From positions 64,001 through 128,000 of IMG/VR virus record IMGVR_UViG_3300027914_001163: a stretch of DNA of 64,000 nucleotides. One strand, 5' to 3'. The DNA comes from a virus (lineage: Duplodnaviria > Caudoviricetes). The position numbers and the translations under genes were made by a program. The notes under the pieces are model-generated. The model worked only from the letters and a program-made list of their open reading frames with translations, was not told the DNA's origin and did no database searches. Of this stretch, positions 1 through 64,000 are shown one piece after another (the first letter of the stretch is position 1; each line of letters opens with the position of its first letter).

Positions 1-682
1 CAACACGCTTTTCAAGCAGGGAACGCTCCAGGTCATTCAGCGGACGAGCCGTGCGAATCGGAAATGAATCAGTATAATCATAATCCCACTTATTCGCACC
101 TTTTTTCAGGACGATTTGATAATCATGGCCGTTGTCGAAATCCAGAAGATGGAAATATTCACGTCCATCGCTGTACTTCAGTGTGGTTTTATCAACCCAA
201 CTGTCGGCAACATCGAAAAAGAATGGAAGTCCCATCGTCCGACACAGAGCACGGAACAGCAGACCCTTATTTGACCGGTCAACAATTACACGATATTTTT
301 TGGAAACATCATTCTCATCAACGATAATGGAATGGCAGAAAAAATGCCGTTTACGTTTTACCGTCCTGGCAATATCGCCAAACGCTTTCTGCTTGGTATC
401 TTTTTCCTGTTGAAAAAGTTTCTCAACCGCAACGTCGATAGGGTCTTTATGACGTTTTCCACCGAAGACAAATTCACGAGGAGTATAAATATACATCCCC
501 TTATCGAGCGGCAGATAATGATACTGATGTGTTACATAGAAACACGTAGCGTTGTCATCTATCGGAGGCAGAAGCCTCACCCTCGATTCGCCAGTTGGAG
601 GTATAAAATCAAGTGGATTCCTTGACTTACCTTCCTTGGCTTTTTTTTGCGCTTTTTCTCTCATCTCTTCCAATGTGAGCAT
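1..682 (-). CDS. single-stranded DNA-binding protein, T4 gp32-like (runs off window edge)
   Basis: Manually translated open minus-strand frame MLTLEEMREK...RVRLLPPIDD...KDPID...LLDFDNGHDYQIV...YDYTDS; AGGAGA SD upstream; motif layout matches gp32-family SSBs. Confidence 0.7.
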   Translation of the reverse strand, partial: MLTLEEMREKAQKKAKEGKSRNPLDFIPPTGESRVRLLPPIDDNATCFYVTHQYHYLPLDKGMYIYTPREFVFGGKRHKDPIDVAVEKLFQQEKDTKQKAFGDIARTVKRKRHFFCHSIIVDENDVSKKYRVIVDRSNKGLLFRALCRTMGLPFFFDVADSWVDKTTLKYSDGREYFHLLDFDNGHDYQIVLKKGANKWDYDYTDSFPIRTARPLNDLERSLLEKRV

Positions 683-756
683 AAGCATTCTCCTTTGTTT
701 TATTTATCTCTCTCCTCTCGTATCATGTAGTTTATTCAGGAGAGAATTATTCTTAA

Positions 757-1617
757 TTATAATTCTTGGCAGTGCTTTTTATATGGACACCATTTACATT
801 TTTCGTATTCGTAACTGAACTTTTTGACTGCACTCCAATTCATCTTTTTTTTATCTGCAAAAACAAACCGCTTCAATCGGTTAATCTGCACATGCATTTC
901 ATTGAAGCGTTGATCATTTTTTTCATTGTGAAAATATGGTTTCACGAATAAGGTTTTTTCAGTACGATCAACAACAACAAAAGCAAATCCGTTCCAGGCA
1001 TAACCAAGTTCCTGAAACGATAAATATTCATACAGAACATTTTGCAGCTCATAATCCCAATCAACAAAATAATATGTATAGCCGTACTGCGTAACCTTGA
1101 GATCATAAATACTATATGGCCGTACATCGCATTGCCCAGGATGAAACACCAACAAGTCGATAATGCCATTGATAAAAACATCATCAATGCCCTGAACCGG
1201 CTTTGAAATCTCAAATTCTGAGCATATTTTTCCGTCCTTCGGCAACCAATCAAGAAAAAACTTGGTTATAGTCCGACAATGCTTTTCCCCGCTTGCAAGA
1301 TATTCCGCTTCTTTATATGCTCTGGATTCACGCCAGAGTTTCGGTTTCTCATTACGAAGTTCAAAAAACTTCTTTTCAAATAACCCCTGAGTGCCATTCA
1401 GAATAATCTTCGAATCAACACCATTGTTAATACCGGAAACTATTTCCTGCAATACTGCGTGACAAGACTTCCCGAACAAAGTTCCTGGCCATACCGGAAA
1501 TAAATCTCCAAGGTTTGTTAAGTATTTGAAATAAAATTGAATTGGACATCTTTTAAAAACCGTAAGACGACTATTACTGATCTTAAATGGAATGTCAAGT
1601 TGTTTTTCCTGAAACAT
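757..1617 (-). CDS. PD-(D/E)XK exonuclease, Cas4/AddB-like
   Basis: SNSRL..KRCP, GIIDLL, DLK motifs; C-terminal CKWCPYKKHC (Fe-S ligands). Confidence 0.8.
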   Translation of the reverse strand: MFQEKQLDIPFKISNSRLTVFKRCPIQFYFKYLTNLGDLFPVWPGTLFGKSCHAVLQEIVSGINNGVDSKIILNGTQGLFEKKFFELRNEKPKLWRESRAYKEAEYLASGEKHCRTITKFFLDWLPKDGKICSEFEISKPVQGIDDVFINGIIDLLVFHPGQCDVRPYSIYDLKVTQYGYTYYFVDWDYELQNVLYEYLSFQELGYAWNGFAFVVVDRTEKTLFVKPYFHNEKNDQRFNEMHVQINRLKRFVFADKKKMNWSAVKKFSYEYEKCKWCPYKKHCQEL

Positions 1618-2074
1618 TTTTTTTCTTACTCAGTGTCCTCTCGATACGCACAGGAATCTCAACACAACTGGATTCAAAACCAAAACAAACATATCCATCC
1701 AAGACATAGATCGTGTTTCCTCTGTCTTTGAGAATAATCTTAATTGCTTCTCTGAAATCTCTGTACGCCAGCGAAATATTTATCCCCAACTTCTTCTTTG
1801 ATAACGGAGGAACAACTACTCTGTCAATCTTTATTTGCGCCGTTCGTTGATCTTCAATAAAAAAATCAAAAAACATTCTCTCAATAATAATCTCAAAGTC
1901 GTGTTGATTGTCTATCTTGAGTTTCAGGGTAAGGTCAATATCATGCTTGCCGATATGGTTGACTTTGATACCGGAGAGGGTTATATGACACTGCTTGATG
2001 GCGAAACGCTTCTGAAGAGAGCAACCTGTACCAAAAATGGTACACAATAATACACATAGAATGATTCTTTTCAT
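1595..2074 (-). CDS. LEA_2/WHy-like lipoprotein
   Basis: Signal peptide with lipobox-like GTGC; beta-rich LKLKIDNQHDFEI pattern. Confidence 0.55.
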   Translation of the reverse strand: MKRIILCVLLCTIFGTGCSLQKRFAIKQCHITLSGIKVNHIGKHDIDLTLKLKIDNQHDFEIIIERMFFDFFIEDQRTAQIKIDRVVVPPLSKKKLGINISLAYRDFREAIKIILKDRGNTIYVLDGYVCFGFESSCVEIPVRIERTLSKKKNVSGKTT

Positions 2075-2377
2075 AGACCTCTGAAAAAACTGCGCTCTAA
2101 ATACTTAAAGTCTCAATGTTTTATTATTTGTTATTTATAAATATTATGTACCATTCAAGCTGCTCATAAGCAGTTAAAGATTTTGGCTTATTTTGTCAAG
2201 CACTATTCGTTCTTCTTGAAAAAGAAATTTATTTTTTTTTTAGTTTTTGGACACTGGTGTCCATTTTTGGTAGGAGAAACTGCACGAAAAAGAAAGTTCA
2301 TCTAAGAATTTTTTTAAGATTTTTCTGCTTTTTCTTTGAAGATATAATATAATCTCATATGCATATGGAGGATTTTT

Positions 2378-2563
2378 ATGGCACATGATGTCAAGCTGAA
2401 CTACAGCAAGTATGGCCAGGATAAGTTTACTGTTCCTGATGAACATACAAAGAAGATTAATTCGAGTAACAAGAACATCCCCAATCCGATAATGGGCGGT
2501 GGAAGTATGCCGAGTAATCTTCCGGTTGACGATTCCCAAAGCAAAAAAAGTTCTGGTGTATAA
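2378..2563 (+). CDS. small hypothetical protein
   Basis: GGAGG SD, TAATATAAT motif upstream, hairpin downstream. Confidence 0.55.
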   Translation: MAHDVKLNYSKYGQDKFTVPDEHTKKINSSNKNIPNPIMGGGSMPSNLPVDDSQSKKSSGV

Positions 2564-3289
2564 GCCAACCAAAAAGAAGGGGAAAACAAAGTTCCCCTTT
2601 ATTTTTATAGAGAGAGGTATATATGCAAATATATTGCAGTAAGTGTGGTTTCATTACTAAGCATCGGTCAAGTTGTCTTGGTCATCGCTGTAACGGCTGT
2701 GGCACTATCGAAGAGGACACCACTATTGGAGTTCCAGTCAAACCAACGGTGTTCATCCAAGCAGAAACAAAGAAAGTAGGATTGGTGTCATATTTGCAAA
2801 AAAAATTTGGTTTATGAACATAGATCGAGTGAGTATTCAAAATCATGAGTATCAAATTTATCATTGCGACGATCCAATTTCCCCAGGAGATCAAATAGTC
2901 ATTGACAAAAATAAGTTGATATTGGTAAAATCGTTTAAATTTCAATCGGCATCCACGTTCCATATGTTTTGTCGAGAAAACGATTTTAAAATAATAAAAA
3001 ACTATTTTAGCAGATATTATTGATGGACAATTCAATTGAGATTTTAAAATCTGGCGTATGTCGCATGAGCATTTCTGGTCAGCATGAGTATGAGTGCCAC
3101 GAGAGATATTTTTGGTGTAGAATTTGCGGAAATCTTGTCGAGTTGTCTTCGCACAAGAAACGTTTTCTAAAACTTGCCATACAGCACATCGCTCAATCGC
3201 CCACCGTTACAATGCTCAGTCGAGCAAAAAAAATTTTCTTTCGCTAATATAACTCTTTAGCGTAATAAACACAGGAAAGGAGTAAGTAT

Positions 3290-4153
3290 ATGAATGCGCA
3301 AACACCAAAAACTTCTGAGGCGCAATCCGACATAAACGGAACAGTCTCGGAAAAAATCAACGAGGCTCCAAAAGAATCTCGCATAAGACAGGTGATCACA
3401 GTGACAACAACAAAAATTAAAAACAGTAAGGCTCTGCAAGCGATAGGCTCTTTCTTTAAGAGAATTGGCCAATCCCTGTGCAAGCCTATTGGAACATTGT
3501 CTGTTTTAAAGATGATGTTAATTTTCTTTCTTGCCGTAGCGATAACAGTTGGCATTGGGGTTTTCAAAGCAAAATCAAAACCAATTGCCAGGGATCAGGT
3601 TAATTTTGTACAACTTGACCCGTTGAGCCAGGTGAAGGCTTTTAAACGCACCCACAATAAGTATTTGTCGATGACTCCCGAAGATCGATTGATTTTCTGG
3701 ATTATCACTTTTCGAGGTTGGGATTACCAAGAAAATGGCGATCCGAAATACAAAAAGGCTGATTGTGTTGGAGCGGTTTATACTTATTTTCAGAATCTCG
3801 GAAGCAATATCCGTCTTGAAAGTGTTCCGTGGATTGCAAAACGAATTGCCAATCTTGAAGAACGAGAACTGATCAAGACACGAAAAACTGTTACAGCGAT
3901 TCAATCAGGCGATATTATTGTTATGAAGTTTTCTGAAGCGAATCAACATGTTGGTATTGTCTATGATGTATGTAATAATGGTTTAATTCGCTACATGGAC
4001 ATAAATGTTGGTACATATCGATGGGGTCTTGAAAGTATTCGATGGGGTAGTCCAAATATAACTGTAATTTCAGAAGTTAATTTTTCGCTATGGATTGGAG
4101 ACCTTTTACAAGAATTTAATAACAGTCCGATTCTCAGCGAAACGGAGGATTAA
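3290..4153 (+). CDS. membrane-anchored NlpC/P60-like cell-wall peptidase
   Basis: TM helix then ADCVG (Cys), GDII, QHVGIV (His) motifs. Confidence 0.6.
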   Translation: MNAQTPKTSEAQSDINGTVSEKINEAPKESRIRQVITVTTTKIKNSKALQAIGSFFKRIGQSLCKPIGTLSVLKMMLIFFLAVAITVGIGVFKAKSKPIARDQVNFVQLDPLSQVKAFKRTHNKYLSMTPEDRLIFWIITFRGWDYQENGDPKYKKADCVGAVYTYFQNLGSNIRLESVPWIAKRIANLEERELIKTRKTVTAIQSGDIIVMKFSEANQHVGIVYDVCNNGLIRYMDINVGTYRWGLESIRWGSPNITVISEVNFSLWIGDLLQEFNNSPILSETED

Positions 4154-4630
4154 CGTTATGATAGAAGTACCGGCCATACTTTATTGTCCACGCTGTCAAA
4201 AAGAGAATGAGTATATTGCAGGAAGGTTTGGACTGGTATGTTCTATTTGCGGATATGAAGGGTTCATCAATAAAAGAAAAATCCAAGAGACCTTTGAGAA
4301 CGGCGGTCGAGTGGTTGATGAGAACGAGCAAAAAATTCTGGATGAGTTAAAAGCCGAGGAAGAAGAATAAGACTTGGGGGGATTGCCTTATGGGACAACA
4401 ACGTGATCTTAAAAGAATTGGCCGACTCATGAATAAACTTCAGTTGATTTGGTATACGCTTCCTGATTTGCGTTTTTTTCAACTGATTGAATATTTAAAA
4501 TCGTCGGTCGATGATCAAAAAGAAGATTTCTTTTATGTTGAAGATGATGCTCTTGAAAAGGCTCTTGATGAAATTATCGAACGGCACAGCATGGGTGAAT
4601 TAGGAAACGTAAAATAAAAATAAAAAGTTA

Positions 4631-4659
4631 TTGCCGATTTAAAGTTGCAGTAGTATATT
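4631..4659 (+). promoter_or_regulatory. sigma70-type promoter
   Basis: TTGCCG-17nt-TATATT. Confidence 0.55.
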
Positions 4660-4665
4660 AATTAC

Positions 4666-4770
4666 ATAACTATTAGTTCAAGCATCTCATATCATCTCAA
4701 AAAAAGAAGTTCTGTTTGGCACCTGGTTGACACCCTCCTTTAGTAACCGCCAAGCAGACTTCTTTTTTTG
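4666..4770 (+). ncRNA. candidate sRNA: long hairpin with CCCUCCUUU loop
   Basis: Stem 4698-4720 pairs with 4749-4770, ends in a U-tract, lies downstream of a promoter, no ORF. Confidence 0.45.
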
Positions 4771-4888
4771 TTTTATCTCCAAAAAGTACAGAATTTATGT
4801 ACTTACTGGAGAAATATAATAGTAATTATCGGAAATCGGAATACGAAATAATTTCCGGCACTATTATAATATTCGTCTGGATACCTAC

Positions 4889-5683
4889 ATGACACAAAAA
4901 ATTCCAAAGCAAGTTGTTGATGCACTGTTTACGGAAAATCTGGAACAACTTTTTGAAGCGTTTAAGAAATATGGTTTTGAAGTTCGCATTGTGGGCGGTG
5001 CGGTTCGTGATTTATTGATGAAAGGTCAGGCTCGTGATATTGATCTGGCTACTGAATCCACTCCTGACGAAACCATGTATATTTTGGATAAAGAATTTAA
5101 AAATCTTGATGTATTGAAAGGTTGGGGTATTCAACACGGAACCATTGTTGTTGGATTCACAACCGACGAAGATGAAATGGAGGAGTACGAAATATCTTCT
5201 CTGGACTTTTCAATTAAAGTTGAGGACAACAAGATCGTTATATCGCAACAGCCGGATTGGGAAGCCGATGCCAAGCGCAGAGATTTTACTATCAATGCCA
5301 TGAGTATCGACCGTGAAGGAATTGTTCATGATTATCTTGACGGCGTAAATGATTTAAAAAATCAACGAATTAAATTTATTGGAGATTATAAACAACGGAT
5401 TCTTGATGATCCAAAAATGATATTGAGGTTTTTTAAATTAATTGCAAAATTTCCTGAACCAGAATTCGACAAAGGTGTTATCCCTTTTATCAAAGAACAT
5501 TCTGAATTGTTAAATGAGCTGCCACCGAGCACTGTGAGAATACTTTTAATGGCGATTCACGGTCAGCCATACGGCGATAAAGCCTTTACGCTGATGGATG
5601 AGGCTGGTATTGATACAGAAGCCTACCTGGAATCCGCAACATTGTTTGATTATTATTTTTCCAAAGTCTACTTGGAAGTATAA
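4889..5683 (+). CDS. class II tRNA nucleotidyltransferase (CCA-adding/poly(A) polymerase family), short form
   Basis: VGGAVRDLL, DIDLAT, DAKRRDFTINAM, DYLDG motifs. Confidence 0.9.
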   Translation: MTQKIPKQVVDALFTENLEQLFEAFKKYGFEVRIVGGAVRDLLMKGQARDIDLATESTPDETMYILDKEFKNLDVLKGWGIQHGTIVVGFTTDEDEMEEYEISSLDFSIKVEDNKIVISQQPDWEADAKRRDFTINAMSIDREGIVHDYLDGVNDLKNQRIKFIGDYKQRILDDPKMILRFFKLIAKFPEPEFDKGVIPFIKEHSELLNELPPSTVRILLMAIHGQPYGDKAFTLMDEAGIDTEAYLESATLFDYYFSKVYLEV

Positions 5684-5706
5684 AAAAATATTTTTTTTTA
5701 TTTGTT

Positions 5707-5734
5707 ACCCGAAATGCCAGTTTCGGGTTTTTTT
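5707..5734 (+). terminator. intrinsic terminator
   Basis: ACCCGAAA-loop-TTTCGGGT followed by a T-tract. Confidence 0.75.
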
Positions 5735-5804
5735 ATTTCGTAAGAAATTTGCTTGATTTTTCAAAGGCCCTGTCATAAACTGCCTGTACATAAAAAAGAG
5801 TCAT

Positions 5805-7430
5805 ATGAGCGATAGAAAGTTTTGTCATATTCATTGCCATTCCGTGATGTCTGTCCGTGATGGTATGCTTAAAATTTCTGAACTGATAGAGAAATCTATT
5901 GAGTACGGAGAATGTTTTGCACTGACCGATCACGGCAACATTGCCGGTTGGATTGAATATTACAATCAGGCCAAAAAGAACAAGATTAAGCCAATTTTTG
6001 GTGTTGAAGCCTATATCAATCAAAATCGTCAAGAATTGCTTAATCTGGTTAACACCATTAATAAAAAAATTCCCACCGATGAAGATGAAGAAGTTGTAGG
6101 TAAAGAAGAATTAAAGAAAATGTCTGAACGGCGTGAGGAACTTCGGTTTGAGACAAATCATTTGGTGTTAATTGCAAAAAATGAAACAGGCTTTTATAAT
6201 ATTATTCGTTTAATGAATGAAGCATATGCTGATTATTTTTATTATCGACCGTTAATAGATTACCACGCCCTGGAGAAAATGACTCGTGATGAAAATGGAA
6301 GTACCGGTGTAATAGTTACCACAGCCTGTCTCGCCAGCCCGTTAAGAAAATTTCTACTGAAAGATAAATATGATCAAGCAATAGATCATATTAAAGTCAT
6401 GAAGAATATTTTTCATGATGATTTCTATCTCGAAGTCCAAGCCAATAACATTCCAGACCAAAAAGTTTTTAATGCGTTTTTAATAAGGTTAGCAAAAGAC
6501 ACCAATACAAAACTGGTGATCGGAGATGATAGCCATTATCTGACCGACAAAGATGCTGACACACACCAAGACTTGCTTCTGCTTCAAAATAAAAATGTTC
6601 GATCTGATTTAGGCAAGACCGATATAAAGGTGACGTATGAAAACAAAAACGGTGAGATTAAAACCAAAAAAGTTGCACCAGAAGCGGATTTCAGAAAGGG
6701 CTTTCCTGCAACAGAAATTGTCGCAGGACAAGTCATCGGAAGAGGAAAAACAGCAATCACAATCACAAACGTAGAAGAAGTTTCTCGCACATGGGGTTTT
6801 TCAACTGACCAGGTGTTTTTTAAAGATTATAACCGTTTGGTATCAGATGTTAAAAAATTTCATCCAGAACTTGTTGATTACTTGGAGGAAGTTTACAATA
6901 ATAATTGTGAAATCAACGACAAAATTGAACATATACATTTTAATACAGAAACCAAACTTCCACAAATCGAAGATGCTCAACGCCAATTTGTTGATCTTGT
7001 AAAACAAAAAATTCGTGAAAAAAAAGTAACTGATCGGCAACTGGTTGATCGGATTATTTATGAACTTGACGTTATTAAGCGGTTTGGATTTCAGACTTAT
7101 TTTCTTATTCTGGTTGATGTTATAGACTGGATAAAGAAAAATAATATCGGCTTGGGCAGCGGTCGTGGTTCTGTGGCGGGAAGTTACATTGCTTATTTAT
7201 TAGACCTTCACCGCATCGATCCTTTTGATAAACGTTGGAACCTTGACGGTGAGGGACTGCCATTTGAACGATTTCTTTCTTTGGATAAATTATATAATAA
7301 AGTTTTTGTTTATGATGAATCTGGAAAGAAATTGGAATATCTTGAAATTGATGAAGTGACTGTTCAGCGGAATGGTCAATCAATAAAAGTTCGTGCTTCT
7401 GAAATACAAGAAGGCGATGAAATTATTTAA
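5805..7430 (+). CDS. dnaE: DNA polymerase III alpha, N-terminal part (PHP domain and start of palm)
   Basis: HIHCHS, ALTDHG, GVEAY, DSHY, GSGRGSVAGS, PFERFL. Confidence 0.93.
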   Translation: MSDRKFCHIHCHSVMSVRDGMLKISELIEKSIEYGECFALTDHGNIAGWIEYYNQAKKNKIKPIFGVEAYINQNRQELLNLVNTINKKIPTDEDEEVVGKEELKKMSERREELRFETNHLVLIAKNETGFYNIIRLMNEAYADYFYYRPLIDYHALEKMTRDENGSTGVIVTTACLASPLRKFLLKDKYDQAIDHIKVMKNIFHDDFYLEVQANNIPDQKVFNAFLIRLAKDTNTKLVIGDDSHYLTDKDADTHQDLLLLQNKNVRSDLGKTDIKVTYENKNGEIKTKKVAPEADFRKGFPATEIVAGQVIGRGKTAITITNVEEVSRTWGFSTDQVFFKDYNRLVSDVKKFHPELVDYLEEVYNNNCEINDKIEHIHFNTETKLPQIEDAQRQFVDLVKQKIREKKVTDRQLVDRIIYELDVIKRFGFQTYFLILVDVIDWIKKNNIGLGSGRGSVAGSYIAYLLDLHRIDPFDKRWNLDGEGLPFERFLSLDKLYNKVFVYDESGKKLEYLEIDEVTVQRNGQSIKVRASEIQEGDEII

Positions 7431-7441
7431 GGAGTGAAATT

Positions 7442-8014
7442 ATGAAAGACTTAATGATCGATCTTGAGACTATGGGAAATAAAAGTTACGCTGCCATTAT
7501 TCAAATAGGCGCATGTTTTTTTGATCAAATGACTGGAGAGATTGGAAGAAAATATTCTATAAATATTGATCTTCAGTCTGCGCTTGATCGTGGTCTGAGG
7601 GTGAATGGCGATACGATTTACTGGTGGCTTCAACAAAGCGAAGATGCCAGGAAATCAATTCTCCCGATGGTTAACGGTGAGATTGTCAGTCACGATATAG
7701 TTGTTGCTCTGTCTACTTTTATGGCGTTTGTTACGGCAGAAAAAACAGATGATTTTGTTGGTGCAGAGCGTGTGTGGAGTCATTCAGGATTCGATTATAA
7801 TTTACTTCAGGATGCATTTGAAGTATGTAAACTGCCTTGGCCATTTCATTATCGTGCGCCTAAAGATATTCGAACTCTGACATACTGCGCCGACATCGAT
7901 CCGAAAAGTTATAAATCAGATGGTCTGGAGCACAACGCTCTTGATGATGCCATCTTCCAGGTAAGGTATGTGTGTGATTGCCTGAAAAAAATACGAGAGG
8001 CATTGGCTAAATGA
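7442..8014 (+). CDS. DEDDh 3'-5' exonuclease (DUF5051/RNase AS-like)
   Basis: MIDLETMG, GFD, HNALDDA. Confidence 0.85.
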   Translation: MKDLMIDLETMGNKSYAAIIQIGACFFDQMTGEIGRKYSINIDLQSALDRGLRVNGDTIYWWLQQSEDARKSILPMVNGEIVSHDIVVALSTFMAFVTAEKTDDFVGAERVWSHSGFDYNLLQDAFEVCKLPWPFHYRAPKDIRTLTYCADIDPKSYKSDGLEHNALDDAIFQVRYVCDCLKKIREALAK

Positions 8015-8757
8015 GAATGAATCTTCTTCCTCAAGTGAGAATATTTCTGGACATGGATGGGACCATTTCAGATTTTGATCAGCAGTTTATGAATCATATC
8101 GGCGTTACGCCTGAACATTTTGTACAGGCAATTTACAAACTGAACCAGATGACGGCTAAAATTTTTAATAAAAATGGTGACGACAAGGCGGATACCAAAC
8201 AATACATCAAAGATATTTCGCAGCAGATGTTTTGGGAAGCCGTTAACTCGTTTCCGCAGTTTTGGGATTCCATACCTCCTGTTTCTGGTTTTGAAAAACT
8301 GTGGCATGTTTGTAAAGGATATAATACATCCATTCTTACTTCTGTTCCAGTATTTTCATTCTTGAGGGATAAGGTTATTCTCGGAAAACGTAATTGGCTT
8401 GATACATATATGGGCAAGCACATTCCAATGTATGTAACATTTTTCGATTGGAACCACAGGAAGACTCATAAAGAAATGCTTTGTACAGGTCCGTTTGATA
8501 TTTTAATTGACAACACTCCTGAAAATGTTGACGCTTGGATAAAAAAGAAAGGTGTTGGCATACTATTTAAAACGCCAGAGCAAACAATTAAAGAATTAGA
8601 ATCATTTCTCATATTGTATTGCGCCAAACGTGCCAATCCTGTGCAACAGTGGTATCGCAAAACATTTAAACCTCAAACAAAACAAAATATTATCATGGCA
8701 TTAGCACCAGATCAGAAAGAATTTTTTAAAGAGTTAATTCCAAATGAAAGTATCTAA
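8011..8757 (+). CDS. HAD-family 5'(3')-deoxyribonucleotidase-like
   Basis: FLDMDGTISDF, ILTS, ILIDN. Confidence 0.8.
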   Translation: MRMNLLPQVRIFLDMDGTISDFDQQFMNHIGVTPEHFVQAIYKLNQMTAKIFNKNGDDKADTKQYIKDISQQMFWEAVNSFPQFWDSIPPVSGFEKLWHVCKGYNTSILTSVPVFSFLRDKVILGKRNWLDTYMGKHIPMYVTFFDWNHRKTHKEMLCTGPFDILIDNTPENVDAWIKKKGVGILFKTPEQTIKELESFLILYCAKRANPVQQWYRKTFKPQTKQNIIMALAPDQKEFFKELIPNESI

Positions 8758-10888
8758 GGTTGAAATTGTAAAACAGGAAGTTACGTATCCCGATATTGAC
8801 ACAGATATAGCCGGTGAGTATCGGAATGACCTTATAGCATATCTCAAAAATAAATATCATGAAGATAATGTGTGCTTCGTTGGGAACCGGCTTGAGTATT
8901 CTCCTAAGAGTATTATCCGTGACTTGGGGCAAGTGTATGAAATTCCTTCTTCAGAGACCGTAAAGTGCTCCAAGGAGTTCAATGATGGGCTATCTGTTCG
9001 TGAAAACATGAAGATGAACAGCAAGATTAAAGAATATTTTAATGCTCACCCTATTCTAATTGATAAAGTTGACAAATTAATTGGTGTAGTTTCGGGTTTT
9101 GGTGTCCATGCCGGTGGTGTTGTCATCACTGATACACGATATTCACTGAAAAAATACTGCGCTTTGCAGAGATCAAACATGGATGCCGCCGTTGCAACCC
9201 TGTGGACAAAGGATGAATTACAGCCGATTGGCATTGTAAAATACGATTTTCTCGGTTTAACCACAGCCGGACAGAATCATGTTATCAAAAAAATGGTCGG
9301 TCTTGATCCTTATGGGGCTATTAATGACGAGGTAGACGAAGTATACCATGATATTGTCGATAATAAGAAGCATAGAAATATATTTCAGTTTGAAAGTGAA
9401 CTCGGAAAACGTGCTATTGAAGATTTAAAACCTATGAATTTCATGGAAGTAGCCAACGCTTCTGGTATCATTCGGATTGTTGGAACGCAGGAAGGACGTG
9501 AAATTTATGATTCGTACAAATCATATGTTGCCAGAGTTCACGAAGGCGATTATGATTATTGGAAAGAACGGTTGCGTCAGGAAGTAACCGAACAAAAAAA
9601 CTACGATATATGCGTTAAAGTCCTGGGAGATTCATATGGAATTCTTATTTATCAGGAGCAACTTGCAAATCTGGTAAAATATTTGTCTCAGGGACACAAA
9701 ACGTTTACTGACGGAAATAAAGTACGGAAAACATTAGAGAATCATAGTAAAAAATATGGTTCGTTGTATAAATTACAAGGCAATCCAGAAGGTTTAAAAA
9801 AGTGGCACGATGCATTTATGGCTATATTAAATGAATATCTTCTGCCGTACTTGGGAAAAGACGGATGGGGTTCTCCGAATAAAGACCTTCAGAATTTTTT
9901 GAATTTTAAACTCGATGACGATAATCAATTACCTACTCCAAAGTATGGAATAATTAAGTGGTTTATTTCATCAACGGCGTATTTGTTCTCAAAACTACAT
10001 GCTGTGGCCTATACGCAAAACACCTACGATGCTATGTATCTGAAACATTTTCATCCGTTGGAGTTCTGGACGGGAAGCCTGACTTATGAACGTACCGATC
10101 TCAATAAGATAACATCATACTTGGCGGCGATTCAAGCCGAGACAACAATTAAAGTTCTACCTCCCGATATAAATAATTCAGATGTTGTTTTTACAGTTGA
10201 AGGAGAGGATATACGATATGGCCTTGGAGCCATTATGAATATGAATGAAGCTGCCGTGTCGATTATTAATGACAGAAATGTAAGAGGGAAGTATAATTCT
10301 CTGGGTGATTTTATAAATCGATTAGGCTCCAGGATTGCCAACAAAAGAACCGTTGAAGCATTATTATATTCAAATGCATTTTCTATGTTTGGATCGATAG
10401 AAGAAGTGTATAATATTTTAATTTCTAAAAATATTATTATTGACAAGCCAAATATGGACGCTATAAATTTGTCATTAAAAGAGACGCAGTATTTGGGGTT
10501 TGCGCTTGTTAATAAACATCCGTTGTTGGCAACCGCATATCAGTATTTACCAATCGAAAGTTTTACGAACACAGTAACCGGAGATGTCGCTGTCCATATT
10601 CTCGATTTAAAATATAAGACAACGAAAAAAAATAAACCGTATGCTGTTTTTAAATGTCAGTGTCTTAACAGTTTTGAAACATTTAATGTTTTCGATTGGG
10701 ATAACAACGCAATGAACTTCGAAAAGGGAAAATTTGAAGTTATGCATATTAAGAAAAATGGAGATTTTTATAATCTGGTTATGACGAAGGATTATGACGG
10801 AAATTCTTCTGGACAATTAGCGAAAGAGAGTTTTAAACTTTTTTCACAACCAGGTTTAAAAAGCACATTAAAATCTTTGCTCAAATAA
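8744..10888 (+). CDS. dnaE: DNA polymerase III alpha, C-terminal part
   Basis: PDIDTD, GVHAGGVV, KYDFLGL, LIYQEQL, FSKLHAVAY, PPDINNS. Confidence 0.93.
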   Translation: MKVSKVEIVKQEVTYPDIDTDIAGEYRNDLIAYLKNKYHEDNVCFVGNRLEYSPKSIIRDLGQVYEIPSSETVKCSKEFNDGLSVRENMKMNSKIKEYFNAHPILIDKVDKLIGVVSGFGVHAGGVVITDTRYSLKKYCALQRSNMDAAVATLWTKDELQPIGIVKYDFLGLTTAGQNHVIKKMVGLDPYGAINDEVDEVYHDIVDNKKHRNIFQFESELGKRAIEDLKPMNFMEVANASGIIRIVGTQEGREIYDSYKSYVARVHEGDYDYWKERLRQEVTEQKNYDICVKVLGDSYGILIYQEQLANLVKYLSQGHKTFTDGNKVRKTLENHSKKYGSLYKLQGNPEGLKKWHDAFMAILNEYLLPYLGKDGWGSPNKDLQNFLNFKLDDDNQLPTPKYGIIKWFISSTAYLFSKLHAVAYTQNTYDAMYLKHFHPLEFWTGSLTYERTDLNKITSYLAAIQAETTIKVLPPDINNSDVVFTVEGEDIRYGLGAIMNMNEAAVSIINDRNVRGKYNSLGDFINRLGSRIANKRTVEALLYSNAFSMFGSIEEVYNILISKNIIIDKPNMDAINLSLKETQYLGFALVNKHPLLATAYQYLPIESFTNTVTGDVAVHILDLKYKTTKKNKPYAVFKCQCLNSFETFNVFDWDNNAMNFEKGKFEVMHIKKNGDFYNLVMTKDYDGNSSGQLAKESFKLFSQPGLKSTLKSLLK

Positions 10889-10901
10889 TATAATTATATC
10901 A

Positions 10902-10921
10902 GTTGCAACATGGTAAAGTTT
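10902..10921 (+). repeat. partial degenerate copy of the CRISPR repeat 5' half
   Basis: GTTGCAACATGGTAAAGTTT matches repeat nt 1-20 at 17/20; intergenic. Confidence 0.45.
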
Positions 10922-11019
10922 ATTTACTACAAAGCGGGGAGCGCAACGATTCAGATTATTGTTTGACATTAAATTAAAACTCTCCGCTTATTTTATTTTA
11001 TTTTACAAGGTGAGCGTAC

Positions 11020-11352
11020 ATGAGAAGAAGTAAGGCGAGAAAGAGGTCTGAAGAACTCAAAAAATCTTATGCAGAAGACATGAAAGAACTCTCTGATCGA
11101 AAAAAAGAAATATTAGAGAGTTATGAAAAAAACACACTTCGTAGCCCTGCCGCTCAAGAAGAATTCGAAAAAGAAAAAAAAGATTTTGAACAACGTGTTC
11201 GTAATTTGGTTTTTATGAACCATAAACAGCGTCGAAACTATTTGAAAAGAAATCCCGATCTTCGGGGAGCTGCAATACATTTCTCTCGTGAACAATCCGA
11301 GCAGATTACAAAACAACAAATGCCGAAACCAACAGAAGAAGAAAAAAAATGA
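11020..11352 (+). CDS. hypothetical coiled-coil protein
   Basis: ORF with stop overlapping the next start. Confidence 0.6.
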   Translation: MRRSKARKRSEELKKSYAEDMKELSDRKKEILESYEKNTLRSPAAQEEFEKEKKDFEQRVRNLVFMNHKQRRNYLKRNPDLRGAAIHFSREQSEQITKQQMPKPTEEEKK

Positions 11353-12572
11353 TACGACACTTTGATGCATTCTCCGGTTATGGTGGATTTTCAATTGCTT
11401 TACATGATTTTGTTGAAACTGTTGGTTTCAGCGAGGTAGACAAATATGCAAACTCAGTCCTTAGATACCGATTTCCGAATATCAAAAATTATGGAGATGT
11501 CTGCGCAATTGATTCAAAACATCTTCCCGATTTTGATTTGCTCACAGGCGGATCACCTTGCCAAGATTTCTCTATTGCTGGACAAAGGAAAGGGATTGTT
11601 GGTGAAAGATCAGGATTATTTTTTCAATTCATCAGACTCCTTAAAGAAAAACAACCTCGTAATTTTATCTTTGAAAATGTTAAAGGTGTGCTATCGGCTC
11701 ATGGAGGATGGGACATTGGAAGGATGCAAATTGAAATTTCCGAAGCGGGGTACGATTGTCAATGGCAAGTTCTCAATGCCAGAGACTTTGGGATACCTCA
11801 AAATAGAGAACGTATCTTTATTGTCGGAACTCTTCGAGGAGAATCCTTCAGACAAATATTTTCTCTCGTCACAAGCCTTGAACTATATCGAACGAAGAAC
11901 GGAAACAGCGAAGCAGAAGGGGAACGGGTTCGGGGTGAATCTTGTGGAGCAAAAGATTGCGTCACAGCCATAACTCAGAATTATCATAAAGGCGTTCATT
12001 GTGGCGGAGAAACTTATGTTCTACAACAACTCGGCAACATAGATCAAAAAGGCCACAACTCAATATGGGGAAGAGTATACAGCCCTGATGGTATTGCGCC
12101 GACACTTAACAGTGAAGGTGGTGGCCTGGGAGCCAAGACCGGTTTGTTCCTGGTGAAAGACTGGAAGTTTCTCACTGAACGCCGAACTGAAGAAGCGAAA
12201 GAAATCCGCCGTAAAACCATGAAAGAAGAGGGTAGAGATTATTGTCCAAGACGTGGCAAAGAATTAGTGGCTCGTGAAGATGGTGTAGGAAACTGTGTAA
12301 CAGCCACGCAGGGAAAAGAACAATTGCTTACAGATGGTTTTCGGATACGCCGTTTGACACCGCTTGAATGCGAACGTCTTATGGGACTGGAAGATGGGTG
12401 GACGAAAATCGGAATTGATGAATCAGGAAAACAAATAGAACTATCAGATGTGCAACGCTATCGCCTGTGCGGTAACGGAATTGTCGTTAACGTAGTTCGA
12501 GAAATAGGGAAATTATTGTTTCAGGAGAGCGAGAGTGAAACCAATCAAATTGATAATAGGCGCATCGGGTAG
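11349..12572 (+). CDS. DNA (cytosine-5) methyltransferase
   Basis: FSGYGG, GGSPCQDFS, FENV, PQNRERIF, CGNGI. Confidence 0.95.
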   Translation: MIRHFDAFSGYGGFSIALHDFVETVGFSEVDKYANSVLRYRFPNIKNYGDVCAIDSKHLPDFDLLTGGSPCQDFSIAGQRKGIVGERSGLFFQFIRLLKEKQPRNFIFENVKGVLSAHGGWDIGRMQIEISEAGYDCQWQVLNARDFGIPQNRERIFIVGTLRGESFRQIFSLVTSLELYRTKNGNSEAEGERVRGESCGAKDCVTAITQNYHKGVHCGGETYVLQQLGNIDQKGHNSIWGRVYSPDGIAPTLNSEGGGLGAKTGLFLVKDWKFLTERRTEEAKEIRRKTMKEEGRDYCPRRGKELVAREDGVGNCVTATQGKEQLLTDGFRIRRLTPLECERLMGLEDGWTKIGIDESGKQIELSDVQRYRLCGNGIVVNVVREIGKLLFQESESETNQIDNRRIG

Positions 12573-13047
12573 CGGAAAGAATTTTTTAGTTGAAACATTT
12601 CATTGCCAAGCAATTCCTTCATATACCACCAGACCACCCCGCCAGGGAGAAATCGATGGAATAGAGCATAGCTTCTCAACAATGGAAGAGTGGGAAAAGT
12701 TTTTTAAAAACCAAAACAATATTGTTGCCTGGACGGAGTACCATAATAATTTTTATTGGTCTACCGTTGAACAATTTGAGTATGAAGAAAACGATACATA
12801 TATTATTGATCCTGCCGGTTTATTTTCAATGTTCGATAAATATGATCAAGGTTTGCTCGACAGGCCATTTTCAATTGTTTATTTGAAAGTGCCGTTGTGG
12901 AAACGTATCAGAAATATGCGTAGAAGAAAAGATAGTTGGAAGAATATTCTGAAGAGAGTTTTAAATGATTGGGTTATTTTTACAAAATTTGAAAACGATC
13001 TGAAGTATTTTTCTGAAAACTTTCCAGTAAAAATAGTGGAGTTTTAA
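12535..13047 (+). CDS. guanylate kinase-like nucleotide kinase
   Basis: GASGSGK, YTTRPPRQGEIDG. Confidence 0.85.
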   Translation: MKPIKLIIGASGSGKNFLVETFHCQAIPSYTTRPPRQGEIDGIEHSFSTMEEWEKFFKNQNNIVAWTEYHNNFYWSTVEQFEYEENDTYIIDPAGLFSMFDKYDQGLLDRPFSIVYLKVPLWKRIRNMRRRKDSWKNILKRVLNDWVIFTKFENDLKYFSENFPVKIVEF

Positions 13048-13049
13048 TT

Positions 13050-13235
13050 ATGCCAATGCATTGTTTTAAATGCGATACATGCGGAAAGGAATTTGATGAA
13101 ATGCTTTCGAAGGAAGATTTGGACATAATACCGTTCTGCCCTTCATGCGACAGTCCTGACAAAGTGAGAAAAATTTTCAAACCTGTTCCGCTCAAATTTA
13201 ATGGTTCAGGATTTACAAAACGAAGAAGAGGATAG
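13050..13235 (+). CDS. FmdB-family zinc ribbon protein
   Basis: MP..FKCDTCG...CPSC...FNGSGF. Confidence 0.8.
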   Translation: MPMHCFKCDTCGKEFDEMLSKEDLDIIPFCPSCDSPDKVRKIFKPVPLKFNGSGFTKRRRG

Positions 13236-13250
13236 AGGAGATTGCGGTAT

Positions 13251-14885
13251 ATGAGTAATAGTCAAGATTCCATGACTCAAGAAGAACAATTAAAGCAATC
13301 TATAATTGCTGAAGTTATACGACTTAATAAAGAATATCAAAAACAATATCCAGGAAAAACAATCAGCAGAGATTATTTTCGTAGATATTATTCAAAAAAA
13401 ATAGAAGGTATTTCTTTTTATACTGCGCTATTTGGTGGTTTTAAACAATTACTTAAAGCTGCTAATATAACCCGATCAAAAGAACAAGACAATAAAATGT
13501 GTCGGGATTCCTTTGATATTAAAATCGATGCTGCTAAAAAGCCATATCCACGAGGTTACTTTGTAACAGCCGCCATTGCCGGTGCTACATTGGAAAAAGA
13601 TTTTTTTGAATCCGTGTTAACGTATTGCAAGTATAATAATTATAAATTGCTGATTGAGTTGATGCGTGGTGTTCGTCTGAAGGAAGATTATTTTGATGAT
13701 GATATTCTTCAATACTCAGATCATTTTTGTACTGAGTATATTTTTAACAAAAATCTACGTGCTTTTGATTTTATGTTATCTCCTCAATTTGAAAAACCAA
13801 TCAGTGGTTTGACTCGTTATGGTCATAAAGGACATAGCATGATTATCGCTTCACCAAAACAACAATTGGCTTCCGTTCCAGTTGGAAAAGAAAAACTTCC
13901 TCATATTGTCTGTAGCACCGGCAGTATCACTATGCCAGATTATGCAAACAACAAAGCCGGAAGAAAAGCCCATCAAGATCATGTCTGCGGTGGTTTGGTT
14001 GTTGAGATAGAAGACGCTGAAACATTTCACATACGGCAAGTGCAGTCTGATAAACATGGCGGGTTTTATGATTTGAATAAATATTATTCAAAGAATAAGG
14101 TTAAAACTATTTCGTGTGAAGCGTTGGTCCTGGGAGATATTCATACCGGCTTTGAAGATGAAAATGCAATGTTGGCATCGAAAGAACAAATTAAATTGTT
14201 GAATCCACGGACAGTTGTTTTGCACGATGTATTTGATGGACATTCTATCAATCATCATCATCTCAATAACATAAAACGTCAAGTCAAACGTATTCCAAAG
14301 ATTGATACGCTCGAAAAAGAATTGAGGCATTTGGGAGACTCTTTGGTATCGCTTACGTCTTCGTTTCCGAAACAGAGGTTTGTTATCGTTCGTTCCAATC
14401 ATGATGAATTTCTGGATCGTTATTTGAATGAACGAAATTTCGTTAATGATCGTGTAAACTATCGTCTTGCTTTACAGTTGGCGTTGTGGCAGTTGGATGA
14501 CAATAATCCTATTCAAGAATTCTTGTATGAGAATGATTATCTCATATCGAATGCCACATGGCTCACCAGGGAACAGGATTTTAAGATAGAGGGAATTCAG
14601 GTTGGTTCTCATGGAGACAAAGGGAGTAATGGAGGTCGTGCATCTATTACCACTCTGGAGTTGGCGTATGGCAACAGCATGTCAGGCCATTCTCATTCTC
14701 CGGCTATTCTGAGAAACACTTGGATTGTGGGAACGAACACAAAACTGCGCATGGATTATAACGCCGACGAAACAAGTTCGTGGCTTCATGCCAATGGCGT
14801 AATTTATCCTGGCGGAACAAGATCAATGTTAATAAGCATTAATGGTCGCTGGAGGTTACCAGATGGAAAACGAAAAAAACATTAA
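13251..14885 (+). CDS. large metallophosphoesterase-domain protein
   Basis: GDIH, HDVFDG, SNHD, HGD, GHSHSP; start could be TTG at 13242. Confidence 0.75.
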   Translation: MSNSQDSMTQEEQLKQSIIAEVIRLNKEYQKQYPGKTISRDYFRRYYSKKIEGISFYTALFGGFKQLLKAANITRSKEQDNKMCRDSFDIKIDAAKKPYPRGYFVTAAIAGATLEKDFFESVLTYCKYNNYKLLIELMRGVRLKEDYFDDDILQYSDHFCTEYIFNKNLRAFDFMLSPQFEKPISGLTRYGHKGHSMIIASPKQQLASVPVGKEKLPHIVCSTGSITMPDYANNKAGRKAHQDHVCGGLVVEIEDAETFHIRQVQSDKHGGFYDLNKYYSKNKVKTISCEALVLGDIHTGFEDENAMLASKEQIKLLNPRTVVLHDVFDGHSINHHHLNNIKRQVKRIPKIDTLEKELRHLGDSLVSLTSSFPKQRFVIVRSNHDEFLDRYLNERNFVNDRVNYRLALQLALWQLDDNNPIQEFLYENDYLISNATWLTREQDFKIEGIQVGSHGDKGSNGGRASITTLELAYGNSMSGHSHSPAILRNTWIVGTNTKLRMDYNADETSSWLHANGVIYPGGTRSMLISINGRWRLPDGKRKKH

Positions 14886-15095
14886 GTGGGAAATTGAGCC
14901 TGAGAGAAAATGCAAGTCGTGTACGTGGGGAGGAATGGCAAATGAAGCGGGTATTTGCCGTGGTGCAGTTGTTAATCCGAAACCGCTGACGGATTTATTT
15001 ATTCCGTGTGAAAAGATGAGTATGAAGTATGGCGTAACCGTGATGATCCGTCAAACAAATGACGGTTGTAATTTACATAGATACCTGGAGGAAGC

Positions 15096-17024
15096 ATGAA
15101 GAATTTGAAGAAAGATTCGATCAATGGAAACTTTCAAGAATTTATATTTGTTCGAACATACGCAAGATGGATCGATGAATTAAATCGCAGAGAGCATTGG
15201 GATGAAACTGTACAACGTTATTGCAGTTATATGAAAACAAAACTCGGTGATAAAATTACCGATAAAGAACTCAAGGATGTTTTTAATGCCATTTACAATA
15301 TGGAAGTAATGCCTTCCATGAGAGCACTGTGGAGTGCGGGTGGTGCGGCCGATGCCGATAACTTTGCTATGTTCAATTGTGCCTTTACCACGATTGAATC
15401 ATTAAAAGATTTCGCAGAGATATTATATATTCTTATGAACGGTACAGGTGTTGGTTTTTCTGTTGAAAGAAAATATATAAACAACCTTCCAGAGATCAAC
15501 GAGAAGGTAGCCGATGCCAAAGAAATAAATATCATTTTCGAAGATAGCAAACTTGGATGGGCGCAGGGATTTGAGAAAGTTCTGAAGTGTTTGTGGGCTG
15601 GCGTTCCATTTAAGTGCGACTATTCCAAGATACGTCCGAGGGGAGCACGGCTGAAGACGTTTGGCGGACGAGCCTCCGGACCTGAGCCTTTGATGGCCCT
15701 GGTCAAGTTTGTGACAGAGATTGTTGAGCGGAATCGTGGTCTTCAGATACAACCTATTGATGCTCACGACATAGCCTGTAAGATTGCCGATATTGTTGTT
15801 GTTGGCGGTGTTCGCCGGTCTGCTCTTATATCGTTGTCAGATTTGACAGATAATCAAATGGCTCATGCCAAGAGCGGAGAATTCTGGCACACCCATCCTC
15901 ATCGTAAACTCTCAAACAATTCAGTATCATACACCAGGAAACCAGACCTTCTATCATTCATAGACGAATGGAAGAATCTTTATAAATCAAAATCAGGAGA
16001 GCGTGGAATATTTAATCGTGTTGCAGCTCAACTGAAAGCATCAGAAAACCAAAGACGAATTCATACAGAGGTTGTTGGAACAAATCCATGCGGTGAAGTT
16101 CTTCTTCGCAATAAACAACTGTGTAATCTTACTGAGGTTGTTGTCAGGCCGGATGATACGTTTGAAACTCTGAAACAGAAAGTAAAAATTGCTACCATGC
16201 TTGGGACCTGGCAAGCATCGTTTACGGATTTTCATTTTGTTGATAAGAAATGGAAAGAGAATTGTGATGAAGAACGCTTGCTTGGCGTATCACTGACTGG
16301 TGTTCGAGATCATAAATATCTCGGATGTGTTAATGATACTGCAAAAAAATGGCTTTCAGATTTAAAACATGTTGCCATTGCTACTAACAAAAAAGTATCA
16401 ACAAAACTTGGCATTAACCGAGCAACAGCAATTACATGTATTAAGCCGAGCGGAACAGTTTCTCTTCTTGTTGATAGTGCGCCAGGGGCGCACACCAGGC
16501 AGACTAAAACTGGATACTATATCAGGCGGGTTCGTATTTCTGCGACCGATCCTCTTTTGAGAGTTTTTCAGGAAGCAAACATGCCAGTGAAAGCGGAAGT
16601 TGGCGAGAGCCTTGATAATTGTACAACCTATGTTCTTGAGTTCCCCTGCCGTGCGCCGAAAGATGCAAAAACAAAAATGGATGAAACGGCGCAGGAGCAA
16701 TTGGAATTCTGGAAAATGTATCGTGCGTTTTGGTGTGAACATAATCCCTCGATTACAATTTATGTTTCAGAAGAAGAATGGCTCCGTACAGCAACCTGGG
16801 TATACGAAAATTTTGATGAGATTGGCGGTCTTACATTCCTGCCGACATCAGATCACGTATATCAATTGGCTCCTTATGAAGATATTGATGAAGAAACATA
16901 TAAACAAATGAGCGCAGCAATGCCCAAGATTGATTTTGATAAACTCGCAGTATACGAAACCGAGGACATGACTGAGGGTTCCAAGGAGTATGCTTGCACT
17001 GGAGGGTCTTGCGAATTGCGTTAA
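15096..17024 (+). CDS. nrdJ: class II (B12-dependent) ribonucleotide reductase
   Basis: FNCAF, GVRRSA, TNPCGEV, CNLTEV, KPSGT, C-terminal CTGGSC. Confidence 0.93.
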   Translation: MKNLKKDSINGNFQEFIFVRTYARWIDELNRREHWDETVQRYCSYMKTKLGDKITDKELKDVFNAIYNMEVMPSMRALWSAGGAADADNFAMFNCAFTTIESLKDFAEILYILMNGTGVGFSVERKYINNLPEINEKVADAKEINIIFEDSKLGWAQGFEKVLKCLWAGVPFKCDYSKIRPRGARLKTFGGRASGPEPLMALVKFVTEIVERNRGLQIQPIDAHDIACKIADIVVVGGVRRSALISLSDLTDNQMAHAKSGEFWHTHPHRKLSNNSVSYTRKPDLLSFIDEWKNLYKSKSGERGIFNRVAAQLKASENQRRIHTEVVGTNPCGEVLLRNKQLCNLTEVVVRPDDTFETLKQKVKIATMLGTWQASFTDFHFVDKKWKENCDEERLLGVSLTGVRDHKYLGCVNDTAKKWLSDLKHVAIATNKKVSTKLGINRATAITCIKPSGTVSLLVDSAPGAHTRQTKTGYYIRRVRISATDPLLRVFQEANMPVKAEVGESLDNCTTYVLEFPCRAPKDAKTKMDETAQEQLEFWKMYRAFWCEHNPSITIYVSEEEWLRTATWVYENFDEIGGLTFLPTSDHVYQLAPYEDIDEETYKQMSAAMPKIDFDKLAVYETEDMTEGSKEYACTGGSCELR

Positions 17025-17067
17025 CTAAGATATTAATCAACTTTTAACATCAGTTTTTCCCACAGTT

Positions 17068-17093
17068 AACTGCCAGAAATGGCAGTTTTTTTT
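17068..17093 (+). terminator. intrinsic terminator
   Basis: AACTGCCA-GAAA-TGGCAGTT followed by a T-tract. Confidence 0.8.
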
Positions 17094-17447
17094 GCACGAA
17101 TTTTAACGTTTTTTGATTGACACATTTTTGATATTTGTATACTTTGATTTTATTCTATTATGGGAGACAGGCATGAGTAACGAGTACACTGATGTAATAA
17201 TAAATCATGATAAACTGACTCGTGAGTGTTATCGTTTCTGGTTTTATGTCGGGACATTATGGCTTGATACATATACATATCAAACTCGTGAAACAACACG
17301 TCATGGATGGAAAACGCAAAAGTTTTATACCCGTTTAGATCATCGTTTTTCGTTGTCACAGATAGAAAATCCTGAAGACGTTCCGTTGTCTGATGAAATT
17401 AAACAACAGGCAATCAAAAAATTTACGGAAACGTTAACGGTACAAAC

Positions 17448-17900
17448 ATGGAAAGACAGAAGATAGAAATACATCTTGATCTTGAAGGAACTGTTATCGT
17501 TGATTGGTGGGATCGGCGGTTTATCAACATTCCTAAAATCAGACAATTCATTCGTGATCGTGAAGTGAACTCAGTGAGTATTTTTTCATTCGCTATACGC
17601 TCAATCGATGATCGTGAAAATATCCTGGGCGATTTAGAATATTTAGGAAAACTGCTTGGCGTAGTTGTCAATTACCCACCGCCAACCTATCAAAATTTTC
17701 AATTGCATCTTATGACTCAGAAAAACATTAAGATTGTTGAAACGATTCCTTATTTGGATACCAAGGAAACCATGTTTATTGAATGGTGTCGCCGGAAAAA
17801 AGATAAGACATGTATTTTAATTGATGATACCGTTGTGGATAAAACCCTTACAATAGAAGATAATGTCCAAATACAACTTTTTAATGTGAATAATCTATAA
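17448..17900 (+). CDS. HAD-like protein
   Basis: LDLEGTV ... LIDD. Confidence 0.55.
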   Translation: MERQKIEIHLDLEGTVIVDWWDRRFINIPKIRQFIRDREVNSVSIFSFAIRSIDDRENILGDLEYLGKLLGVVVNYPPPTYQNFQLHLMTQKNIKIVETIPYLDTKETMFIEWCRRKKDKTCILIDDTVVDKTLTIEDNVQIQLFNVNNL

Positions 17901-17956
17901 ACTGTTTGACATATGGAAATATGGACATCAGTGTCCGATTATACAGGAGTTGATCG

Positions 17957-18481
17957 GTGAAAAAAGTAAAATATTACTTGACAATTTTTTTCTTCTCGCT
18001 CAGTCTTATGTCTCCGGTGTTCGTGTATGACCCAATGATCGATTATTATAAATATCGTGAACACTATTCATGGATGAAGCCGTCATATTTCATTGCGATT
18101 TATAACGCTTCAAAAGTTCATAATGTTTCTGTTGATGAAATATGCGCAGTGATACAATCTGAATCTGAAGGAGACCCAACTGCCATATCGATAGCGAACG
18201 CCAGAGGATTGATGCAAGTTATAGGAAAGCACCATTATCGTGGCGATCCAAGGGATTTGTATGATCCGGCTCTTAATGTTTATCTTGGAACAAAATATTT
18301 TCGTGAATGTAAAATGTTTGCCAAGGGAAATATGGTTCGAGCGTTGATGGCTTATAATGCCGGTCCCGGTTGCAAGCCTGAAAATTATCCAAAAATATTA
18401 AAAGAAAAATATATCAATGTTATTATAAAAAATTCGGAGATAACACGGAAGTTACCAAACAAGCATTATATTATTCAGTGA
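17957..18481 (+). CDS. lytic transglycosylase (SLT domain)
   Basis: IQSES, ARGLMQV, AYNAGPG; N-terminal hydrophobic segment. Confidence 0.9.
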   Translation: MKKVKYYLTIFFFSLSLMSPVFVYDPMIDYYKYREHYSWMKPSYFIAIYNASKVHNVSVDEICAVIQSESEGDPTAISIANARGLMQVIGKHHYRGDPRDLYDPALNVYLGTKYFRECKMFAKGNMVRALMAYNAGPGCKPENYPKILKEKYINVIIKNSEITRKLPNKHYIIQ

Positions 18482-18490
18482 GGTTAGGTA

Positions 18491-19180
18491 ATGAATTACG
18501 TACAAACAAATTGGCTTAACACAGGCATTATTGCCTTTTTCGGTTTTTGTATTTTCTTTGCTTTTGGTGCAGCTTTATTAGTTTGCGTACAGGAGGTTCG
18601 TATGTGGGTCAGAAAAAAAATTAAGCAGTTGCAATTACATATGTCGTTTCTCGGTTCGAAGTATGATGTTCTTTGGAAGATAAACCGGAACATCAACAAC
18701 GAGTTTGATGTTAAAAAATTTATCATGCTGAATCAGGTCGGCGCAATGTTGCATAGCGCATTCGAATCACGCATGGTTGAAATGATTTTTTGCAGTTTCA
18801 TTCAATTCTACGAAGAGAATTATTTCGACATGAAAACCTGGGGATGGTCTGAAGAGCATTTTCCGCACGGCCAGCGTGACGTTACTGATATGTATCGTTG
18901 GATTAAAAAGATTCGCCCTGATAACTACGCCGAAATGAGCAAGATGATCTTCGATGACGCTCAAGCGCAATTGCAGTATTGGGGCAGTCATTACGAAGGA
19001 TTTAATTTTAAAATTCAGCCGGACGGTCAGTTAAAAATCATACCTATTGATTATATTGAATCGTCTGATAAACATTCTCATTATTCAATGGTCATGATGA
19101 AAATGCAAAACGCTCTTCATGATCTTGATTATGAAAAAGCCCTGTGGCTTCTTGACCGTAGGAAACATTTCGGATTGTAA
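18491..19180 (+). CDS. hypothetical membrane protein
   Basis: ORF with N-terminal TM segment. Confidence 0.6.
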   Translation: MNYVQTNWLNTGIIAFFGFCIFFAFGAALLVCVQEVRMWVRKKIKQLQLHMSFLGSKYDVLWKINRNINNEFDVKKFIMLNQVGAMLHSAFESRMVEMIFCSFIQFYEENYFDMKTWGWSEEHFPHGQRDVTDMYRWIKKIRPDNYAEMSKMIFDDAQAQLQYWGSHYEGFNFKIQPDGQLKIIPIDYIESSDKHSHYSMVMMKMQNALHDLDYEKALWLLDRRKHFGL

Positions 19181-20207
19181 AAGGAGATCGTCATGAACAT
19201 AGCCTGTTGGATATTTGTAACATGGATTATATCTGGATTCCTGGTTTACTTATATGTCTGTGCTCGTTCCAGAATAAAATACGGCTATGTGACTGATGAT
19301 TGTTTAATCGTAGGCAAGGCGTGTATCATTTTAGGCTACATTGCCGTGGTGATGTTCGTACTTGAAGTTGCTTTTATTGTTGGAGAAAAAATAAAAAAAT
19401 GGAGATCACGACATGGCAACGTGCGTAATGTGCGGTAGTCACATTCCTGATAATCAAGGAAGCCGAACATGCTCTATGTGTTACGGCGATCCAGATCACG
19501 GTAAGGATGGTTATTATCGTGATTATCTCAGAAGACAAGATGAAGAAGAACAACAACGCCGGGAGGAGGAAGAACGACATGGCAGACGGTAAGATGATTG
19601 CTCAATCATTTCAGAAAGCATATCTTCAAGTTTACATTTATGATGATGGCTTTATTGAGATTGCGGAAAATCAGGAATTGCACCTTGGCAAAGAAGGAAA
19701 GCAATATCAAAAAGAATTGGTCAACGACGATGCTTGCGACCGTGAGGTTTATATTAATCTGACCGATAAACATATTGTGAAACTTGGCGTTCTGGAGATC
19801 GATCTGAAACAAGCAAAATTAATTCATTCCAAGAAGTTGGTATACAAATGATTTCAGAAATAAACTACGGAACGTTTACCGTTTATCGTTATTGGTTTAT
19901 CCGTGGGTTTACCAGCGAGACACTGAAATGGTTTCGATTTGGAAAATACGGAATTGGTTTATGGTGGCAAAATGTCGCTAAATCAAATTATGTGTCCTTT
20001 AGCGTTAGACAGAGGATAGTCGGAATACGGTTGCGCAGTTGGCATCTAAAAATTTTATGGCCTCGAAAACCCGTTCAATGCGGTACTCCCTATATTGTCA
20101 ATGAACCACTTCCAATATGGGAAAAAGATAAAAATATTATTTGACAGGAAAATCGTATTTGTATATATTACGTTAAGATAGTATTCAATTAACTAAAGGA
20201 GGGTCGA

Positions 20208-20843
20208 ATGCGAACTTTTGTACAAATGTCCACTATACTGCCTGAGAAAAAAACTGACAACATCGCTATTCAGCATTTTTCTTTTACCCCAAAAGAACTC
20301 GAACATACAATCATGATGACGTTAATGGGAACAGGCGCAAAGTATTCCTGCGTACATCATTTGAAATCTGATTACACCTACACCAAACTCGTAATGGGAC
20401 ATTCAACATGGATGAGTGATACCCCGATGGAACGAATCACCAACCAGGAATTCATCAATAAAGCAACCGGCAGGGTGCTCATGTTTGGTCTTGGTATTGG
20501 TATGTGTCTGTATCCCTTGATGATTGATGACACTATCGAAAGTATTACTGTCGTGGACATTAATCAAGACCTTATCAACCTGGTCAGCCCTTATTATCCT
20601 CATCCGAAAGTTCGCATTATCTGCGCCGATGCTTTCGAACTCGATCTCGGAAAAGAAAAATTTGACACTATCTATTTTGATATATGGAGAGATATGAGTT
20701 CTGATAATTATGAAGAGATGAAAGTCCTTCATAAGCGATACCGCAAGAACTATAACACCAAGCATCCCCAACGTTTCATCGACAGTTGGATGCGCAGTGA
20801 AATGAAAAATGAATATAACAATGAAAAGAGGTCTATATGGTAA
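20208..20843 (+). CDS. SAM-dependent methyltransferase (spermidine-synthase-like fold)
   Basis: VLMFGLGIG, VVDI, ADAF, FDTIYFDIW; TTGACA promoter and strong SD upstream. Confidence 0.8.
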   Translation: MRTFVQMSTILPEKKTDNIAIQHFSFTPKELEHTIMMTLMGTGAKYSCVHHLKSDYTYTKLVMGHSTWMSDTPMERITNQEFINKATGRVLMFGLGIGMCLYPLMIDDTIESITVVDINQDLINLVSPYYPHPKVRIICADAFELDLGKEKFDTIYFDIWRDMSSDNYEEMKVLHKRYRKNYNTKHPQRFIDSWMRSEMKNEYNNEKRSIW

Positions 20844-21266
20844 AGCCACGTCCTTGGTCAGCAGTGCCAATGAAGACCAAAGTATTGATTATTACTTTTG
20901 CCGTTGGATATTTTCCTTTCATGTGGTGGTTTTCACATGCCCTTGAAGCCCTGTGGATTATTTTTATGTTCGCTTGTTCGATTATAATGATTGTTAAATC
21001 ATATTACGAAGGCAAGGGCGGAGTTTGGGTAGCTGGTTGGATAACGCTGATCTTGACCACCATTTCTTTTGCAGGATACTTGGCACAACAGGCTATGAAA
21101 TGAAAGATAAAAAACAACCGATCAGATGCATCAACTGTCGTCGTCTCATAGACCCTTGTGAAAAGTTTCTTGGTTTGCAGGGAGCAAGAGAATGGTGCGA
21201 ATATAAACAGAAGATTATTTTTAACTTCAACGAGGATATTGTGCATTGCCCTGAATATCGAAGATT

Positions 21267-21833
21267 ATGGTGGAAGATATGGATCAAAAAATAAAACAAG
21301 TGATCGTCATGAGGACTGATCTTAATATGCGCAAAGGGAAAATGTGCGCCCAGGCAGCTCATGCAAGCATGAAAATATTTTTTGATCTCATGAGCACTTC
21401 AATAGAAGAAGTTTCTGTTTTTCCGGTTGATAACAATTTTACTCATGTTATTGGCCAATCTACGAAAACAAAGGTAATTTATAAACGATTGATGTTCAGT
21501 CCTGATGATCCCATGCTTCATTGGATGGAAGGATTGTTCGCTAAGATCGTTGTTGGTGCTGGCTCACTGGAAGAGTTGTTGGAGATACGAAGACGGGCAG
21601 TGATAGCCGACTTATATGTTTCAATTATCGAGGACAGCGGTGCGACAGAATTCAAGGATGAATGCCCTGAGTGTGTTGGAGTTGGTATTATTGACCCATA
21701 CCATAACAATTTAAGTTGTTCTACATGTGGTGGAACAGGAAAGGTCAACAGACCAACTATTACCTGTCTGGCGATCGGACCGGCGTATTCTGAAGCCGTT
21801 GATAAAATTACAGGAGGTTTAAAGTTACTATGA
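21267..21833 (+). CDS. peptidyl-tRNA hydrolase Pth2-type with zinc-finger insert
   Basis: KQVIVMRTDLNMRKGKMCAQAAHAS, KIVV, IEDSGATEF, TCLAIGP. Confidence 0.9.
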   Translation: MVEDMDQKIKQVIVMRTDLNMRKGKMCAQAAHASMKIFFDLMSTSIEEVSVFPVDNNFTHVIGQSTKTKVIYKRLMFSPDDPMLHWMEGLFAKIVVGAGSLEELLEIRRRAVIADLYVSIIEDSGATEFKDECPECVGVGIIDPYHNNLSCSTCGGTGKVNRPTITCLAIGPAYSEAVDKITGGLKLL

Positions 21834-22192
21834 TAACAAGATTTGAATGGTATACTCCGCCAATGACCAAGGACGATTACAAAGTTCTTGATCGTGTAGT
21901 GCCGATATTGGTTAAGGCGCAAGGACAAAGGAAAGCGATAACCAATAAGAAACTGTGCGAAAAGTTGTTCGGTATAAAAGCGGACACAGCGCAGATACGA
22001 AAAATCATCAGTCACATTCGGCGTGAAGGAATCATCGAATGCCTGGTGTCGAGTCAGAAAGGATACTACGTCAGTCATAGCCCGAAGGACGTAAAAAATT
22101 ATATTGATTCTTTACGCCAACGTTCCAGTGCTATCAATGCCGTGGCTGATGCCTTGGTACTTCAGAACAGGAAACTGAAAAGGAGAAAATAA
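21830..22192 (+). CDS. winged-helix DNA-binding protein
   Basis: IRKIISHIRREG...SSQKGYY. Confidence 0.55.
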   Translation: MITRFEWYTPPMTKDDYKVLDRVVPILVKAQGQRKAITNKKLCEKLFGIKADTAQIRKIISHIRREGIIECLVSSQKGYYVSHSPKDVKNYIDSLRQRSSAINAVADALVLQNRKLKRRK

Positions 22193-22948
22193 TGCCGGAA
22201 CAAAAAAAACCTAAACCGAAACTTATTCCGCCTGATAAGAAACGTTGTCAGGCTTTAAGGCCGAACGGAAATAATTTCATGACGTTTGGCGGTGTAGTTG
22301 GCATGGAACGATGCAAAGAAGTTCCTACGGTAATTATTACCGAACTCAACAGATCAGAAATTGATGGTTTAATAGGCTCCATGTCTCTTTGCGATCACTG
22401 TTTAGGAAAAGCCAAAGAGCAATTAGGTGAAGCGTATTTCATCGTTAAGGAAATTAAAAGGAAAAAGAAATGATAATGCGGATAGTACGTGATTGCACGA
22501 CATGCAAATTAGCCACTCCGAAGTGTCCCTATTTTGATTTGGATTGCGTCAAAAGGTTGCAGACTCATTATTGTCGGCACTGGCGAGGAGAGCATGTAGA
22601 GGATAGAATCATTCGCACTTGTCCGTATTGCGAGTATACAGAATTTTTACAATATAAGATGGCTTCGTTCTCCTACAATAAGCCATTCAGAAACATTATC
22701 GCAAAATTGGACGATGTTGATGATACCGGAGAAAATATTGACCTGTGGGCTTGTCCAAATTGCGGTCTTGTCCATTGCGAGGAGGTTTAAATGATGACTG
22801 AAACAAGTATGGAAGTGTTAAGCATCCTTGCTCATATGCTTGCCAAAGCAGATTGGGGCAATGACAGTTCGTATACGTTACCGAATGGTTCAACGTGGAC
22901 TAAAAAGGAATTCTATCAATATATCGAAAAGATGTTAGTGGTAGCCGG

Positions 22949-23548
22949 ATGAACAAAAGATATTACGCAGCGAAGTATAAGGACGGCACGTTCAACATCT
23001 TTTACGATACATGGAACAGTGTTAAACCGAAACTGCAAGGAGTCTCCGGTGTCATTTTTAAAGGATTTGACTCCAGAGAAGAACTGAAGGTATGGCTTGA
23101 GGAAATACTTCAGTATAAAATGATTGAGCGCACCGAAGATACTCCGTTTGTACCGGACATGATTTATCTGTTCACTGATGGATCGAACGATAACGAAACT
23201 GTTTCCTGGGCGTGGGTGGCAGTGTGCAATAATAAAAAAATATCTGAAGACCGGGGAACAGGAGCCTACAACAAGAGCCGTAATGTTGCCGGAGAGATTG
23301 AAGCTGCGGTAAGGGCTATTAAATGGTTTGTTGCAACATATCCAGAAGATCAGCGTGTTGTTATAGTACACGATTACATAGGGCTTTCCATGTGGATGAA
23401 TGGACAATGGGGTGCTCGGTCAGAACAGGCATTATATTTTTTAAATGAATTAAAACCATTGGCGCATAGAATTTCCTGGGAGAAAGTAAAAGGACATTCC
23501 GGCGTGACATGGAATGAATATGTTGATAAATTAGCATACAGGAGATAG
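22949..23548 (+). CDS. ribonuclease HI with N-terminal hybrid-binding domain
   Basis: YYA..W...FKGF; FTDGS, GEIEA, HDY, KVKGHSG..NEYVDKLA. Confidence 0.9.
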   Translation: MNKRYYAAKYKDGTFNIFYDTWNSVKPKLQGVSGVIFKGFDSREELKVWLEEILQYKMIERTEDTPFVPDMIYLFTDGSNDNETVSWAWVAVCNNKKISEDRGTGAYNKSRNVAGEIEAAVRAIKWFVATYPEDQRVVIVHDYIGLSMWMNGQWGARSEQALYFLNELKPLAHRISWEKVKGHSGVTWNEYVDKLAYRR

Positions 23549-23552
23549 GGGC

Positions 23553-24101
23553 ATGATACTGAGTGAGAAAGAACTCCAAGACCTGGAGAATGAAGCCGTT
23601 GAACAAATCAGAGAGTTGATTGGCTCTGGCTACGTGCGGGAATATTATTTACAAATGGGTGCAAGAGACCTGGTGGAATGGTTTAAGGCCGGAATGAAAA
23701 AGGCTTTAAAGATCGACCAAATTAATCTTCCTATGGCCAAGATCGGTCTTGAAGGGTTATGCGCCAAACAAACCACCATCGCTATTATTTTTAATTCTGA
23801 AAATAACAGTTTTGCAATCGGCCATAATACCTGTGCCAACCCCCAAGGGACTTGTCCACGAGAAGTACAAGGTTTTGCAACTGGTGAAGGATATGAATTA
23901 TGCAAATCGGTTTGCGAACAGGTAGGACATGCCGAGACCAATGCATTGCGCAGTGCCGGTGATATGGCTAAAGGTGCTACATTATTGCTGATTGGTCATA
24001 ACCGAATATGCAATGACTGCGCCAAGGCAATGAAGGAAGCGGGAATAAAGGACACTTACATTATCGGTGATCTTATCTGTAAAGGAAACGGCCATGAGTG
24101 A
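23553..24101 (+). CDS. zinc-dependent deaminase (dCMP deaminase-like)
   Basis: HAETNA ... ICNDC. Confidence 0.8.
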   Translation: MILSEKELQDLENEAVEQIRELIGSGYVREYYLQMGARDLVEWFKAGMKKALKIDQINLPMAKIGLEGLCAKQTTIAIIFNSENNSFAIGHNTCANPQGTCPREVQGFATGEGYELCKSVCEQVGHAETNALRSAGDMAKGATLLLIGHNRICNDCAKAMKEAGIKDTYIIGDLICKGNGHE

Positions 24102-24153
24102 ACCAGAGAGAAAATATAATTACAAATCAAACTCAAAGACTAAGGGAGGAAGC

Positions 24154-24957
24154 ATGTCAACGAAAGTAGATTTACTGGTTATCGATCCGCAGTACGACTT
24201 CTGCGATCCGAACGGGAGCCTCTATGTCAAAGGTGCAGAGAAAGACATGGAGAGACTGGCTGACATGATCAATCGTGTCGGTGATAAACTCAACGATGTC
24301 CATGTGACGATGGATACTCACCATCTGATCGACATCGCACATCCGGCGTACTGGAAGGATTCGTCCGGCAAGCACCCCAACCCTTTCACCATTATCTCAC
24401 GAGAGGATGTTGAAAAGGGAACATGGGTTCCCACTCTTCCTTCTCTCGCCAAGCGCAGTCTGGAATATGTTCGTGCGCTCGAACAAAATAAACGGTATCC
24501 GCTGTGTATCTGGCCAGCGCACTGCCTGATCGGTAGTGTGGGACATACGGTATATAAACCGATGTGCGAATCTCTTCTGGCTCTGGAGTCACGGAACTTC
24601 TTCATGGTAGATTATATCACCAAAGGAAGCAACCCCTTCACTGAGCACTACAGCGGTGTCAAGGCCGATGTTCCCGATCCGTCCGATCCGAGCACCAGTA
24701 TCAACACCAGACTGATCAAGACGCTCCTCGAAGCCGATGTCATCGCCCTGGCGGGAGAAGCCCTGTCACACTGTCTGGCCAATACGGTCAGGGACATTGC
24801 GCAGGAGTTCGGTGACGATAGTTACGTCAAGAAGTTTGTTCTTCTTGAAGACGCTACCAGTCCGGTTCCAGGTTTTGAAGCGATGGCAGACTCGTTCGTT
24901 CAAGAAATGAAGGCGAGGGGTATGCAGATCGATAACACGAAAAACTTTCTATCATAA
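24154..24957 (+). CDS. nicotinamidase/isochorismatase-family hydrolase
   Basis: VIDPQYDFC, DTHH, WPAHC, KGSN, GEALSHC. Confidence 0.88.
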   Translation: MSTKVDLLVIDPQYDFCDPNGSLYVKGAEKDMERLADMINRVGDKLNDVHVTMDTHHLIDIAHPAYWKDSSGKHPNPFTIISREDVEKGTWVPTLPSLAKRSLEYVRALEQNKRYPLCIWPAHCLIGSVGHTVYKPMCESLLALESRNFFMVDYITKGSNPFTEHYSGVKADVPDPSDPSTSINTRLIKTLLEADVIALAGEALSHCLANTVRDIAQEFGDDSYVKKFVLLEDATSPVPGFEAMADSFVQEMKARGMQIDNTKNFLS

Positions 24958-24966
24958 GGAGGAATT

Positions 24967-25644
24967 ATGAGAGAAGATTATACAGATATTACTTTTCTTC
25001 TGGATGACTCTGGCTCCATGTCAGGTCGGACAGGCGACACCATTGGAGGCTATAATGCCTTCATAAAAGAACAGAAGGAAGTTCCTGGCTTTGCCACGAT
25101 GACCTTGTATCAATTTGCCACAACGTCACGAAAGCAATACGAAGCCAAGAACATGAAAGACGTGGAAGACATCACTGACAAGACTTACATTGCCAATGGT
25201 ACTTCCACTGCCCTGCTTGACGCTATCGGTATTGCCATTACTGAAACCGGAAAGCGTCTGAAGGAAATGAATGAGAAAGATCGTCCGGCAAAGGTGATCA
25301 TGGTCATTTAAACTGACGGTCTCGAAAACGCCAGCAGGGAATTTACTTACGCCCAAGTCACTGAGATGATCAAACATCAAGAAGAAAAATACAATTGGAA
25401 AATTGTATTTCTCGGAGCCAGTCTTGATGCAGCCAATCAGGGCGCAAGTATCGGAGTAAAGGCTATGAACATGATGCATTACTCTCAAACTTCTCAAGGA
25501 AATGCCGCCATGTACAAATCAGTTTCCAGAGGAATAACGAAACTGCGTAATGCGGTTGAGGCTGACTATATGGCTATGTCGGCATTCGAACTCGAAGACA
25601 AGAAAGAACAAGAAGAAATTCTCAAATCAACAGGAGGGCAATAA
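24967..25644 (+). pseudogene. vWA-domain gene interrupted by one in-frame TAA (25309-25311)
   Basis: DDSGSM MIDAS, TALLDA, then VIMVI*TDGLENASREFT continuing in frame into ORF 25366-25644. Confidence 0.8.
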
Positions 25645-26021
25645 CTATGTATTGTCTTAAAATGAACAAAATTATCGGCAGGATGAATTGCCGAACATGC
25701 GGACACAAAGCGTCCTGCACCGAACTTCGCTCGTTTGCCGAAAATCATCAGAGCGAAGAAAACTCCGTCGATCTCATTGACTCGATCATCGCCTATGAAA
25801 TTGCGGATGCTGTCATGGGCGATAATGGTCAGGGCAATGGTGGCGACGAAAGAGTTTCCGAAGTTTCTCAGGAAATGTCGGAAGCGGAGATCAAAGAGAT
25901 TGACACCGATACCAGTCATGATTCAGATTCAGATTCGAGCAGCAGTTGCGATTCTGGATCGGATTGCGATTGCGGTGGTGGCAGTTCAGATTAACAAAAC
26001 AAAACCTAAAGGAGAAATATT

Positions 26022-26771
26022 ATGCCTCGCTTAAATGATGATACGCTGGAAACTCTGAAGCTGACCGGAACGAACTTCCAGTATTCGGCAACTCGCATCG
26101 AAAATCTCGGTGCGACCGAATACACTCTGGTAACAGTCGTTGTTGATACCAGCGGAAGTGTTGCCGATTTCAAGGACGAATTGGAGAAGTGCTTGCAGAA
26201 AGTCATTGAAGCATGTCGCAAATCTCCGAGGGCTGACAATCTTCTGATTCGCATCGTCACCTTCAATAACAAAATTGAAGAAGTACACGGTTACAAACTT
26301 CTTTCCAATTGCAATCTTGACGATTATAAATCGATTCTGGATTGCGATGGCATGACGGCACTGTATGATGCGTCTTTCAATTCGATTGAAGCTGCCCTTG
26401 CTTACGGAAAAACCCTGGTGGATGCTGACTTCTCCGTTAACGCCATAGTCTTCGTGATGACTGACGGAATGGATAACAAATCTACCTATGGTCGCAACAA
26501 GGTCAAGGAAGCGTTGCAGAGAGCCGTTAAGGGCGAGATGATTGAATCGATGGTCTCTGTTCTTATCGGTGTCAACGTAACCGAACCTGAAGTCGATCAT
26601 TACCTGACGATGTTCAAAAACGATTCCGGCTTTACTCAGTATGTGAAGGTCGATGATGCAACGCCCCAACGTCTGGCGAAACTTGCAGAGTTCGTCAGTA
26701 AATCGATCAGTTCACAGAGTCAAGCGATTAACAGTGGAGCACCGAGTCAGCCTTTAAACCTTACTATATAA
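26022..26771 (+). CDS. vWA-domain (TerY-like) protein
   Basis: VDTSGSV, TALYDA, MTDGMDN. Confidence 0.85.
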   Translation: MPRLNDDTLETLKLTGTNFQYSATRIENLGATEYTLVTVVVDTSGSVADFKDELEKCLQKVIEACRKSPRADNLLIRIVTFNNKIEEVHGYKLLSNCNLDDYKSILDCDGMTALYDASFNSIEAALAYGKTLVDADFSVNAIVFVMTDGMDNKSTYGRNKVKEALQRAVKGEMIESMVSVLIGVNVTEPEVDHYLTMFKNDSGFTQYVKVDDATPQRLAKLAEFVSKSISSQSQAINSGAPSQPLNLTI

Positions 26772-26965
26772 GAGGGCAATATATGTCGGGGGTCAATGGA
26801 GAAGGGGAAAGTTTGAAGTGCTATGCAGGGTCTCAGATGGTATCGAAACAAATCAAAGAACTATCTGAGGCTCTGCATAATGTCGGGGCTTTGTTTGATT
26901 TCGAACGTGACTTATCGGAAAAAAGCAAAGAAGAATTTCGTAAAAGATTTTTATAGGAGGATGTT

Positions 26966-27547
26966 GTGAAAAAGATTTTATTTTTTATCATGGCTGTCTT
27001 CTTGTTAATGTCAATGGCGGTATATTCTGCACCATCATCTGGCGATTCCAGTGAGGCCACGGAAGTAACGGTGAATCTGAAGGACCTTGACAACGAGACT
27101 GCTTCCAGGATTCTCAATAAAATGAGAGAAAAAGAAAAAGACAAAACTGTTGAACTTTCTCCGTCAAAAGTAGATCAGTGGCGGGAAATAGCGCAGAGTT
27201 TGGGTCTGGCTGTCAAAGAACTGTGCCAAGCATTGAATGTTGAAATTAATGCTTTTATAAAAACAGATGCCGGTAAACTTCTCACGTTTATGCTGATCTG
27301 GAAAGTGTTCGGCGCACAACTGGTTGCAGCTCTGATTCGATTTGTCATATGGGGGACTATTCTTGGCGTTACGTTCTGGTCGTTTCGATATTTTCATATG
27401 AGCAGAAAAGAAATCGGCAAGGATAATAAAATAGAATATGTTCCTCGATATAATTGGGGCAGTAACGAAGCAAAAACGTTTTCAGTAGCAGCTCATGTTA
27501 TTGTGGCTATTGTCTCGGCTTTGATAATGTCGTTTGCGATTTTATAA
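26966..27547 (+). CDS. membrane protein
   Basis: Signal peptide plus TM helices. Confidence 0.6.
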   Translation: MKKILFFIMAVFLLMSMAVYSAPSSGDSSEATEVTVNLKDLDNETASRILNKMREKEKDKTVELSPSKVDQWREIAQSLGLAVKELCQALNVEINAFIKTDAGKLLTFMLIWKVFGAQLVAALIRFVIWGTILGVTFWSFRYFHMSRKEIGKDNKIEYVPRYNWGSNEAKTFSVAAHVIVAIVSALIMSFAIL

Positions 27548-27559
27548 GGAAGGACACCT

Positions 27560-28369
27560 ATGAATACTGATGTTGCATTTTCTATTGGAAGTACACATGA
27601 AATCTGCCAGGATTATGCAACCAATCTTGGCACGGTGAACGATCATCATGTGATTGTTTGCGATGGTTGTTCATCGTCGCCAATGACTGACGTGGGAGCA
27701 AGGCTTCTTGCTCTCACGGCCAGTTTCATCCTGAGTGAAGAAGGCGAATATTTACGTGAGTCATTTGGGGCTGACGTTGTACGGTTGATAAAACATAAGT
27801 ACGCATATGAATTAAAAATGAATCCATCTATGTTTGATGCTACGCTCTTGGTGGCACAATGCTGTGATGATGAAGTAAATATATTCATGGCTGGTGACGG
27901 AATGGTCGTGGCTAAAAAGAAAAATGGTGAATACAATACCATTTTAAGAAATTATCCATCTGGTTATCCACGATACCTTGCTTACGATTTAAGTTCAGAA
28001 CGAAAAAAAGAATACGCCAAGGTTGCGGGATTTGTAAATGAAGAACACATTCTTGATAAACTGGAGAATATAGGTTCTTATCTTGGGCTTACTGTCGGCC
28101 AGGAAGCACTTGATTCAGTAATGTTTTATTCCATGAAAGCCGAAGACCTTGAATGGGTGGCAATTTTCTCAGATGGTATTGGATCGTTTGTGGATAAAAC
28201 AACAAAAGAGAAAATATCTGAATACACAATTATTAAAGAATTGTTGCAGTTTAAAACATTTACCGGTCGATTTGCTCAACGCCGGTTAAATAAGTTTGAA
28301 AAAGATTGTAATGCTCTGAATTACGAACATTATGATGATCTTTCAATGGGGGTAATTTATCTTGGATGA
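27560..28369 (+). CDS. PP2C-family protein phosphatase
   Basis: CQDY, VCDGCSS, AGDG, FSDG, YDDLS. Confidence 0.88.
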   Translation: MNTDVAFSIGSTHEICQDYATNLGTVNDHHVIVCDGCSSSPMTDVGARLLALTASFILSEEGEYLRESFGADVVRLIKHKYAYELKMNPSMFDATLLVAQCCDDEVNIFMAGDGMVVAKKKNGEYNTILRNYPSGYPRYLAYDLSSERKKEYAKVAGFVNEEHILDKLENIGSYLGLTVGQEALDSVMFYSMKAEDLEWVAIFSDGIGSFVDKTTKEKISEYTIIKELLQFKTFTGRFAQRRLNKFEKDCNALNYEHYDDLSMGVIYLG

Positions 28370-29711
28370 TTTATTTAAAAAAGTTCAATTATCAGAATGG
28401 TCAAAAGATGAAAAAAATCTTTTGTTATTTTTCGAAGCGTCAATGGTTGATCATCGGTGTAAAATAGATGGTCGTCGCATGAACAAAATAGATTTCGACA
28501 TTGCCAAGAAATGGGATAAAGCCGGATTTATTAAGTTTGGACGGCTCAAAATGGAAGACATCAACCAGTCCAGTAACAATAATTATAATCATTATGTGAT
28601 ATTGAACCCATTTTCCATGCAGTTGGCTCATCGATTACGCCTTGAACGAGCATTGAGAATGGAAGAGAGTTTTAAACAAAGCGTTTCGGGAGAGTACACA
28701 TTTTAATATGGAAATCTTTTGCGGTACATTAATAATATTTATTGTTGCTCTGGCATGGTTTTATTTTGATAACCGTGCTATGTATCAACAAACTGTAACC
28801 ACCTTACTGCAAGAACAAAATTTAAAAGTTTTATGTATGAATTGTGTTCGGGTATATGGTTATGAAAGGAAACAGTATGTAGATCAGTGCGAAATTCCTG
28901 CCTGTGGTCTTCGTAAAGACGGCATTCCCGATAATTCAGAATATTTAATAACAAATTTTGACATTGCCGTAACTGGCTCTCCAAGATTTCAGGAATTGAA
29001 TTATGATCCTCATGGAATTGATTTTATAAAAAAACACCTAAATCATATTTGTTTTGATGGAGACTATAAGATTTATGGACACCCATCACAACTGAATATT
29101 AATCATGATTGTTATTTTTTTAAACCAGAAAGTCTTGCCCCGAAAAATCTCTCTTTAAAAGAGAGATTGAAAATATTTTTCAACATGGCAAAGGTGTCAT
29201 AATGGAAGCATCAATTACATGCAGAAAAAAAGATGGAACCACCGTGACCTATGTAAAACCTCCTCACTGCCCGATACCGGCGCACGTCTGGCGTGATCCA
29301 ATGGGTTACTGTTGGGGTCTTGCCCTGATGACCGACGAAGGGAAACGAGAACAATTCGTTAAAGAGAATTGCGAAAATCCTGTACCAACATGTTTCGAAT
29401 TATAAGGAGATTGCTATGGAAACCGCTAAGTGGATAATTGGTAGTTTAATTGCTGTGTGCCTTGTGTGGTTTGCAATATACCACGGCATACGTCAAAACA
29501 AACAACAAGCCGAACGCATGAAGTACATTTGTCTTTATTCGTTTAAAATGGGAGTACTTCATGGAAAAAACAAAATGTTTACCGATGAAGGTTTTCGGTT
29601 ACAGCAATCAATGGAAAAAAGAGGAGTAGGCGGTTATATTACGTTTACCCTTATTGATAATGTTGATGTTGATAATAATGGTAATCTTATTATAAAAGGA
29701 GAAAAGTAATC

Positions 29712-30185
29712 ATGCCAGTGATACATACCGAGGAAGATGCTTTTTGTGTTTCGAGCACAATGGATCATAAAACGAAAGTTAAGGAATTGATGCACCATTT
29801 TTCTGCGATAATTTTTGCTCGTGGAGAAATTCATGATAATTCAAAACTGGAAGACCCTGAATTTCCATTGTTTGCAGTGTGGACTCCCAAGTTGGCTGCC
29901 TTGACCTATGGCTCGGAAGAATATAAGCAAGCCCTGGAGCAACTGAAACCGGCACTGGAACATCATTATGCCAACAACAGACATCATCCTGAACATTTTA
30001 AGAATGGCATTAAGGATATGAACCTGATCGACCTGATTGAAATGTTTGTTGACTGGTACTGCGCCTCGAAGCGTCATAACGATGGTAACATCAGGAAGAG
30101 CATCGAGATCAACAAGGGGCGTTTTGGCTTCTCTGATGAGTTGGCGCAGATATTCGAAAATACCATTGAACTATTTGATGAGTGA
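29712..30185 (+). CDS. DUF5662-like HD-related protein
   Basis: HDNSK, HHYANNRHHPEHF, EMFVDW. Confidence 0.7.
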   Translation: MPVIHTEEDAFCVSSTMDHKTKVKELMHHFSAIIFARGEIHDNSKLEDPEFPLFAVWTPKLAALTYGSEEYKQALEQLKPALEHHYANNRHHPEHFKNGIKDMNLIDLIEMFVDWYCASKRHNDGNIRKSIEINKGRFGFSDELAQIFENTIELFDE

Positions 30186-31864
30186 GCGACATGAAAGTAT
30201 TTGTGAAAGGTGTTGGCGAGGAACAACTGGATAAGCGTCACTATGTTTCGGCTGGTGGCGAAGGAACGGTGTATGTCAAGGGAAACACGGCATATAAACT
30301 TTATATTAAGCCAGAGAGATGTATTCATGAAGCCAAGGTCATGGAGTTGGCTCCGCTGACGTTGCCGAACATTATCAAGCCGGAGCACATGATACTTGAT
30401 GCGAAAAATTCTCCTATCGGTTATACGATGCACTTTATCAAGCATACAGTAACGCTTTGCCAATTATTTACCAAGTCATTTAAAGATCGTAATCGTATAG
30501 GCTCCGCTGAGATCGTTGACCTGGTGCTGAAGTTTCGTGCCGGAGTTGATCACTGTCATCAACATAATGTTCTCGTGGTTGATATGAACGAATTGAATTT
30601 CCTGGTAGACAAGAATACGTTTAAGGAAATTTATTTTATAGATGTTGATTCATATCAAACGAAATCATATCCGGCGACAGCGATCATGGATTCAATACGA
30701 GATCGCCACTGTGAAAAATTCGATTCCAATTCTGACTGGTTCTCGTTTGGTATATTAACTTTTCAAATGTTTACCGGTATGCATCCCTATAAAGGAAAGC
30801 ATGACAAATATCTTGATCTTGAAACACGGATGCAGTGTAATGTTTCCGTGCTCAATTCCGCAGTCAGGGTTCCGCCGACGATGATTGATCCAAAATCTGT
30901 GATACCGGATAGTTATTTGTCTTGGTATCGTGAGGTATTTGAAAATGGAAAAAGAATTCCTTTTCCCCTGCGCCCGGACCAAGTGGTGTATATTGCACCG
31001 GTTGCCCAAGTTCTTGTTTCTGGAACGGATATGTTTATTGTGAAAAAGATAATTGAGTTTAAAGGTAATATCATTAACTACAAATATATCAACAACAAAC
31101 AGATGGTACTTACCGATGTTGGTTTGTTTCTGGATGATGTCTTCGATGGTAATGTGGCTCCCTATGCACAGATTGCTGTAACTCCAAAATTTCAGAAAGT
31201 TATTACGGCAATTACTAAAAATGGAAAACTTGGATTATATGATGTGGTAATGGGGAAACATCTTAATGTTAACTTTGATGCCGCAGAAGTTTTTTCATAT
31301 GATGGGAGATTGTATTTCTTGAACAACGAAATGATTATGGAAGTGCAGTTTTCGGAAATATCTCAAAGCAACATGACCGTTGGTATTGTTCCAGTGTGCA
31401 ACGTTCTTCCCAATGCCACGCAGATATTTGAAGGGGTTGTCTTCCAGAATCTTCTTGATATGTATTATGTATCGATCTTTCCCAAGGAAGGAATTCATCA
31501 GCAGATTAAACTTCCAGAGTTGCAAAAATACCGATTGATCGATGCGAAATTTGAAAATAATGTTCTTATGGTATTGGCAGAACAAGCCGGAACATATGAG
31601 AAGTTTATTTTCCATTTTAAACAGGATTATACTTATACTCTCAGGAAAGTTATGTTAGGAAAAATTGCTTCGGATATAAATTTCACTGTTCTGGATACCG
31701 GTCTTGCAATCCAGGCGACCGATTCCGAGGTTGAATTGTTTACGGCGCACCAGGTCAAAACGATCAGCAGCGATACGTTATATCAGACACAATTATTTCA
31801 TCGTGGAACAGAAGTGTTATTTGCTAAAGGGAATGAACTGTATTCCATTACCATGAAGAAGTAA
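30182..31864 (+). CDS. Ser/Thr protein kinase with C-terminal beta-rich domain
   Basis: GGEGTVY, AYKLY, VDMNELNFLV, IDVDSY, DWFSF, HPYKG. Confidence 0.88.
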   Translation: MSDMKVFVKGVGEEQLDKRHYVSAGGEGTVYVKGNTAYKLYIKPERCIHEAKVMELAPLTLPNIIKPEHMILDAKNSPIGYTMHFIKHTVTLCQLFTKSFKDRNRIGSAEIVDLVLKFRAGVDHCHQHNVLVVDMNELNFLVDKNTFKEIYFIDVDSYQTKSYPATAIMDSIRDRHCEKFDSNSDWFSFGILTFQMFTGMHPYKGKHDKYLDLETRMQCNVSVLNSAVRVPPTMIDPKSVIPDSYLSWYREVFENGKRIPFPLRPDQVVYIAPVAQVLVSGTDMFIVKKIIEFKGNIINYKYINNKQMVLTDVGLFLDDVFDGNVAPYAQIAVTPKFQKVITAITKNGKLGLYDVVMGKHLNVNFDAAEVFSYDGRLYFLNNEMIMEVQFSEISQSNMTVGIVPVCNVLPNATQIFEGVVFQNLLDMYYVSIFPKEGIHQQIKLPELQKYRLIDAKFENNVLMVLAEQAGTYEKFIFHFKQDYTYTLRKVMLGKIASDINFTVLDTGLAIQATDSEVELFTAHQVKTISSDTLYQTQLFHRGTEVLFAKGNELYSITMKK

Positions 31865-33118
31865 TGAAAAAAATAATAAATGTAAAATATATCTCGCAAC
31901 GAGATACCAATAGTTCATCCTTTGCAACATGCGCTGCGATGATGATTCAGTTTATTAAGGATAAGGAGGAAGAGGAACATGTCACTGGAAAAAATATCAA
32001 ATGAAAAAACAATTCAATATTGGAATCGGTATGAAGAACTAAAAAGAAGATTTTTAGATCAGGGAGCCATTATTCAAAATCCAGATATGGAACTTTCCCT
32101 GGATGATTTGAAACAGTTCGTTGTAAGAACAAATAAATTTATTGAAGATTTTAAACAATGGAGACAGGAGGTTGTTAATTCACTTCTGGTAGGAGATATA
32201 GAATGAAATGCGCAATTGTTATGGCAGATGGTCTTAAACAGATCATGTTCTCACCGGAGAACGATATGGAGCGCATGGCTCTCAAGATGATTACGCCGGA
32301 GGACAATATATCTATTGAAATAAAAGAAGGAACGTTTTTCGAAGGAGATATGCCGAAGTCTGCCTTGGGGTATCGTGTTGAAAAATGTCAAGGCGGTTAT
32401 CATCGTGCCTATCGAGATTCTGATTCACTGATGTTGGTTTTACGGAGAAAATCACAGGAGGAAATGTAAATGAAACCGTTTGGAAAAAGAACAAAAAAAT
32501 CAAAAGTCGTATCTGAGTTGATACTTCATATTAAGGTTTATGATAACAATGAAGGAGCGACTGTAGAAGTAGAAAGAAAAAAAATGTCAATTGGAGAATC
32601 TGTTGGCTTGTTGGAATTTGCAAAAACAAAAATGATGTTGCAGGAAATGTAATGGCTGACATCAGCATGTGCTTTTTTAAATCGTGCGCTTCAAAAATGA
32701 AGTGCTATCGGTATACGGCCATTACTGGACAATGGCAATCTTTTATGTCCTTTGAAGAGACATATACTGAAAAGAAAAAAAAGTGCAAAGACTTCAGGAG
32801 CAATCGTTATTATTTTGACCGGATTAAATTGTGGAATAAACAGCGAGAGGAATGGATGGCGAGTGTACAAAAAATAAGTATTAAAGAATTTATGACAGTT
32901 AAATTTTCCGGCCAGGAAACTTCAGATAGATGTGAACAATGCGGAAGTAAAATAATTAAATCTGAAAATGGAAAATGGTGCTCAAATGACGATTGTACAT
33001 GGAGTGATAACGACTTTTTTGAGCATTTTTTGACCCAACAAAAAAAGAAAAAAAAATAATTTTTGCACGAATTTTTTTCATAAAAAGTTGACAAATTATC
33101 ATACCTTACGATAGAAAT

Positions 33119-33155
33119 CTTGCAACAGGGTAAAGATTTGAATGTTGGTTACAAT
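33119..33155 (+). repeat. solitary copy of the CRISPR repeat
   Basis: CTTGCAACAGGGTAAAGATTTGAATGTTGGTTACAAT: first 32 nt identical to the array repeat, 34/37 overall. Confidence 0.92.
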
Positions 33156-33399
33156 GGGAGGAAACGATAATGTTAAAAGGATTGTTACACGGTCTTCTGG
33201 TCGGTGCTATTATAGCACTCATTTTGACTGCGCTGTGTTGCCAGACTCAAAAAGAGAAACCATCCGGACCTTTTAAGACTGCGGAATGGAAAGACTGTTT
33301 TGAGGAATGCAAATCTTCGCTTCCAAAGAATCTGTCCATTTCAGATTTTGATAATGGCGAGATTAAAAAAATGAATCCAGATGAACTCTGTGTTCGTTT

Positions 33400-34191
33400 T
33401 TGCACACAGGCATTATATCATCGTCGGGGTATTCAGTGAGAATCATTTCAGATTTTCATGATTATTACGATAATGTTCAGTCATACGGACAGGATCGTTC
33501 TCTGGTATATTTACGAAAAGAAAAGGTGATCGAGAACTTTGACACCAGAGAACTTCCTTCCCTGGCTGAATTGTTTGAGAAATTTTCATGGCTTCATACG
33601 CATCATCTTGACAGCCTGTATAGCATCAGGCCGTGTTTAATAGGTTTCTGCGGTAAGTGGTATCCATATATTGATTTCAGTTCCGATTATGAAAAGACCG
33701 CTCACGAAACCGCTTTCAATGCGTATGATGTATTGCAGTTTTTGCAATCTCCTGAACATTTCAAGAAGGAAATGGTTGAGAATTTTCTTGAGGTTGAAAA
33801 AAAGCGCACCAAGTTTTATGGCAAGGTTCAAAGACGGAAAACTAAATATCGGCTTCATTTTACATTTGATGATCTGGATGATTTTTTCAAAAAAAACCAT
33901 ATCATAGAAAAAGAACTTGACTTTTTTTTCAGACACCGATGTCCTATTTTTATCATTGAGAGTTTGGATAAAAGAAGGATAGAATATAATTTGATTTTGC
34001 ATCCGAACCTTTTTAAGAGGAATTTTCAAAGAGAGATTGACCCTTATACCGCCTTCCAGGAATTGAGCATGTTTATCTCAGGAAGGCTTGGAGTTGGGGA
34101 GCCGGTCACTGTGAATATCAGCAACGAGGCTATGATTGAAAAGAAAGGATTCGATAAGTGGTCATTCAGAACAATGCCAACCAAAAAATGA
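33400..34191 (+). CDS. hypothetical phage protein (start probably near 33437)
   Basis: Long ORF. Confidence 0.6.
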   Translation: MHTGIISSSGYSVRIISDFHDYYDNVQSYGQDRSLVYLRKEKVIENFDTRELPSLAELFEKFSWLHTHHLDSLYSIRPCLIGFCGKWYPYIDFSSDYEKTAHETAFNAYDVLQFLQSPEHFKKEMVENFLEVEKKRTKFYGKVQRRKTKYRLHFTFDDLDDFFKKNHIIEKELDFFFRHRCPIFIIESLDKRRIEYNLILHPNLFKRNFQREIDPYTAFQELSMFISGRLGVGEPVTVNISNEAMIEKKGFDKWSFRTMPTKK

Positions 34192-35020
34192 GAAATGCGA
34201 ACACGAAGATGGTGGTTGGTGCAGGAATGAGAAAAGGTGCAAGCATCGTCATGTAGCATATTCGATTGGACCTCTCGGTGGTATCAGTCGTAAAAATAAA
34301 GGATACGTTTGTGAGTTGGCACTATGAAATATTTAATTTTTACAATGATGATCGGTTTGATGCTTGGCGGTTGTTATCCTGAACAAAGAGACGTTCAGGA
34401 TGAAGTATATACGTTGGCAAAAAAGGCGTATGAGTTGGGTTACAGACAATCATGCGCTGACAATAATAAACCCTGCGATCAATATGAAGAGCGTCAGGCA
34501 AAATTTAATACAATGATGGAGCGATAATATGATAGCGTTAGTAATTGGTTCGTTTATTCTTGCAATTATCTGTGCCGGTCCTTTTATTGAGAAAGACAGC
34601 CCGATTATGAATTACATGTCTGTGCCGGTGTTTTTGATTGTGCTTGGTTTTGGTGTTCTGATGTCAACAGGAGGATGCTATCAAGCCAGCATTGTTGAGG
34701 TTGAAGAAATGAAGGCTCAACAGATCAACATACTATCCAATTACCGGACACTGGCGCAACAACTGAATCAAGTCGCCGTGGTGAAAACAAATGGTGATAA
34801 AATCCTGGTTGATCTTCCAAACGCATACCAGAGCACCAACGCTTCCAAAGCTGCTGAAAGTTGGATTGATTCTGCCAATAAATTTAATAAAGATTTGGCT
34901 CATGAGATCGGTATTCGTAAAATGAATTGGATGGGGAAACTGTGGTATGGTTGGCGGTGTCCTCTTGATAAGGAATTACGGTACATTGAAATAAAAGAAC
35001 TGGTTGAAAGAAAATAACAT

Positions 35021-35092
35021 TGAGCGGTAGCCAAGCGGTAAGGCATCGGGTTTTGGTCTCGACATCCGAGGGTTCGAATCCTTCCCGCTCAG
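35021..35092 (+). tRNA. tRNA-Gln(TTG)
   Basis: Cloverleaf; TGAGCGG/CCGCTCA acceptor stem; TTCGAAT T-loop; no CCA. Confidence 0.9.
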
Positions 35093-35647
35093 ATCGGAAA
35101 AGAAATGAATATAGATTTTAAAAAATTATCACAGTCAGAAGGATACAAGAGGTTAAAGGCTTCGGTATTGTATGATTGCTATGAGCGTGGTAAGAAGAAG
35201 TGTTTTCGAACAACCGGATGCGATAAAAAACCTGGATGTTCTCATCGGTATTGCGATCAGTTCAAGTATGTCATTGACTTGGTTCGAAAATGCGCACATC
35301 AGACAGGGCTTGATCCTGTTGATATATTGAATGGTTGGGAGAAAGACAGGACGTGTTGGTATATGAATTTTTACCAAGCATGTTATGAGAAAAGATTATT
35401 TAGTCTATCGGTAGAAAACGCCGTGGCCTTCAATGGCGCAGTAGACACATCTGTAAGTTCAACACTCGACGGAGATATGGTTCAGAAGTAGGAGCGTTGT
35501 CTGAAAATGAACCGGAGGCTCTTGATTGGTGTGGGGATTCTGGCAAACAACGATAACTCCAGAGTTGAAACATCTTGAGTAGACTCGTCCGAAGACCTGG
35601 ACGGCTAACGTGATGACAGTTTGTTGAACAAGGACTCGATGTTATGT

Positions 35648-35680
35648 CTTGCAACAGGGTTAAGATTTTTTTGTTGTAAT
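35648..35680 (+). repeat. degenerate solitary CRISPR repeat copy
   Basis: CTTGCAACAGGGTTAAGATTT (20/21 to repeat nt 1-21), then shortened, ending GTTGTAAT. Confidence 0.75.
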
Positions 35681-35711
35681 AATGGTTCATCGGAATAAAA
35701 AACCATTTTAA

Positions 35712-35786
35712 CGGGGTGTAGCGCAGTCCGGTCAGCGCACTTGATTTGGGTTCAAGTTGTCGAGAGTTCGAATCTCTCCACCCCGA
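35712..35786 (+). tRNA. tRNA-Pro(TGG)
   Basis: CGGGGTG/CACCCCG acceptor; CTTGA-TTTGGGT-TCAAG anticodon arm. Confidence 0.9.
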
Positions 35787-35795
35787 AATTGTTTT

Positions 35796-35867
35796 GCGGA
35801 TGTAACCCAACGGTAGGGCATATGATTTCCAATCATATCATTGTGCGTTCGAGTCGCATCATCCGCT
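35796..35867 (+). tRNA. tRNA-Gly(TCC)
   Basis: GCGGATG/CATCCGC acceptor; TATGA-TTTCCAA-TCATA anticodon arm. Confidence 0.88.
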
Positions 35868-35870
35868 CAT

Positions 35871-35943
35871 GGGGTTGTCGTCTAATTGGTTAGGACAGCG
35901 GTTTTTCGAACCGTCAACCAGAGTTCAAATCTCTGCAACCCTA
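35871..35943 (+). tRNA. tRNA-Glu(TTC)
   Basis: GGGGTTG/CAACCCT acceptor; GCGGT-TTTTCGA-ACCGT anticodon arm. Confidence 0.88.
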
Positions 35944-35954
35944 ATGCTTAGAAT

Positions 35955-36345
35955 ATGCACCGGAAGCCGGAGAGTTGTAATTCCAAAGGAAGCCGTTTGA
36001 TCAACGGTGGATGGGACTCGGTGATGGAGCCGGTATTACAGTTTTAAGCCGTATACGATAGTGTCTACCTTCGACGTGGAAGGCTCGACTTGGAGAGAGT
36101 AAACATTCCGATCCAAGGAGCCAACGTTGGCTGCCGGTGGGTCTCGATTGGAGAACCAGACTCGGTAAGTGCGTTGGACATCGGAAAAGGGTATCCAGGT
36201 TTAAAATTAATGCAGGGATTGAGGCGACTCCCGGTTCTTTTAGATTATAAGAAAATCTCCAATTACTGAACCGAAAGCCTTTACCTCAACGTAGTAAATT
36301 GAGGATTATCGTATCCAGGTTTTTGTGAGGCTTCCTGGTAAATAA
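35955..36345 (+). ncRNA. candidate large structured ncRNA (unassigned family)
   Basis: No convincing ORF, end-to-end pairing, multiple nested helices and a pseudoknot-like pairing. Confidence 0.6.
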
Positions 36346-36358
36346 AAAGCCAAGGTAT

Positions 36359-36435
36359 AGCGGGGTAGACCAGTTGGTAAGTCGGCTGGCTCATAACCAG
36401 TGTCAATATCGTCGGTTCGAACCCGACCCCCGCAA
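36359..36435 (+). tRNA. tRNA-Met(CAT), possibly initiator-like
   Basis: CAT anticodon; 1:72 mismatch; GCGGGG/CCCCGC. Confidence 0.85.
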
Positions 36436-36455
36436 ATTTTAAAAAGAGATAGTAA

Positions 36456-37064
36456 ATGAACCGTAGCGAAGCAGGAAAATTAGGAGCATTAAAATCTAAA
36501 CCTATATTGCAAAAACGTTTTGATAATATCAAAAAACAATATTATCATAATCCAAAAGTTTGTAAAAGTTGTAAAACAATTTTGCAATATCATCAACGAG
36601 ATAATACATTTTGTACTAAATCTTGTGCTGCTCAATTTTATAATGTTAAAAGAGGAAAAAAAACTAAAACTGAAAAGTATTGTTTAAATTGTGGAAAATT
36701 AGTAAAAGTTAAATATTGTAATAATACTTGTCGGGCTGAATACAAATGGAAACAATTATGTATTGAAATAGAAAATAAGAAACAATTTCCTTATAACAAA
36801 AACACTAATGATACAAACAGAAAAATAGTTAAAAAATATTTAACAGAAAAATTTGGAGATAAGTGTTTTATTTGTGGAATTACTAAATGGAATAATAAAG
36901 ATTTAATTAAGATTATAGATCATATTGACGGCGATACGCATAATCATAAAGTAGAAAATTTTAGATTGGTATGTAGTAATTGTGATAGTCAATTGGAAAC
37001 TTATAAATCTAAAAATAAAAAAGGAAAACGTTCTTGGAGAAAAAAATACGCCTCTGTAGTTTAA
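36456..37064 (+). CDS. HNH homing endonuclease with zinc-binding repeats
   Basis: CxxC repeats; IDHIDGDTHNHKVENFRLVCSNC; very AT-rich. Confidence 0.88.
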   Translation: MNRSEAGKLGALKSKPILQKRFDNIKKQYYHNPKVCKSCKTILQYHQRDNTFCTKSCAAQFYNVKRGKKTKTEKYCLNCGKLVKVKYCNNTCRAEYKWKQLCIEIENKKQFPYNKNTNDTNRKIVKKYLTEKFGDKCFICGITKWNNKDLIKIIDHIDGDTHNHKVENFRLVCSNCDSQLETYKSKNKKGKRSWRKKYASVV

Positions 37065-37122
37065 ATGGATAGAACGACTGATTTGTAATCAGTAAATTTC
37101 GGATCGTACCCGAATGGAGGCT
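37050..37122 (+). tRNA. tRNA-Thr(TGT)
   Basis: GCCTCTG/TGGAGGC acceptor; ACTGA-TTTGTAA-TCAGT anticodon arm; atypical ATCGTAC T-loop. Confidence 0.8.
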
Positions 37123-37126
37123 ATAT

Positions 37127-37200
37127 TCTGCGGTAGCTCAGTTGGTAGTAGCAATTGACTGTTAATCAATGGGTCGGAAGTTCGAATCTTCCCCGCAGAG
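37127..37200 (+). tRNA. tRNA-Asn(GTT)
   Basis: TCTGCGG/CCGCAGA acceptor; ATTGA-CTGTTAA-TCAAT anticodon arm. Confidence 0.92.
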
Positions 37201-37205
37201 CATAA

Positions 37206-37278
37206 AGGGGTTTGCGAGTAGTGGTAGCCGGTCGGTCTCCAAAACCGTACAGCACGGGTTCGAATCCTGTAGCCCCTG
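37206..37278 (+). tRNA. tRNA-Trp(CCA)
   Basis: AGGGGTT/AGCCCCT acceptor; CGGT-CTCCAAA-ACCG anticodon arm. Confidence 0.82.
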
Positions 37279-39743
37279 AAAAACAACAAGGAGCGAGTAT
37301 ATGAATGAAACAGCGTGGACTTTATTTCTTCTTTATATTTTTCCATTAGCCCTGTGTCAAATTATCAGAATTGAGTTATCTGACATCACCAGGTACTCAA
37401 TCGGTTGGGTTGACGATGAACCAAAACTCGATGAATCTCAAAAGCGTTCATTGCGGGAATTCTTCGGGCTTATCCAACATCCTGCCTTTTCCATTGCTAT
37501 CTTTATGCCCATGCTCAATCTTTTATTCTTGGGAACATTGGCATTTATGTGGTATAAGTGCCGGAGAAAGAAATGAGGTTGTTCCATCGTAATAAACGTC
37601 CTGAAACTCCCAAGCCATCATTTCATCCGGCAGCTCAAGAAGCACGTTTGAAATTGGCGGAACACCAAGCAAGTTGTTGGGATAAAAGTATGTCATCGAT
37701 TGATATACAAGAAGTCAATTCTGAAGTTTATTATATGGAAAGATTTGATTTTCCTATTTCATATGAAGATCAATCGCCAACGCAGTGTATTGGAGAGGTA
37801 AAAAGGCAATACTTTGATTTTATTATAACGTTGAGCGACACGGCTATGTTGTTGAAAGCACCACAAGTCAGTCTGGATGAAATGATTCGACATTCACTTC
37901 CGCCACGTTATCATAATGCCGAGTTGCAAATTGTTCATTTGAATCAACAAGACTATATGAATCGGTTGCGTAAATTCGGCGTGAGAGTAATTGGTTATAA
38001 AGATCACGGTCATATCGAACAGTCTATTGTGAAAAAAGTTGTTAAAAAGATTGCCATACCTGAATATTGTAATGGGTGTGGCAGTCCTGAAATTATAAAA
38101 GGCAAGTGTCAACATTGCGGAAGGAGTTATGTATGATGTTAGATTGTTTTAGCCGTTCGGTTGATCAAAAAAAGAAAAAAAATCATATAGATTACGGTTT
38201 TGCTGATTTGCTTGTTGGCAAAAAAATTGTTCACGCAGAAGGAAAGATGGATTATGGCGGCAATGTGCTTCCAGATCAGTTTTTGACATTGACATTTGAT
38301 ACTGGCGATGTTCTTAATATTAAATTTGAGAGAGTGAGATATTCTTTTAAAAACAAAAAAGAACGTATTAAAGAAATCCATACTGAGATAATAAAAATCA
38401 GTCACGAGCATGAACGTCTGTGCAAGGAATTAAATAAATTATTATAAAGGAGAATGAGATGAAAAAGTTTTTTGTTATAATGATTATCTGCCTGGTGGGA
38501 ATGGTGTCATGCAAGTTTGACAAAACGACATTGTATGCGCCAGGGGATGTAGCGCAAATCGAGGCTGACCGTCTCGATAATATTCTTGAGGAATCACGTA
38601 AATGTGTTAAAATGAATATGACTTACGTGGTTGAAAGAATTCAGCATGAAAATGGAGATTCATATAATGTTTTCTGCACAGGGAAACTACAGGAATCTCA
38701 AAAATGCAATTGTAAATGTAAATAAGGAGAACGCCATGAACGAACAAGAAAAGAAGAAAAAAGACGAAGAGGAAGAAGCAGAGAGGAGAAGGAGGCAGCG
38801 ACACACCGATGATATGCTGACTGATATAATCAATCCGGCAAATCCTTTAAGCCCTCTGAATCCAATTAACACAATCAACACGTTGCTATAAGGAGCCAGA
38901 CAATGGGAAAAAATCCGACTGAAGAAAAAAACCAGAATAAGAAAGTGGACGTTAACGCTCCCAAGAATACATTGTTCATTACGCACTACATCAAGAAGAA
39001 TGGCAATGTTGGCATGAGAAAACAATTCAAAAAGGTGTAACTATGCATGGGAATAAACCTCGTGAGATCATGGTGTTTGAAGTCTTTAGGCTTGAAGATT
39101 ATATAATTGAAAAGATCAAAAAGGCTTTAACACCATACGACCCGAAAAATAAACCTGGTTCTTATTACCGTGAAACTGATGATAAGGGAATGGTAACGGA
39201 CAGATACTTTTCGGTTGATGCCGGAAACGGAAGTAGTATGTATGATCTGGATGATCTATATTATTATTCTCCAACACGAAAAGATTTGGTTTATGTTGAA
39301 GAAGAACTTGAGGTTCTGGACACAATTAACAAGGCAACTGATTTGCTACTTCGTGTTGTGGAGCATGGAGAGTGGCTTGAAGAAGTCATTAGCAACATTG
39401 GTATTTCTGATCTTGCTTTCGACATGATGCCGGAGTTGCGTAAGCGATATGATTTCGTTTTTCTGGTTAACAATCAGGATACTCGAATTCATATATCTCC
39501 GATGTATATATCCGAAAAAATTTATACGGTATGGGAATTCTGGTCTTCCTATGATGCATACAACGGAGAGTACGATAGCGGTGAAGACTTTGTTGGCATT
39601 TTCGACCTGTACAGTATTTTCCAGAAGGACAACAGGAATGGATAGTAACTCATTCGGAACAAACGCTGACCTTTTTTGTAAAAGTTGTGGCGAGATTGAT
39701 TATTCATCTCGTGATCATTGTAGATTCTGTGGAGCGCAAAGAA

Positions 39744-40100
39744 ATGAAGGAACTTCTGTTCTCAGTAACAAAAAAAGATTTGGATATTCAATTCTACAAA
39801 TCTTCAGGAAAGGGCGGTCAAAACCGGAACAAACGTGAGACTGCCGTGCGTATTGTTCATAAGGACAGCGGGGTTACGGTAGTCTGCGCCGATGAACGAA
39901 ATCAACATCAAAATCTCATGGTTGCATTTCGAAGACTGTGCGATCATCCAAAATTCAAATCCTGGTTGCACATTGAAGCTGCCAGGAAAATGAGAGATCA
40001 AAGTGAAATAAAACGCCAGATCGAAAAACAGGTTGATGAAGATATGGCGGAGAAAAATTTAAAAGTTGAATATTATGAGCCAGAGGGGGAAGAGGCATGA
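39744..40100 (+). CDS. stand-alone RF-1-domain peptidyl-tRNA hydrolase (ArfB/PrfH-like)
   Basis: SSGKGGQNRNKRETAVRIVH...ERNQHQN. Confidence 0.88.
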   Translation: MKELLFSVTKKDLDIQFYKSSGKGGQNRNKRETAVRIVHKDSGVTVVCADERNQHQNLMVAFRRLCDHPKFKSWLHIEAARKMRDQSEIKRQIEKQVDEDMAEKNLKVEYYEPEGEEA

Positions 40101-41416
40101 GTTACCAAGCAATTATCGGAGAATTAAAAAACGTTCGCAAGCATTCAAACGCTGATCGTCTTCAGTTGGCAACTATTTACGGTTGCCAGGTTGTTGTTGA
40201 TCTGAGTGCAAAAGACAACGACAAGGTGATCTATTTTCCCACTGACGGTCAACTCTCAGAGGAATATTGCGCAACCAATAATCTGATCGGAAAAGTCGAT
40301 CCTGAAACCGGTGAGCGCAGCGGTGGATATTTCGACCACAAGCGTAAAGTTCGTGCTCAGAAATTTTGTGGAGAAAAGTCTGACGGTTTCGTTATGCCTC
40401 TTGAATCCGTGGCGTTTACCGGTTACAACATTTCCAAATTCAAAGTGGGAGATCAGTTTGATAACCTGAACGGTGTTGAAATATGCCGGAAGTACATCAC
40501 CAAGAAAACAAGGATGCAGGGAAGCGGTCATAAAAATATGGCACGGCGCATCAAGAAACACTACAAGATGTTCAAGGAGCATATCGACACTGAACAACTG
40601 GCGTATCACATCGGAAGGATTAAAGCCGGTTCTCTGATTTTCTTTTCTGAGAAAGTACACGGAACCAGCGCACGTACCGGCCATGTTCAAGTAGTGTCAG
40701 AACTGCCCAAGTGGAAAAAGATCGTTAATAAAATTGCTCCGATATTTCATGAGAAGTCGGAATGGCAGTACGTGTCAGGAACCAGGCGTGTGATTCTTGA
40801 TAACTTCAACGATCCTGCGAAACAAGGATTCTACGGAACCAATGATTTCAGGAAAGTATGGCATGATGTTTTCCTGGGCAACCTGAGAAAAGGTGAAACG
40901 GTCTATTATGAAATCGTCGGTTGGGTATCAGAAAATACTCCGGTCATGTCGAAGTGTGACAACAAGAAACTCAAGGACAAAGAGTTCCTGAAGATATACG
41001 GTGATGAAACTGTTTTCAAATATGGATGCCTAAATGGAACATCTGACATCTACGTGTATCGTATTACCATGACCAATGAAGACGGATATACAGTTGAGTA
41101 TCCTTGGAGCGCAATGATCGAGCGGTGTAAAGAACTTGGAGTTAAGCCGGTCGTTGAGCTGCACGAACCATATTTCTACGATGGCAATCAAGATACCCTG
41201 ATGAAACTGGCAGAGGAATTGTATGACGGTCCATCCACGATTGACTCTTCTCATATCAGGGAAGGGGTTGTATGCCGTGTGGAGAATGGACTGAACTACG
41301 AAGCCTACAAACACAAGAATTTTATTTTTAAAGTTCTTGAGGGTATCATCAAGGAAAATGATGACGCTGTTGATATGGAAGAAGCCGAAAGTTATCCAGA
41401 AGAGGAAACAGCATGA
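40097..41416 (+). CDS. ATP-dependent RNA ligase with N-terminal OB-like domain (DRB0094-like)
   Basis: HSNADRL, EKVHGTS, YYEIVG, REGVV, YKHKN. Confidence 0.85.
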   Translation: MSYQAIIGELKNVRKHSNADRLQLATIYGCQVVVDLSAKDNDKVIYFPTDGQLSEEYCATNNLIGKVDPETGERSGGYFDHKRKVRAQKFCGEKSDGFVMPLESVAFTGYNISKFKVGDQFDNLNGVEICRKYITKKTRMQGSGHKNMARRIKKHYKMFKEHIDTEQLAYHIGRIKAGSLIFFSEKVHGTSARTGHVQVVSELPKWKKIVNKIAPIFHEKSEWQYVSGTRRVILDNFNDPAKQGFYGTNDFRKVWHDVFLGNLRKGETVYYEIVGWVSENTPVMSKCDNKKLKDKEFLKIYGDETVFKYGCLNGTSDIYVYRITMTNEDGYTVEYPWSAMIERCKELGVKPVVELHEPYFYDGNQDTLMKLAEELYDGPSTIDSSHIREGVVCRVENGLNYEAYKHKNFIFKVLEGIIKENDDAVDMEEAESYPEEETA

Positions 41417-41720
41417 AAATAAATATTATTGATAAATCGAGAAACAAGAGATCGAAAGATATAACTCTTAAAGACGGAATGATTTTTGTGCATCTGGAAG
41501 AATCAGAGGCGATTAATCTGATTCGTTCACTCAGTACACAAATATCCAAACGTGATCCAAACAGCGAACGTCTTGAAAGTTATACTCAGGAAGGAACGTA
41601 TTTCTCCATTGCGGTTACTGATTTTCGAATGTCTCAAATGGAATATGATCATCAGCAACGTAAACGTGAACTATATAATAGCGTTGATGATCAAATAAAA
41701 AAAATAAAAGGAGAGAGAGG

Positions 41721-42635
41721 ATGATAAAAGTTATATTTACCAAAGGAATTATCGCATCTGGAAAGACGACATGGGCGAAGCAATTTGTAAAAGATAATCA
41801 GAAATATAAACGAGTCAGCCGTGATGATCTTCGACATATGCTGTCATCGTATACGTTCACTAATGACAATGAGAATATTGTAACTCAGGTTGAACGTGAT
41901 ACTATTAAACAACTTCTGCTCATGGGATACAATCTCGTAATCGATAAACAGAATCTCAACCAACAAGATTTCGCCAACGATAAAAGGTTCATTTTGGATT
42001 TGGTTGATTGGGAGGACACGGTGGAATTCGAGGTTAAAGAATTTCCGATTACCTTATATCAGGCAATTCTCCGTGATAAGGAACGTGAATTTCAAATAGG
42101 TGAAGCAGTCATCACGAAAACCTGGAAGAGATACGAGAAAGATTTACTGGATATGCTTGAGAGAGCGGAAACTGCGACATATCCATTTGACCCTGCGCTT
42201 CCTGGTTGTGTGGTGTGTGATATTGACGGAACACTGGCTATTCGTGGTGATCGTAGTCCGTTTGATTTTTCGAAAGTCGGAGAAGATAAACTCAATAAGC
42301 CGGTTGCTCAACTTCTGGAAAAACTGTGCATCGGGAGAAATCTTGGACAGGGGATAGAAGGTCCGTATGCTATAATTTTTTCGGGACGTGACGATTCGTG
42401 CATGGAAGAAACTATCAATTGGCTCAAAAAACACAATGTATTTTTTGACGAACTGTATATGCGCAAGACCGGTGATAAAAGAAAAGATTCAATTGTAAAA
42501 CGAGAATTGTTTGACAATCATGTTGCCGGTAAATATAATTGTCTGTACTGGATTGATGACCGCCGCCAGGTTATTGATATGGTTCGAAACGATTTGCGAA
42601 TAACGTGCCTGGACGTTGCCGGACACGATTTTTAA
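41721..42635 (+). CDS. polynucleotide 5'-kinase/3'-phosphatase (T4 PseT-like)
   Basis: GIIASGKTT, SRDDLR; CDIDGTLA, SGR, IDDR. Confidence 0.92.
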   Translation: MIKVIFTKGIIASGKTTWAKQFVKDNQKYKRVSRDDLRHMLSSYTFTNDNENIVTQVERDTIKQLLLMGYNLVIDKQNLNQQDFANDKRFILDLVDWEDTVEFEVKEFPITLYQAILRDKEREFQIGEAVITKTWKRYEKDLLDMLERAETATYPFDPALPGCVVCDIDGTLAIRGDRSPFDFSKVGEDKLNKPVAQLLEKLCIGRNLGQGIEGPYAIIFSGRDDSCMEETINWLKKHNVFFDELYMRKTGDKRKDSIVKRELFDNHVAGKYNCLYWIDDRRQVIDMVRNDLRITCLDVAGHDF

Positions 42636-42917
42636 TAGGAGAATACTATGAAAAATTATTACAAGAAAGAGAAACTGGTCCGGGGTGACGTTGTTAAACA
42701 CAAGGAATACGGCAAGGGTGTTGTTGCTGAATATTGCGACGATGGCCGGTTTATCCAGGTGCGGTTCCAGAAAGAGCCTCCCAAGCCAACGAACTACAAA
42801 TTCAGTGCCAATCCGTTCGTGGTTCCCGTTGAAACACTGGAAAAAATACGCTTTAAAAAGGAAACAAAAGTGGTCGATCCGGTGGCCAGTGAACCCGTTA
42901 TAGGATAAAAAAAATTA

Positions 42918-42975
42918 TTTTTTTGCACGAATTTTTTCCAAAAGAGTTGACAAATTATCATACTCTTTGTATATT
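42918..42975 (+). promoter_or_regulatory. phage promoter with upstream TTTTGCACGAATTTT box
   Basis: TTGACA(42947)-17nt-TATATT; same box near 17090 and 33060. Confidence 0.7.
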
Positions 42976-44370
42976 GTATAAAGACGATAAGGAGAGTGTG
43001 ATATGGCAGCGGAAGAGATTCTTGAAGAGATAATCCATGACAACGAGCCGATGGAATCAAAGGCTGAAAGGAAGAAAATATCTCAACGGCAGAAGCAGAT
43101 TGAAAAGTCTGCTCGTGCTCGTGAGATGAACGAATTGAACGAGGAAGCCCAACGCCTCTCATTGGAAATAATGATACTGAGAGGAAACGGCAAAAAAGGA
43201 TCGCCGGAACACTTGGCACTTCGGGAAAAACTTCATGCTGCTCATGATCAACGTCTGCAACTCGGATGGAGCAGAATGGAGGAATAATATGCTGATACTT
43301 TTAGGAATCGTAATTATGATTTACGCTATTCTTAAAGGGAATGGCGTATGGGGCTTTATAGCCCTGATAATTCTTTTAGCGTTGATTTGCAAATAAGGAG
43401 GGAGTGATGGCTATCAGTTTCAAATGCAGTCGATGCGGAAAAGTTGTTACCGGCAGGGACGAATGTGATGCCGAAGTAAAATTCGATAATCACAAATGCT
43501 CTGTAAAGATCACGAAAGATACTCCGCTGTTTCTCGTGAAGTTGTCAGCATGTCAAAATCCTGATCATGCTGAGAAACAAAATCTTCCGAAGCCTACCTC
43601 AAAAGTTGTTCTCAGTTACAAGGAAGCGTCTGAGGCATGTCGGGCATTTATCAATGAGTATGACCTCGGAGCGGGAAACTGGAAAGGCGGACAAATCTTC
43701 AATCAAGGCAATACGCAAGTGGCTTATGTGTCCTATAATGGAAAAGTATGGGACATGCAGAATAAAGAAATAACCATGTAAGGAGTGTGGAAATGAAATC
43801 GTTTAAAATCGGAAAAGTCTATTCCTTCGCTTACGATTCTCAAAGTGGCAAACCGTCAACGCCGATAGAAGACCCGATCTACTGCCGGATGAGCGAGGCC
43901 GAGTCAAAGAAACTTGAAGAAGAACTTCTGTATTCAGCGGATAAGCGCAAAGCCGATTTCGAAGATCGCAAAAGCCGTTACGCCATTATTTTCAAGATGG
44001 CCAAAGAACTCGACCGTATGAAGAAAAAGCGTCAAGCCAAAGAGATACGCCAGAAGGATGCCGAGGAAGTAAATCTCGAACGCAAACTGACCGCCCTGAA
44101 AAACATATACTTTCGCAAAGAGAAGCCTGAACAACTTCCGTATATCAAAGCCAGAAGCCTGTTCTATCGTCAGGGAGCCAAAGAAAAGCGAGACTCCCAT
44201 ATTCGCCCTGTATGCCGGAAAAAAGATCGGAGACAACGGCAAGATTAGCCACCTGTGGTACGTTATATCCACAGTGAAAGTCTCCAAGAAGCGGATTGAA
44301 ACAGCCATGAAACAATATCTGGCGTTTGACGATTGATATTTATCAAGGGATTAAAAATACTCATCATTTG

Positions 44371-44403
44371 CCCCTGTTGCCCTCTACAACAGGGGATTTT
44401 TTT
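44371..44403 (+). terminator. intrinsic terminator
   Basis: CCCCTGTTG/CAACAGGGG stem followed by a T-tract. Confidence 0.75.
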
Positions 44404-44452
44404 ATTATTAAAAATATATAATTACTTGACAATAACCGTAGGGAGTGTATAA

Positions 44453-45109
44453 ATGCATATCGAGAAAATTATGAGAAAGCGTAGCGAAATTGACAGCGAT
44501 GAAGATTTTATGGACATGTTTGGTTTGACTGATGTTGATTCCAAGATGGTTCAAACAAATACCTTTACGCAACAACTGATTACCATTTACATTGATCGTG
44601 AATTGGGTACACCGGACGAATATCGTGCCGTGTTTAACGCATTGCAGAAAGCGCAGGAATACGATGTGGTTAAAATGGTTATCAATACTCAGGGTGGTTG
44701 TTTGGATACAGCGATGCAGTTGTATCATTATCTCCTTGAAACTCAAGCTACGACCTACGCCGAGATTCATAACGCCTATTCAGCCGGAGCCATTATTGCT
44801 CTGGCCTGTGATGAGATAGAGGTTGCTCGTTATGGTTCCATGATGATTCACTCAATCATTGTACAGTCGTTTGGCAAGATGCACGAGATGGACCAACAGG
44901 TTACCTTCACTCATAAACACGCCCACAGTATTCTCAGTGATGTATTCGACGGATTCCTGACCAATAAAGAAATACAATCTGTCATAAAAGGAAAAGACAT
45001 ATGGCTCTCCGAAGCCGAGATTGTAAAACGATCAAAGAAGTGGATTCCGATTCGTAAGAGAAATATTGTAGTAGATACAGAAGATCATAGGGATAAAGAG
45101 GAAACTTAA
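44453..45109 (+). CDS. ClpP-family protease
   Basis: INTQGG, AYSAGAII (Ser), MMIHS (His). Confidence 0.85.
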   Translation: MHIEKIMRKRSEIDSDEDFMDMFGLTDVDSKMVQTNTFTQQLITIYIDRELGTPDEYRAVFNALQKAQEYDVVKMVINTQGGCLDTAMQLYHYLLETQATTYAEIHNAYSAGAIIALACDEIEVARYGSMMIHSIIVQSFGKMHEMDQQVTFTHKHAHSILSDVFDGFLTNKEIQSVIKGKDIWLSEAEIVKRSKKWIPIRKRNIVVDTEDHRDKEET

Positions 45110-47293
45110 TATGTCGGCTCTCAAAATTAAAAACTACACATCCCAGGTAAGCGTCGAGCGCACTGTTTCAATGATCGAAGCAGAGTTAGTTAAGGTGGGG
45201 GCTTCCAAGATTGAAAAGACCTATCTCAATGGCTCTCCTGATGGCGTGATCTTCAGTATCACATTTGATCGTATAGAACTGAGTTATAAACTCCCTGCTA
45301 AAATTGATGCAGCCAAAGAAATATTAAAACAGATTCCAACATACAAGACCAAGAAGAAAGACTGGATTGATGCGCAATCGAAACGTACCGCATGGAAAAT
45401 AATTTACGATTGGGTGTTGGCGCAAGTGGCTATGATCATGCTCCACCAGGCCGATCCAATTCAGATTTTTCTTCCTTATACTTATAACCGCAAAACAGAA
45501 AAAACGTTCTATGAGCAAATCAAAGGTAATCAATTTAAACTGTTAACCGGGGGTGAGTAATGAAAAAATTTCTTCTCAATCAATTTCACTATGCTTGCAT
45601 TGTTATTATAAGCATTGTAGAAATACCATGCTCTCTTGTTGGAATTGTTACATTAGGTAGAGTGGTAGTACGGTGGGATGAGTATTTAGCCCATTGGTTT
45701 CATAATCTTTATTTAAAACTGGAGTACAAGTTTTATGGCGGACGTTCCTCTCTATAAATGCAAAGACTGCTATCATAATAAGGAAATGCATGAAAGCCAA
45801 TTCAAAGAACGAACCGTGCGGTGTCGTCTCACTGAACCGTATTCTGATTTTCCACGAGTGGTTCTTGGAAAGGATTATTTTTATTATGTTACCGGTTGTC
45901 CTCGCAAGCCGGAGCCTGACGACACATCAAAAGATTTTACTTAGGAGCATGTGATATGTTACGATCTGAACTGCGCCAAATGTCTTTAAAGGAATTACTT
46001 GAATTAAAACATCAATGGATTGAAGATGCCACGAAATCTAAAAAATTTAGTAAATTATTTGCCGTATTGGATGAATTTGGTACAAATGAACCTGATCCGC
46101 AAAGACCTGGCGAAACAAATTATCTATGGGATAAACCAAACAATTTTCTTATTCGTGAAATTCCAAATGGAGAGCAAGTAGAATGTTTTGTAAAAGGAAA
46201 ACTTGTTGTTCGTTCTGGAAGTAATACGTTGTGGGTGCGTGGCGAATGGGAAGAGATTCTTGAAGCATGGTATCAAAAGGTTGTAGAGAAAAGGTCAAAT
46301 GAGCAATATATTGCTGAAGAGAAGGAACGTGAGGCTTTAATTTCCGAACTTTGTGAGATTTAAGCAATATATTGCTTATCAAGGAGAATAACGATTATGT
46401 TTGAAATGATGCATTTTGATGAATTGTTAACATGCGCTCTGGAAGACATTAAAAAGTCTTGTGATGTTCTTGAGGAAGTATATGATATGCCTCACCGCAC
46501 CACCGAGGATGTCATGCAAAACAGTCCACGAGAAATCAACAGCCTCAGAGAACTTCAAGACCTATTCAGCAAACTCAAGGAAATCAAAGATCGATTTAAC
46601 GCTGAAGCGCAAGCCGACTTTGAGGAATATGAGCGCATGGCCGATATGGAAGATGGGCAGAGGTACTAAATGGTAAATCTTGCAACAGAACAAGATGTTA
46701 TTCATGTAATGGAAGATCGTGGTTATACACTGTGGGCTACATCGTTTTTTCCAGAGAGCGATATTCCCAAGGTACATTATGATTTTGTCACCGAGGAACA
46801 CAATGGAAATCACTGTACCGTTTATGTGGTTGGCGAAGAAATAACATTTGAATTTGTTTATGCTACCAAGAAAATGGTAGTTCTCAGACTTGGACCGTGC
46901 GGTAGTTTTTTTAACAGAGATCATTTTGTGCGCATGGAAAGAAATTTTAATACTGCTGCTGATAAGGTGCGAGACCTTGATTAAAGATGGCTTTTGCGAT
47001 AACTCAAAACGATGGGTGATCGCTATCGATATGACGATACTTCCGAAATCATGTCCTTATCAACATGAGAATTTTTGTCAGGATAAAAAATGCGGTTATT
47101 ATAGAGAGATACCAGTAACCAAATATTATCTCAGAAGGTTCAAGGACTTTCTGAAGTTTTAAACATTGCCCGACGAAACCCGTTAAAACCCAGGACGTTT
47201 GGTAACAAAAAGAGTATATTCAATACGCAATAGGTATGCTTTTTTTGGTGTGCCTGAGTATAATTCAAATGAACGGGGTTAATATATCGGCCA

Positions 47294-47905
47294 ATGAACA
47301 AGTATAAGATTGAACATTTAACTATGCCTATGATACGGAAGATCAGGAAAAACAATTCTGATTTTAACATATTCTTCAACGAGAACAAAGGCTTCATTCA
47401 CAACCTGGCACTGAAATTTATGAGAAAAGATGATGATCGCTATAACGATCTGTTTCAGGTAGGATGCATGTCAATGTGTAAGGCATTAGAACGATACAGC
47501 CCCAAGCGCAGCGCATTTTCAACTTTTGCATGGCATGTCATTATGAATGATCTGAAACAGGAAATAAAGAAATATTCGAAACATGCGTATCAGGAAAATT
47601 CAATGGAAGATGATGCTCACTCCTACGATAAAGAATCACACAATGCCACCGATTACCAAGAAAGCAACTGGACACCTTTCATGAGTAAGACTGTTGATGT
47701 TGAGACTCAGATCGTGAATGAATTATCAAAAGAACAACTTCTTAAAACTCTGACTCCTCTTGAACAACAGATTGCAGCTCTTCGAATGGAAAAATATACC
47801 AAGCAAGAAATTTCAAAAATGTTAAATAAGAAAAAAAGTACCGTTCACGAAATTATGCGGTATCTTGTTCATAAACCGGCATATCAAGAGTTAATGGTAC
47901 AATGA
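47294..47905 (+). CDS. sigma70-family RNA polymerase sigma factor
   Basis: DLFQVG...ERYSPKRSAFSTFA (region 2); C-terminal HTH. Confidence 0.85.
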   Translation: MNKYKIEHLTMPMIRKIRKNNSDFNIFFNENKGFIHNLALKFMRKDDDRYNDLFQVGCMSMCKALERYSPKRSAFSTFAWHVIMNDLKQEIKKYSKHAYQENSMEDDAHSYDKESHNATDYQESNWTPFMSKTVDVETQIVNELSKEQLLKTLTPLEQQIAALRMEKYTKQEISKMLNKKKSTVHEIMRYLVHKPAYQELMVQ

Positions 47906-48480
47906 AGTTAAAGCGTGGACTAATTTATTATTTCGAGTATGGCAGATGGCACGAAGACCCATATCCCCTCGCCCTGGTGCTGTATGCCGGTGATACTCTT
48001 GTCCATTGCTTGAATCTTCATTACCTCGATGGTCAGTTGAATGATGACCTAATTGCCATGATCACGAAGATAGCACTTGGGAAGCTGGATGCTCGTGATC
48101 AGTATAAGTTTTATCATTCCTACATGAAGCGCAGGATGCCTGGTGTTATCAAAAACGCCTACCGCACGTACAAACCTGGTTATATCCGCAATGTCGTTGT
48201 CGTTTCCAATGGTTTCGAGATAACGCAAGCCTTCCTGGAGAAACTGAGAAAGTTCGCCAAGGTTAAACACCTGACCAAAAAGAAAATCGAAACACAGATC
48301 AAAAAAGAAGTAAAGGCTGTCGGAGAAACGAAGCGTTCGCCGGAGGAGTTGGAGCGTATTCAAAAACTGACTAAACCTCAAATCCATAAAAACGTTTTGA
48401 ATTACATGCGAGAAATTAAAAAAATAGTTCAAGAAAGAATTGACAAACAGAAGGCTAAAATGATAAAAGGGAAGAGATGA
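47902..48480 (+). CDS. DNA end protector-like protein (T4 gp2-like)
   Basis: YFEY...DPYPL...CLNLHYL...YRTY. Confidence 0.6.
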   Translation: MKLKRGLIYYFEYGRWHEDPYPLALVLYAGDTLVHCLNLHYLDGQLNDDLIAMITKIALGKLDARDQYKFYHSYMKRRMPGVIKNAYRTYKPGYIRNVVVVSNGFEITQAFLEKLRKFAKVKHLTKKKIETQIKKEVKAVGETKRSPEELERIQKLTKPQIHKNVLNYMREIKKIVQERIDKQKAKMIKGKR

Positions 48481-48815
48481 AAGACGACAAAGAAGAAATC
48501 GTAATGTTATCTCAGGAGGAAATTGATAAACTCCTCGAACTTATCAGAATGGGAAAAACGCTGACAGAGATAGGTGAAACGCTTGTCGGCAAGCCTGAAC
48601 CTGTTATTGAAAAAAAGATCGTTGAGAAAATATTATCTCCTCCGAATCCTGAAGTATCCGTTGTTCTGGAATATAAAATTGACGATAAACGGGTTATTCA
48701 TGTTGGGATTAAAAAGCCTCTGGCTTCGAAGGATAAGGATTTTTTGAAGGCTCACGAAGAGACTTATCGAGAACTTCTTGTATCGCTGAATCGATTAGTT
48801 GATTTATCGAGATAA
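48477..48815 (+). CDS. hypothetical protein with N-terminal LSQEEIDKLL motif
   Basis: ORF translationally coupled to neighbours. Confidence 0.6.
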   Translation: MKDDKEEIVMLSQEEIDKLLELIRMGKTLTEIGETLVGKPEPVIEKKIVEKILSPPNPEVSVVLEYKIDDKRVIHVGIKKPLASKDKDFLKAHEETYRELLVSLNRLVDLSR

Positions 48816-48818
48816 TAC

Positions 48819-49847
48819 ATGTTAATTACCCTTGAAGCTGTCATCGATTTTATAACCGATGAGGGATTAGGTCCGTACAGAATTAAAAATTCTGATCCTG
48901 ACAGGTGGAAAATAACCATTAACGAACCGGCCATGTGGGGGACTGGAGACCGCAAATATCGTTGCGGTATTTTTGTTGGCAAAATCAATGAACAAAAAAT
49001 GGTTCTCTTTAATGCGTTTAAGGCACGGTCGTTGCTTGGCGATGAATGTCACGGAGATTTTTATAACTTCGTGAGATTGGTTAAAGGTTTCAAGACCAGG
49101 AAAAAAGCGAAAGATTATTTTATCAGGCGTTATGTTTCCAGGCTCGATGCCAAAGACCTTATCAATCAGCGATCTTCGATACACGAACAGGAATCTGAAA
49201 AACCAGAACCAGAGCCGTATATATCCTTTCCAGACCACTTCGAAAAATTTAATCCTGAAATACATCCAGAATATTTTAATTATTTAACCGGTAAAAGAAA
49301 AATACCAGTTGACATTATTAAAACTTTAAAATTATATGTTGATAAGAAACAAGAGCGAATTGTGTTTCCGGTATATGAAGATGGCCGGTTGATATGTTAT
49401 TCTGGTCGAGACATCACCGATTCTATACCATTACCCTGGTTAAAAAGTGAAGGCGAAAATAAATATCCTATATGGAATCTTGAGAATATTTTAGGTACGA
49501 CTGTTTATGTTTTCGAAGGTATTGGTGATGCGGTATATCTTTCAAGCGGTATTGCTTTGTTTGGCGTAGGAACGGATACACAGTTTGAAAAAATATTGGC
49601 TCGTAATTTTTCTAAGATAGTTCTTATTTTTGATAACGATGCACCAGGCCGACTCGCAAAACTGAAATGGGCGAAATGGCTTGCCGAACGTAATCAAAGC
49701 GGCATTTACGTTTATGATTACAACGGTATCGTAGAAAAAGATTTTGGAAAGATGATGGAAAAAAATGTTCCGTTTGAGATAGACAAGAGAATTTATCCGT
49801 GGAACTTCAATACTGAAATGTATATGCGCATGGGGAGAATAATATGA
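48819..49847 (+). CDS. DNA primase (TOPRIM)
   Basis: RIVFPV, YSGR, VFEGIGDA, FDNDAPG, KDFG. Confidence 0.88.
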   Translation: MLITLEAVIDFITDEGLGPYRIKNSDPDRWKITINEPAMWGTGDRKYRCGIFVGKINEQKMVLFNAFKARSLLGDECHGDFYNFVRLVKGFKTRKKAKDYFIRRYVSRLDAKDLINQRSSIHEQESEKPEPEPYISFPDHFEKFNPEIHPEYFNYLTGKRKIPVDIIKTLKLYVDKKQERIVFPVYEDGRLICYSGRDITDSIPLPWLKSEGENKYPIWNLENILGTTVYVFEGIGDAVYLSSGIALFGVGTDTQFEKILARNFSKIVLIFDNDAPGRLAKLKWAKWLAERNQSGIYVYDYNGIVEKDFGKMMEKNVPFEIDKRIYPWNFNTEMYMRMGRII

Positions 49848-50025
49848 AAATAACACTGAATTGCAAAATTCCGAAACCAGGTCCGGATGCAGATTATTTT
49901 GATGAAGCACAAGTCAGTATGGAGATCGAATCAAAAAGTGCAGACATGATTTTTTCTCTTGACGGTAAAGAGGTTTTCAGATTATATTGCAATGACATGC
50001 AAAGAGCAATAAGGGCGTTTGATAT

Positions 50026-50601
50026 ATGATTTACTTCATTACTTCCGATCCGCATTTTGGCCACAACAGAATTATAGAATTGTCGTATCGCCCGTTTGAA
50101 AACGTAACCGACATGGACAATACTATAATACGCAACTGGAATCAGCGTGTTAAACCTGAAGACACCGTGCTCAGTTTAGGAGATTGGTGTTTCCGTGGTG
50201 GTGTTCAGGGAGGAAAGCAACAGGCTCAGTATTGGGAAAAACAACTGAACGGCAAAGTAATTCACATCCAAGGCAACCATGATGTCAATAATAGCGTCAA
50301 AGCCATTATCACCTGTTGCATTATCGAGTTCGGCGGCAGGGTGATCTTATTGCAACATCGTCCGCCACAGCATCCGAAAGAAGTTCCTGACATGTGCGAT
50401 TTCGTTTTCTGTGGACATGTACATGAATTCTGGAAATACTCCATTATTCCATACCAGGACAGAAAGATCATTTCCATCAATGTCGGAATGGATCAGTGGG
50501 GTTTCAAGCCGATGAAACTGATTGAGATTGTAGATTACGCAACCAATATAGAAAAAAATGCTGATCGGCTTATAGGCGACTTAGATTCTGTAACAGGTTA
50601 G
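50026..50601 (+). CDS. metallophosphoesterase
   Basis: SDPHFGH, LGD, GNHD, GHVH, NVGMD. Confidence 0.9.
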   Translation: MIYFITSDPHFGHNRIIELSYRPFENVTDMDNTIIRNWNQRVKPEDTVLSLGDWCFRGGVQGGKQQAQYWEKQLNGKVIHIQGNHDVNNSVKAIITCCIIEFGGRVILLQHRPPQHPKEVPDMCDFVFCGHVHEFWKYSIIPYQDRKIISINVGMDQWGFKPMKLIEIVDYATNIEKNADRLIGDLDSVTG

Positions 50602-50785
50602 CAACGATTGGGGTAACTTTAGTGCGTTCATAACCATAACGTGCCAAGGTTTCAAACAAGTCTTTTTCAAGATCGTTTTTAACGCTCATGATGTCAACAG
50701 GAGCGGAGTTGTTCGCAAATTTTTTTTCTGAGAACAATTCGTTGATGACACTGTTGCGTTTTATGTCTTTATCGATTTCGTCCAT
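50570..50785 (-). CDS. small hypothetical protein
   Basis: AGGAG SD and TAATATAAT upstream on the minus strand. Confidence 0.55.
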   Translation of the reverse strand: MDEIDKDIKRNSVINELFSEKKFANNSAPVDIMSVKNDLEKDLFETLARYGYERTKVTPIVANLLQNLSRL

Positions 50786-51121
50786 AACATACTCCTTATA
50801 TATTATTATATTATTGGGGGATTAAAAAAATGACTAACGCCAGACTTCAAAATTTAATAAATATTTACAATACTCTTGGTGAAGAACTTAACGCTGTTTT
50901 TCCTGAATGGTGGAAGGTGGAAAGATACGCCGTTAAGTATATTGATTTTATTGTGCCTTTGGTTCTTGGAGATCAATATATTTACAGACGTAATGATGGT
51001 AAGGTTCAATTACATTCGGAAATATATTGTGCATCATTACAAGGAAAATTCGACACATTAAAAATTGCAGCTCAACTACAAGATAAAACTATATATCAAC
51101 TTATTAAAGACATAGAGGAAG

Positions 51122-52456
51122 ATGCCAATGAATGACCATTTCCCGTTGAATGAGGACTTACAAACAACATTGCTTTCGGCTTTTATCCAGGACCGGCGTT
51201 TGTGGGTCAGGATGTATACTCACATAGAAAAAGAATATTTTGATAATTTGCACAACAGTCGAATATTTATTTTTTATAAGAAGTATTTTGAACGGCATAA
51301 AGAATTTCCTCCGCAGAATATCATGGAGAACGCATTGGAACGAGCGTATCCTGGAGAGAAGGATATAACTGAAACATTGCGCCAGATTAAAGTAGTGTAC
51401 AGCGGTTGTGTAACTCCCATCAAGCAGGATGTTATTGATTACCTGACAGATGAATGTAACAAGTTCATTCGTGATAAGAAAATAGATAATGCTCTTATTC
51501 AAAGTCTGAGCCTGAAAGAAGAAGAGAAATATGATGATATTGAACAGGTTATGCGTGAGGCTGTGCAGTGGACGAGCGATGTAAAACTCGGAACGGAGAT
51601 AGTTCATGCCAGGGAGCGTTATGAGCAAGTTGAACTCATGTATGATCGGTTAATAAAATGGCCGTGGGAAAGACTTAACATGATCAGCGAGGGTATGTTT
51701 CCGAAACAATTATATGGTGTTGCCGCTGCTTCCAGTGTTGGTAAAACAATCTTCTGCGATAATGTGGCATGGCATACCTGGAATAAACTGAAGAAAAACG
51801 TGGTGTCATTAACCACTGAAATATCAGAAGTTCAAAAGTGCCAGCGCATGGACTCATTCGGATTTAACATTCCGAAACGTGAATTGAGAAACAAAAAAAG
51901 TGAAATCATACAATTCTATGAAGATAACAAATGGGAGAATAGATTATTCATTAAAGAATTTCCAACCGGCAAGGCCATCATTGATAAAGACGTTCGGCAA
52001 TATCTGTACAATCTTGAATTGTACGCCGGTCTTCATCCTGAAGACATTGATCTGATTATCTTTGATAGCGGTAACCTGTTTCGTCCGCCTCGATACACTA
52101 CCAGTATGTATGAGAATATCGGAGCGAACTTTGAAGCCATTCGAGCTATTGCCATTGAGTTTGATTGCGCTACGATAGCATCAGCACAGTTGGGGCGTGA
52201 GGTTACAAAATTCAATATGGATGTCTTAAAAGTCAATGAAGCGTTTGTTTCTGAATCATATAAGATACAACAAACCTGTGACTGGTTGGTTGGATTGATA
52301 AATACCGCAGAAGAACGAGCCAATGAGGTTCTTAATTTTAAAATGTTCAAAGATCGTGAAGGCCAAAAAGACCTTACTCTTCCAATGCGTATACGGTATG
52401 AGTGTTTGAAAATCGAAGACCTTGCGCCGGTCCAGTTGCCTCCATCAGTGAATTAA
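51122..52456 (+). CDS. replicative DNA helicase (DnaB/T4 gp41-like)
   Basis: AASSVGKT Walker A, TEISE, IKEFPTG, IFDS, SAQLGR, KDR. Confidence 0.88.
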   Translation: MPMNDHFPLNEDLQTTLLSAFIQDRRLWVRMYTHIEKEYFDNLHNSRIFIFYKKYFERHKEFPPQNIMENALERAYPGEKDITETLRQIKVVYSGCVTPIKQDVIDYLTDECNKFIRDKKIDNALIQSLSLKEEEKYDDIEQVMREAVQWTSDVKLGTEIVHARERYEQVELMYDRLIKWPWERLNMISEGMFPKQLYGVAAASSVGKTIFCDNVAWHTWNKLKKNVVSLTTEISEVQKCQRMDSFGFNIPKRELRNKKSEIIQFYEDNKWENRLFIKEFPTGKAIIDKDVRQYLYNLELYAGLHPEDIDLIIFDSGNLFRPPRYTTSMYENIGANFEAIRAIAIEFDCATIASAQLGREVTKFNMDVLKVNEAFVSESYKIQQTCDWLVGLINTAEERANEVLNFKMFKDREGQKDLTLPMRIRYECLKIEDLAPVQLPPSVN

Positions 52457-52516
52457 ATACTTTTTTTTATTTTTCGATAATATAATTACAGCAGATAACA
52501 ACACTGAGGTAATTAT

Positions 52517-53470
52517 ATGACCGAACCTAAAAATGATCAAAAGAAAGGAGTGATTCGCAACGCCACTCTTGAAGATATTGAAGCGTTGAAGAAAAAAGAA
52601 TCAGTTCCGGCTATGACTGAAGCGGAACTGAAAGAGACTCAAAAGACACCTGAAGAATCGCAAGAGCCATCTCTGAAACCGAAAACAACTCGGTTTGAGC
52701 CTGATTCCGTTCCGGTCAAACTCCCTTCTGGAAAGTTCGCCGTCCAGAAATATCTCACCCCGAACAATGAAATCATGGTCCGGCGCATGACCGCTGTGGA
52801 AGAAAATATGTTTTATCAACTCCTCGGCGGTGCAGACATGAAAGCGATCAACGCTACCATTGATCTGATCATGGAAAACTGCATCAAGACAAACATTTCA
52901 ACATTCGAACTTTCGCTCATTGACAAACTCCCGGTGTTTTTCAAGATACTGCAACTGACCTATGGCAACATGGTTCTGGATATTGAATGCGAGAAATGCA
53001 AGCAGAAATTCCCTGTTCCCATTGACCTGGTAAGCGATTGCAAGGTGCTGTACGTGCCTGACAATTACGAATATCCGAAGCGTATCACTCTTGAGACTTA
53101 CCCAAATAGTGTTATCGATTGGTACGTAACCTATCCCACCATCAAGCAATCCGGTAAATTTTTCGACGCTGACATCATAGATGTACGCCGTATGCTCACC
53201 CATCACATCGAAGGATTTATAACAGAGGATGGCAAAGAGAAGCCGATCACCAAGGAAGATTATGAAGCCATTGTTACAAACATCAATCAAAACGACAAGA
53301 ACAAATATCATGATTTTCTAAACGAGTTCGGCAGCTTCGGTACTGACCTTTCAATCTCAAAATCCATATGCGATGACAAGGATTGCGAAATGTATGGCCG
53401 GAAACAGAACATGACTCTGCCGGTAGAGGATGTCTTCGTGAAAATTATCCAGTTGCAGAATAGACAATAA
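52517..53470 (+). CDS. baseplate hub assembly protein (T4 gp26-like)
   Basis: KLPSG, RRMTAVEE, TYG, CEKC motifs. Confidence 0.6.
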   Translation: MTEPKNDQKKGVIRNATLEDIEALKKKESVPAMTEAELKETQKTPEESQEPSLKPKTTRFEPDSVPVKLPSGKFAVQKYLTPNNEIMVRRMTAVEENMFYQLLGGADMKAINATIDLIMENCIKTNISTFELSLIDKLPVFFKILQLTYGNMVLDIECEKCKQKFPVPIDLVSDCKVLYVPDNYEYPKRITLETYPNSVIDWYVTYPTIKQSGKFFDADIIDVRRMLTHHIEGFITEDGKEKPITKEDYEAIVTNINQNDKNKYHDFLNEFGSFGTDLSISKSICDDKDCEMYGRKQNMTLPVEDVFVKIIQLQNRQ

Positions 53471-54384
53471 TGAAATCCTTCCGTAAATTGTTGTATCTCC
53501 CAAGTGGCGGATTATCATATCCGCCATTTGCTTGGCTTTATCCAATAACCAATGAAGTCGGATTATACCAGGCCGATCCCCAAGCCTACGATTCCATGTT
53601 TGACTATTATCTCGGTATCATGGAGCGATACTGCGAGATTCAAGTTCCAACGATGGAATTGTACACGCAGGATGTCTATTATATCTGGCTCTACTTTTTA
53701 CTGACTGACCTGTTGAAACATGGTAATTATTATTTGAAGACCAGATGCCGATATTGTAATCAAGAAGTATCGATTATGGTAGACCTGGGGAATCTGGATA
53801 TTACCATACGTAATCGATTCACCGCAGACTCAAACAAGTTCCAAGCCAGCATGAAACACCTGACTGAAGATTATATTTTCGAGTATGGGTATCGTCGGGT
53901 GAAGCATAACGTTGAATTCGGAAACTTGCAGCTCAACAGTGAAATGGCGGACAACGATATTTACATGGCCAGCCTGTATATAGCCTCACAACTGGATAAT
54001 GTAACTGTTTTGAGAGGCGGAAAAGTGGACACCAGTGACTACATGGGACTCCTGATGAATCTTCGATTCCACGAGTTGCTTGATTTGTTTGACGAGATGA
54101 TAGCCTGTGAAGATCATTTCGGTATCAATAATAAAATGTTTTACCAGTGCAAACAGTGCGAAAAGGTTCAGACCATACGACTATTTGATAATATAACAAA
54201 CTCAACAATTGCGCAGGAGGAAACGAAAAATATCTTGACAAGACAGGAGAATATGTTTGAAGGTATATTCAACCTGGTGCGTTTACCCATGATGGATTAT
54301 GGCGATTATCTTACCATACCGGTTCGATTCTCCCTGCCGATCTCCAACGTGGTTTCTCGTATGCAGTTTACACCATTATTATAA
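53470..54384 (+). CDS. baseplate hub assembly-like paralog
   Basis: YLPSGG, two CxxC pairs, similar layout to the upstream gene. Confidence 0.5.
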   Translation: MKSFRKLLYLPSGGLSYPPFAWLYPITNEVGLYQADPQAYDSMFDYYLGIMERYCEIQVPTMELYTQDVYYIWLYFLLTDLLKHGNYYLKTRCRYCNQEVSIMVDLGNLDITIRNRFTADSNKFQASMKHLTEDYIFEYGYRRVKHNVEFGNLQLNSEMADNDIYMASLYIASQLDNVTVLRGGKVDTSDYMGLLMNLRFHELLDLFDEMIACEDHFGINNKMFYQCKQCEKVQTIRLFDNITNSTIAQEETKNILTRQENMFEGIFNLVRLPMMDYGDYLTIPVRFSLPISNVVSRMQFTPLL

Positions 54385-54403
54385 TTTTGTGAGGTATTAA
54401 GTA

Positions 54404-55186
54404 ATGGAAAATTATAAACTGATTACAAAAACTGAAGCAATTGAATTATTAGGTATTAATTCTCAACAATTTAACAAACTTTCAATTAAACCAATTAAAG
54501 AAGCGAGGAATCCTTATTATTCAAATAAACCAATAAAATTATATTTTGCTTCTGAGATAGAAGAATTAAAAAAATCTCCACAAGTTGAACTTTTTAAATC
54601 AAGACGAAGAAATGTTAAAAAATCAGTTTTAATTTCAGAACAAGAAGCATTTGATTGTATAAATGAATTAAACTATTTTCATTTTGAAAATTATGCTGAT
54701 GCAAATGTTGCCGTTCAATTAAGGAAAAAATTTTTAAAATGTTATTCTCATTACATCACAGAATTTTATATATATAGAAGGTATCATCCATTAATAAATT
54801 GCCCATTATGTTATAATAATACAATTAATCATATTCATCATCTGTGTCCTAAATGTTATAATGATGGATATTTATTTAGAGCATTGCCATATGTTGACTT
54901 TCTTATAACTACTTTAATGTACAATAACAAAAAATATATTTTTTTTGATCCTTATTATGGAAAGCCAATAGACAATATTTTTATTACAACAAAACGTCCA
55001 AATAAATTATATAAATCGACAATTACTATATTTGAAAAAAAATTATATATAACAGCATTAATAAAATTTTTGAGATACCAACAACCCAATGTTTATAAAA
55101 AAGAAAAAGCTGAACAATCTAAATTGGCAAAAGGAGCATTATTACAATTAAAAAGCGAAAATCTTATATCTGAATCTGATATATGA
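54404..55186 (+). CDS. AT-rich hypothetical protein with CxxC pairs
   Basis: ORF; CPLC/CPKC. Confidence 0.6.
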   Translation: MENYKLITKTEAIELLGINSQQFNKLSIKPIKEARNPYYSNKPIKLYFASEIEELKKSPQVELFKSRRRNVKKSVLISEQEAFDCINELNYFHFENYADANVAVQLRKKFLKCYSHYITEFYIYRRYHPLINCPLCYNNTINHIHHLCPKCYNDGYLFRALPYVDFLITTLMYNNKKYIFFDPYYGKPIDNIFITTKRPNKLYKSTITIFEKKLYITALIKFLRYQQPNVYKKEKAEQSKLAKGALLQLKSENLISESDI

Positions 55187-55609
55187 TAGTCAATTTAAAC
55201 ATCACAAGACAGAAACGGGGCGACGAGGTATGGGAGATTTTTACCGTGACTCCCAACCACAACATGATGTACGACCCCAAGCGGTTTATAACGTTTGTCC
55301 TGTGGCAGATCAGAAGTAAGTTGGCCATGACTCATGTGTTTAACTTGAAGAAAATTGTCGAGACTGGTAATATAATAACGTATATTTATCATTTCAATCC
55401 TGATGAAAGTAAACTGGTTGATTTGAGTTTTAACATCCAAATTCCCTACTATCCGATAATGGGAAAGCGGACATGCGGAGTGTGTAGATTCGAGCGTATC
55501 ATTGATGGAAAGAAATACTGCCATTGGAAGGGAATCGAAATAAGCAAGTATTCTTTCTATAAATGTCCTGAGTGGGTCGAGAAATCTTTGAACTCACGAC
55601 AGGACAAAC

Positions 55610-56281
55610 ATGTACATAAACAAAAGCGATCAAATACGATGGGAGCAACTTCTTACCGAGTACCTTGAAGAATCCCAATTCGGCACACGCCAGACACCCC
55701 GGACCGAACGATTGATGACAATTCTTTTTACGGAATATTTTGATAAAATAATAAACGGCATAATCTTCAATCAGCAATATCGTTTCTGGAGATTTTCTGA
55801 GATGGATGATTTGTGCCAGGAAGCACGAGCTGCAATTATGGCATCAATCCACAAGCAACAATTCGATCCTGCCAGGGGAAACATCTTCAACTTCTTTAGC
55901 ACGGTTGTTTCCAAGAACCTCATGAACTACACCAAGAAGCAAAACAGATATTTATTCAACAACATAGGCATTGATATTAATGACGTATTCAATAATGAGA
56001 ATGTTCAATACTATCAAAACTACAACGACTTTATTATTCTCGAAGATACATTCAAGGCCATGCGCCATTTCTTCTCCGGCAAGGATAAGTTCGTGCAGTT
56101 GACAAATCTCTTGGAACATTATTATATTCTTAATACTGGAAAGAAGTTTGTGAAAAAGAAATTTATCTCCTTCGCCAAGGCTCACAACTTCAGTCCGGCC
56201 TCGGTGAATAACTTCTTTTCATATTGTAAGAAGATGAAACTTAAAAAGGAAGTGCGATACTTGCTGGAGGTAGAAGATTAA
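55610..56281 (+). CDS. second sigma-like factor (possible late sigma)
   Basis: DDLCQEA...QFDPARGNIFNFFSTV. Confidence 0.7.
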   Translation: MYINKSDQIRWEQLLTEYLEESQFGTRQTPRTERLMTILFTEYFDKIINGIIFNQQYRFWRFSEMDDLCQEARAAIMASIHKQQFDPARGNIFNFFSTVVSKNLMNYTKKQNRYLFNNIGIDINDVFNNENVQYYQNYNDFIILEDTFKAMRHFFSGKDKFVQLTNLLEHYYILNTGKKFVKKKFISFAKAHNFSPASVNNFFSYCKKMKLKKEVRYLLEVED

Positions 56282-56698
56282 ATGAAGAAATTCATTTTGA
56301 AATCGTGTAATTCAATGTGTGGACATTACCAAGACGGCTATTGTACCCATGATAAAGTCAAAATCAAAAGTTCGTGGCCTATACACCCAAGGCGAATTCC
56401 AATCAAAGGTGACTTTCCAAAATGGTGTCCATTGGAGGACGAGAAAGAATGAAACCTGGAACGAGATTGGTATTTATTGGCGAGGGACCACTGAAATATC
56501 ATATAGCAACAGCCATTGATAAAATATCTTTTATGGAAGATGCGCTGTGGGTGAAGTTTGATGATGTGGAACCGGCTGCATTGGTAAAGAAAGAATTGTT
56601 TAAAGAGTTCGATGGATGGGTTGGCACAATTTTTTTGCCATACCTTCCTATAACAAAAACACCAACATTAGAAGATGGGGATATGATAGGTAAATATT

Positions 56699-57118
56699 AT
56701 GAACGAAAACCAATTGACATTTGATGAAGAGAAATTAAAAAAACTTTCTGGACTCTTGGAAGAAAGTATTTGCATTTATCGCAGTGACAGGGACCGTGCT
56801 ATTGCTCATTATGACGATCTCAAAAGACAACTGGCCAATATTCTCAATGGTCCATTTGAGATGAGCGAAGAAGCGGCACTGGAACGGGAATGTAATAAAG
56901 CGTTGAAGTTGTGTTTTGAATCTTCAAAGCGTTTGGATGATGTTATCAAGCATGTAACCGATGTCATCATGACTCAGTTAAATAACGAAACCAGGGAGAA
57001 GGTGGCAAAACAACTGGCTGGAAGTGGCGGTGGTTTCCCAAGCAAACCGGTGAATTTTAACCAGTTGAAAAATAGCAGGGGCGGTCAACCTGAAATTGAG
57101 TATGATGAAGAAGATTAA
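56699..57118 (+). CDS. hypothetical helical protein
   Basis: ORF directly upstream of the array. Confidence 0.6.
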   Translation: MNENQLTFDEEKLKKLSGLLEESICIYRSDRDRAIAHYDDLKRQLANILNGPFEMSEEAALERECNKALKLCFESSKRLDDVIKHVTDVIMTQLNNETREKVAKQLAGSGGGFPSKPVNFNQLKNSRGGQPEIEYDEED

Positions 57119-57129
57119 ATAGTTGTTGA

Positions 57130-57378
57130 CTTATTATAGGGTAAATATTTGAATGTTGGTTATAACCTTGAAAGGATTTACAAGCCTGGATTCAAATATC
57201 TTGCAACAGGGTAAAGATTTGAATGTTGGTTGTAACTATTCGCTATTCGCGATTCGCGAATAGCGATAAACTTGCAACAGGGTAAAGATTTGAATGTTGG
57301 TTGTAACTATACAGGAGAACTCACTCGATGAAAAAAACAGTCTTGCAACAGGGTAAAGATTTGAATGTTGGTTGTAAC
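57130..57378 (+). CRISPR. CRISPR array: 4 x 37-nt repeats, 3 spacers (33, 34, 34 nt)
   Basis: CTTGCAACAGGGTAAAGATTTGAATGTTGGTTGTAAC at 57200, 57271, 57342; degenerate copy at 57130. Confidence 0.95.
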
Positions 57379-57410
57379 TGTCATTTTTTTTAATAAAATT
57401 GAATTTTTTA

Positions 57411-57440
57411 TTGACAAAAATGGCTTTAATAAACTATTAT
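57411..57440 (+). promoter_or_regulatory. promoter for tracr-omegaRNA/iscB
   Basis: TTGACA-18nt-TATTAT. Confidence 0.6.
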
Positions 57441-57446
57441 CTTTAC

Positions 57447-57780
57447 AGTTGTTCCGCTAACCATAAGCGGTGTTCGAAAACCGGTAGGTTAGCGGAAGTT
57501 GCAACCAACATTCAAATCTTTACCCTGTCCTCTACGGCAAGAGGATATTCCAAAGTAACATTTGGGAAAATGCAGATTAGGGGGCTTAAAAGAAATTTTA
57601 TGCAGAAGTTTGAAGCAAGCGTTAAAGTAACACCAGTGGATACTCCTCTCGTCCACTGCTCTGTAAATTCTCATGTAAGAAAAGAGAATGATCTTTGCCG
57701 TTGTCATGAGAATATAGTACCTACTTCAAACAACCCCGAAGAGGCTCTACCTCAACATAAAGAGGAGCAGAAGTCGAGAC
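57447..57780 (+). ncRNA. omegaRNA-type scaffold carrying a CRISPR anti-repeat (tracrRNA-like)
   Basis: 5' hairpin 57452-57497; anti-repeat 57498-57528; GATTAGGGGGC; helices GTTTGAAG/CTTCAAAC, CAGTGGA/TCCACTG, TTCTCATG/CATGAGAA; directly upstream of iscB. Confidence 0.85.
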
Positions 57781-57788
57781 TATCTGCT

Positions 57789-58982
57789 ATGGTTTATGTA
57801 ATCAATATGCGTGGTAATCCGTTGATGCCATGCAGTTGTCGAAAGGCAAGAGTGCTTTTAAAAAACAAAAAAGCAAAAGTAGCACAACGGTCTCCATTTA
57901 CAATTCAACTGCTTTATGCAACAGGAGAAACCACGGAACCAATAACGTTAGGATTTGATCCGGGTTATGCTCATGATGGTTTTTCAGCCAGGACTGCAAC
58001 TTGTGAATTAATTTCAGGAGAGTTGGAACACGAAAACGGAATGTCCAAGAGGCTACAAGAACGTAGTATGTATCGTCGCAACAGAAGAAGCAGATTGTGG
58101 CATAGACCTCCCCGATGGAGAAATAGAACAGCATCGAAAAAAGAAGGATGGCTTCCTCCTTCTACACAACGCAGATTAAATACTCATGCATCTTTGATTA
58201 AAAAAATAACAAGAATATTACCTGTTACTGATCTTATTATTGAAATAGCAAAATTCGATATTCAAAAAATTGAAAATCCAGAAATTGAAGGGATGCAATA
58301 TCAACAAGGTTCCCTATATCAATATAGAAATAGGATTGCATTTTTAATAGCACGAGAGCATGGCAAGTGTCAGTATTGCCATAAAGAATATAATAAAAAC
58401 GATGGTTGGAGACTGCACCATATATGGGGAAAATCCAAAGATCGTTCTCAAGATTGGGCATTGGTTCACGAATCATGCCACAAAAAATTGCACTTGAATA
58501 AAGAAGAAGGTATTTTACAAAAAGCAAAAAGCAAAAGTTATAAAAATGCAACATATATGAATGTTGTTCGCAACCGAATAAAACAATTATATCCAATGGC
58601 TCAATTCACATATGGCTATATCACATTTCAAAATAGAGTAGATTTACAATTACCGAAAACACATTATAATGACGCTTTTGTAATATCGGGCGGGACAAAT
58701 CAAGAGCGTATCAAACCTTTTAATATTATACAAAAGAAAAAAAACAATCGCTGTCTTCAAATAAATAGGCAAGGATACAAACCAAGTATAAGAAGAAAAA
58801 GATATAAAATTCAACCTAAAGATAGTGTGTGGATTGAAGGCAAGGAATATATTTCCAAAGGATGCCAATCTTACGGAAAATATGTATGTGTTATTGGATA
58901 TAAAAAGAAAGTAATATCTATAGATAAAATTGAAAAATATTTTAATGCTAAAACATTAAGATGGGATTTTTTATCCGCTTAA
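57789..58982 (+). CDS. iscB: IscB RNA-guided endonuclease (about 397 aa)
   Basis: MVYV..PLMP, RuvC-I GFDPG, Arg-rich bridge helix, WLPPS, RuvC-II IEIAKFD, HNH CQYC..HHI..CH, RuvC-III THYNDAF. Confidence 0.95.
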   Translation: MVYVINMRGNPLMPCSCRKARVLLKNKKAKVAQRSPFTIQLLYATGETTEPITLGFDPGYAHDGFSARTATCELISGELEHENGMSKRLQERSMYRRNRRSRLWHRPPRWRNRTASKKEGWLPPSTQRRLNTHASLIKKITRILPVTDLIIEIAKFDIQKIENPEIEGMQYQQGSLYQYRNRIAFLIAREHGKCQYCHKEYNKNDGWRLHHIWGKSKDRSQDWALVHESCHKKLHLNKEEGILQKAKSKSYKNATYMNVVRNRIKQLYPMAQFTYGYITFQNRVDLQLPKTHYNDAFVISGGTNQERIKPFNIIQKKKNNRCLQINRQGYKPSIRRKRYKIQPKDSVWIEGKEYISKGCQSYGKYVCVIGYKKKVISIDKIEKYFNAKTLRWDFLSA

Positions 58983-60785
58983 AAAGTCTTCCATTTCCTT
59001 TTCAGAGACGGCGTAGCCCATAGCAGCCATTTGTTCAATCATCTCACGTTTTTGGTCATCAAGTTCGCTCATATCGAAACGGTCTTCCCAATATTTCAAC
59101 GTTCGCTTCTTCATGGCCTGTGCTTCTTTTTCAGCATCAGTCAGTTCACGGTTGTCCATCTCATTGCCGACCAGGATTCCAATCGGTGACTCGGCAATAT
59201 ATCGATTGGTTGAAACAGCCCATCCGTAATTCACCAGGTAACAGAACTGCGCCAGCGAGAGCACGATGTCATCATGTCCGCTACCGAGAGCCTTGATTTT
59301 TCCATTCTTGGAATATCCAAAGTTTCGAAGTTCATTGATTAATCTCTGGCTCTTAATAAGCAACTCGTGATTGCTGAGAATGGTCTGCATATACACAATG
59401 GCTTGACTCCTGGTGGTGATACCCATAGGAAAACCGGCCTTGTAGACATGCTTTGAATGTTTATGGAAATAAAAGTTCTCGTAGTAGATAACCTTCTCAA
59501 AGTATTCAACCACTCCAACACCCAAGCCGTTGTTCTCAATTGAAAGCTTGGCATTGTTGAAATATTTCGCCACAACCTCTATGATCTTTTTGTATGTTTC
59601 AAGATCGACCTTTTCGTTCCTGAATTCTGCCGCCTGTTCCATTGTTTCCAGATTGATGACGATAAAGGCAGAGGAGCAATCACCAACACCCTTTGCAACG
59701 TCAGCAGTAATGCAGTATTCAGTATCAGGCTTGACATCTTCCCAAAACCACAAGCCACGAATGTAATGGAATGCAGGATCAAATTCATCTCTGAGTTGGC
59801 CGACATCGTTCAAATCCTTTATATAGCCCTCATCGTCAACGTCAGCAGGATACAGGAAGTCACACCGTATAGGATGGACTGCTTTGAGTTCCTTGAGCAC
59901 ATAGGCCGGTAATAGAGCGTTATCACTGTCAATAGGCTCTTCTCCCAAGACCTCAATGGCGTATCGCTTTGGTCCCAAGATGTCCAACTGCTCCTTGTGC
60001 CATGCTTCGTTCTGATAAAACGGTATGTCTCCGGTTTCAACTTCAATCAGTTCATATTCGCCATCATCTGGATTTTCCCTGGCGGTATTCAGGAGCCTGA
60101 TATAATCATTGTCGATAATACCATCATGCGGATAGGTTGATATGAAGAATATCTGAGAGAACAACGCATCGGGAGAGTTCTTTATCAGTGCGCCGGTACT
60201 GGTTGCCGGTACAACAGCAGATAATACGTCCGGCATGTTCTTATAAAAAGCGCACTCATCCAGGACGACCATACTGGCAGCTTCACCACGGACAGGATTC
60301 GAGGAGTGAGCCAGACTGGTAATCTGAGAGTTGTTATGCTCGAAGACCATGCACGTTGCCGCATCCTGCTTGGTTTTTTGCTTCATCCATATTGGCAAGT
60401 GATTGTACATGAATTTCAATTTCTTCAGCATGGAAGAACTCTCTCGCTGTGTTAACGATAGGAAATAGATGTCCTGGTTATCAAAGAAGAGCGCACGATA
60501 CAGCGCATAAGCCATCGTTGTGGTTGATGCTGATACCTGGCGCATCTTCTTGAATATGACGTAGCGTTTGCGCAGAAAGTTGCTTGTCGCTTCCTGTTGC
60601 CATTGATACGCAAAGTCTTTCATATATAATTTACCACCGGCTTGCATTGACGGCATGTAAATGTAATTCATGAAGAAATAGTTGAATCCGCTGTAGTCGC
60701 AGACATTGGTGATTTTATTGATCTCATCTCCGATCTGCGCCATCGTGAGTTTTGACATCGGATGTACGAATTTGGTGCTTGCCAT
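58971..60785 (-). CDS. large terminase subunit (T4 gp17-like)
   Basis: KMRQ, VLDECAF, ISTY, ADVAKG, IENN, HDDIV. Confidence 0.9.
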   Translation of the reverse strand: MASTKFVHPMSKLTMAQIGDEINKITNVCDYSGFNYFFMNYIYMPSMQAGGKLYMKDFAYQWQQEATSNFLRKRYVIFKKMRQVSASTTTMAYALYRALFFDNQDIYFLSLTQRESSSMLKKLKFMYNHLPIWMKQKTKQDAATCMVFEHNNSQITSLAHSSNPVRGEAASMVVLDECAFYKNMPDVLSAVVPATSTGALIKNSPDALFSQIFFISTYPHDGIIDNDYIRLLNTARENPDDGEYELIEVETGDIPFYQNEAWHKEQLDILGPKRYAIEVLGEEPIDSDNALLPAYVLKELKAVHPIRCDFLYPADVDDEGYIKDLNDVGQLRDEFDPAFHYIRGLWFWEDVKPDTEYCITADVAKGVGDCSSAFIVINLETMEQAAEFRNEKVDLETYKKIIEVVAKYFNNAKLSIENNGLGVGVVEYFEKVIYYENFYFHKHSKHVYKAGFPMGITTRSQAIVYMQTILSNHELLIKSQRLINELRNFGYSKNGKIKALGSGHDDIVLSLAQFCYLVNYGWAVSTNRYIAESPIGILVGNEMDNRELTDAEKEAQAMKKRTLKYWEDRFDMSELDDQKREMIEQMAAMGYAVSEKEMEDFLSG

Positions 60786-61045
60786 TGTTTTTTCTTCTTA
60801 TACAATTTTTTCCAACTCTTTGAACTCAGACACGAGATTCTTTTCTCAATGTTCCAACTGTCCAAAAAGTGTGGTGATCTGCAACGTCGAAGTTTAACGT
60901 CTTCTTCCATATCCTTGAACCAACGTCTTTGTTCCTGGTTTGTTGGAATGCGACGATATTGCCGATCATGCTTTGAAACCATCCAATATTCATAACATGG
61001 ATAGTCGTAATACTTGTGCTGATAATTGTTCCAGTATTCTATCAT
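60668..61045 (-). CDS. hypothetical basic protein
   Basis: ORF with GGAGG SD. Confidence 0.5.
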   Translation of the reverse strand: MIEYWNNYQHKYYDYPCYEYWMVSKHDRQYRRIPTNQEQRRWFKDMEEDVKLRRCRSPHFLDSWNIEKRISCLSSKSWKKLYKKKKQWQAPNSYIRCQNSRWRRSEMRSIKSPMSATTADSTISS

Positions 61046-61108
61046 AATGCCTCCTAACGTTTAAAACGTTAACAGACATCTTTCCATTGCATCATTATCT
61101 TGTTCATA

Positions 61109-61477
61109 TTATTCCACTTTTTTAAAATTGTTAAATTGCAATGTTACGCCCCAAGGGTCTTTACTGCCTTTATATAAATCATCAACTGCAATATGACATT
61201 GATATTTTCCTGAGATCGGAGTTATAGAACTTTGAATTGAATGTATCTTTTTATAATGGGCTTTAAATGTTATCACAAAGAATTCAAATTCTTCATCGTC
61301 GTTCTTTTCGACTTGAACATCTATTCCGCCGTTTTGTTTAATGGCTCGTTTAATATCATTTTTTGCTCTTTTAAATATTGAGTTCGGCCTGACAACAACA
61401 ACCCACTTAACCATAGCATGACTATGTTCTTTCGGAATGTCGTGTACCGCCTCAAGATAATCTTTAAACTGCTTCAT
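61109..61477 (-). CDS. putative internal head protein (starts MKQFKDYLEA)
   Basis: Shared N-terminal motif with the two neighbours. Confidence 0.55.
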   Translation of the reverse strand: MKQFKDYLEAVHDIPKEHSHAMVKWVVVVRPNSIFKRAKNDIKRAIKQNGGIDVQVEKNDDEEFEFFVITFKAHYKKIHSIQSSITPISGKYQCHIAVDDLYKGSKDPWGVTLQFNNFKKVE

Positions 61478-61479
61478 GT

Positions 61480-61857
61480 TTATTCACCGCCATATTTAAT
61501 CATCCACTGCCGGTCCTTATTCCTGGGAGAGAAACCACGTTCAGGATATGCAAATCGCAAGTTGTAGGTATGCTTTCCAACACGAATGTCAATCATGGTT
61601 CGTGGTTTAATGATCGAAAAGTAATTAACTTTTTCATAGTTAATTGTATTGAACTCATCAGGTAAATCAAGCAGACGTATTGCATGTTCCGGTGTTTCAA
61701 TCTTGGTGGCCATGCGCTTCATTGCAAGACCAGCACGATCATCTCCAAGGCTTTCCCAAACAGATACATAGATCGTTTTGCCGTTCCAGTATTTTATTTT
61801 TTGTTTAAGGTTTTCAATTCCCTCAAGTGCTTCAAGGTATTGTTTAAGTGTTTTCAT
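61480..61857 (-). CDS. putative internal head protein (starts MKTLKQYLEA)
   Basis: Shared N-terminal motif. Confidence 0.55.
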   Translation of the reverse strand: MKTLKQYLEALEGIENLKQKIKYWNGKTIYVSVWESLGDDRAGLAMKRMATKIETPEHAIRLLDLPDEFNTINYEKVNYFSIIKPRTMIDIRVGKHTYNLRFAYPERGFSPRNKDRQWMIKYGGE

Positions 61858-62162
61858 ATTACCTGTGGCCGATAATTATTAAAAATGTTAAAATCAAATT
61901 TCGAAGCATCATACATCTTATTGGCTATCTCGTGTATGAGTTTTTGTGGTGCTTTAAAATCAACAACCTCGGATTTTGACCATTCAGAACTGGATATTTT
62001 ATCATGGGAAACGTTTGTACCGCCAGCCTTTTCAATGGCCTGAATCAATTCCTCGATTGAACATTCGCTTTCTGTAGGGTCAAACCGAAACCACCACTTT
62101 TCCAGTTTGTTTTTGGGATCAATGGTATGGGCGGCTTCGAGATAATATTGAAAAGTTTTCAT
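61854..62162 (-). CDS. putative internal head protein (starts MKTFQYYLEA)
   Basis: Shared N-terminal motif. Confidence 0.55.
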   Translation of the reverse strand: MKTFQYYLEAAHTIDPKNKLEKWWFRFDPTESECSIEELIQAIEKAGGTNVSHDKISSSEWSKSEVVDFKAPQKLIHEIANKMYDASKFDFNIFNNYRPQVI

Positions 62163-63345
62163 TGTTTTATCCTTGACACAAATGTATATTATGGATAGAA
62201 TGTGAAAAATTCTTAATTATTCAGGGAGATAGGTAATGGAATACAATGCCATGATTGAACATATCAGCAGCTTCAAACGTTTTGGTATTGAACAACCTTG
62301 TCGATTTTGTGAAGAGCCTACTACCTGTCGTTGTGGATGCTGTCATAGTATTGAATGTAATAAAAAGTTGTGTAAGATAGAAGGCGAAAGATTAAAAGAA
62401 TTGTTGTATTAAGGAGATAGGCGATGGAGTATGATGTGGAACGAGTAATAGAAATATGGCCTAATGATAAAGGTTGGCATCTTGAAGTTGGAAAAGATCG
62501 AGACTGTTTGGGGCTGGTTGAGATACGATTGCACGATGACGAGAAAAAGGATATACCGGCCAGGATAGTTCTGGATCGTGCAGGAGCCGTGACACTGGCC
62601 AATATGATTATAGAATTCTGCAATCAGAATGACAATTTTAAAGGTGTTTGATATGAAAAAAATATCAGAATATTCCAGTCTGAGTCAGGTTCCATTGGAA
62701 CATCCAGATGTTAAATTTGTTTGTATGTGTCCTGCAATAATATGTGGTGACGCAGTGGGAGATAGAGGCTGTCTTGGGATTGACCACCAAAATTCAGAAT
62801 GTAATTTTATGAAAGACAAATAATAGGAATAATATCATGCGACAGACCAACAAGATAAAAGAAGAGCCGAAGATGGTAAAAAGTTTATCGCTTGCGGCAT
62901 TTGAAAAACTCGTGCAGTCCATAGATTCATTCAGAAACAGCGGTGACGTAGAGTTAGATGATGATTCACTTGACATACAATTTTACGACAATGGGGAAAT
63001 CATACTGGTTGGAAAATTTTTTATTTATGATCAACAACGAGTTATTCTGTAGGAGCGGGTTATGAAAATTTATGCCGATCATATTCTCAGTTTAAATAGA
63101 TTACGCTTTGGTGGCGGTGATTTTTTAATAGAATGTTATGTTGGTCCAGTTGGTTTTTATCGAGGATTAATTATAATGCTATATGATTTTACCTTATTAG
63201 TTCGACGAAAGCAATGGGTTCTTATGCCAGTTCAATATTATAATGAAGTGGAGCAGTTTGAAAAAGAATTCGCTGAGATTACAGGATTCACATTACATCT
63301 TGGAAAACAATTGTATGATCATAAATTTGTAATCGTGGAGCCTTA

Positions 63346-64000
63346 ATGGAACCGTGGCAACTTGAATTCCGGCGCAGACTCCCTCTCGACATTAAAATAA
63401 AGATGTCTCTCCGGCGCATCAAGTTATATTACGATCACTTTGAAGGAGACGTGTATGTTGCTTTCAGTGGAGGAAAAGACTCTACAGTCTTATTGCACTT
63501 GGTTAGACAGATATATCCAGACGTTGTTGGAGTCTATGTTAATACCGGCCTCGAATTTCCAGAAATCAATGAGTTCGTGCAGACCATTCCAAACGTTGTC
63601 ACTATCAAACCCAAGATGTCTTTCTATCAAGTCATCAAAGACTACGGTTATCCCCTGATCTCCAAAGAGCAAGCGCAGTACATTCGTCAGTACCGCACGG
63701 CCAAGAGTGAGAAGACCAAGACAACCAGAATGGAAGGTAACTCATACGGCAGGGGAAAGATAAGCGAGAAGTGGAAATTCCTGGTCGATGCTCCATTTAA
63801 GATTTCAGAACAGTGCTGTGACATCATGAAAAAACGACCATCGTATGCGTTTGAAAAGAAGACCGGTCTCCATCCAATCCTCGGCGTTATGGCAGATAAT
63901 TCATCCAAGCGTCACCAGGATTTCTTGAAGTATGGTTGCAACGCCTTTGAAAGTAAGCGACCAATATCCAGACCGATAGGATTCTGGACTGACGACGATA
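63346..64000 (+). CDS. PAPS-reductase-family (PP-loop) protein, truncated by window end
   Basis: Manual translation MEPWQL...VAFSGGKDSTVL...NTGLEFPE...CCDIMKK. Confidence 0.85.
   Translation, partial: MEPWQLEFRRRLPLDIKIKMSLRRIKLYYDHFEGDVYVAFSGGKDSTVLLHLVRQIYPDVVGVYVNTGLEFPEINEFVQTIPNVVTIKPKMSFYQVIKDYGYPLISKEQAQYIRQYRTAKSEKTKTTRMEGNSYGRGKISEKWKFLVDAPFKISEQCCDIMKKRPSYAFEKKTGLHPILGVMADNSSKRHQDFLKYGCNAFESKRPISRPIGFWTDDD

Follow-up and report, generated by a model that had tools for sequence, protein, structure and literature searches.

A solitary CRISPR repeat at a gene junction in a phage with its own CRISPR-associated IscB is probably a stray or selfish guide unit

Introduction

CRISPR-associated IscB systems are regarded as intermediates between transposon-encoded omega systems and Cas9, and to our knowledge it is not known how guide units multiply or move in them. 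In Francisella novicida, the Cas9 scaRNA is a solitary degenerate repeat with a fixed guide, which lies in or beside the CRISPR-Cas locus and partly matches the promoter that is repressed.

The guides of IscB normally come from read-through of a co-oriented upstream gene and are encoded in the flank (Meers et al., 2023, 10.1101/2023.03.14.532601). The CRISPR-associated form with an array and an anti-repeat, DelIscB, is an active nuclease that uses 16-nt guides (PMC12660989). Guides of Cas9 can also be derived from mRNAs, in which pairing at the anti-repeat's 3' end is required and long extensions on both sides are tolerated (PMC8224270). The RNA anti-CRISPRs termed Racrs are small non-coding RNAs that mimic host repeats and have no cas association (PMC10651486).

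Here we describe a single copy of a CRISPR repeat in a phage genome that also encodes the matching nuclease and helper RNA, and for this one repeat unit an occupied site and an empty site are both visible. Like the non-canonical crRNAs (ncrRNAs) of Campylobacter jejuni Cas9 (Jiao et al., 2021, PMC8224270), it is a repeat-like stretch in sense orientation, presumably transcribed inside an mRNA, far from the CRISPR locus, with predicted anti-repeat pairing that is most extensive at the 3' end. However, the C. jejuni examples show fortuitous partial complementarity and serve a bacterial Cas9, whereas here a near-perfect unit (34/37) appears to have been inserted whole and the predicted effector is a phage IscB. 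With the Racrs (Camara-Wilpert et al., 2023, PMC10651486) it shares the form of a single CRISPR repeat in a phage genome near a promoter-like sequence, but it matches the array of the phage itself, has its cognate iscB in the same genome, and runs into a Shine-Dalgarno (SD) sequence and an ORF; mimicry of a host repeat was not found in the collection genome_contigs.

The IscB elements of IS200/IS605 transposons (Meers et al., 2023) offer a further parallel, in that the guide is taken from the 5' flank of the constant RNA part by co-oriented read-through, and an insertion-less allele would be cut and repaired with a copy of the insertion, although homing is hypothetical in our case. In contrast to these elements, only the 37-nt crRNA-repeat half is present at the site, there are no TnpA or transposon ends, and scaffold and nuclease would have to be supplied in trans from a locus 24 kb off. 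The locus resembles DelIscB (Altae-Tran et al., 2021, as described in PMC12660989) in having an array and an anti-repeat within a non-coding RNA upstream of iscB, but the available part of PMC12660989 describes no solitary repeat outside the locus, and the unit reported here is phage-borne. As far as the available part of 10.1101/2024.12.27.630466 goes, the crlRNA/CreA RNAs are likewise solitary degenerate repeats with a fixed guide, a resident effector and a non-immune role; they lie in or beside a CRISPR-Cas locus and partly match the promoter that is repressed, whereas no such match was found in the phage genome.

Sequences and samples

We analyzed a 64,000-nt stretch of DNA, here called the window, which corresponds to positions 64001-128000 of a 191,433-bp IMG/VR virus record with a completeness estimate of 83%. 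The G+C content of the genome is 38%, and the genes around the solitary repeat lie nearly all on the + strand. Searching phage records with window positions 32000-36000 gave matches to tRNA genes only. Four DNA runs were compared over positions 30000-44000, with thin and fragmentary contig cover near 33.1 kb; one of them, X2, is a wastewater metagenome that carries a relative at about 95% identity. Contigs L010 (1603 bp) and L022 are both short metagenome contigs of the NCBI assembly GCA_020047475.1. The genome_contigs collection holds one genome per bacterial or archaeal species.

Results

The phage-borne IscB-CRISPR system

Judged by its predicted parts (IscB, array, anti-repeat and HEARO-like scaffold), the parent system belongs with CRISPR-associated IscB of the DelIscB kind and is carried by a phage. 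Its features are as follows:

57200-57378, + strand: CRISPR array with three identical 37-nt repeats, two 34-nt spacers and a 33-nt spacer ahead of the first repeat
57130-57166, + strand: degenerate first array repeat, overlapping a possible array promoter, TTGACT-18-TTGAAT
57411-57440, + strand: promoter-like site of the tracr/omega RNA, TTGACA-18-TATTAT (11/12)
57498-57528, + strand: 31-nt anti-repeat with complementarity to nt 7-37 of the repeat (perfect over 27 nt, one G-U)
57516-57750, + strand: HEARO/omegaRNA-like scaffold over the full length of model RF02033 (60.9 bits, under the Rfam gathering score of 83; E 5e-12)
57789-58982, + strand: iscB, 397 aa (Pfam RRXRR 1.8e-57, HNH 2.5e-4)

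Counted with its degenerate repeat, the whole array spans 57130-57378 and has spacers of 33, 34 and 34 nt. The degenerate repeat may supply the -10 TTGAAT of the array promoter (57125-57154); TTGAAT occurs in every repeat. Spacer 1 (57237-57270) is a near-perfect palindrome (TATTCGCTATTCGCGA / TCGCGAATAGCGATA), which is unusual for a spacer, and no target was found for it.

A protein search returned more than 7000 relatives of the iscB product, the closest distinct ones being 55-62% identical and located in other large phage contigs, and an exact-pattern search for IscB relatives in viral_contigs gave none. The scaffold aligns with the omegaRNAs of IscB relatives. The phage relatives have ordinary omegaRNAs beginning GTCAAyyAC and no arrays, and they are therefore uninformative on solitary repeats. 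In three contigs with such relatives (L012, L013 and L016), the ORF upstream of the omegaRNA extends into it and stops within its first hairpins (L012:2380-2440, L016:1480-1515, L013:2400-2457); the stop codon in L012 and L016 is the TAA of the hairpin loop (CCCTAAAGGG, GGCTAAAGCC).

A solitary copy of the array repeat

An earlier sequence-only reading of this DNA had reported a lone copy of the array repeat about 24 kb from the array and directly ahead of a GGGAGG ribosome-binding site. The copy, its distance from the array and its neighbor were all found as described:

33119-33155, + strand: solitary CRISPR repeat unit (32/32 exact, 34/37 overall)
33156-33161, + strand: SD sequence GGGAGG of an 89-aa ORF, directly 3' of the repeat
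33170-33439, + strand: 89-aa ORF with its ATG at 33170, an N-terminal hydrophobic segment and no Pfam family

Positions 33119-33150 are identical to the first 32 nt of the 37-nt array repeat CTTGCAACAGGGTAAAGATTTGAATGTTGGTTGTAAC, an exact match that occurs four times in the window and in none of 100 shuffles. The three mismatches, at repeat positions 33, 34 and 37, all fall within the last five bases (P 0.0013 under random placement). A profile search of the whole genome recovered the array repeats, the anti-repeat, the degenerate first repeat, the copy at 33119 and one weak copy, and nothing else; the solitary unit is the only full copy outside the array in the 191-kb genome (nhmmer E 3.6e-12). 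It lies on the same strand as all neighboring ORFs. The same solitary repeat is present in independent contigs from other samples (L009/L011 and L010), and is therefore real rather than an assembly artefact.

An array would have at least two regularly spaced repeats, whereas this is a single unit and the next repeat-like unit is decayed and 2.5 kb off. No omegaRNA scaffold or transposon ends were found at the site, where the 37-nt repeat stands alone, and the tracr scaffold is single-copy in the genome. The repeat shows no hairpin of its own (z 0.29). We found no terminator-like site between the upstream ORF and the repeat, and no terminator after it, the SD sequence and the ORF coming directly. 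For the 89-aa ORF, a word-based search returned the ORF itself only and the full HMMER search returned 10 distant homologs; such homologs in other phages overlap their upstream gene without a repeat.

The sequence-only reading had offered, among three options, that the unit acts as a solitary-repeat RNA anti-CRISPR, which in the manner of a Racr would be a decoy that soaks up the IscB or tracr RNA of a competing phage or host and thereby protects this genome. In favor of it, solitary repeat units that viruses carry behind promoters are known to act as inhibitors (PMC10651486). Nevertheless, we consider this the weakest of the three options and very unlikely, since the cognate nuclease, array and tracr RNA are encoded in the same genome and no bacterial array with the repeat core was found among the species-representative genomes. 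In genome_contigs, a 20-nt core gave 0 matches and a 17-nt core gave 97 single chance matches and no array; a 24-nt core had no match in viral_contigs, and the 20-nt core gave two chance matches within coding sequence in metagenome_contigs. This absence from viral, metagenome and bacterial contigs argues against mimicry of a host repeat. Also against a decoy, no stand-alone small RNA is predicted, given that an SD sequence and an ORF follow in place of a terminator, and that the repeat lacks a hairpin.

The promoter cassette upstream of the repeat

Upstream of the solitary repeat lie two elements of a promoter module:

33061-33075, + strand: upstream promoter element TTTTGCACGAATTTT, part of a repeated early-promoter cassette
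33087-33104, + strand: conserved 18-mer GTTGACAAATTATCATAC, which contains the -35 TTGACA at 33088-33093

Exact copies of TTTTGCACGAATTTT occur at nine places in the genome, five of them followed by the 18-mer, and the module TTTTGCACGAATTTT-N11/12-GTTGACAAATTATCATAC accordingly has five copies, including the one at 42921/42946 and three outside the window. This agrees with the earlier statements that the promoter copy is shared with a site near 42920 and that its -10 region differs. In the four sibling modules, TAnnTT (TATATT, TACATT, TACCTT and TATATT) stands exactly 17 nt after TTGACA while the surrounding bases differ, whereas the corresponding bases before the solitary repeat are ATAGAA, or TAGAAA one base on, so that A-11 or T-7 is missing in every register. 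A sigma-70 consensus scan did not call this copy as a promoter. The sequence-only reading placed the repeat inside a phage promoter, and the module is indeed real, but judged by its missing common -10 and by contig L010, which carries the repeat without the promoter, this context is secondary and probably crippled.

Three candidates were rejected. A Bacteroidota-type promoter was discarded as the module fits TTGACA-17-TAnnTT; a usable internal promoter in the solitary repeat was discarded as no -35 lies at the proper distance from TTGAAT; and a solo guide targeting the sibling promoters was discarded as only 6 distal nt are in common. The TTTTGCACGAATTTT sites at 33061, 42921 and 17090 of the window, and at 159344(-), 163370(-), 175423(+) and 187295/187327 of the genome, lie upstream of early-type promoters. 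The element forms an inverted pair once, GCACGAA...TTCGTGC (genome 187295-187327), which hints that a regulator binds there. The TTTTGCACGAATTTT cassettes are also places where contigs of other samples break off, one of them (L018) stopping at 33081.

The residual promoter bears on a second explanation, namely that transcription starts at about 33123-33126 and the mRNA begins with the repeat, forming a leader without a guide that pairs with the tracr/omega RNA. Such pairing might regulate the translation or stability of the 89-aa ORF message, where RNase III could cleave, or it might titrate tracr RNA and IscB off the array crRNAs and act as a timing device. Consistent with this, the -35 is perfect, the upstream element is retained, complementarity begins at 33125, where the predicted +1 also falls, and the leader would be similar in length to those of the four sibling promoters. 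In addition, the repeat abuts GGGAGG, and the predicted duplex is strong and ends 1 nt before the SD sequence. These points must be set against the defective -10 and the negative scan, and against L010, which has the repeat and the SD sequence without a promoter, so that the repeat did not arise as a leader. Furthermore, no other leader in the genome was found to be complementary to the anti-repeat by profile search, and the homologs of the ORF need no such leader. On balance we regard a guide-less leader as unlikely.

Filled and empty sites at the gene junction

Between the promoter module and the repeat lies a remnant of another gene:

33108-33118, + strand: ACGATAGAAAT, 11 nt left over from the 3' end of a 3D-domain gene; the match to L010 begins at 33108

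Contig L010 is 99.8% identical to the window over 33108-34329 and unrelated upstream of it. In that upstream stretch L010 contains the last part of a 3D-domain gene (PF06725, E 1.9e-5, profile positions 4-71 of 72). L010 carries the same repeat, the same 11-nt flank and the same SD sequence. Its 3D ORF runs in frame through the repeat, for which this is the only open frame, and comes to its stop in the TAATG where the 89-aa ORF begins. The relic ACGATAGAAAT reads as the codons T-I-E-I, and the 3D domain in L010 ends in ...T-I-E-I-L; the same 11 nt form the repeat-proximal part of the would-be guide. The 3D protein of L010 is 45% identical to the one beside the IscB relative in L016, where the gene lies directly downstream of iscB (L016:1532-3428; this IscB is the second-closest relative, 61% identical). 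The position of a 3D gene by iscB in L016 and by the repeat in L010 may be a coincidence or a preferred neighborhood.

Contig L022 has a 3D gene 63% identical to that of L010. The next ORF there, 94 aa long, is a homolog of the 89-aa ORF (57% over 67 aa, tblastx 2e-26); the two genes overlap at ATATGA, and the repeat is absent. The junction in L022 reads ...CAGAGCATAAAAA|GGAGTAAAATATG, with which the L010 junction aligns as ...CAGACGATAGAAA|TCTTGCAAC...ACAATGG|GAGGAAACGATAATG. Relative to L022, L010 has a net gain of about 39 nt that holds the whole repeat, while a similar C-terminal tail of the 3D protein and a similarly placed SD sequence are kept (GGAG at the empty site, GGGAGG at the filled one). 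L023 likewise lacks the repeat, and its homolog of the 89-aa ORF (49%) overlaps the gene upstream. As the genes in L022 overlap without the repeat, we conclude that the solitary repeat was inserted as a discrete piece of about 39 nt, and given the arrangement in L010, that of the window is derived from an L010-like one. It is unlikely that L010 is a chimera, in view of its continuous ORF and the 11-nt shared flank.

In the history that we propose, one repeat unit (about 39 nt) would have been inserted between ancestrally overlapping genes for a 3D-domain protein and a small membrane protein. Later recombination would have replaced the 3D gene by other genes and an early-promoter cassette, cut at its -10, and 11 nt of the 3D gene, the repeat, the SD sequence and the ORF would have remained. 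We hold this origin, a single unit inserted at an ancestral gene junction and later joined to a truncated promoter, to be likely, reading it as we do from short metagenome contigs. The earlier interpretation is thereby changed in part: its pairing premise and its strand hold, whereas the promoter becomes secondary and the repeat a unit insertion into a gene junction, as seen from L010, L022 and L023. To that interpretation the present analysis adds the crippled promoter copy, the filled site in L010, the empty site in L022 and a second, decayed copy. Rather than belonging to a promoter by design, the solitary copy is probably an additional guide unit, stray or selfish.

A second, decayed unit

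The weak copy in the profile search lies downstream of the first:

35648-35680, + strand: second solitary repeat unit, decayed, 32 nt upstream of a tRNA-Pro gene

The profile match covers 35648-35668 (E 0.0023). A gapped alignment to the full array repeat gave 30 matches, 2 mismatches and 4 gap positions, with a score of 40 compared to a best background score of 29 over 10,936 genome windows. Its predicted duplex with the anti-repeat is weak (-24.3 kcal/mol). A contig of run X2 skips or replaces 37 nt (35646-35682), which coincides with the second unit within 2 nt.

That this second unit is decayed and polymorphic speaks for the possibility that the solitary repeat is an inert scar, copied into the junction once and without a selected role, its pairing with the tracr RNA being incidental. 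The scar could have formed when, in the course of an IscB attack or afterwards, a protospacer recombined with an array spacer and the TAM was destroyed (an escape event), or through an illegitimate exchange of another kind with an array. In staphylococci, Varble et al. (2019) reportedly saw phages and CRISPR loci undergo spacer-protospacer recombination, and we count this in favor of a scar. The same goes for the truncation of the adjoining promoter at its -10 and the lack of a target in the searches described below. The filled alleles (window, L009/L011 and L010) are 99.8-100% identical to each other, and conservation is therefore uninformative on selection; they are too alike to show constraint. 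On the other hand, the unit is a perfect 32-nt copy, whereas the terminal repeat of the array itself has 6 mismatches over 37 nt. All of its differences lie in the part that is dispensable for pairing, its orientation is sense, and it outlasted a recombination that removed everything upstream to within 11 nt. We consider an inert scar possible, and nearly as likely as the guide function discussed below. As a scar only, the unit would still document, down to a single repeat, that a phage genome recombined with a CRISPR array, and it would warn that a repeat behind a promoter in a phage need not be a Racr.

Pairing with the anti-repeat and a possible guide function

[quoted passage not shown] Its energy is -45.2 kcal/mol, compared to -53.3 kcal/mol for the array repeats and -36.7 kcal/mol for the degenerate first repeat. 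The bases downstream of the would-be guide at the solitary site are the repeat bases that follow every array spacer.

In the reading that we tentatively prefer, the flank upstream of the orphan repeat would serve the phage's own IscB as a non-canonical guide, possibly with homing into, or exclusion of, repeat-less alleles. The unit has the sense orientation of the early genes around it, which form a co-directional block, and no terminator stands upstream, so that it would be transcribed within an mRNA. The guide-proximal part of the repeat, made up of the first 32 nt of the unit, would pair with the 3' part of the anti-repeat in the tracr/omega RNA made from 57.4 kb, and the 16-20 nt of upstream flank (...ACC..ACGATAGAAAT, the old end of the 3D gene) would be loaded into IscB as a non-canonical guide. 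The phage's own copy would be spared, as in the array, because the repeat occupies the place of the TAM. Insertion-less alleles in co-infecting relatives would be cut, at ...ACCAGACGATAGAAAT joined to the downstream sequence of the empty site, and repair from the filled allele would copy the repeat, which would amount to homing or marker exclusion. Pairing of the tracr RNA beside the SD sequence, with possible cleavage by RNase III, would be a side effect on the 89-aa ORF.

Several observations point to such a guide. The repeat is close to identical with the array repeat and unique outside the array, and the parent system with its anti-repeat, scaffold and IscB is encoded in the same genome. 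The 26-bp predicted pairing takes in the anti-repeat's 3' end, and all differences are confined to the distal 5 nt. Insertion of a unit is seen from L010, L022 and L023, and run X2 either lacks the second, decayed unit or has other sequence in its place. Moreover, no terminator-like site lies upstream, guides of IscB being normally read-through products of the flank, and CRISPR-associated IscB with an array and an anti-repeat is active elsewhere (DelIscB, PMC12660989).

The search for targets did not favor a guide. The sequence-only reading had proposed looking for a target of the upstream flank, and none was found in the phage genome or in viral contigs. Within the genome, no site other than its own matched the flank at up to 2 mismatches over 16 nt, and at up to 4 mismatches over 20 nt there was a single 16/20 match, which lies some 47 kb upstream of the window on the - strand and which we do not find convincing. 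The 19-mer of the flank had no match in viral contigs; a 14-base pattern gave at least 118 chance matches there, and none of those listed lies beside a 3D gene or a homolog of the ORF. Likewise, neither viral_contigs nor the phage genome itself gave a protospacer for any of the three array spacers. Empty sites are seen in distant sequences only (63% and 49% protein identity), which the guide would not match. Finally, the near identity of the filled alleles carries no information on selection, and the decay of the second unit shows that such units can fail to be kept.

Should IscB take up the orphan unit, the mRNA-derived guides of Cas9 would have a natural counterpart that is encoded in a genome, and phages would have a means, independent of the array, to aim a nuclease at rival phages. 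The transposon logic in which the guide is the flank and the target is the empty site would then be linked to CRISPR repeats. A stronger version, in which the single 37-nt repeat is a minimal selfish homing element that spreads by repair and drags neighboring genes along, seems doubtful to us. Were homing to take place, it would be one way in which CRISPR-like guide units seed outside arrays in the IscB lineage toward Cas9.

Other variation around the locus

Contigs L018-L021, which come from the same population, are identical to the window or stop before the repeat. Two further contigs were set aside as probably derived from the array or another promoter copy, namely one of X4 with an extra G at 33127 and one of X2 at 33077. 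Compared to window positions 34330-34517, L010 (1451-1454) lacks 188 nt that hold a 67-aa ORF (34324-34527), another small indel between near-identical phages. About 1.3 kb upstream of the solitary repeat, positions 30182-31864 (L009:22-1695) encode a protein that matches Pkinase (PF00069), with a length of 557 aa as called in L009 and 560 aa as listed for the window ORF.

Follow-up and report, generated by a model that had tools for sequence, protein, structure and literature searches.

A CRISPR array adjoining iscB in a T4-like wastewater phage, with a first omegaRNA stem that appears to be split and a spacer matching a co-occurring phage

Analysis of the window (64,000 nucleotides [nt] of the IMG/VR record IMGVR_UViG_3300027914_001163) established the anatomy of a locus that combines a short repeat array with an omegaRNA and an iscB gene, the complementarity between its repeats and an anti-repeat in the omegaRNA, the absence of a cis first stem, a natural protospacer for one spacer and an origin independent of other array-linked IscBs. 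The locus is probably a CRISPR-associated IscB system that the phage carries and directs at a competing phage. The design has already been published; what is new here is an independent copy of it with a natural target. The window is part of a 191-kb, 83%-complete record of a large T4-like phage of wastewater origin (the carrier), and the features of the locus are collected in Table 1.

Table 1. Positions of the array, omegaRNA and iscB features in the window
Feature	Position	Strand	Description
Solitary repeat	33119..33155	+	3 mismatches; 24 kb upstream of the array
Repeat 1	57130..57166	+	Degenerate, 6 mismatches (80% identity); 5' end CTTATT
Spacer 1	57167..57199	+	33 nt; target search negative
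Repeat 2	57200..57236	+	37 nt, CTTGCAAC...GGTTGTAAC
Spacer 2	57237..57270	+	34 nt; near-palindrome with 13-nt arms; no significant target
Repeat 3	57271..57307	+	Array repeat
Spacer 3	57308..57341	+	34 nt; target is the start of a rival-phage exonuclease gene
Repeat 4	57342..57378	+	Last repeat; would serve spacer 3
T8 tract	57385..57392	+	Behind a weak hairpin of repeat 4 and the end of spacer 3
Promoter-like site	57411..57440	+	TTGACA-18-TATTAT; 11 of 12 consensus positions
Leader hairpin	57453..57496	+	UUCCGCUAACC / GGUUAGCGGAA; abuts the anti-repeat; missing in relatives
Anti-repeat	57497..57528	+	Pairs with repeat nt 7-38: 31 Watson-Crick pairs and one G-U
OmegaRNA scaffold	57516..57750	+	HEARO RF02033, full-model match
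Two small hairpins	57529-57544, 57548-57567	+	Homologous to the P1-enclosed hairpins of relatives' omegaRNAs
P1 3' strand	57571..57577	+	TGCAGAT; AGTTGAT in relatives
iscB	57789..58982	+	397 aa; PLMP motif, split RuvC, RRXRR bridge helix, HNH, C-terminal domain

A sequence-only reading of this DNA had described a four-repeat array, a T-tract, a promoter-like site, an anti-repeat, hairpins, TGCAG, an omegaRNA and iscB, and each of these features was found in its place. Four 37-nt repeats, recurring every 70-71 nt, and the three spacers between them make up the array, and all of its repeats are identical except the degenerate repeat 1. Given its altered 5' end, repeat 1 can no longer form the stem analogue described below; in a + strand, spacer-then-repeat reading it is dispensable, since no spacer lies upstream of it. 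The solitary repeat stands downstream of a recurrent phage promoter and 1 nt before a ribosome-binding site, and in cofolding it keeps 30 pairs with the anti-repeat. Capture of the array from a host CRISPR locus is unsupported: the repeat core was missing from 185,579 prokaryote species genomes, in which three lone 20-mer matches did not extend and are attributable to chance, and it was also missing from other viral contigs.

The anti-repeat, previously noted as the reverse complement of the repeat, proved to be 32 nt long and 97% complementary to its partner. Even with up to 10 mismatches allowed, the 191-kb record contains no other minus-sense copy of the repeat. Its one departure from Watson-Crick pairing, U57375 against G57501, is a wobble in + strand RNA and would be an A-C mismatch on the minus strand, which bears out the earlier argument that the lone mismatch can pair only if both RNAs are + strand. 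Behind the anti-repeat come the two hairpins and then TGCAG (57571-57575), as that reading had it, and TGCAG can pair with the CTTGCA at the 5' end of the repeat and, in a spacer-dependent manner, with the bases that end the spacer.

This last pairing acquires its meaning from a comparison with related loci. Relatives that carry the TAGRGRG motif mostly close the first omegaRNA stem (P1) in cis: 72 of the 84 do so by 7-8 bp, in the form GTCAACT...AGTTGAT, whereas the 3' strand in the window can form at most 5 bp in cis. Among the pairing options for TGCAGAT, with about 85 relatives compared, the repeat's CTTGCA was the only fit. Even the closest relatives (L071-L080, 55-62% identity) have a cis P1 of 7-8 bp and no array. 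When each of the three spacer-repeat units was cofolded with 57447-57790, it formed 32 duplex pairs and a P1 analogue of 4-8 bp, with a free-energy gain of -39 to -42 kcal/mol; with the degenerate repeat 1, the P1 analogue was lost. Taken together, the comparison and the cofolding support the view, first suggested by the match of CTTGCA to TGCAG just before the scaffold, that the two strands of P1 (the 'adaptor stem') are divided between the repeat, at its 5' end, and the omegaRNA.

The scaffold itself matches the HEARO model RF02033 (60.9 bits, E 2.6e-11), which bears out its proposed identity at a score short of the gathering score of 83, and the region can be aligned to the omegaRNAs of relatives. 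When 2.6 kb were compared with an activated-sludge metatranscriptome, a 194-nt contig identical to 57548-57741 was found, covering the scaffold alone; the stretches left uncovered and a 36-nt low-identity piece (57386-57421) carry no meaning. This contig is the sole RNA evidence, is not strand-resolved and could stem from DNA carry-over.

Between repeat 4 and the anti-repeat lie 118 nt that contain the T-tract and the promoter-like site, both present much as previously described. The site is the best of its kind in the region and has a T-rich upstream element, in a region where promoter-like sites are not more numerous than in shuffled sequence. By its consensus match it is a candidate start for a separate tracr-like omegaRNA transcript, and the T8 tract may act as a weak terminator. 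Alternatively, array and omegaRNA could form one transcript, a single precursor or natural single guide in which repeat 4 pairs with the anti-repeat in cis over the 118-nt loop, spacer 3 is the working guide and spacers 1 and 2 are little used or are used only after processing. Folded as one RNA, 57308-57790 does form the same 37 pairs in cis, the T-tract lacks a strong hairpin and was not called in a terminator scan of the region, the sole spacer for which a target is known adjoins the omegaRNA, and DelIscB, a CRISPR-associated IscB, is described as having one noncoding RNA with spacer, repeat, anti-repeat and scaffold (PMC12660989). Against this arrangement, the 11-of-12 sigma-70 site and its T-rich element follow T8 between repeat 4 and the anti-repeat, and in other phage CRISPR-IscB loci the last repeat is separated from the anti-repeat by about 10-15 nt, not 118. 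Moreover, repeats 2 and 3 and the solitary repeat are perfect or nearly so in the pairing region, which only pairing in trans explains. We regard a single precursor as the less likely arrangement; crRNA and omegaRNA may be separate transcripts that pair in trans.

Of the three spacers, one yielded evidence of being a genuine guide. Spacer 3 agrees with the sequence of a co-occurring phage at 32 of its 34 nt; the 16 repeat-proximal nt match perfectly and both mismatches fall outside them. In IMG/VR phage contigs, its protospacer comprises the ribosome-binding site and ATG of a gene for a DUF2800/PD-(D/E)XK exonuclease, with terminase, portal, polymerase and SSB genes as neighbors. In three DNA runs from two studies, all of which also contain the carrier, a separate contig matches 57308-57341 and nothing else, with 2 differences. 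The target phage is smaller than the carrier and occurs in the same wastewater and digester samples. Five loci of its family contain the 16-mer unaltered, and the flank AAAAGCCG is conserved there. This 3' flank (AAAAGCC) is a candidate target-adjacent motif, drawn from a single protospacer family. The crRNA of spacer 3 would have the same sense as the target mRNA and thus could pair with the DNA and not with the mRNA. Searches with TerL yielded only distant relatives for both phages (T4-like cyanophages at 26% for the carrier; 29% for the target phage); that the two share a host is assumed from their co-occurrence.

Spacers 1 and 2 had no significant target in the carrier's own genome, in viral contigs, in phages and plasmids or in the target family, and the 165 kb of target-family loci compared contained no match to them or to the sequences preceding repeat 1 and the solitary repeat. 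A search of viral contigs with exact 20-mers, taken from each spacer's 3' end, was negative; that of spacer 3 missed its target because of the difference at position 17, counted from the same end. Several candidates were discarded. Self-targeting was rejected, as the rest of the carrier's sequence contains no match of at least 14 nt to any spacer. Against phages and plasmids, blastn of the array returned only matches at chance level (E about 1), among them a 27/31 match of spacer 2 to a cyanophage tRNA-Ala. One complete target-family genome matched spacer 2 at 14/16, but this match did not extend and is at chance level (about 0.09 expected).

Four signs agree on + strand polarity of the array: the G-U wobble, the position of the degenerate repeat, the repeat's free 5' end, which faces P1, and spacer 3, whose perfect 16 nt adjoin the repeat. 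The natural protospacer of spacer 3 lends weight to the + strand, multi-guide interpretation put forward in the sequence-only reading. It also weighs against the possibility that the repeats are antisense partners or sponges of the omegaRNA, tuning IscB or the gene behind the solitary repeat, or that the array is a relic, the spacers in either case being no cleavage guides. The solitary repeat does lie in a 5' untranslated region, 1 nt from the ribosome-binding site, adaptation genes are absent from the record, two spacers lack a target and repeat 1 is degenerate. However, a family-conserved match with a perfect repeat-proximal segment would be unexpected for filler, three repeats are identical and the catalytic residues of IscB appear intact, which together make a regulatory or decaying element very improbable. 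Least credible of all is ordinary OMEGA mode, with the leader (about 57482-57497) as cis guide, GUUGCA (57498-57503) and UGCAG as P1 and the array irrelevant: the anti-repeat does start with GTTGCA and makes the same five pairs with TGCAG as the repeat, but this cis helix has 5 bp against 7-8 bp in relatives, a 10-bp G+C-rich hairpin sequesters the leader, neither tnpA nor a transposon context was found and four copies of a 32-nt complement would be left unexplained.

The product of iscB matches the Pfam families RRXRR (194.5 bits, E 1.8e-57) and HNH (21.6 bits) and carries NPLMPC at residues 10-15. Its D57, E152, H210/H211, H292 and D295 are invariant in 29 relatives and align to OgeuIscB, and its best matches among solved structures are IscB entries (E 3e-39, with the catalytic blocks aligned) and not Cas9. 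Judged by these alignments, the catalytic residues are intact, in agreement with the description of an intact protein of about 397 aa. In a tree of 144 IscBs, the protein falls within a well-supported clade of ordinary, array-less IscBs, and linkage to an array arose at least five times. Because of this placement and the repeated gain of arrays, we interpret the CRISPR-IscB of the window as a separate origin and a convergent analogue of the Cas9 design. The suggestion that it might be an intermediate between IscB and Cas9 was not supported. A single-protein scan of viral contigs and a comparison of the locus DNA with isolated phages returned no match.

The absence of cas1, cas2 and tnpA from the window, noted earlier, extends to the entire 191-kb record, where a Cas1/Cas2 search that was positive in control genomes was negative; nor was a Y1 transposase or a phage RNase III found in this 83%-complete record. 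Acquisition and processing would then rely on host factors. As we envisage it, the mini-array would be transcribed on the + strand, each unit giving a crRNA of the form 5'-spacer-repeat-3', and the anti-repeat at the omegaRNA's 5' end would pair over 32 bp with repeat nt 7-38. The first bases of the repeat, CUUGCA, would pair with UGCAG just before AUUAGGGGGC and so rebuild in trans the P1 that ordinary omegaRNAs close in cis, placing the 3' end of the spacer at the usual position of an omegaRNA guide. As happens in Cas9 systems, host RNase III would probably cleave the long duplex, so that a guide of ~16 nt remains, and IscB would cut matching DNA with its RuvC and HNH domains beside the target-adjacent motif. 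The array would be spared because CTTGCAAC sits at the motif position there. Transcription, RNA processing, cleavage, the target motif and the acquisition of spacers without cas1 and cas2 are all steps that we infer.

A further proposal, which we hold only tentatively and rate at somewhat under even odds, is that an ordinary omegaRNA gave rise at this locus, anew and independently, to a crRNA:tracrRNA pair, with the array-less sisters as the 'before' state. The split P1 would let any repeat-bearing transcript, including the solitary repeat, program IscB in trans, and the phage would hold a heritable memory of its rivals whose spacers are gained without Cas1-Cas2. If true, this would provide a natural before-and-after pair for the origin of tracrRNA and a compact nuclease that takes several guides and whose natural target is known. 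Independently of this proposal, the unsplit omegaRNAs of the nearest relatives allow the changes from omegaRNA to tracr-like RNA to be read from an alignment, and the natural protospacer family points to a guide length that can be tested (16 nt) and to a candidate motif. A 397-aa nuclease may draw several guides from an array, and a large phage of lytic type probably aims a CRISPR-IscB at another phage. The accepted account of the path from IscB to Cas9 is unchanged; the same solution has been reached repeatedly.

CRISPR-associated IscBs are few, and DelIscB is the only characterised one. The sequence-only reading had left open whether the arrangement had been reported. A CRISPR-associated IscB with a repeat/anti-repeat noncoding RNA was published by Altae-Tran et al. 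(2021, Science 374:57), as the papers citing that work describe it, and DelIscB was engineered and works biochemically with a 16-nt guide (Zhang et al., 2025, PMC12660989); whether its RNA is processed into two parts is, according to the same paper, still unknown. Our literature search found no paper on a phage-borne CRISPR-IscB. The locus in the window shares with these systems a protein of IscB size behind a noncoding RNA with spacers, repeats, an anti-repeat and a scaffold, and the lack of adaptation genes, and the 16-nt guide of DelIscB equals the perfect stretch of spacer 3. It differs in its separate origin among array-less relatives, its location on a T4-like phage, the 118-nt gap with promoter-like site and T-tract, the natural protospacer and the extra solitary repeat; DelIscB, compared by description, has 457 aa against 397.

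With canonical OMEGA IscB-omegaRNA systems (IS200/IS605, OgeuIscB, RF02033), the locus has in common the protein family and the omegaRNA core, including the pseudoknot region and the two small hairpins, but it lacks a cis P1 and TnpA and would take its guides from a repeat array. As in type II CRISPR-Cas9, including the type II-D Cas9d, the predicted crRNA has the spacer before the repeat, the scaffold RNA has a 5' anti-repeat with which the repeat can pair, the long duplex would suit RNase III, the candidate motif lies 3' of the protospacer and the nuclease has RuvC and HNH. Unlike Cas9, this IscB has no REC lobe and keeps a large omegaRNA, cas1, cas2 and csn2 are absent and the protein groups with IscB; the likeness is convergent. 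Finally, CRISPR systems and mini-arrays that phages carry against rivals (huge-phage CRISPR-Cas; viral mini-arrays, reviewed in PMC11656645 and PMC7099407) likewise combine a short viral array and no adaptation module with a spacer against a virus of the same habitat; the putative effector in the window, however, is the adjoining IscB with its own omegaRNA instead of a host or phage Cas complex.

Comparison of the IscB encoded at this locus with its relatives showed that homologues number in the thousands, the nearest being 55 to 62% identical. We retrieved 69 viral and 80 metagenomic loci and aligned the regions upstream of iscB. In the closest relatives the order is guide, GTCAACT-ACC, hairpin 1, hairpin 2, AGTTGAT-TAGRGGGC, with GTCAACT and AGTTGAT pairing to form P1, the first ("adaptor") stem of the omegaRNA, and a contiguous cis P1 of 7 to 8 bp was present in 72 of the 84 relatives bearing the TAGRGRG motif. 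The phage locus retains both hairpins and the omegaRNA core, but the 3′ strand of its P1 reads TGCAGAT, for which the best cis partner offers at most five pairs. Its complement is found instead in the repeats of the upstream mini-array: the first six bases of the repeat, CTTGCA, are complementary to TGCAG and lie directly 3′ of each spacer, the place where an ordinary omegaRNA has the 5′ strand of P1 after its guide.

A repeat search and a reading of positions 56800 to 59400 bore out the anatomy on which this arrangement depends, namely an array with spacers of 33 to 34 nt and an inverted copy of the repeat (the anti-repeat) whose lone non-Watson-Crick position is a U opposite a G on the + strand. 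Because the repeat has no other minus-sense copy anywhere in the 191-kb record, even with 10 mismatches allowed, a chance match was ruled out for the anti-repeat. When each spacer-repeat unit was cofolded with 57447-57790, we obtained the 32-bp duplex together with four to eight P1 pairs, and the free energy fell by 39 to 42 kcal/mol; the P1 pairs were lost with the degenerate repeat 1. In the predicted fold, the helix formed by repeat and anti-repeat is inserted, open-ended, between the 5′ strand of P1 and hairpin 1.

Features of the IscB locus and of the surrounding phage sequence
Feature	Position	Strand	Description
GTTGACAAATTATCATAC motif	33088-33105, 42946-42963; genome 175448-175465		three copies in phage
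Solo repeat	33119-33155	+	3 mismatches to array repeat; 24 kb from array
Membrane-protein ORF	33171-33440		89 aa
tRNA gene cluster	35020-37278	+	8 genes (Gln, Pro, Gly, Glu, Met, Thr, Asn, Trp)
Repeat 1	57130 (start)	+	degenerate copy of 37-nt repeat
Spacer 1	57167-57199		
Repeats 2-4	57200, 57271, 57342 (starts)	+	37 nt, CTTGCAACAGGGTAAAGATTTGAATGTTGGTTGTAAC
Spacer 2	57237-57270		near-perfect palindrome, TCGCTATTCGCGA-T-TCGCGAATAGCGA
Spacer 3	57308-57341		
Anti-repeat	57497-57528		32 nt, 97% complementary to repeat
omegaRNA (HEARO match)	57516-57750		E 2.6e-11, 60.9 bits
RNA contig	57548-57741		194 nt, activated-sludge metatranscriptome
iscB	57789-58982	+	RRXRR and HNH domains

The omegaRNA and an intact iscB were likewise confirmed. 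The match to the Rfam HEARO model (RF02033 type) spans the full model length, its score falling below the gathering score of 83. The ORF also carries the NPLMPC motif and all residues invariant across 29 relatives, and among solved structures it matches IscB entries best, its RuvC and HNH blocks aligning with theirs, all of which identifies the predicted product as IscB. The iscB frame is open from 57399 (527 aa), across the omegaRNA and anti-repeat, an accident of the absence of stop codons from the omegaRNA; the public gene call (P0002) is over-extended at 520 aa, and many relatives' gene calls begin with spurious "MQKL..." stretches, N-terminal extensions produced by translating the omegaRNA. 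The record, of which the window covers bases 64001-128000, is a 191,433-bp IMG/VR virus, estimated to be 83% complete, in which a distantly T4-like terminase large subunit gene adjoins iscB and the omegaRNA at iscB is the only one. The lack of cas1, cas2 and tnpA, noted previously for the window, extends to this whole record, in which we found no Cas1, Cas2, Y1 transposase or RNase III.

Positions 56700 to 59300 (2.6 kb) were compared with contigs from four public runs. Pieces of the phage were present in three DNA runs (two from wastewater and one from an anaerobic digester; two studies), and in each of these a separate contig, whose flanks were unrelated, matched spacer 3 alone and differed from it at two positions. 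Searching with this flanking sequence retrieved two phage contigs from IMG/VR, where the match covers both the ribosome-binding site and the ATG of a gene for a 345-aa DUF2800/PD-(D/E)XK exonuclease, neighbored by terminase, portal, polymerase, SSB and HNH genes. Counted from the repeat, the mismatches fall at positions 17 and 22, which leaves a perfect match over the 16 nt nearest the repeat; this 16-mer is perfect in five target-family loci and has one mismatch in two further loci. The 3′ flank of the protospacer, AAAAGCCG, is conserved in the target phage family, whereas the array has CTTGCAAC at the equivalent position, a difference that would allow the system to distinguish its own array from the target. 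Spacer 3 has the same sense as the target mRNA, so its guide could pair with DNA and not with that mRNA. The split-stem, multi-guide organization proposed in the sequence-only reading is supported both by the comparison of P1 and by the protospacer of spacer 3. Spacers 1 and 2 gave no significant match in the phage's own genome, viral contigs, phages and plasmids, or target-family loci; the palindromy of spacer 2 is unusual for a spacer. The target phage contigs are 5.8 to 38 kb long (e.g., L152, with the exonuclease region at 2027-3064, − strand) and encode a Gp2.5-like SSB, a DNA polymerase, an HNH endonuclease, a glycosyl/methyltransferase fusion, a portal and a terminase that reaches no more than 29% identity with its counterpart in any isolated phage.

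Four independent features agree that the crRNAs are + strand, in the order spacer then repeat: the G-U wobble can pair on the + strand only, the degenerate repeat 1 is the one without an upstream spacer, the free 5′ end of the repeat faces P1, and the perfect portion of spacer 3 adjoins the repeat. A tracr-like RNA could be made as a separate transcript, to judge from candidate signals in the sequence: a TTGACA-18-TATTAT promoter-like site (11 of 12 consensus positions, with a T-rich upstream element) that resembles other such sites in the phage, and a T8 tract downstream of a weak hairpin at repeat 4. Matches to the promoter-like consensus occur here no more often than in shuffled sequence, and in a single transcript the same pairs form in cis. 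The RNA evidence is one contig, without strand or ends, which spans the omegaRNA scaffold only, out of the 2.6 kb compared; it fits an abundant structured RNA but may instead be DNA carry-over. The repeat:anti-repeat RNA would be processed by host RNase III, and spacers would have been gained without Cas1-Cas2.

A solo repeat lies apart from the array, between the recurrent motif GTTGACAAATTATCATAC, which it follows directly, and the ribosome-binding site of the membrane-protein ORF, which comes 1 nt later. It retains 30 pairs with the anti-repeat, and the P1 analogue too if transcribed from upstream; that it is conserved speaks for the importance of pairing in trans with the omegaRNA. A −10-like hexamer follows each copy of GTTGACAAATTATCATAC after ~17 nt, and the three look like a family of phage promoters.

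An upstream array was present in 14 of the 144 IscBs in our tree, and the array label requires at least five changes. The phage IscB belongs to a well-supported clade of eight, the other seven of which are array-less. The suggestion of an IscB-to-Cas9 intermediate is therefore not supported; the locus is best read on the tree as independently derived and similar to the Cas9 arrangement by convergence, off the line that led to Cas9. Other phage IscBs with upstream arrays (IMG/VR loci L057, L059 and L060-L070) are 31 to 40% identical to this one. The L060-L070 group has Cas9-like 36-nt repeats beginning GTTTTAGAG, with a 66-nt period, and in the two loci read, L057 (2150-2760) and L069 (2520-2800), a short anti-repeat follows close behind the last repeat. 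L149, a metagenomic IscB locus whose protein is 50% identical to the phage's, has a 4- to 5-unit array (83-420) in which the repeats are direct copies of its own omegaRNA 5′ end (GTCTCATCTCGCACG...), not complements; here the omegaRNA gave rise to an array by another path.

The class to which the phage locus belongs is already known, and the idea that it might be unreported is not supported. A 2021 paper reported CRISPR-associated IscBs (Altae-Tran et al., Science 374:57). The noncoding RNA of one of them, DelIscB, contains spacers, repeats and an anti-repeat, and its authors state that processing into crRNA-like and tracrRNA-like parts remains unknown (Zhang et al. 2025, PMC12660989). No publication on phage-borne CRISPR-IscB, or on natural targets of such systems, came up in our literature search. 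To this class the locus adds a separate origin with array-less sister loci, a wide array-to-anti-repeat gap holding promoter-like and terminator-like signals, a natural target for a CRISPR-associated IscB spacer, and a repeat apart from the array. The published design has the same open-ended helix, inserted at the same place in the omegaRNA, and DelIscB, already the subject of engineering for mammalian editing, is active with a 16-nt guide (PMC12660989), equal in length to the perfect repeat-proximal stretch of spacer 3.
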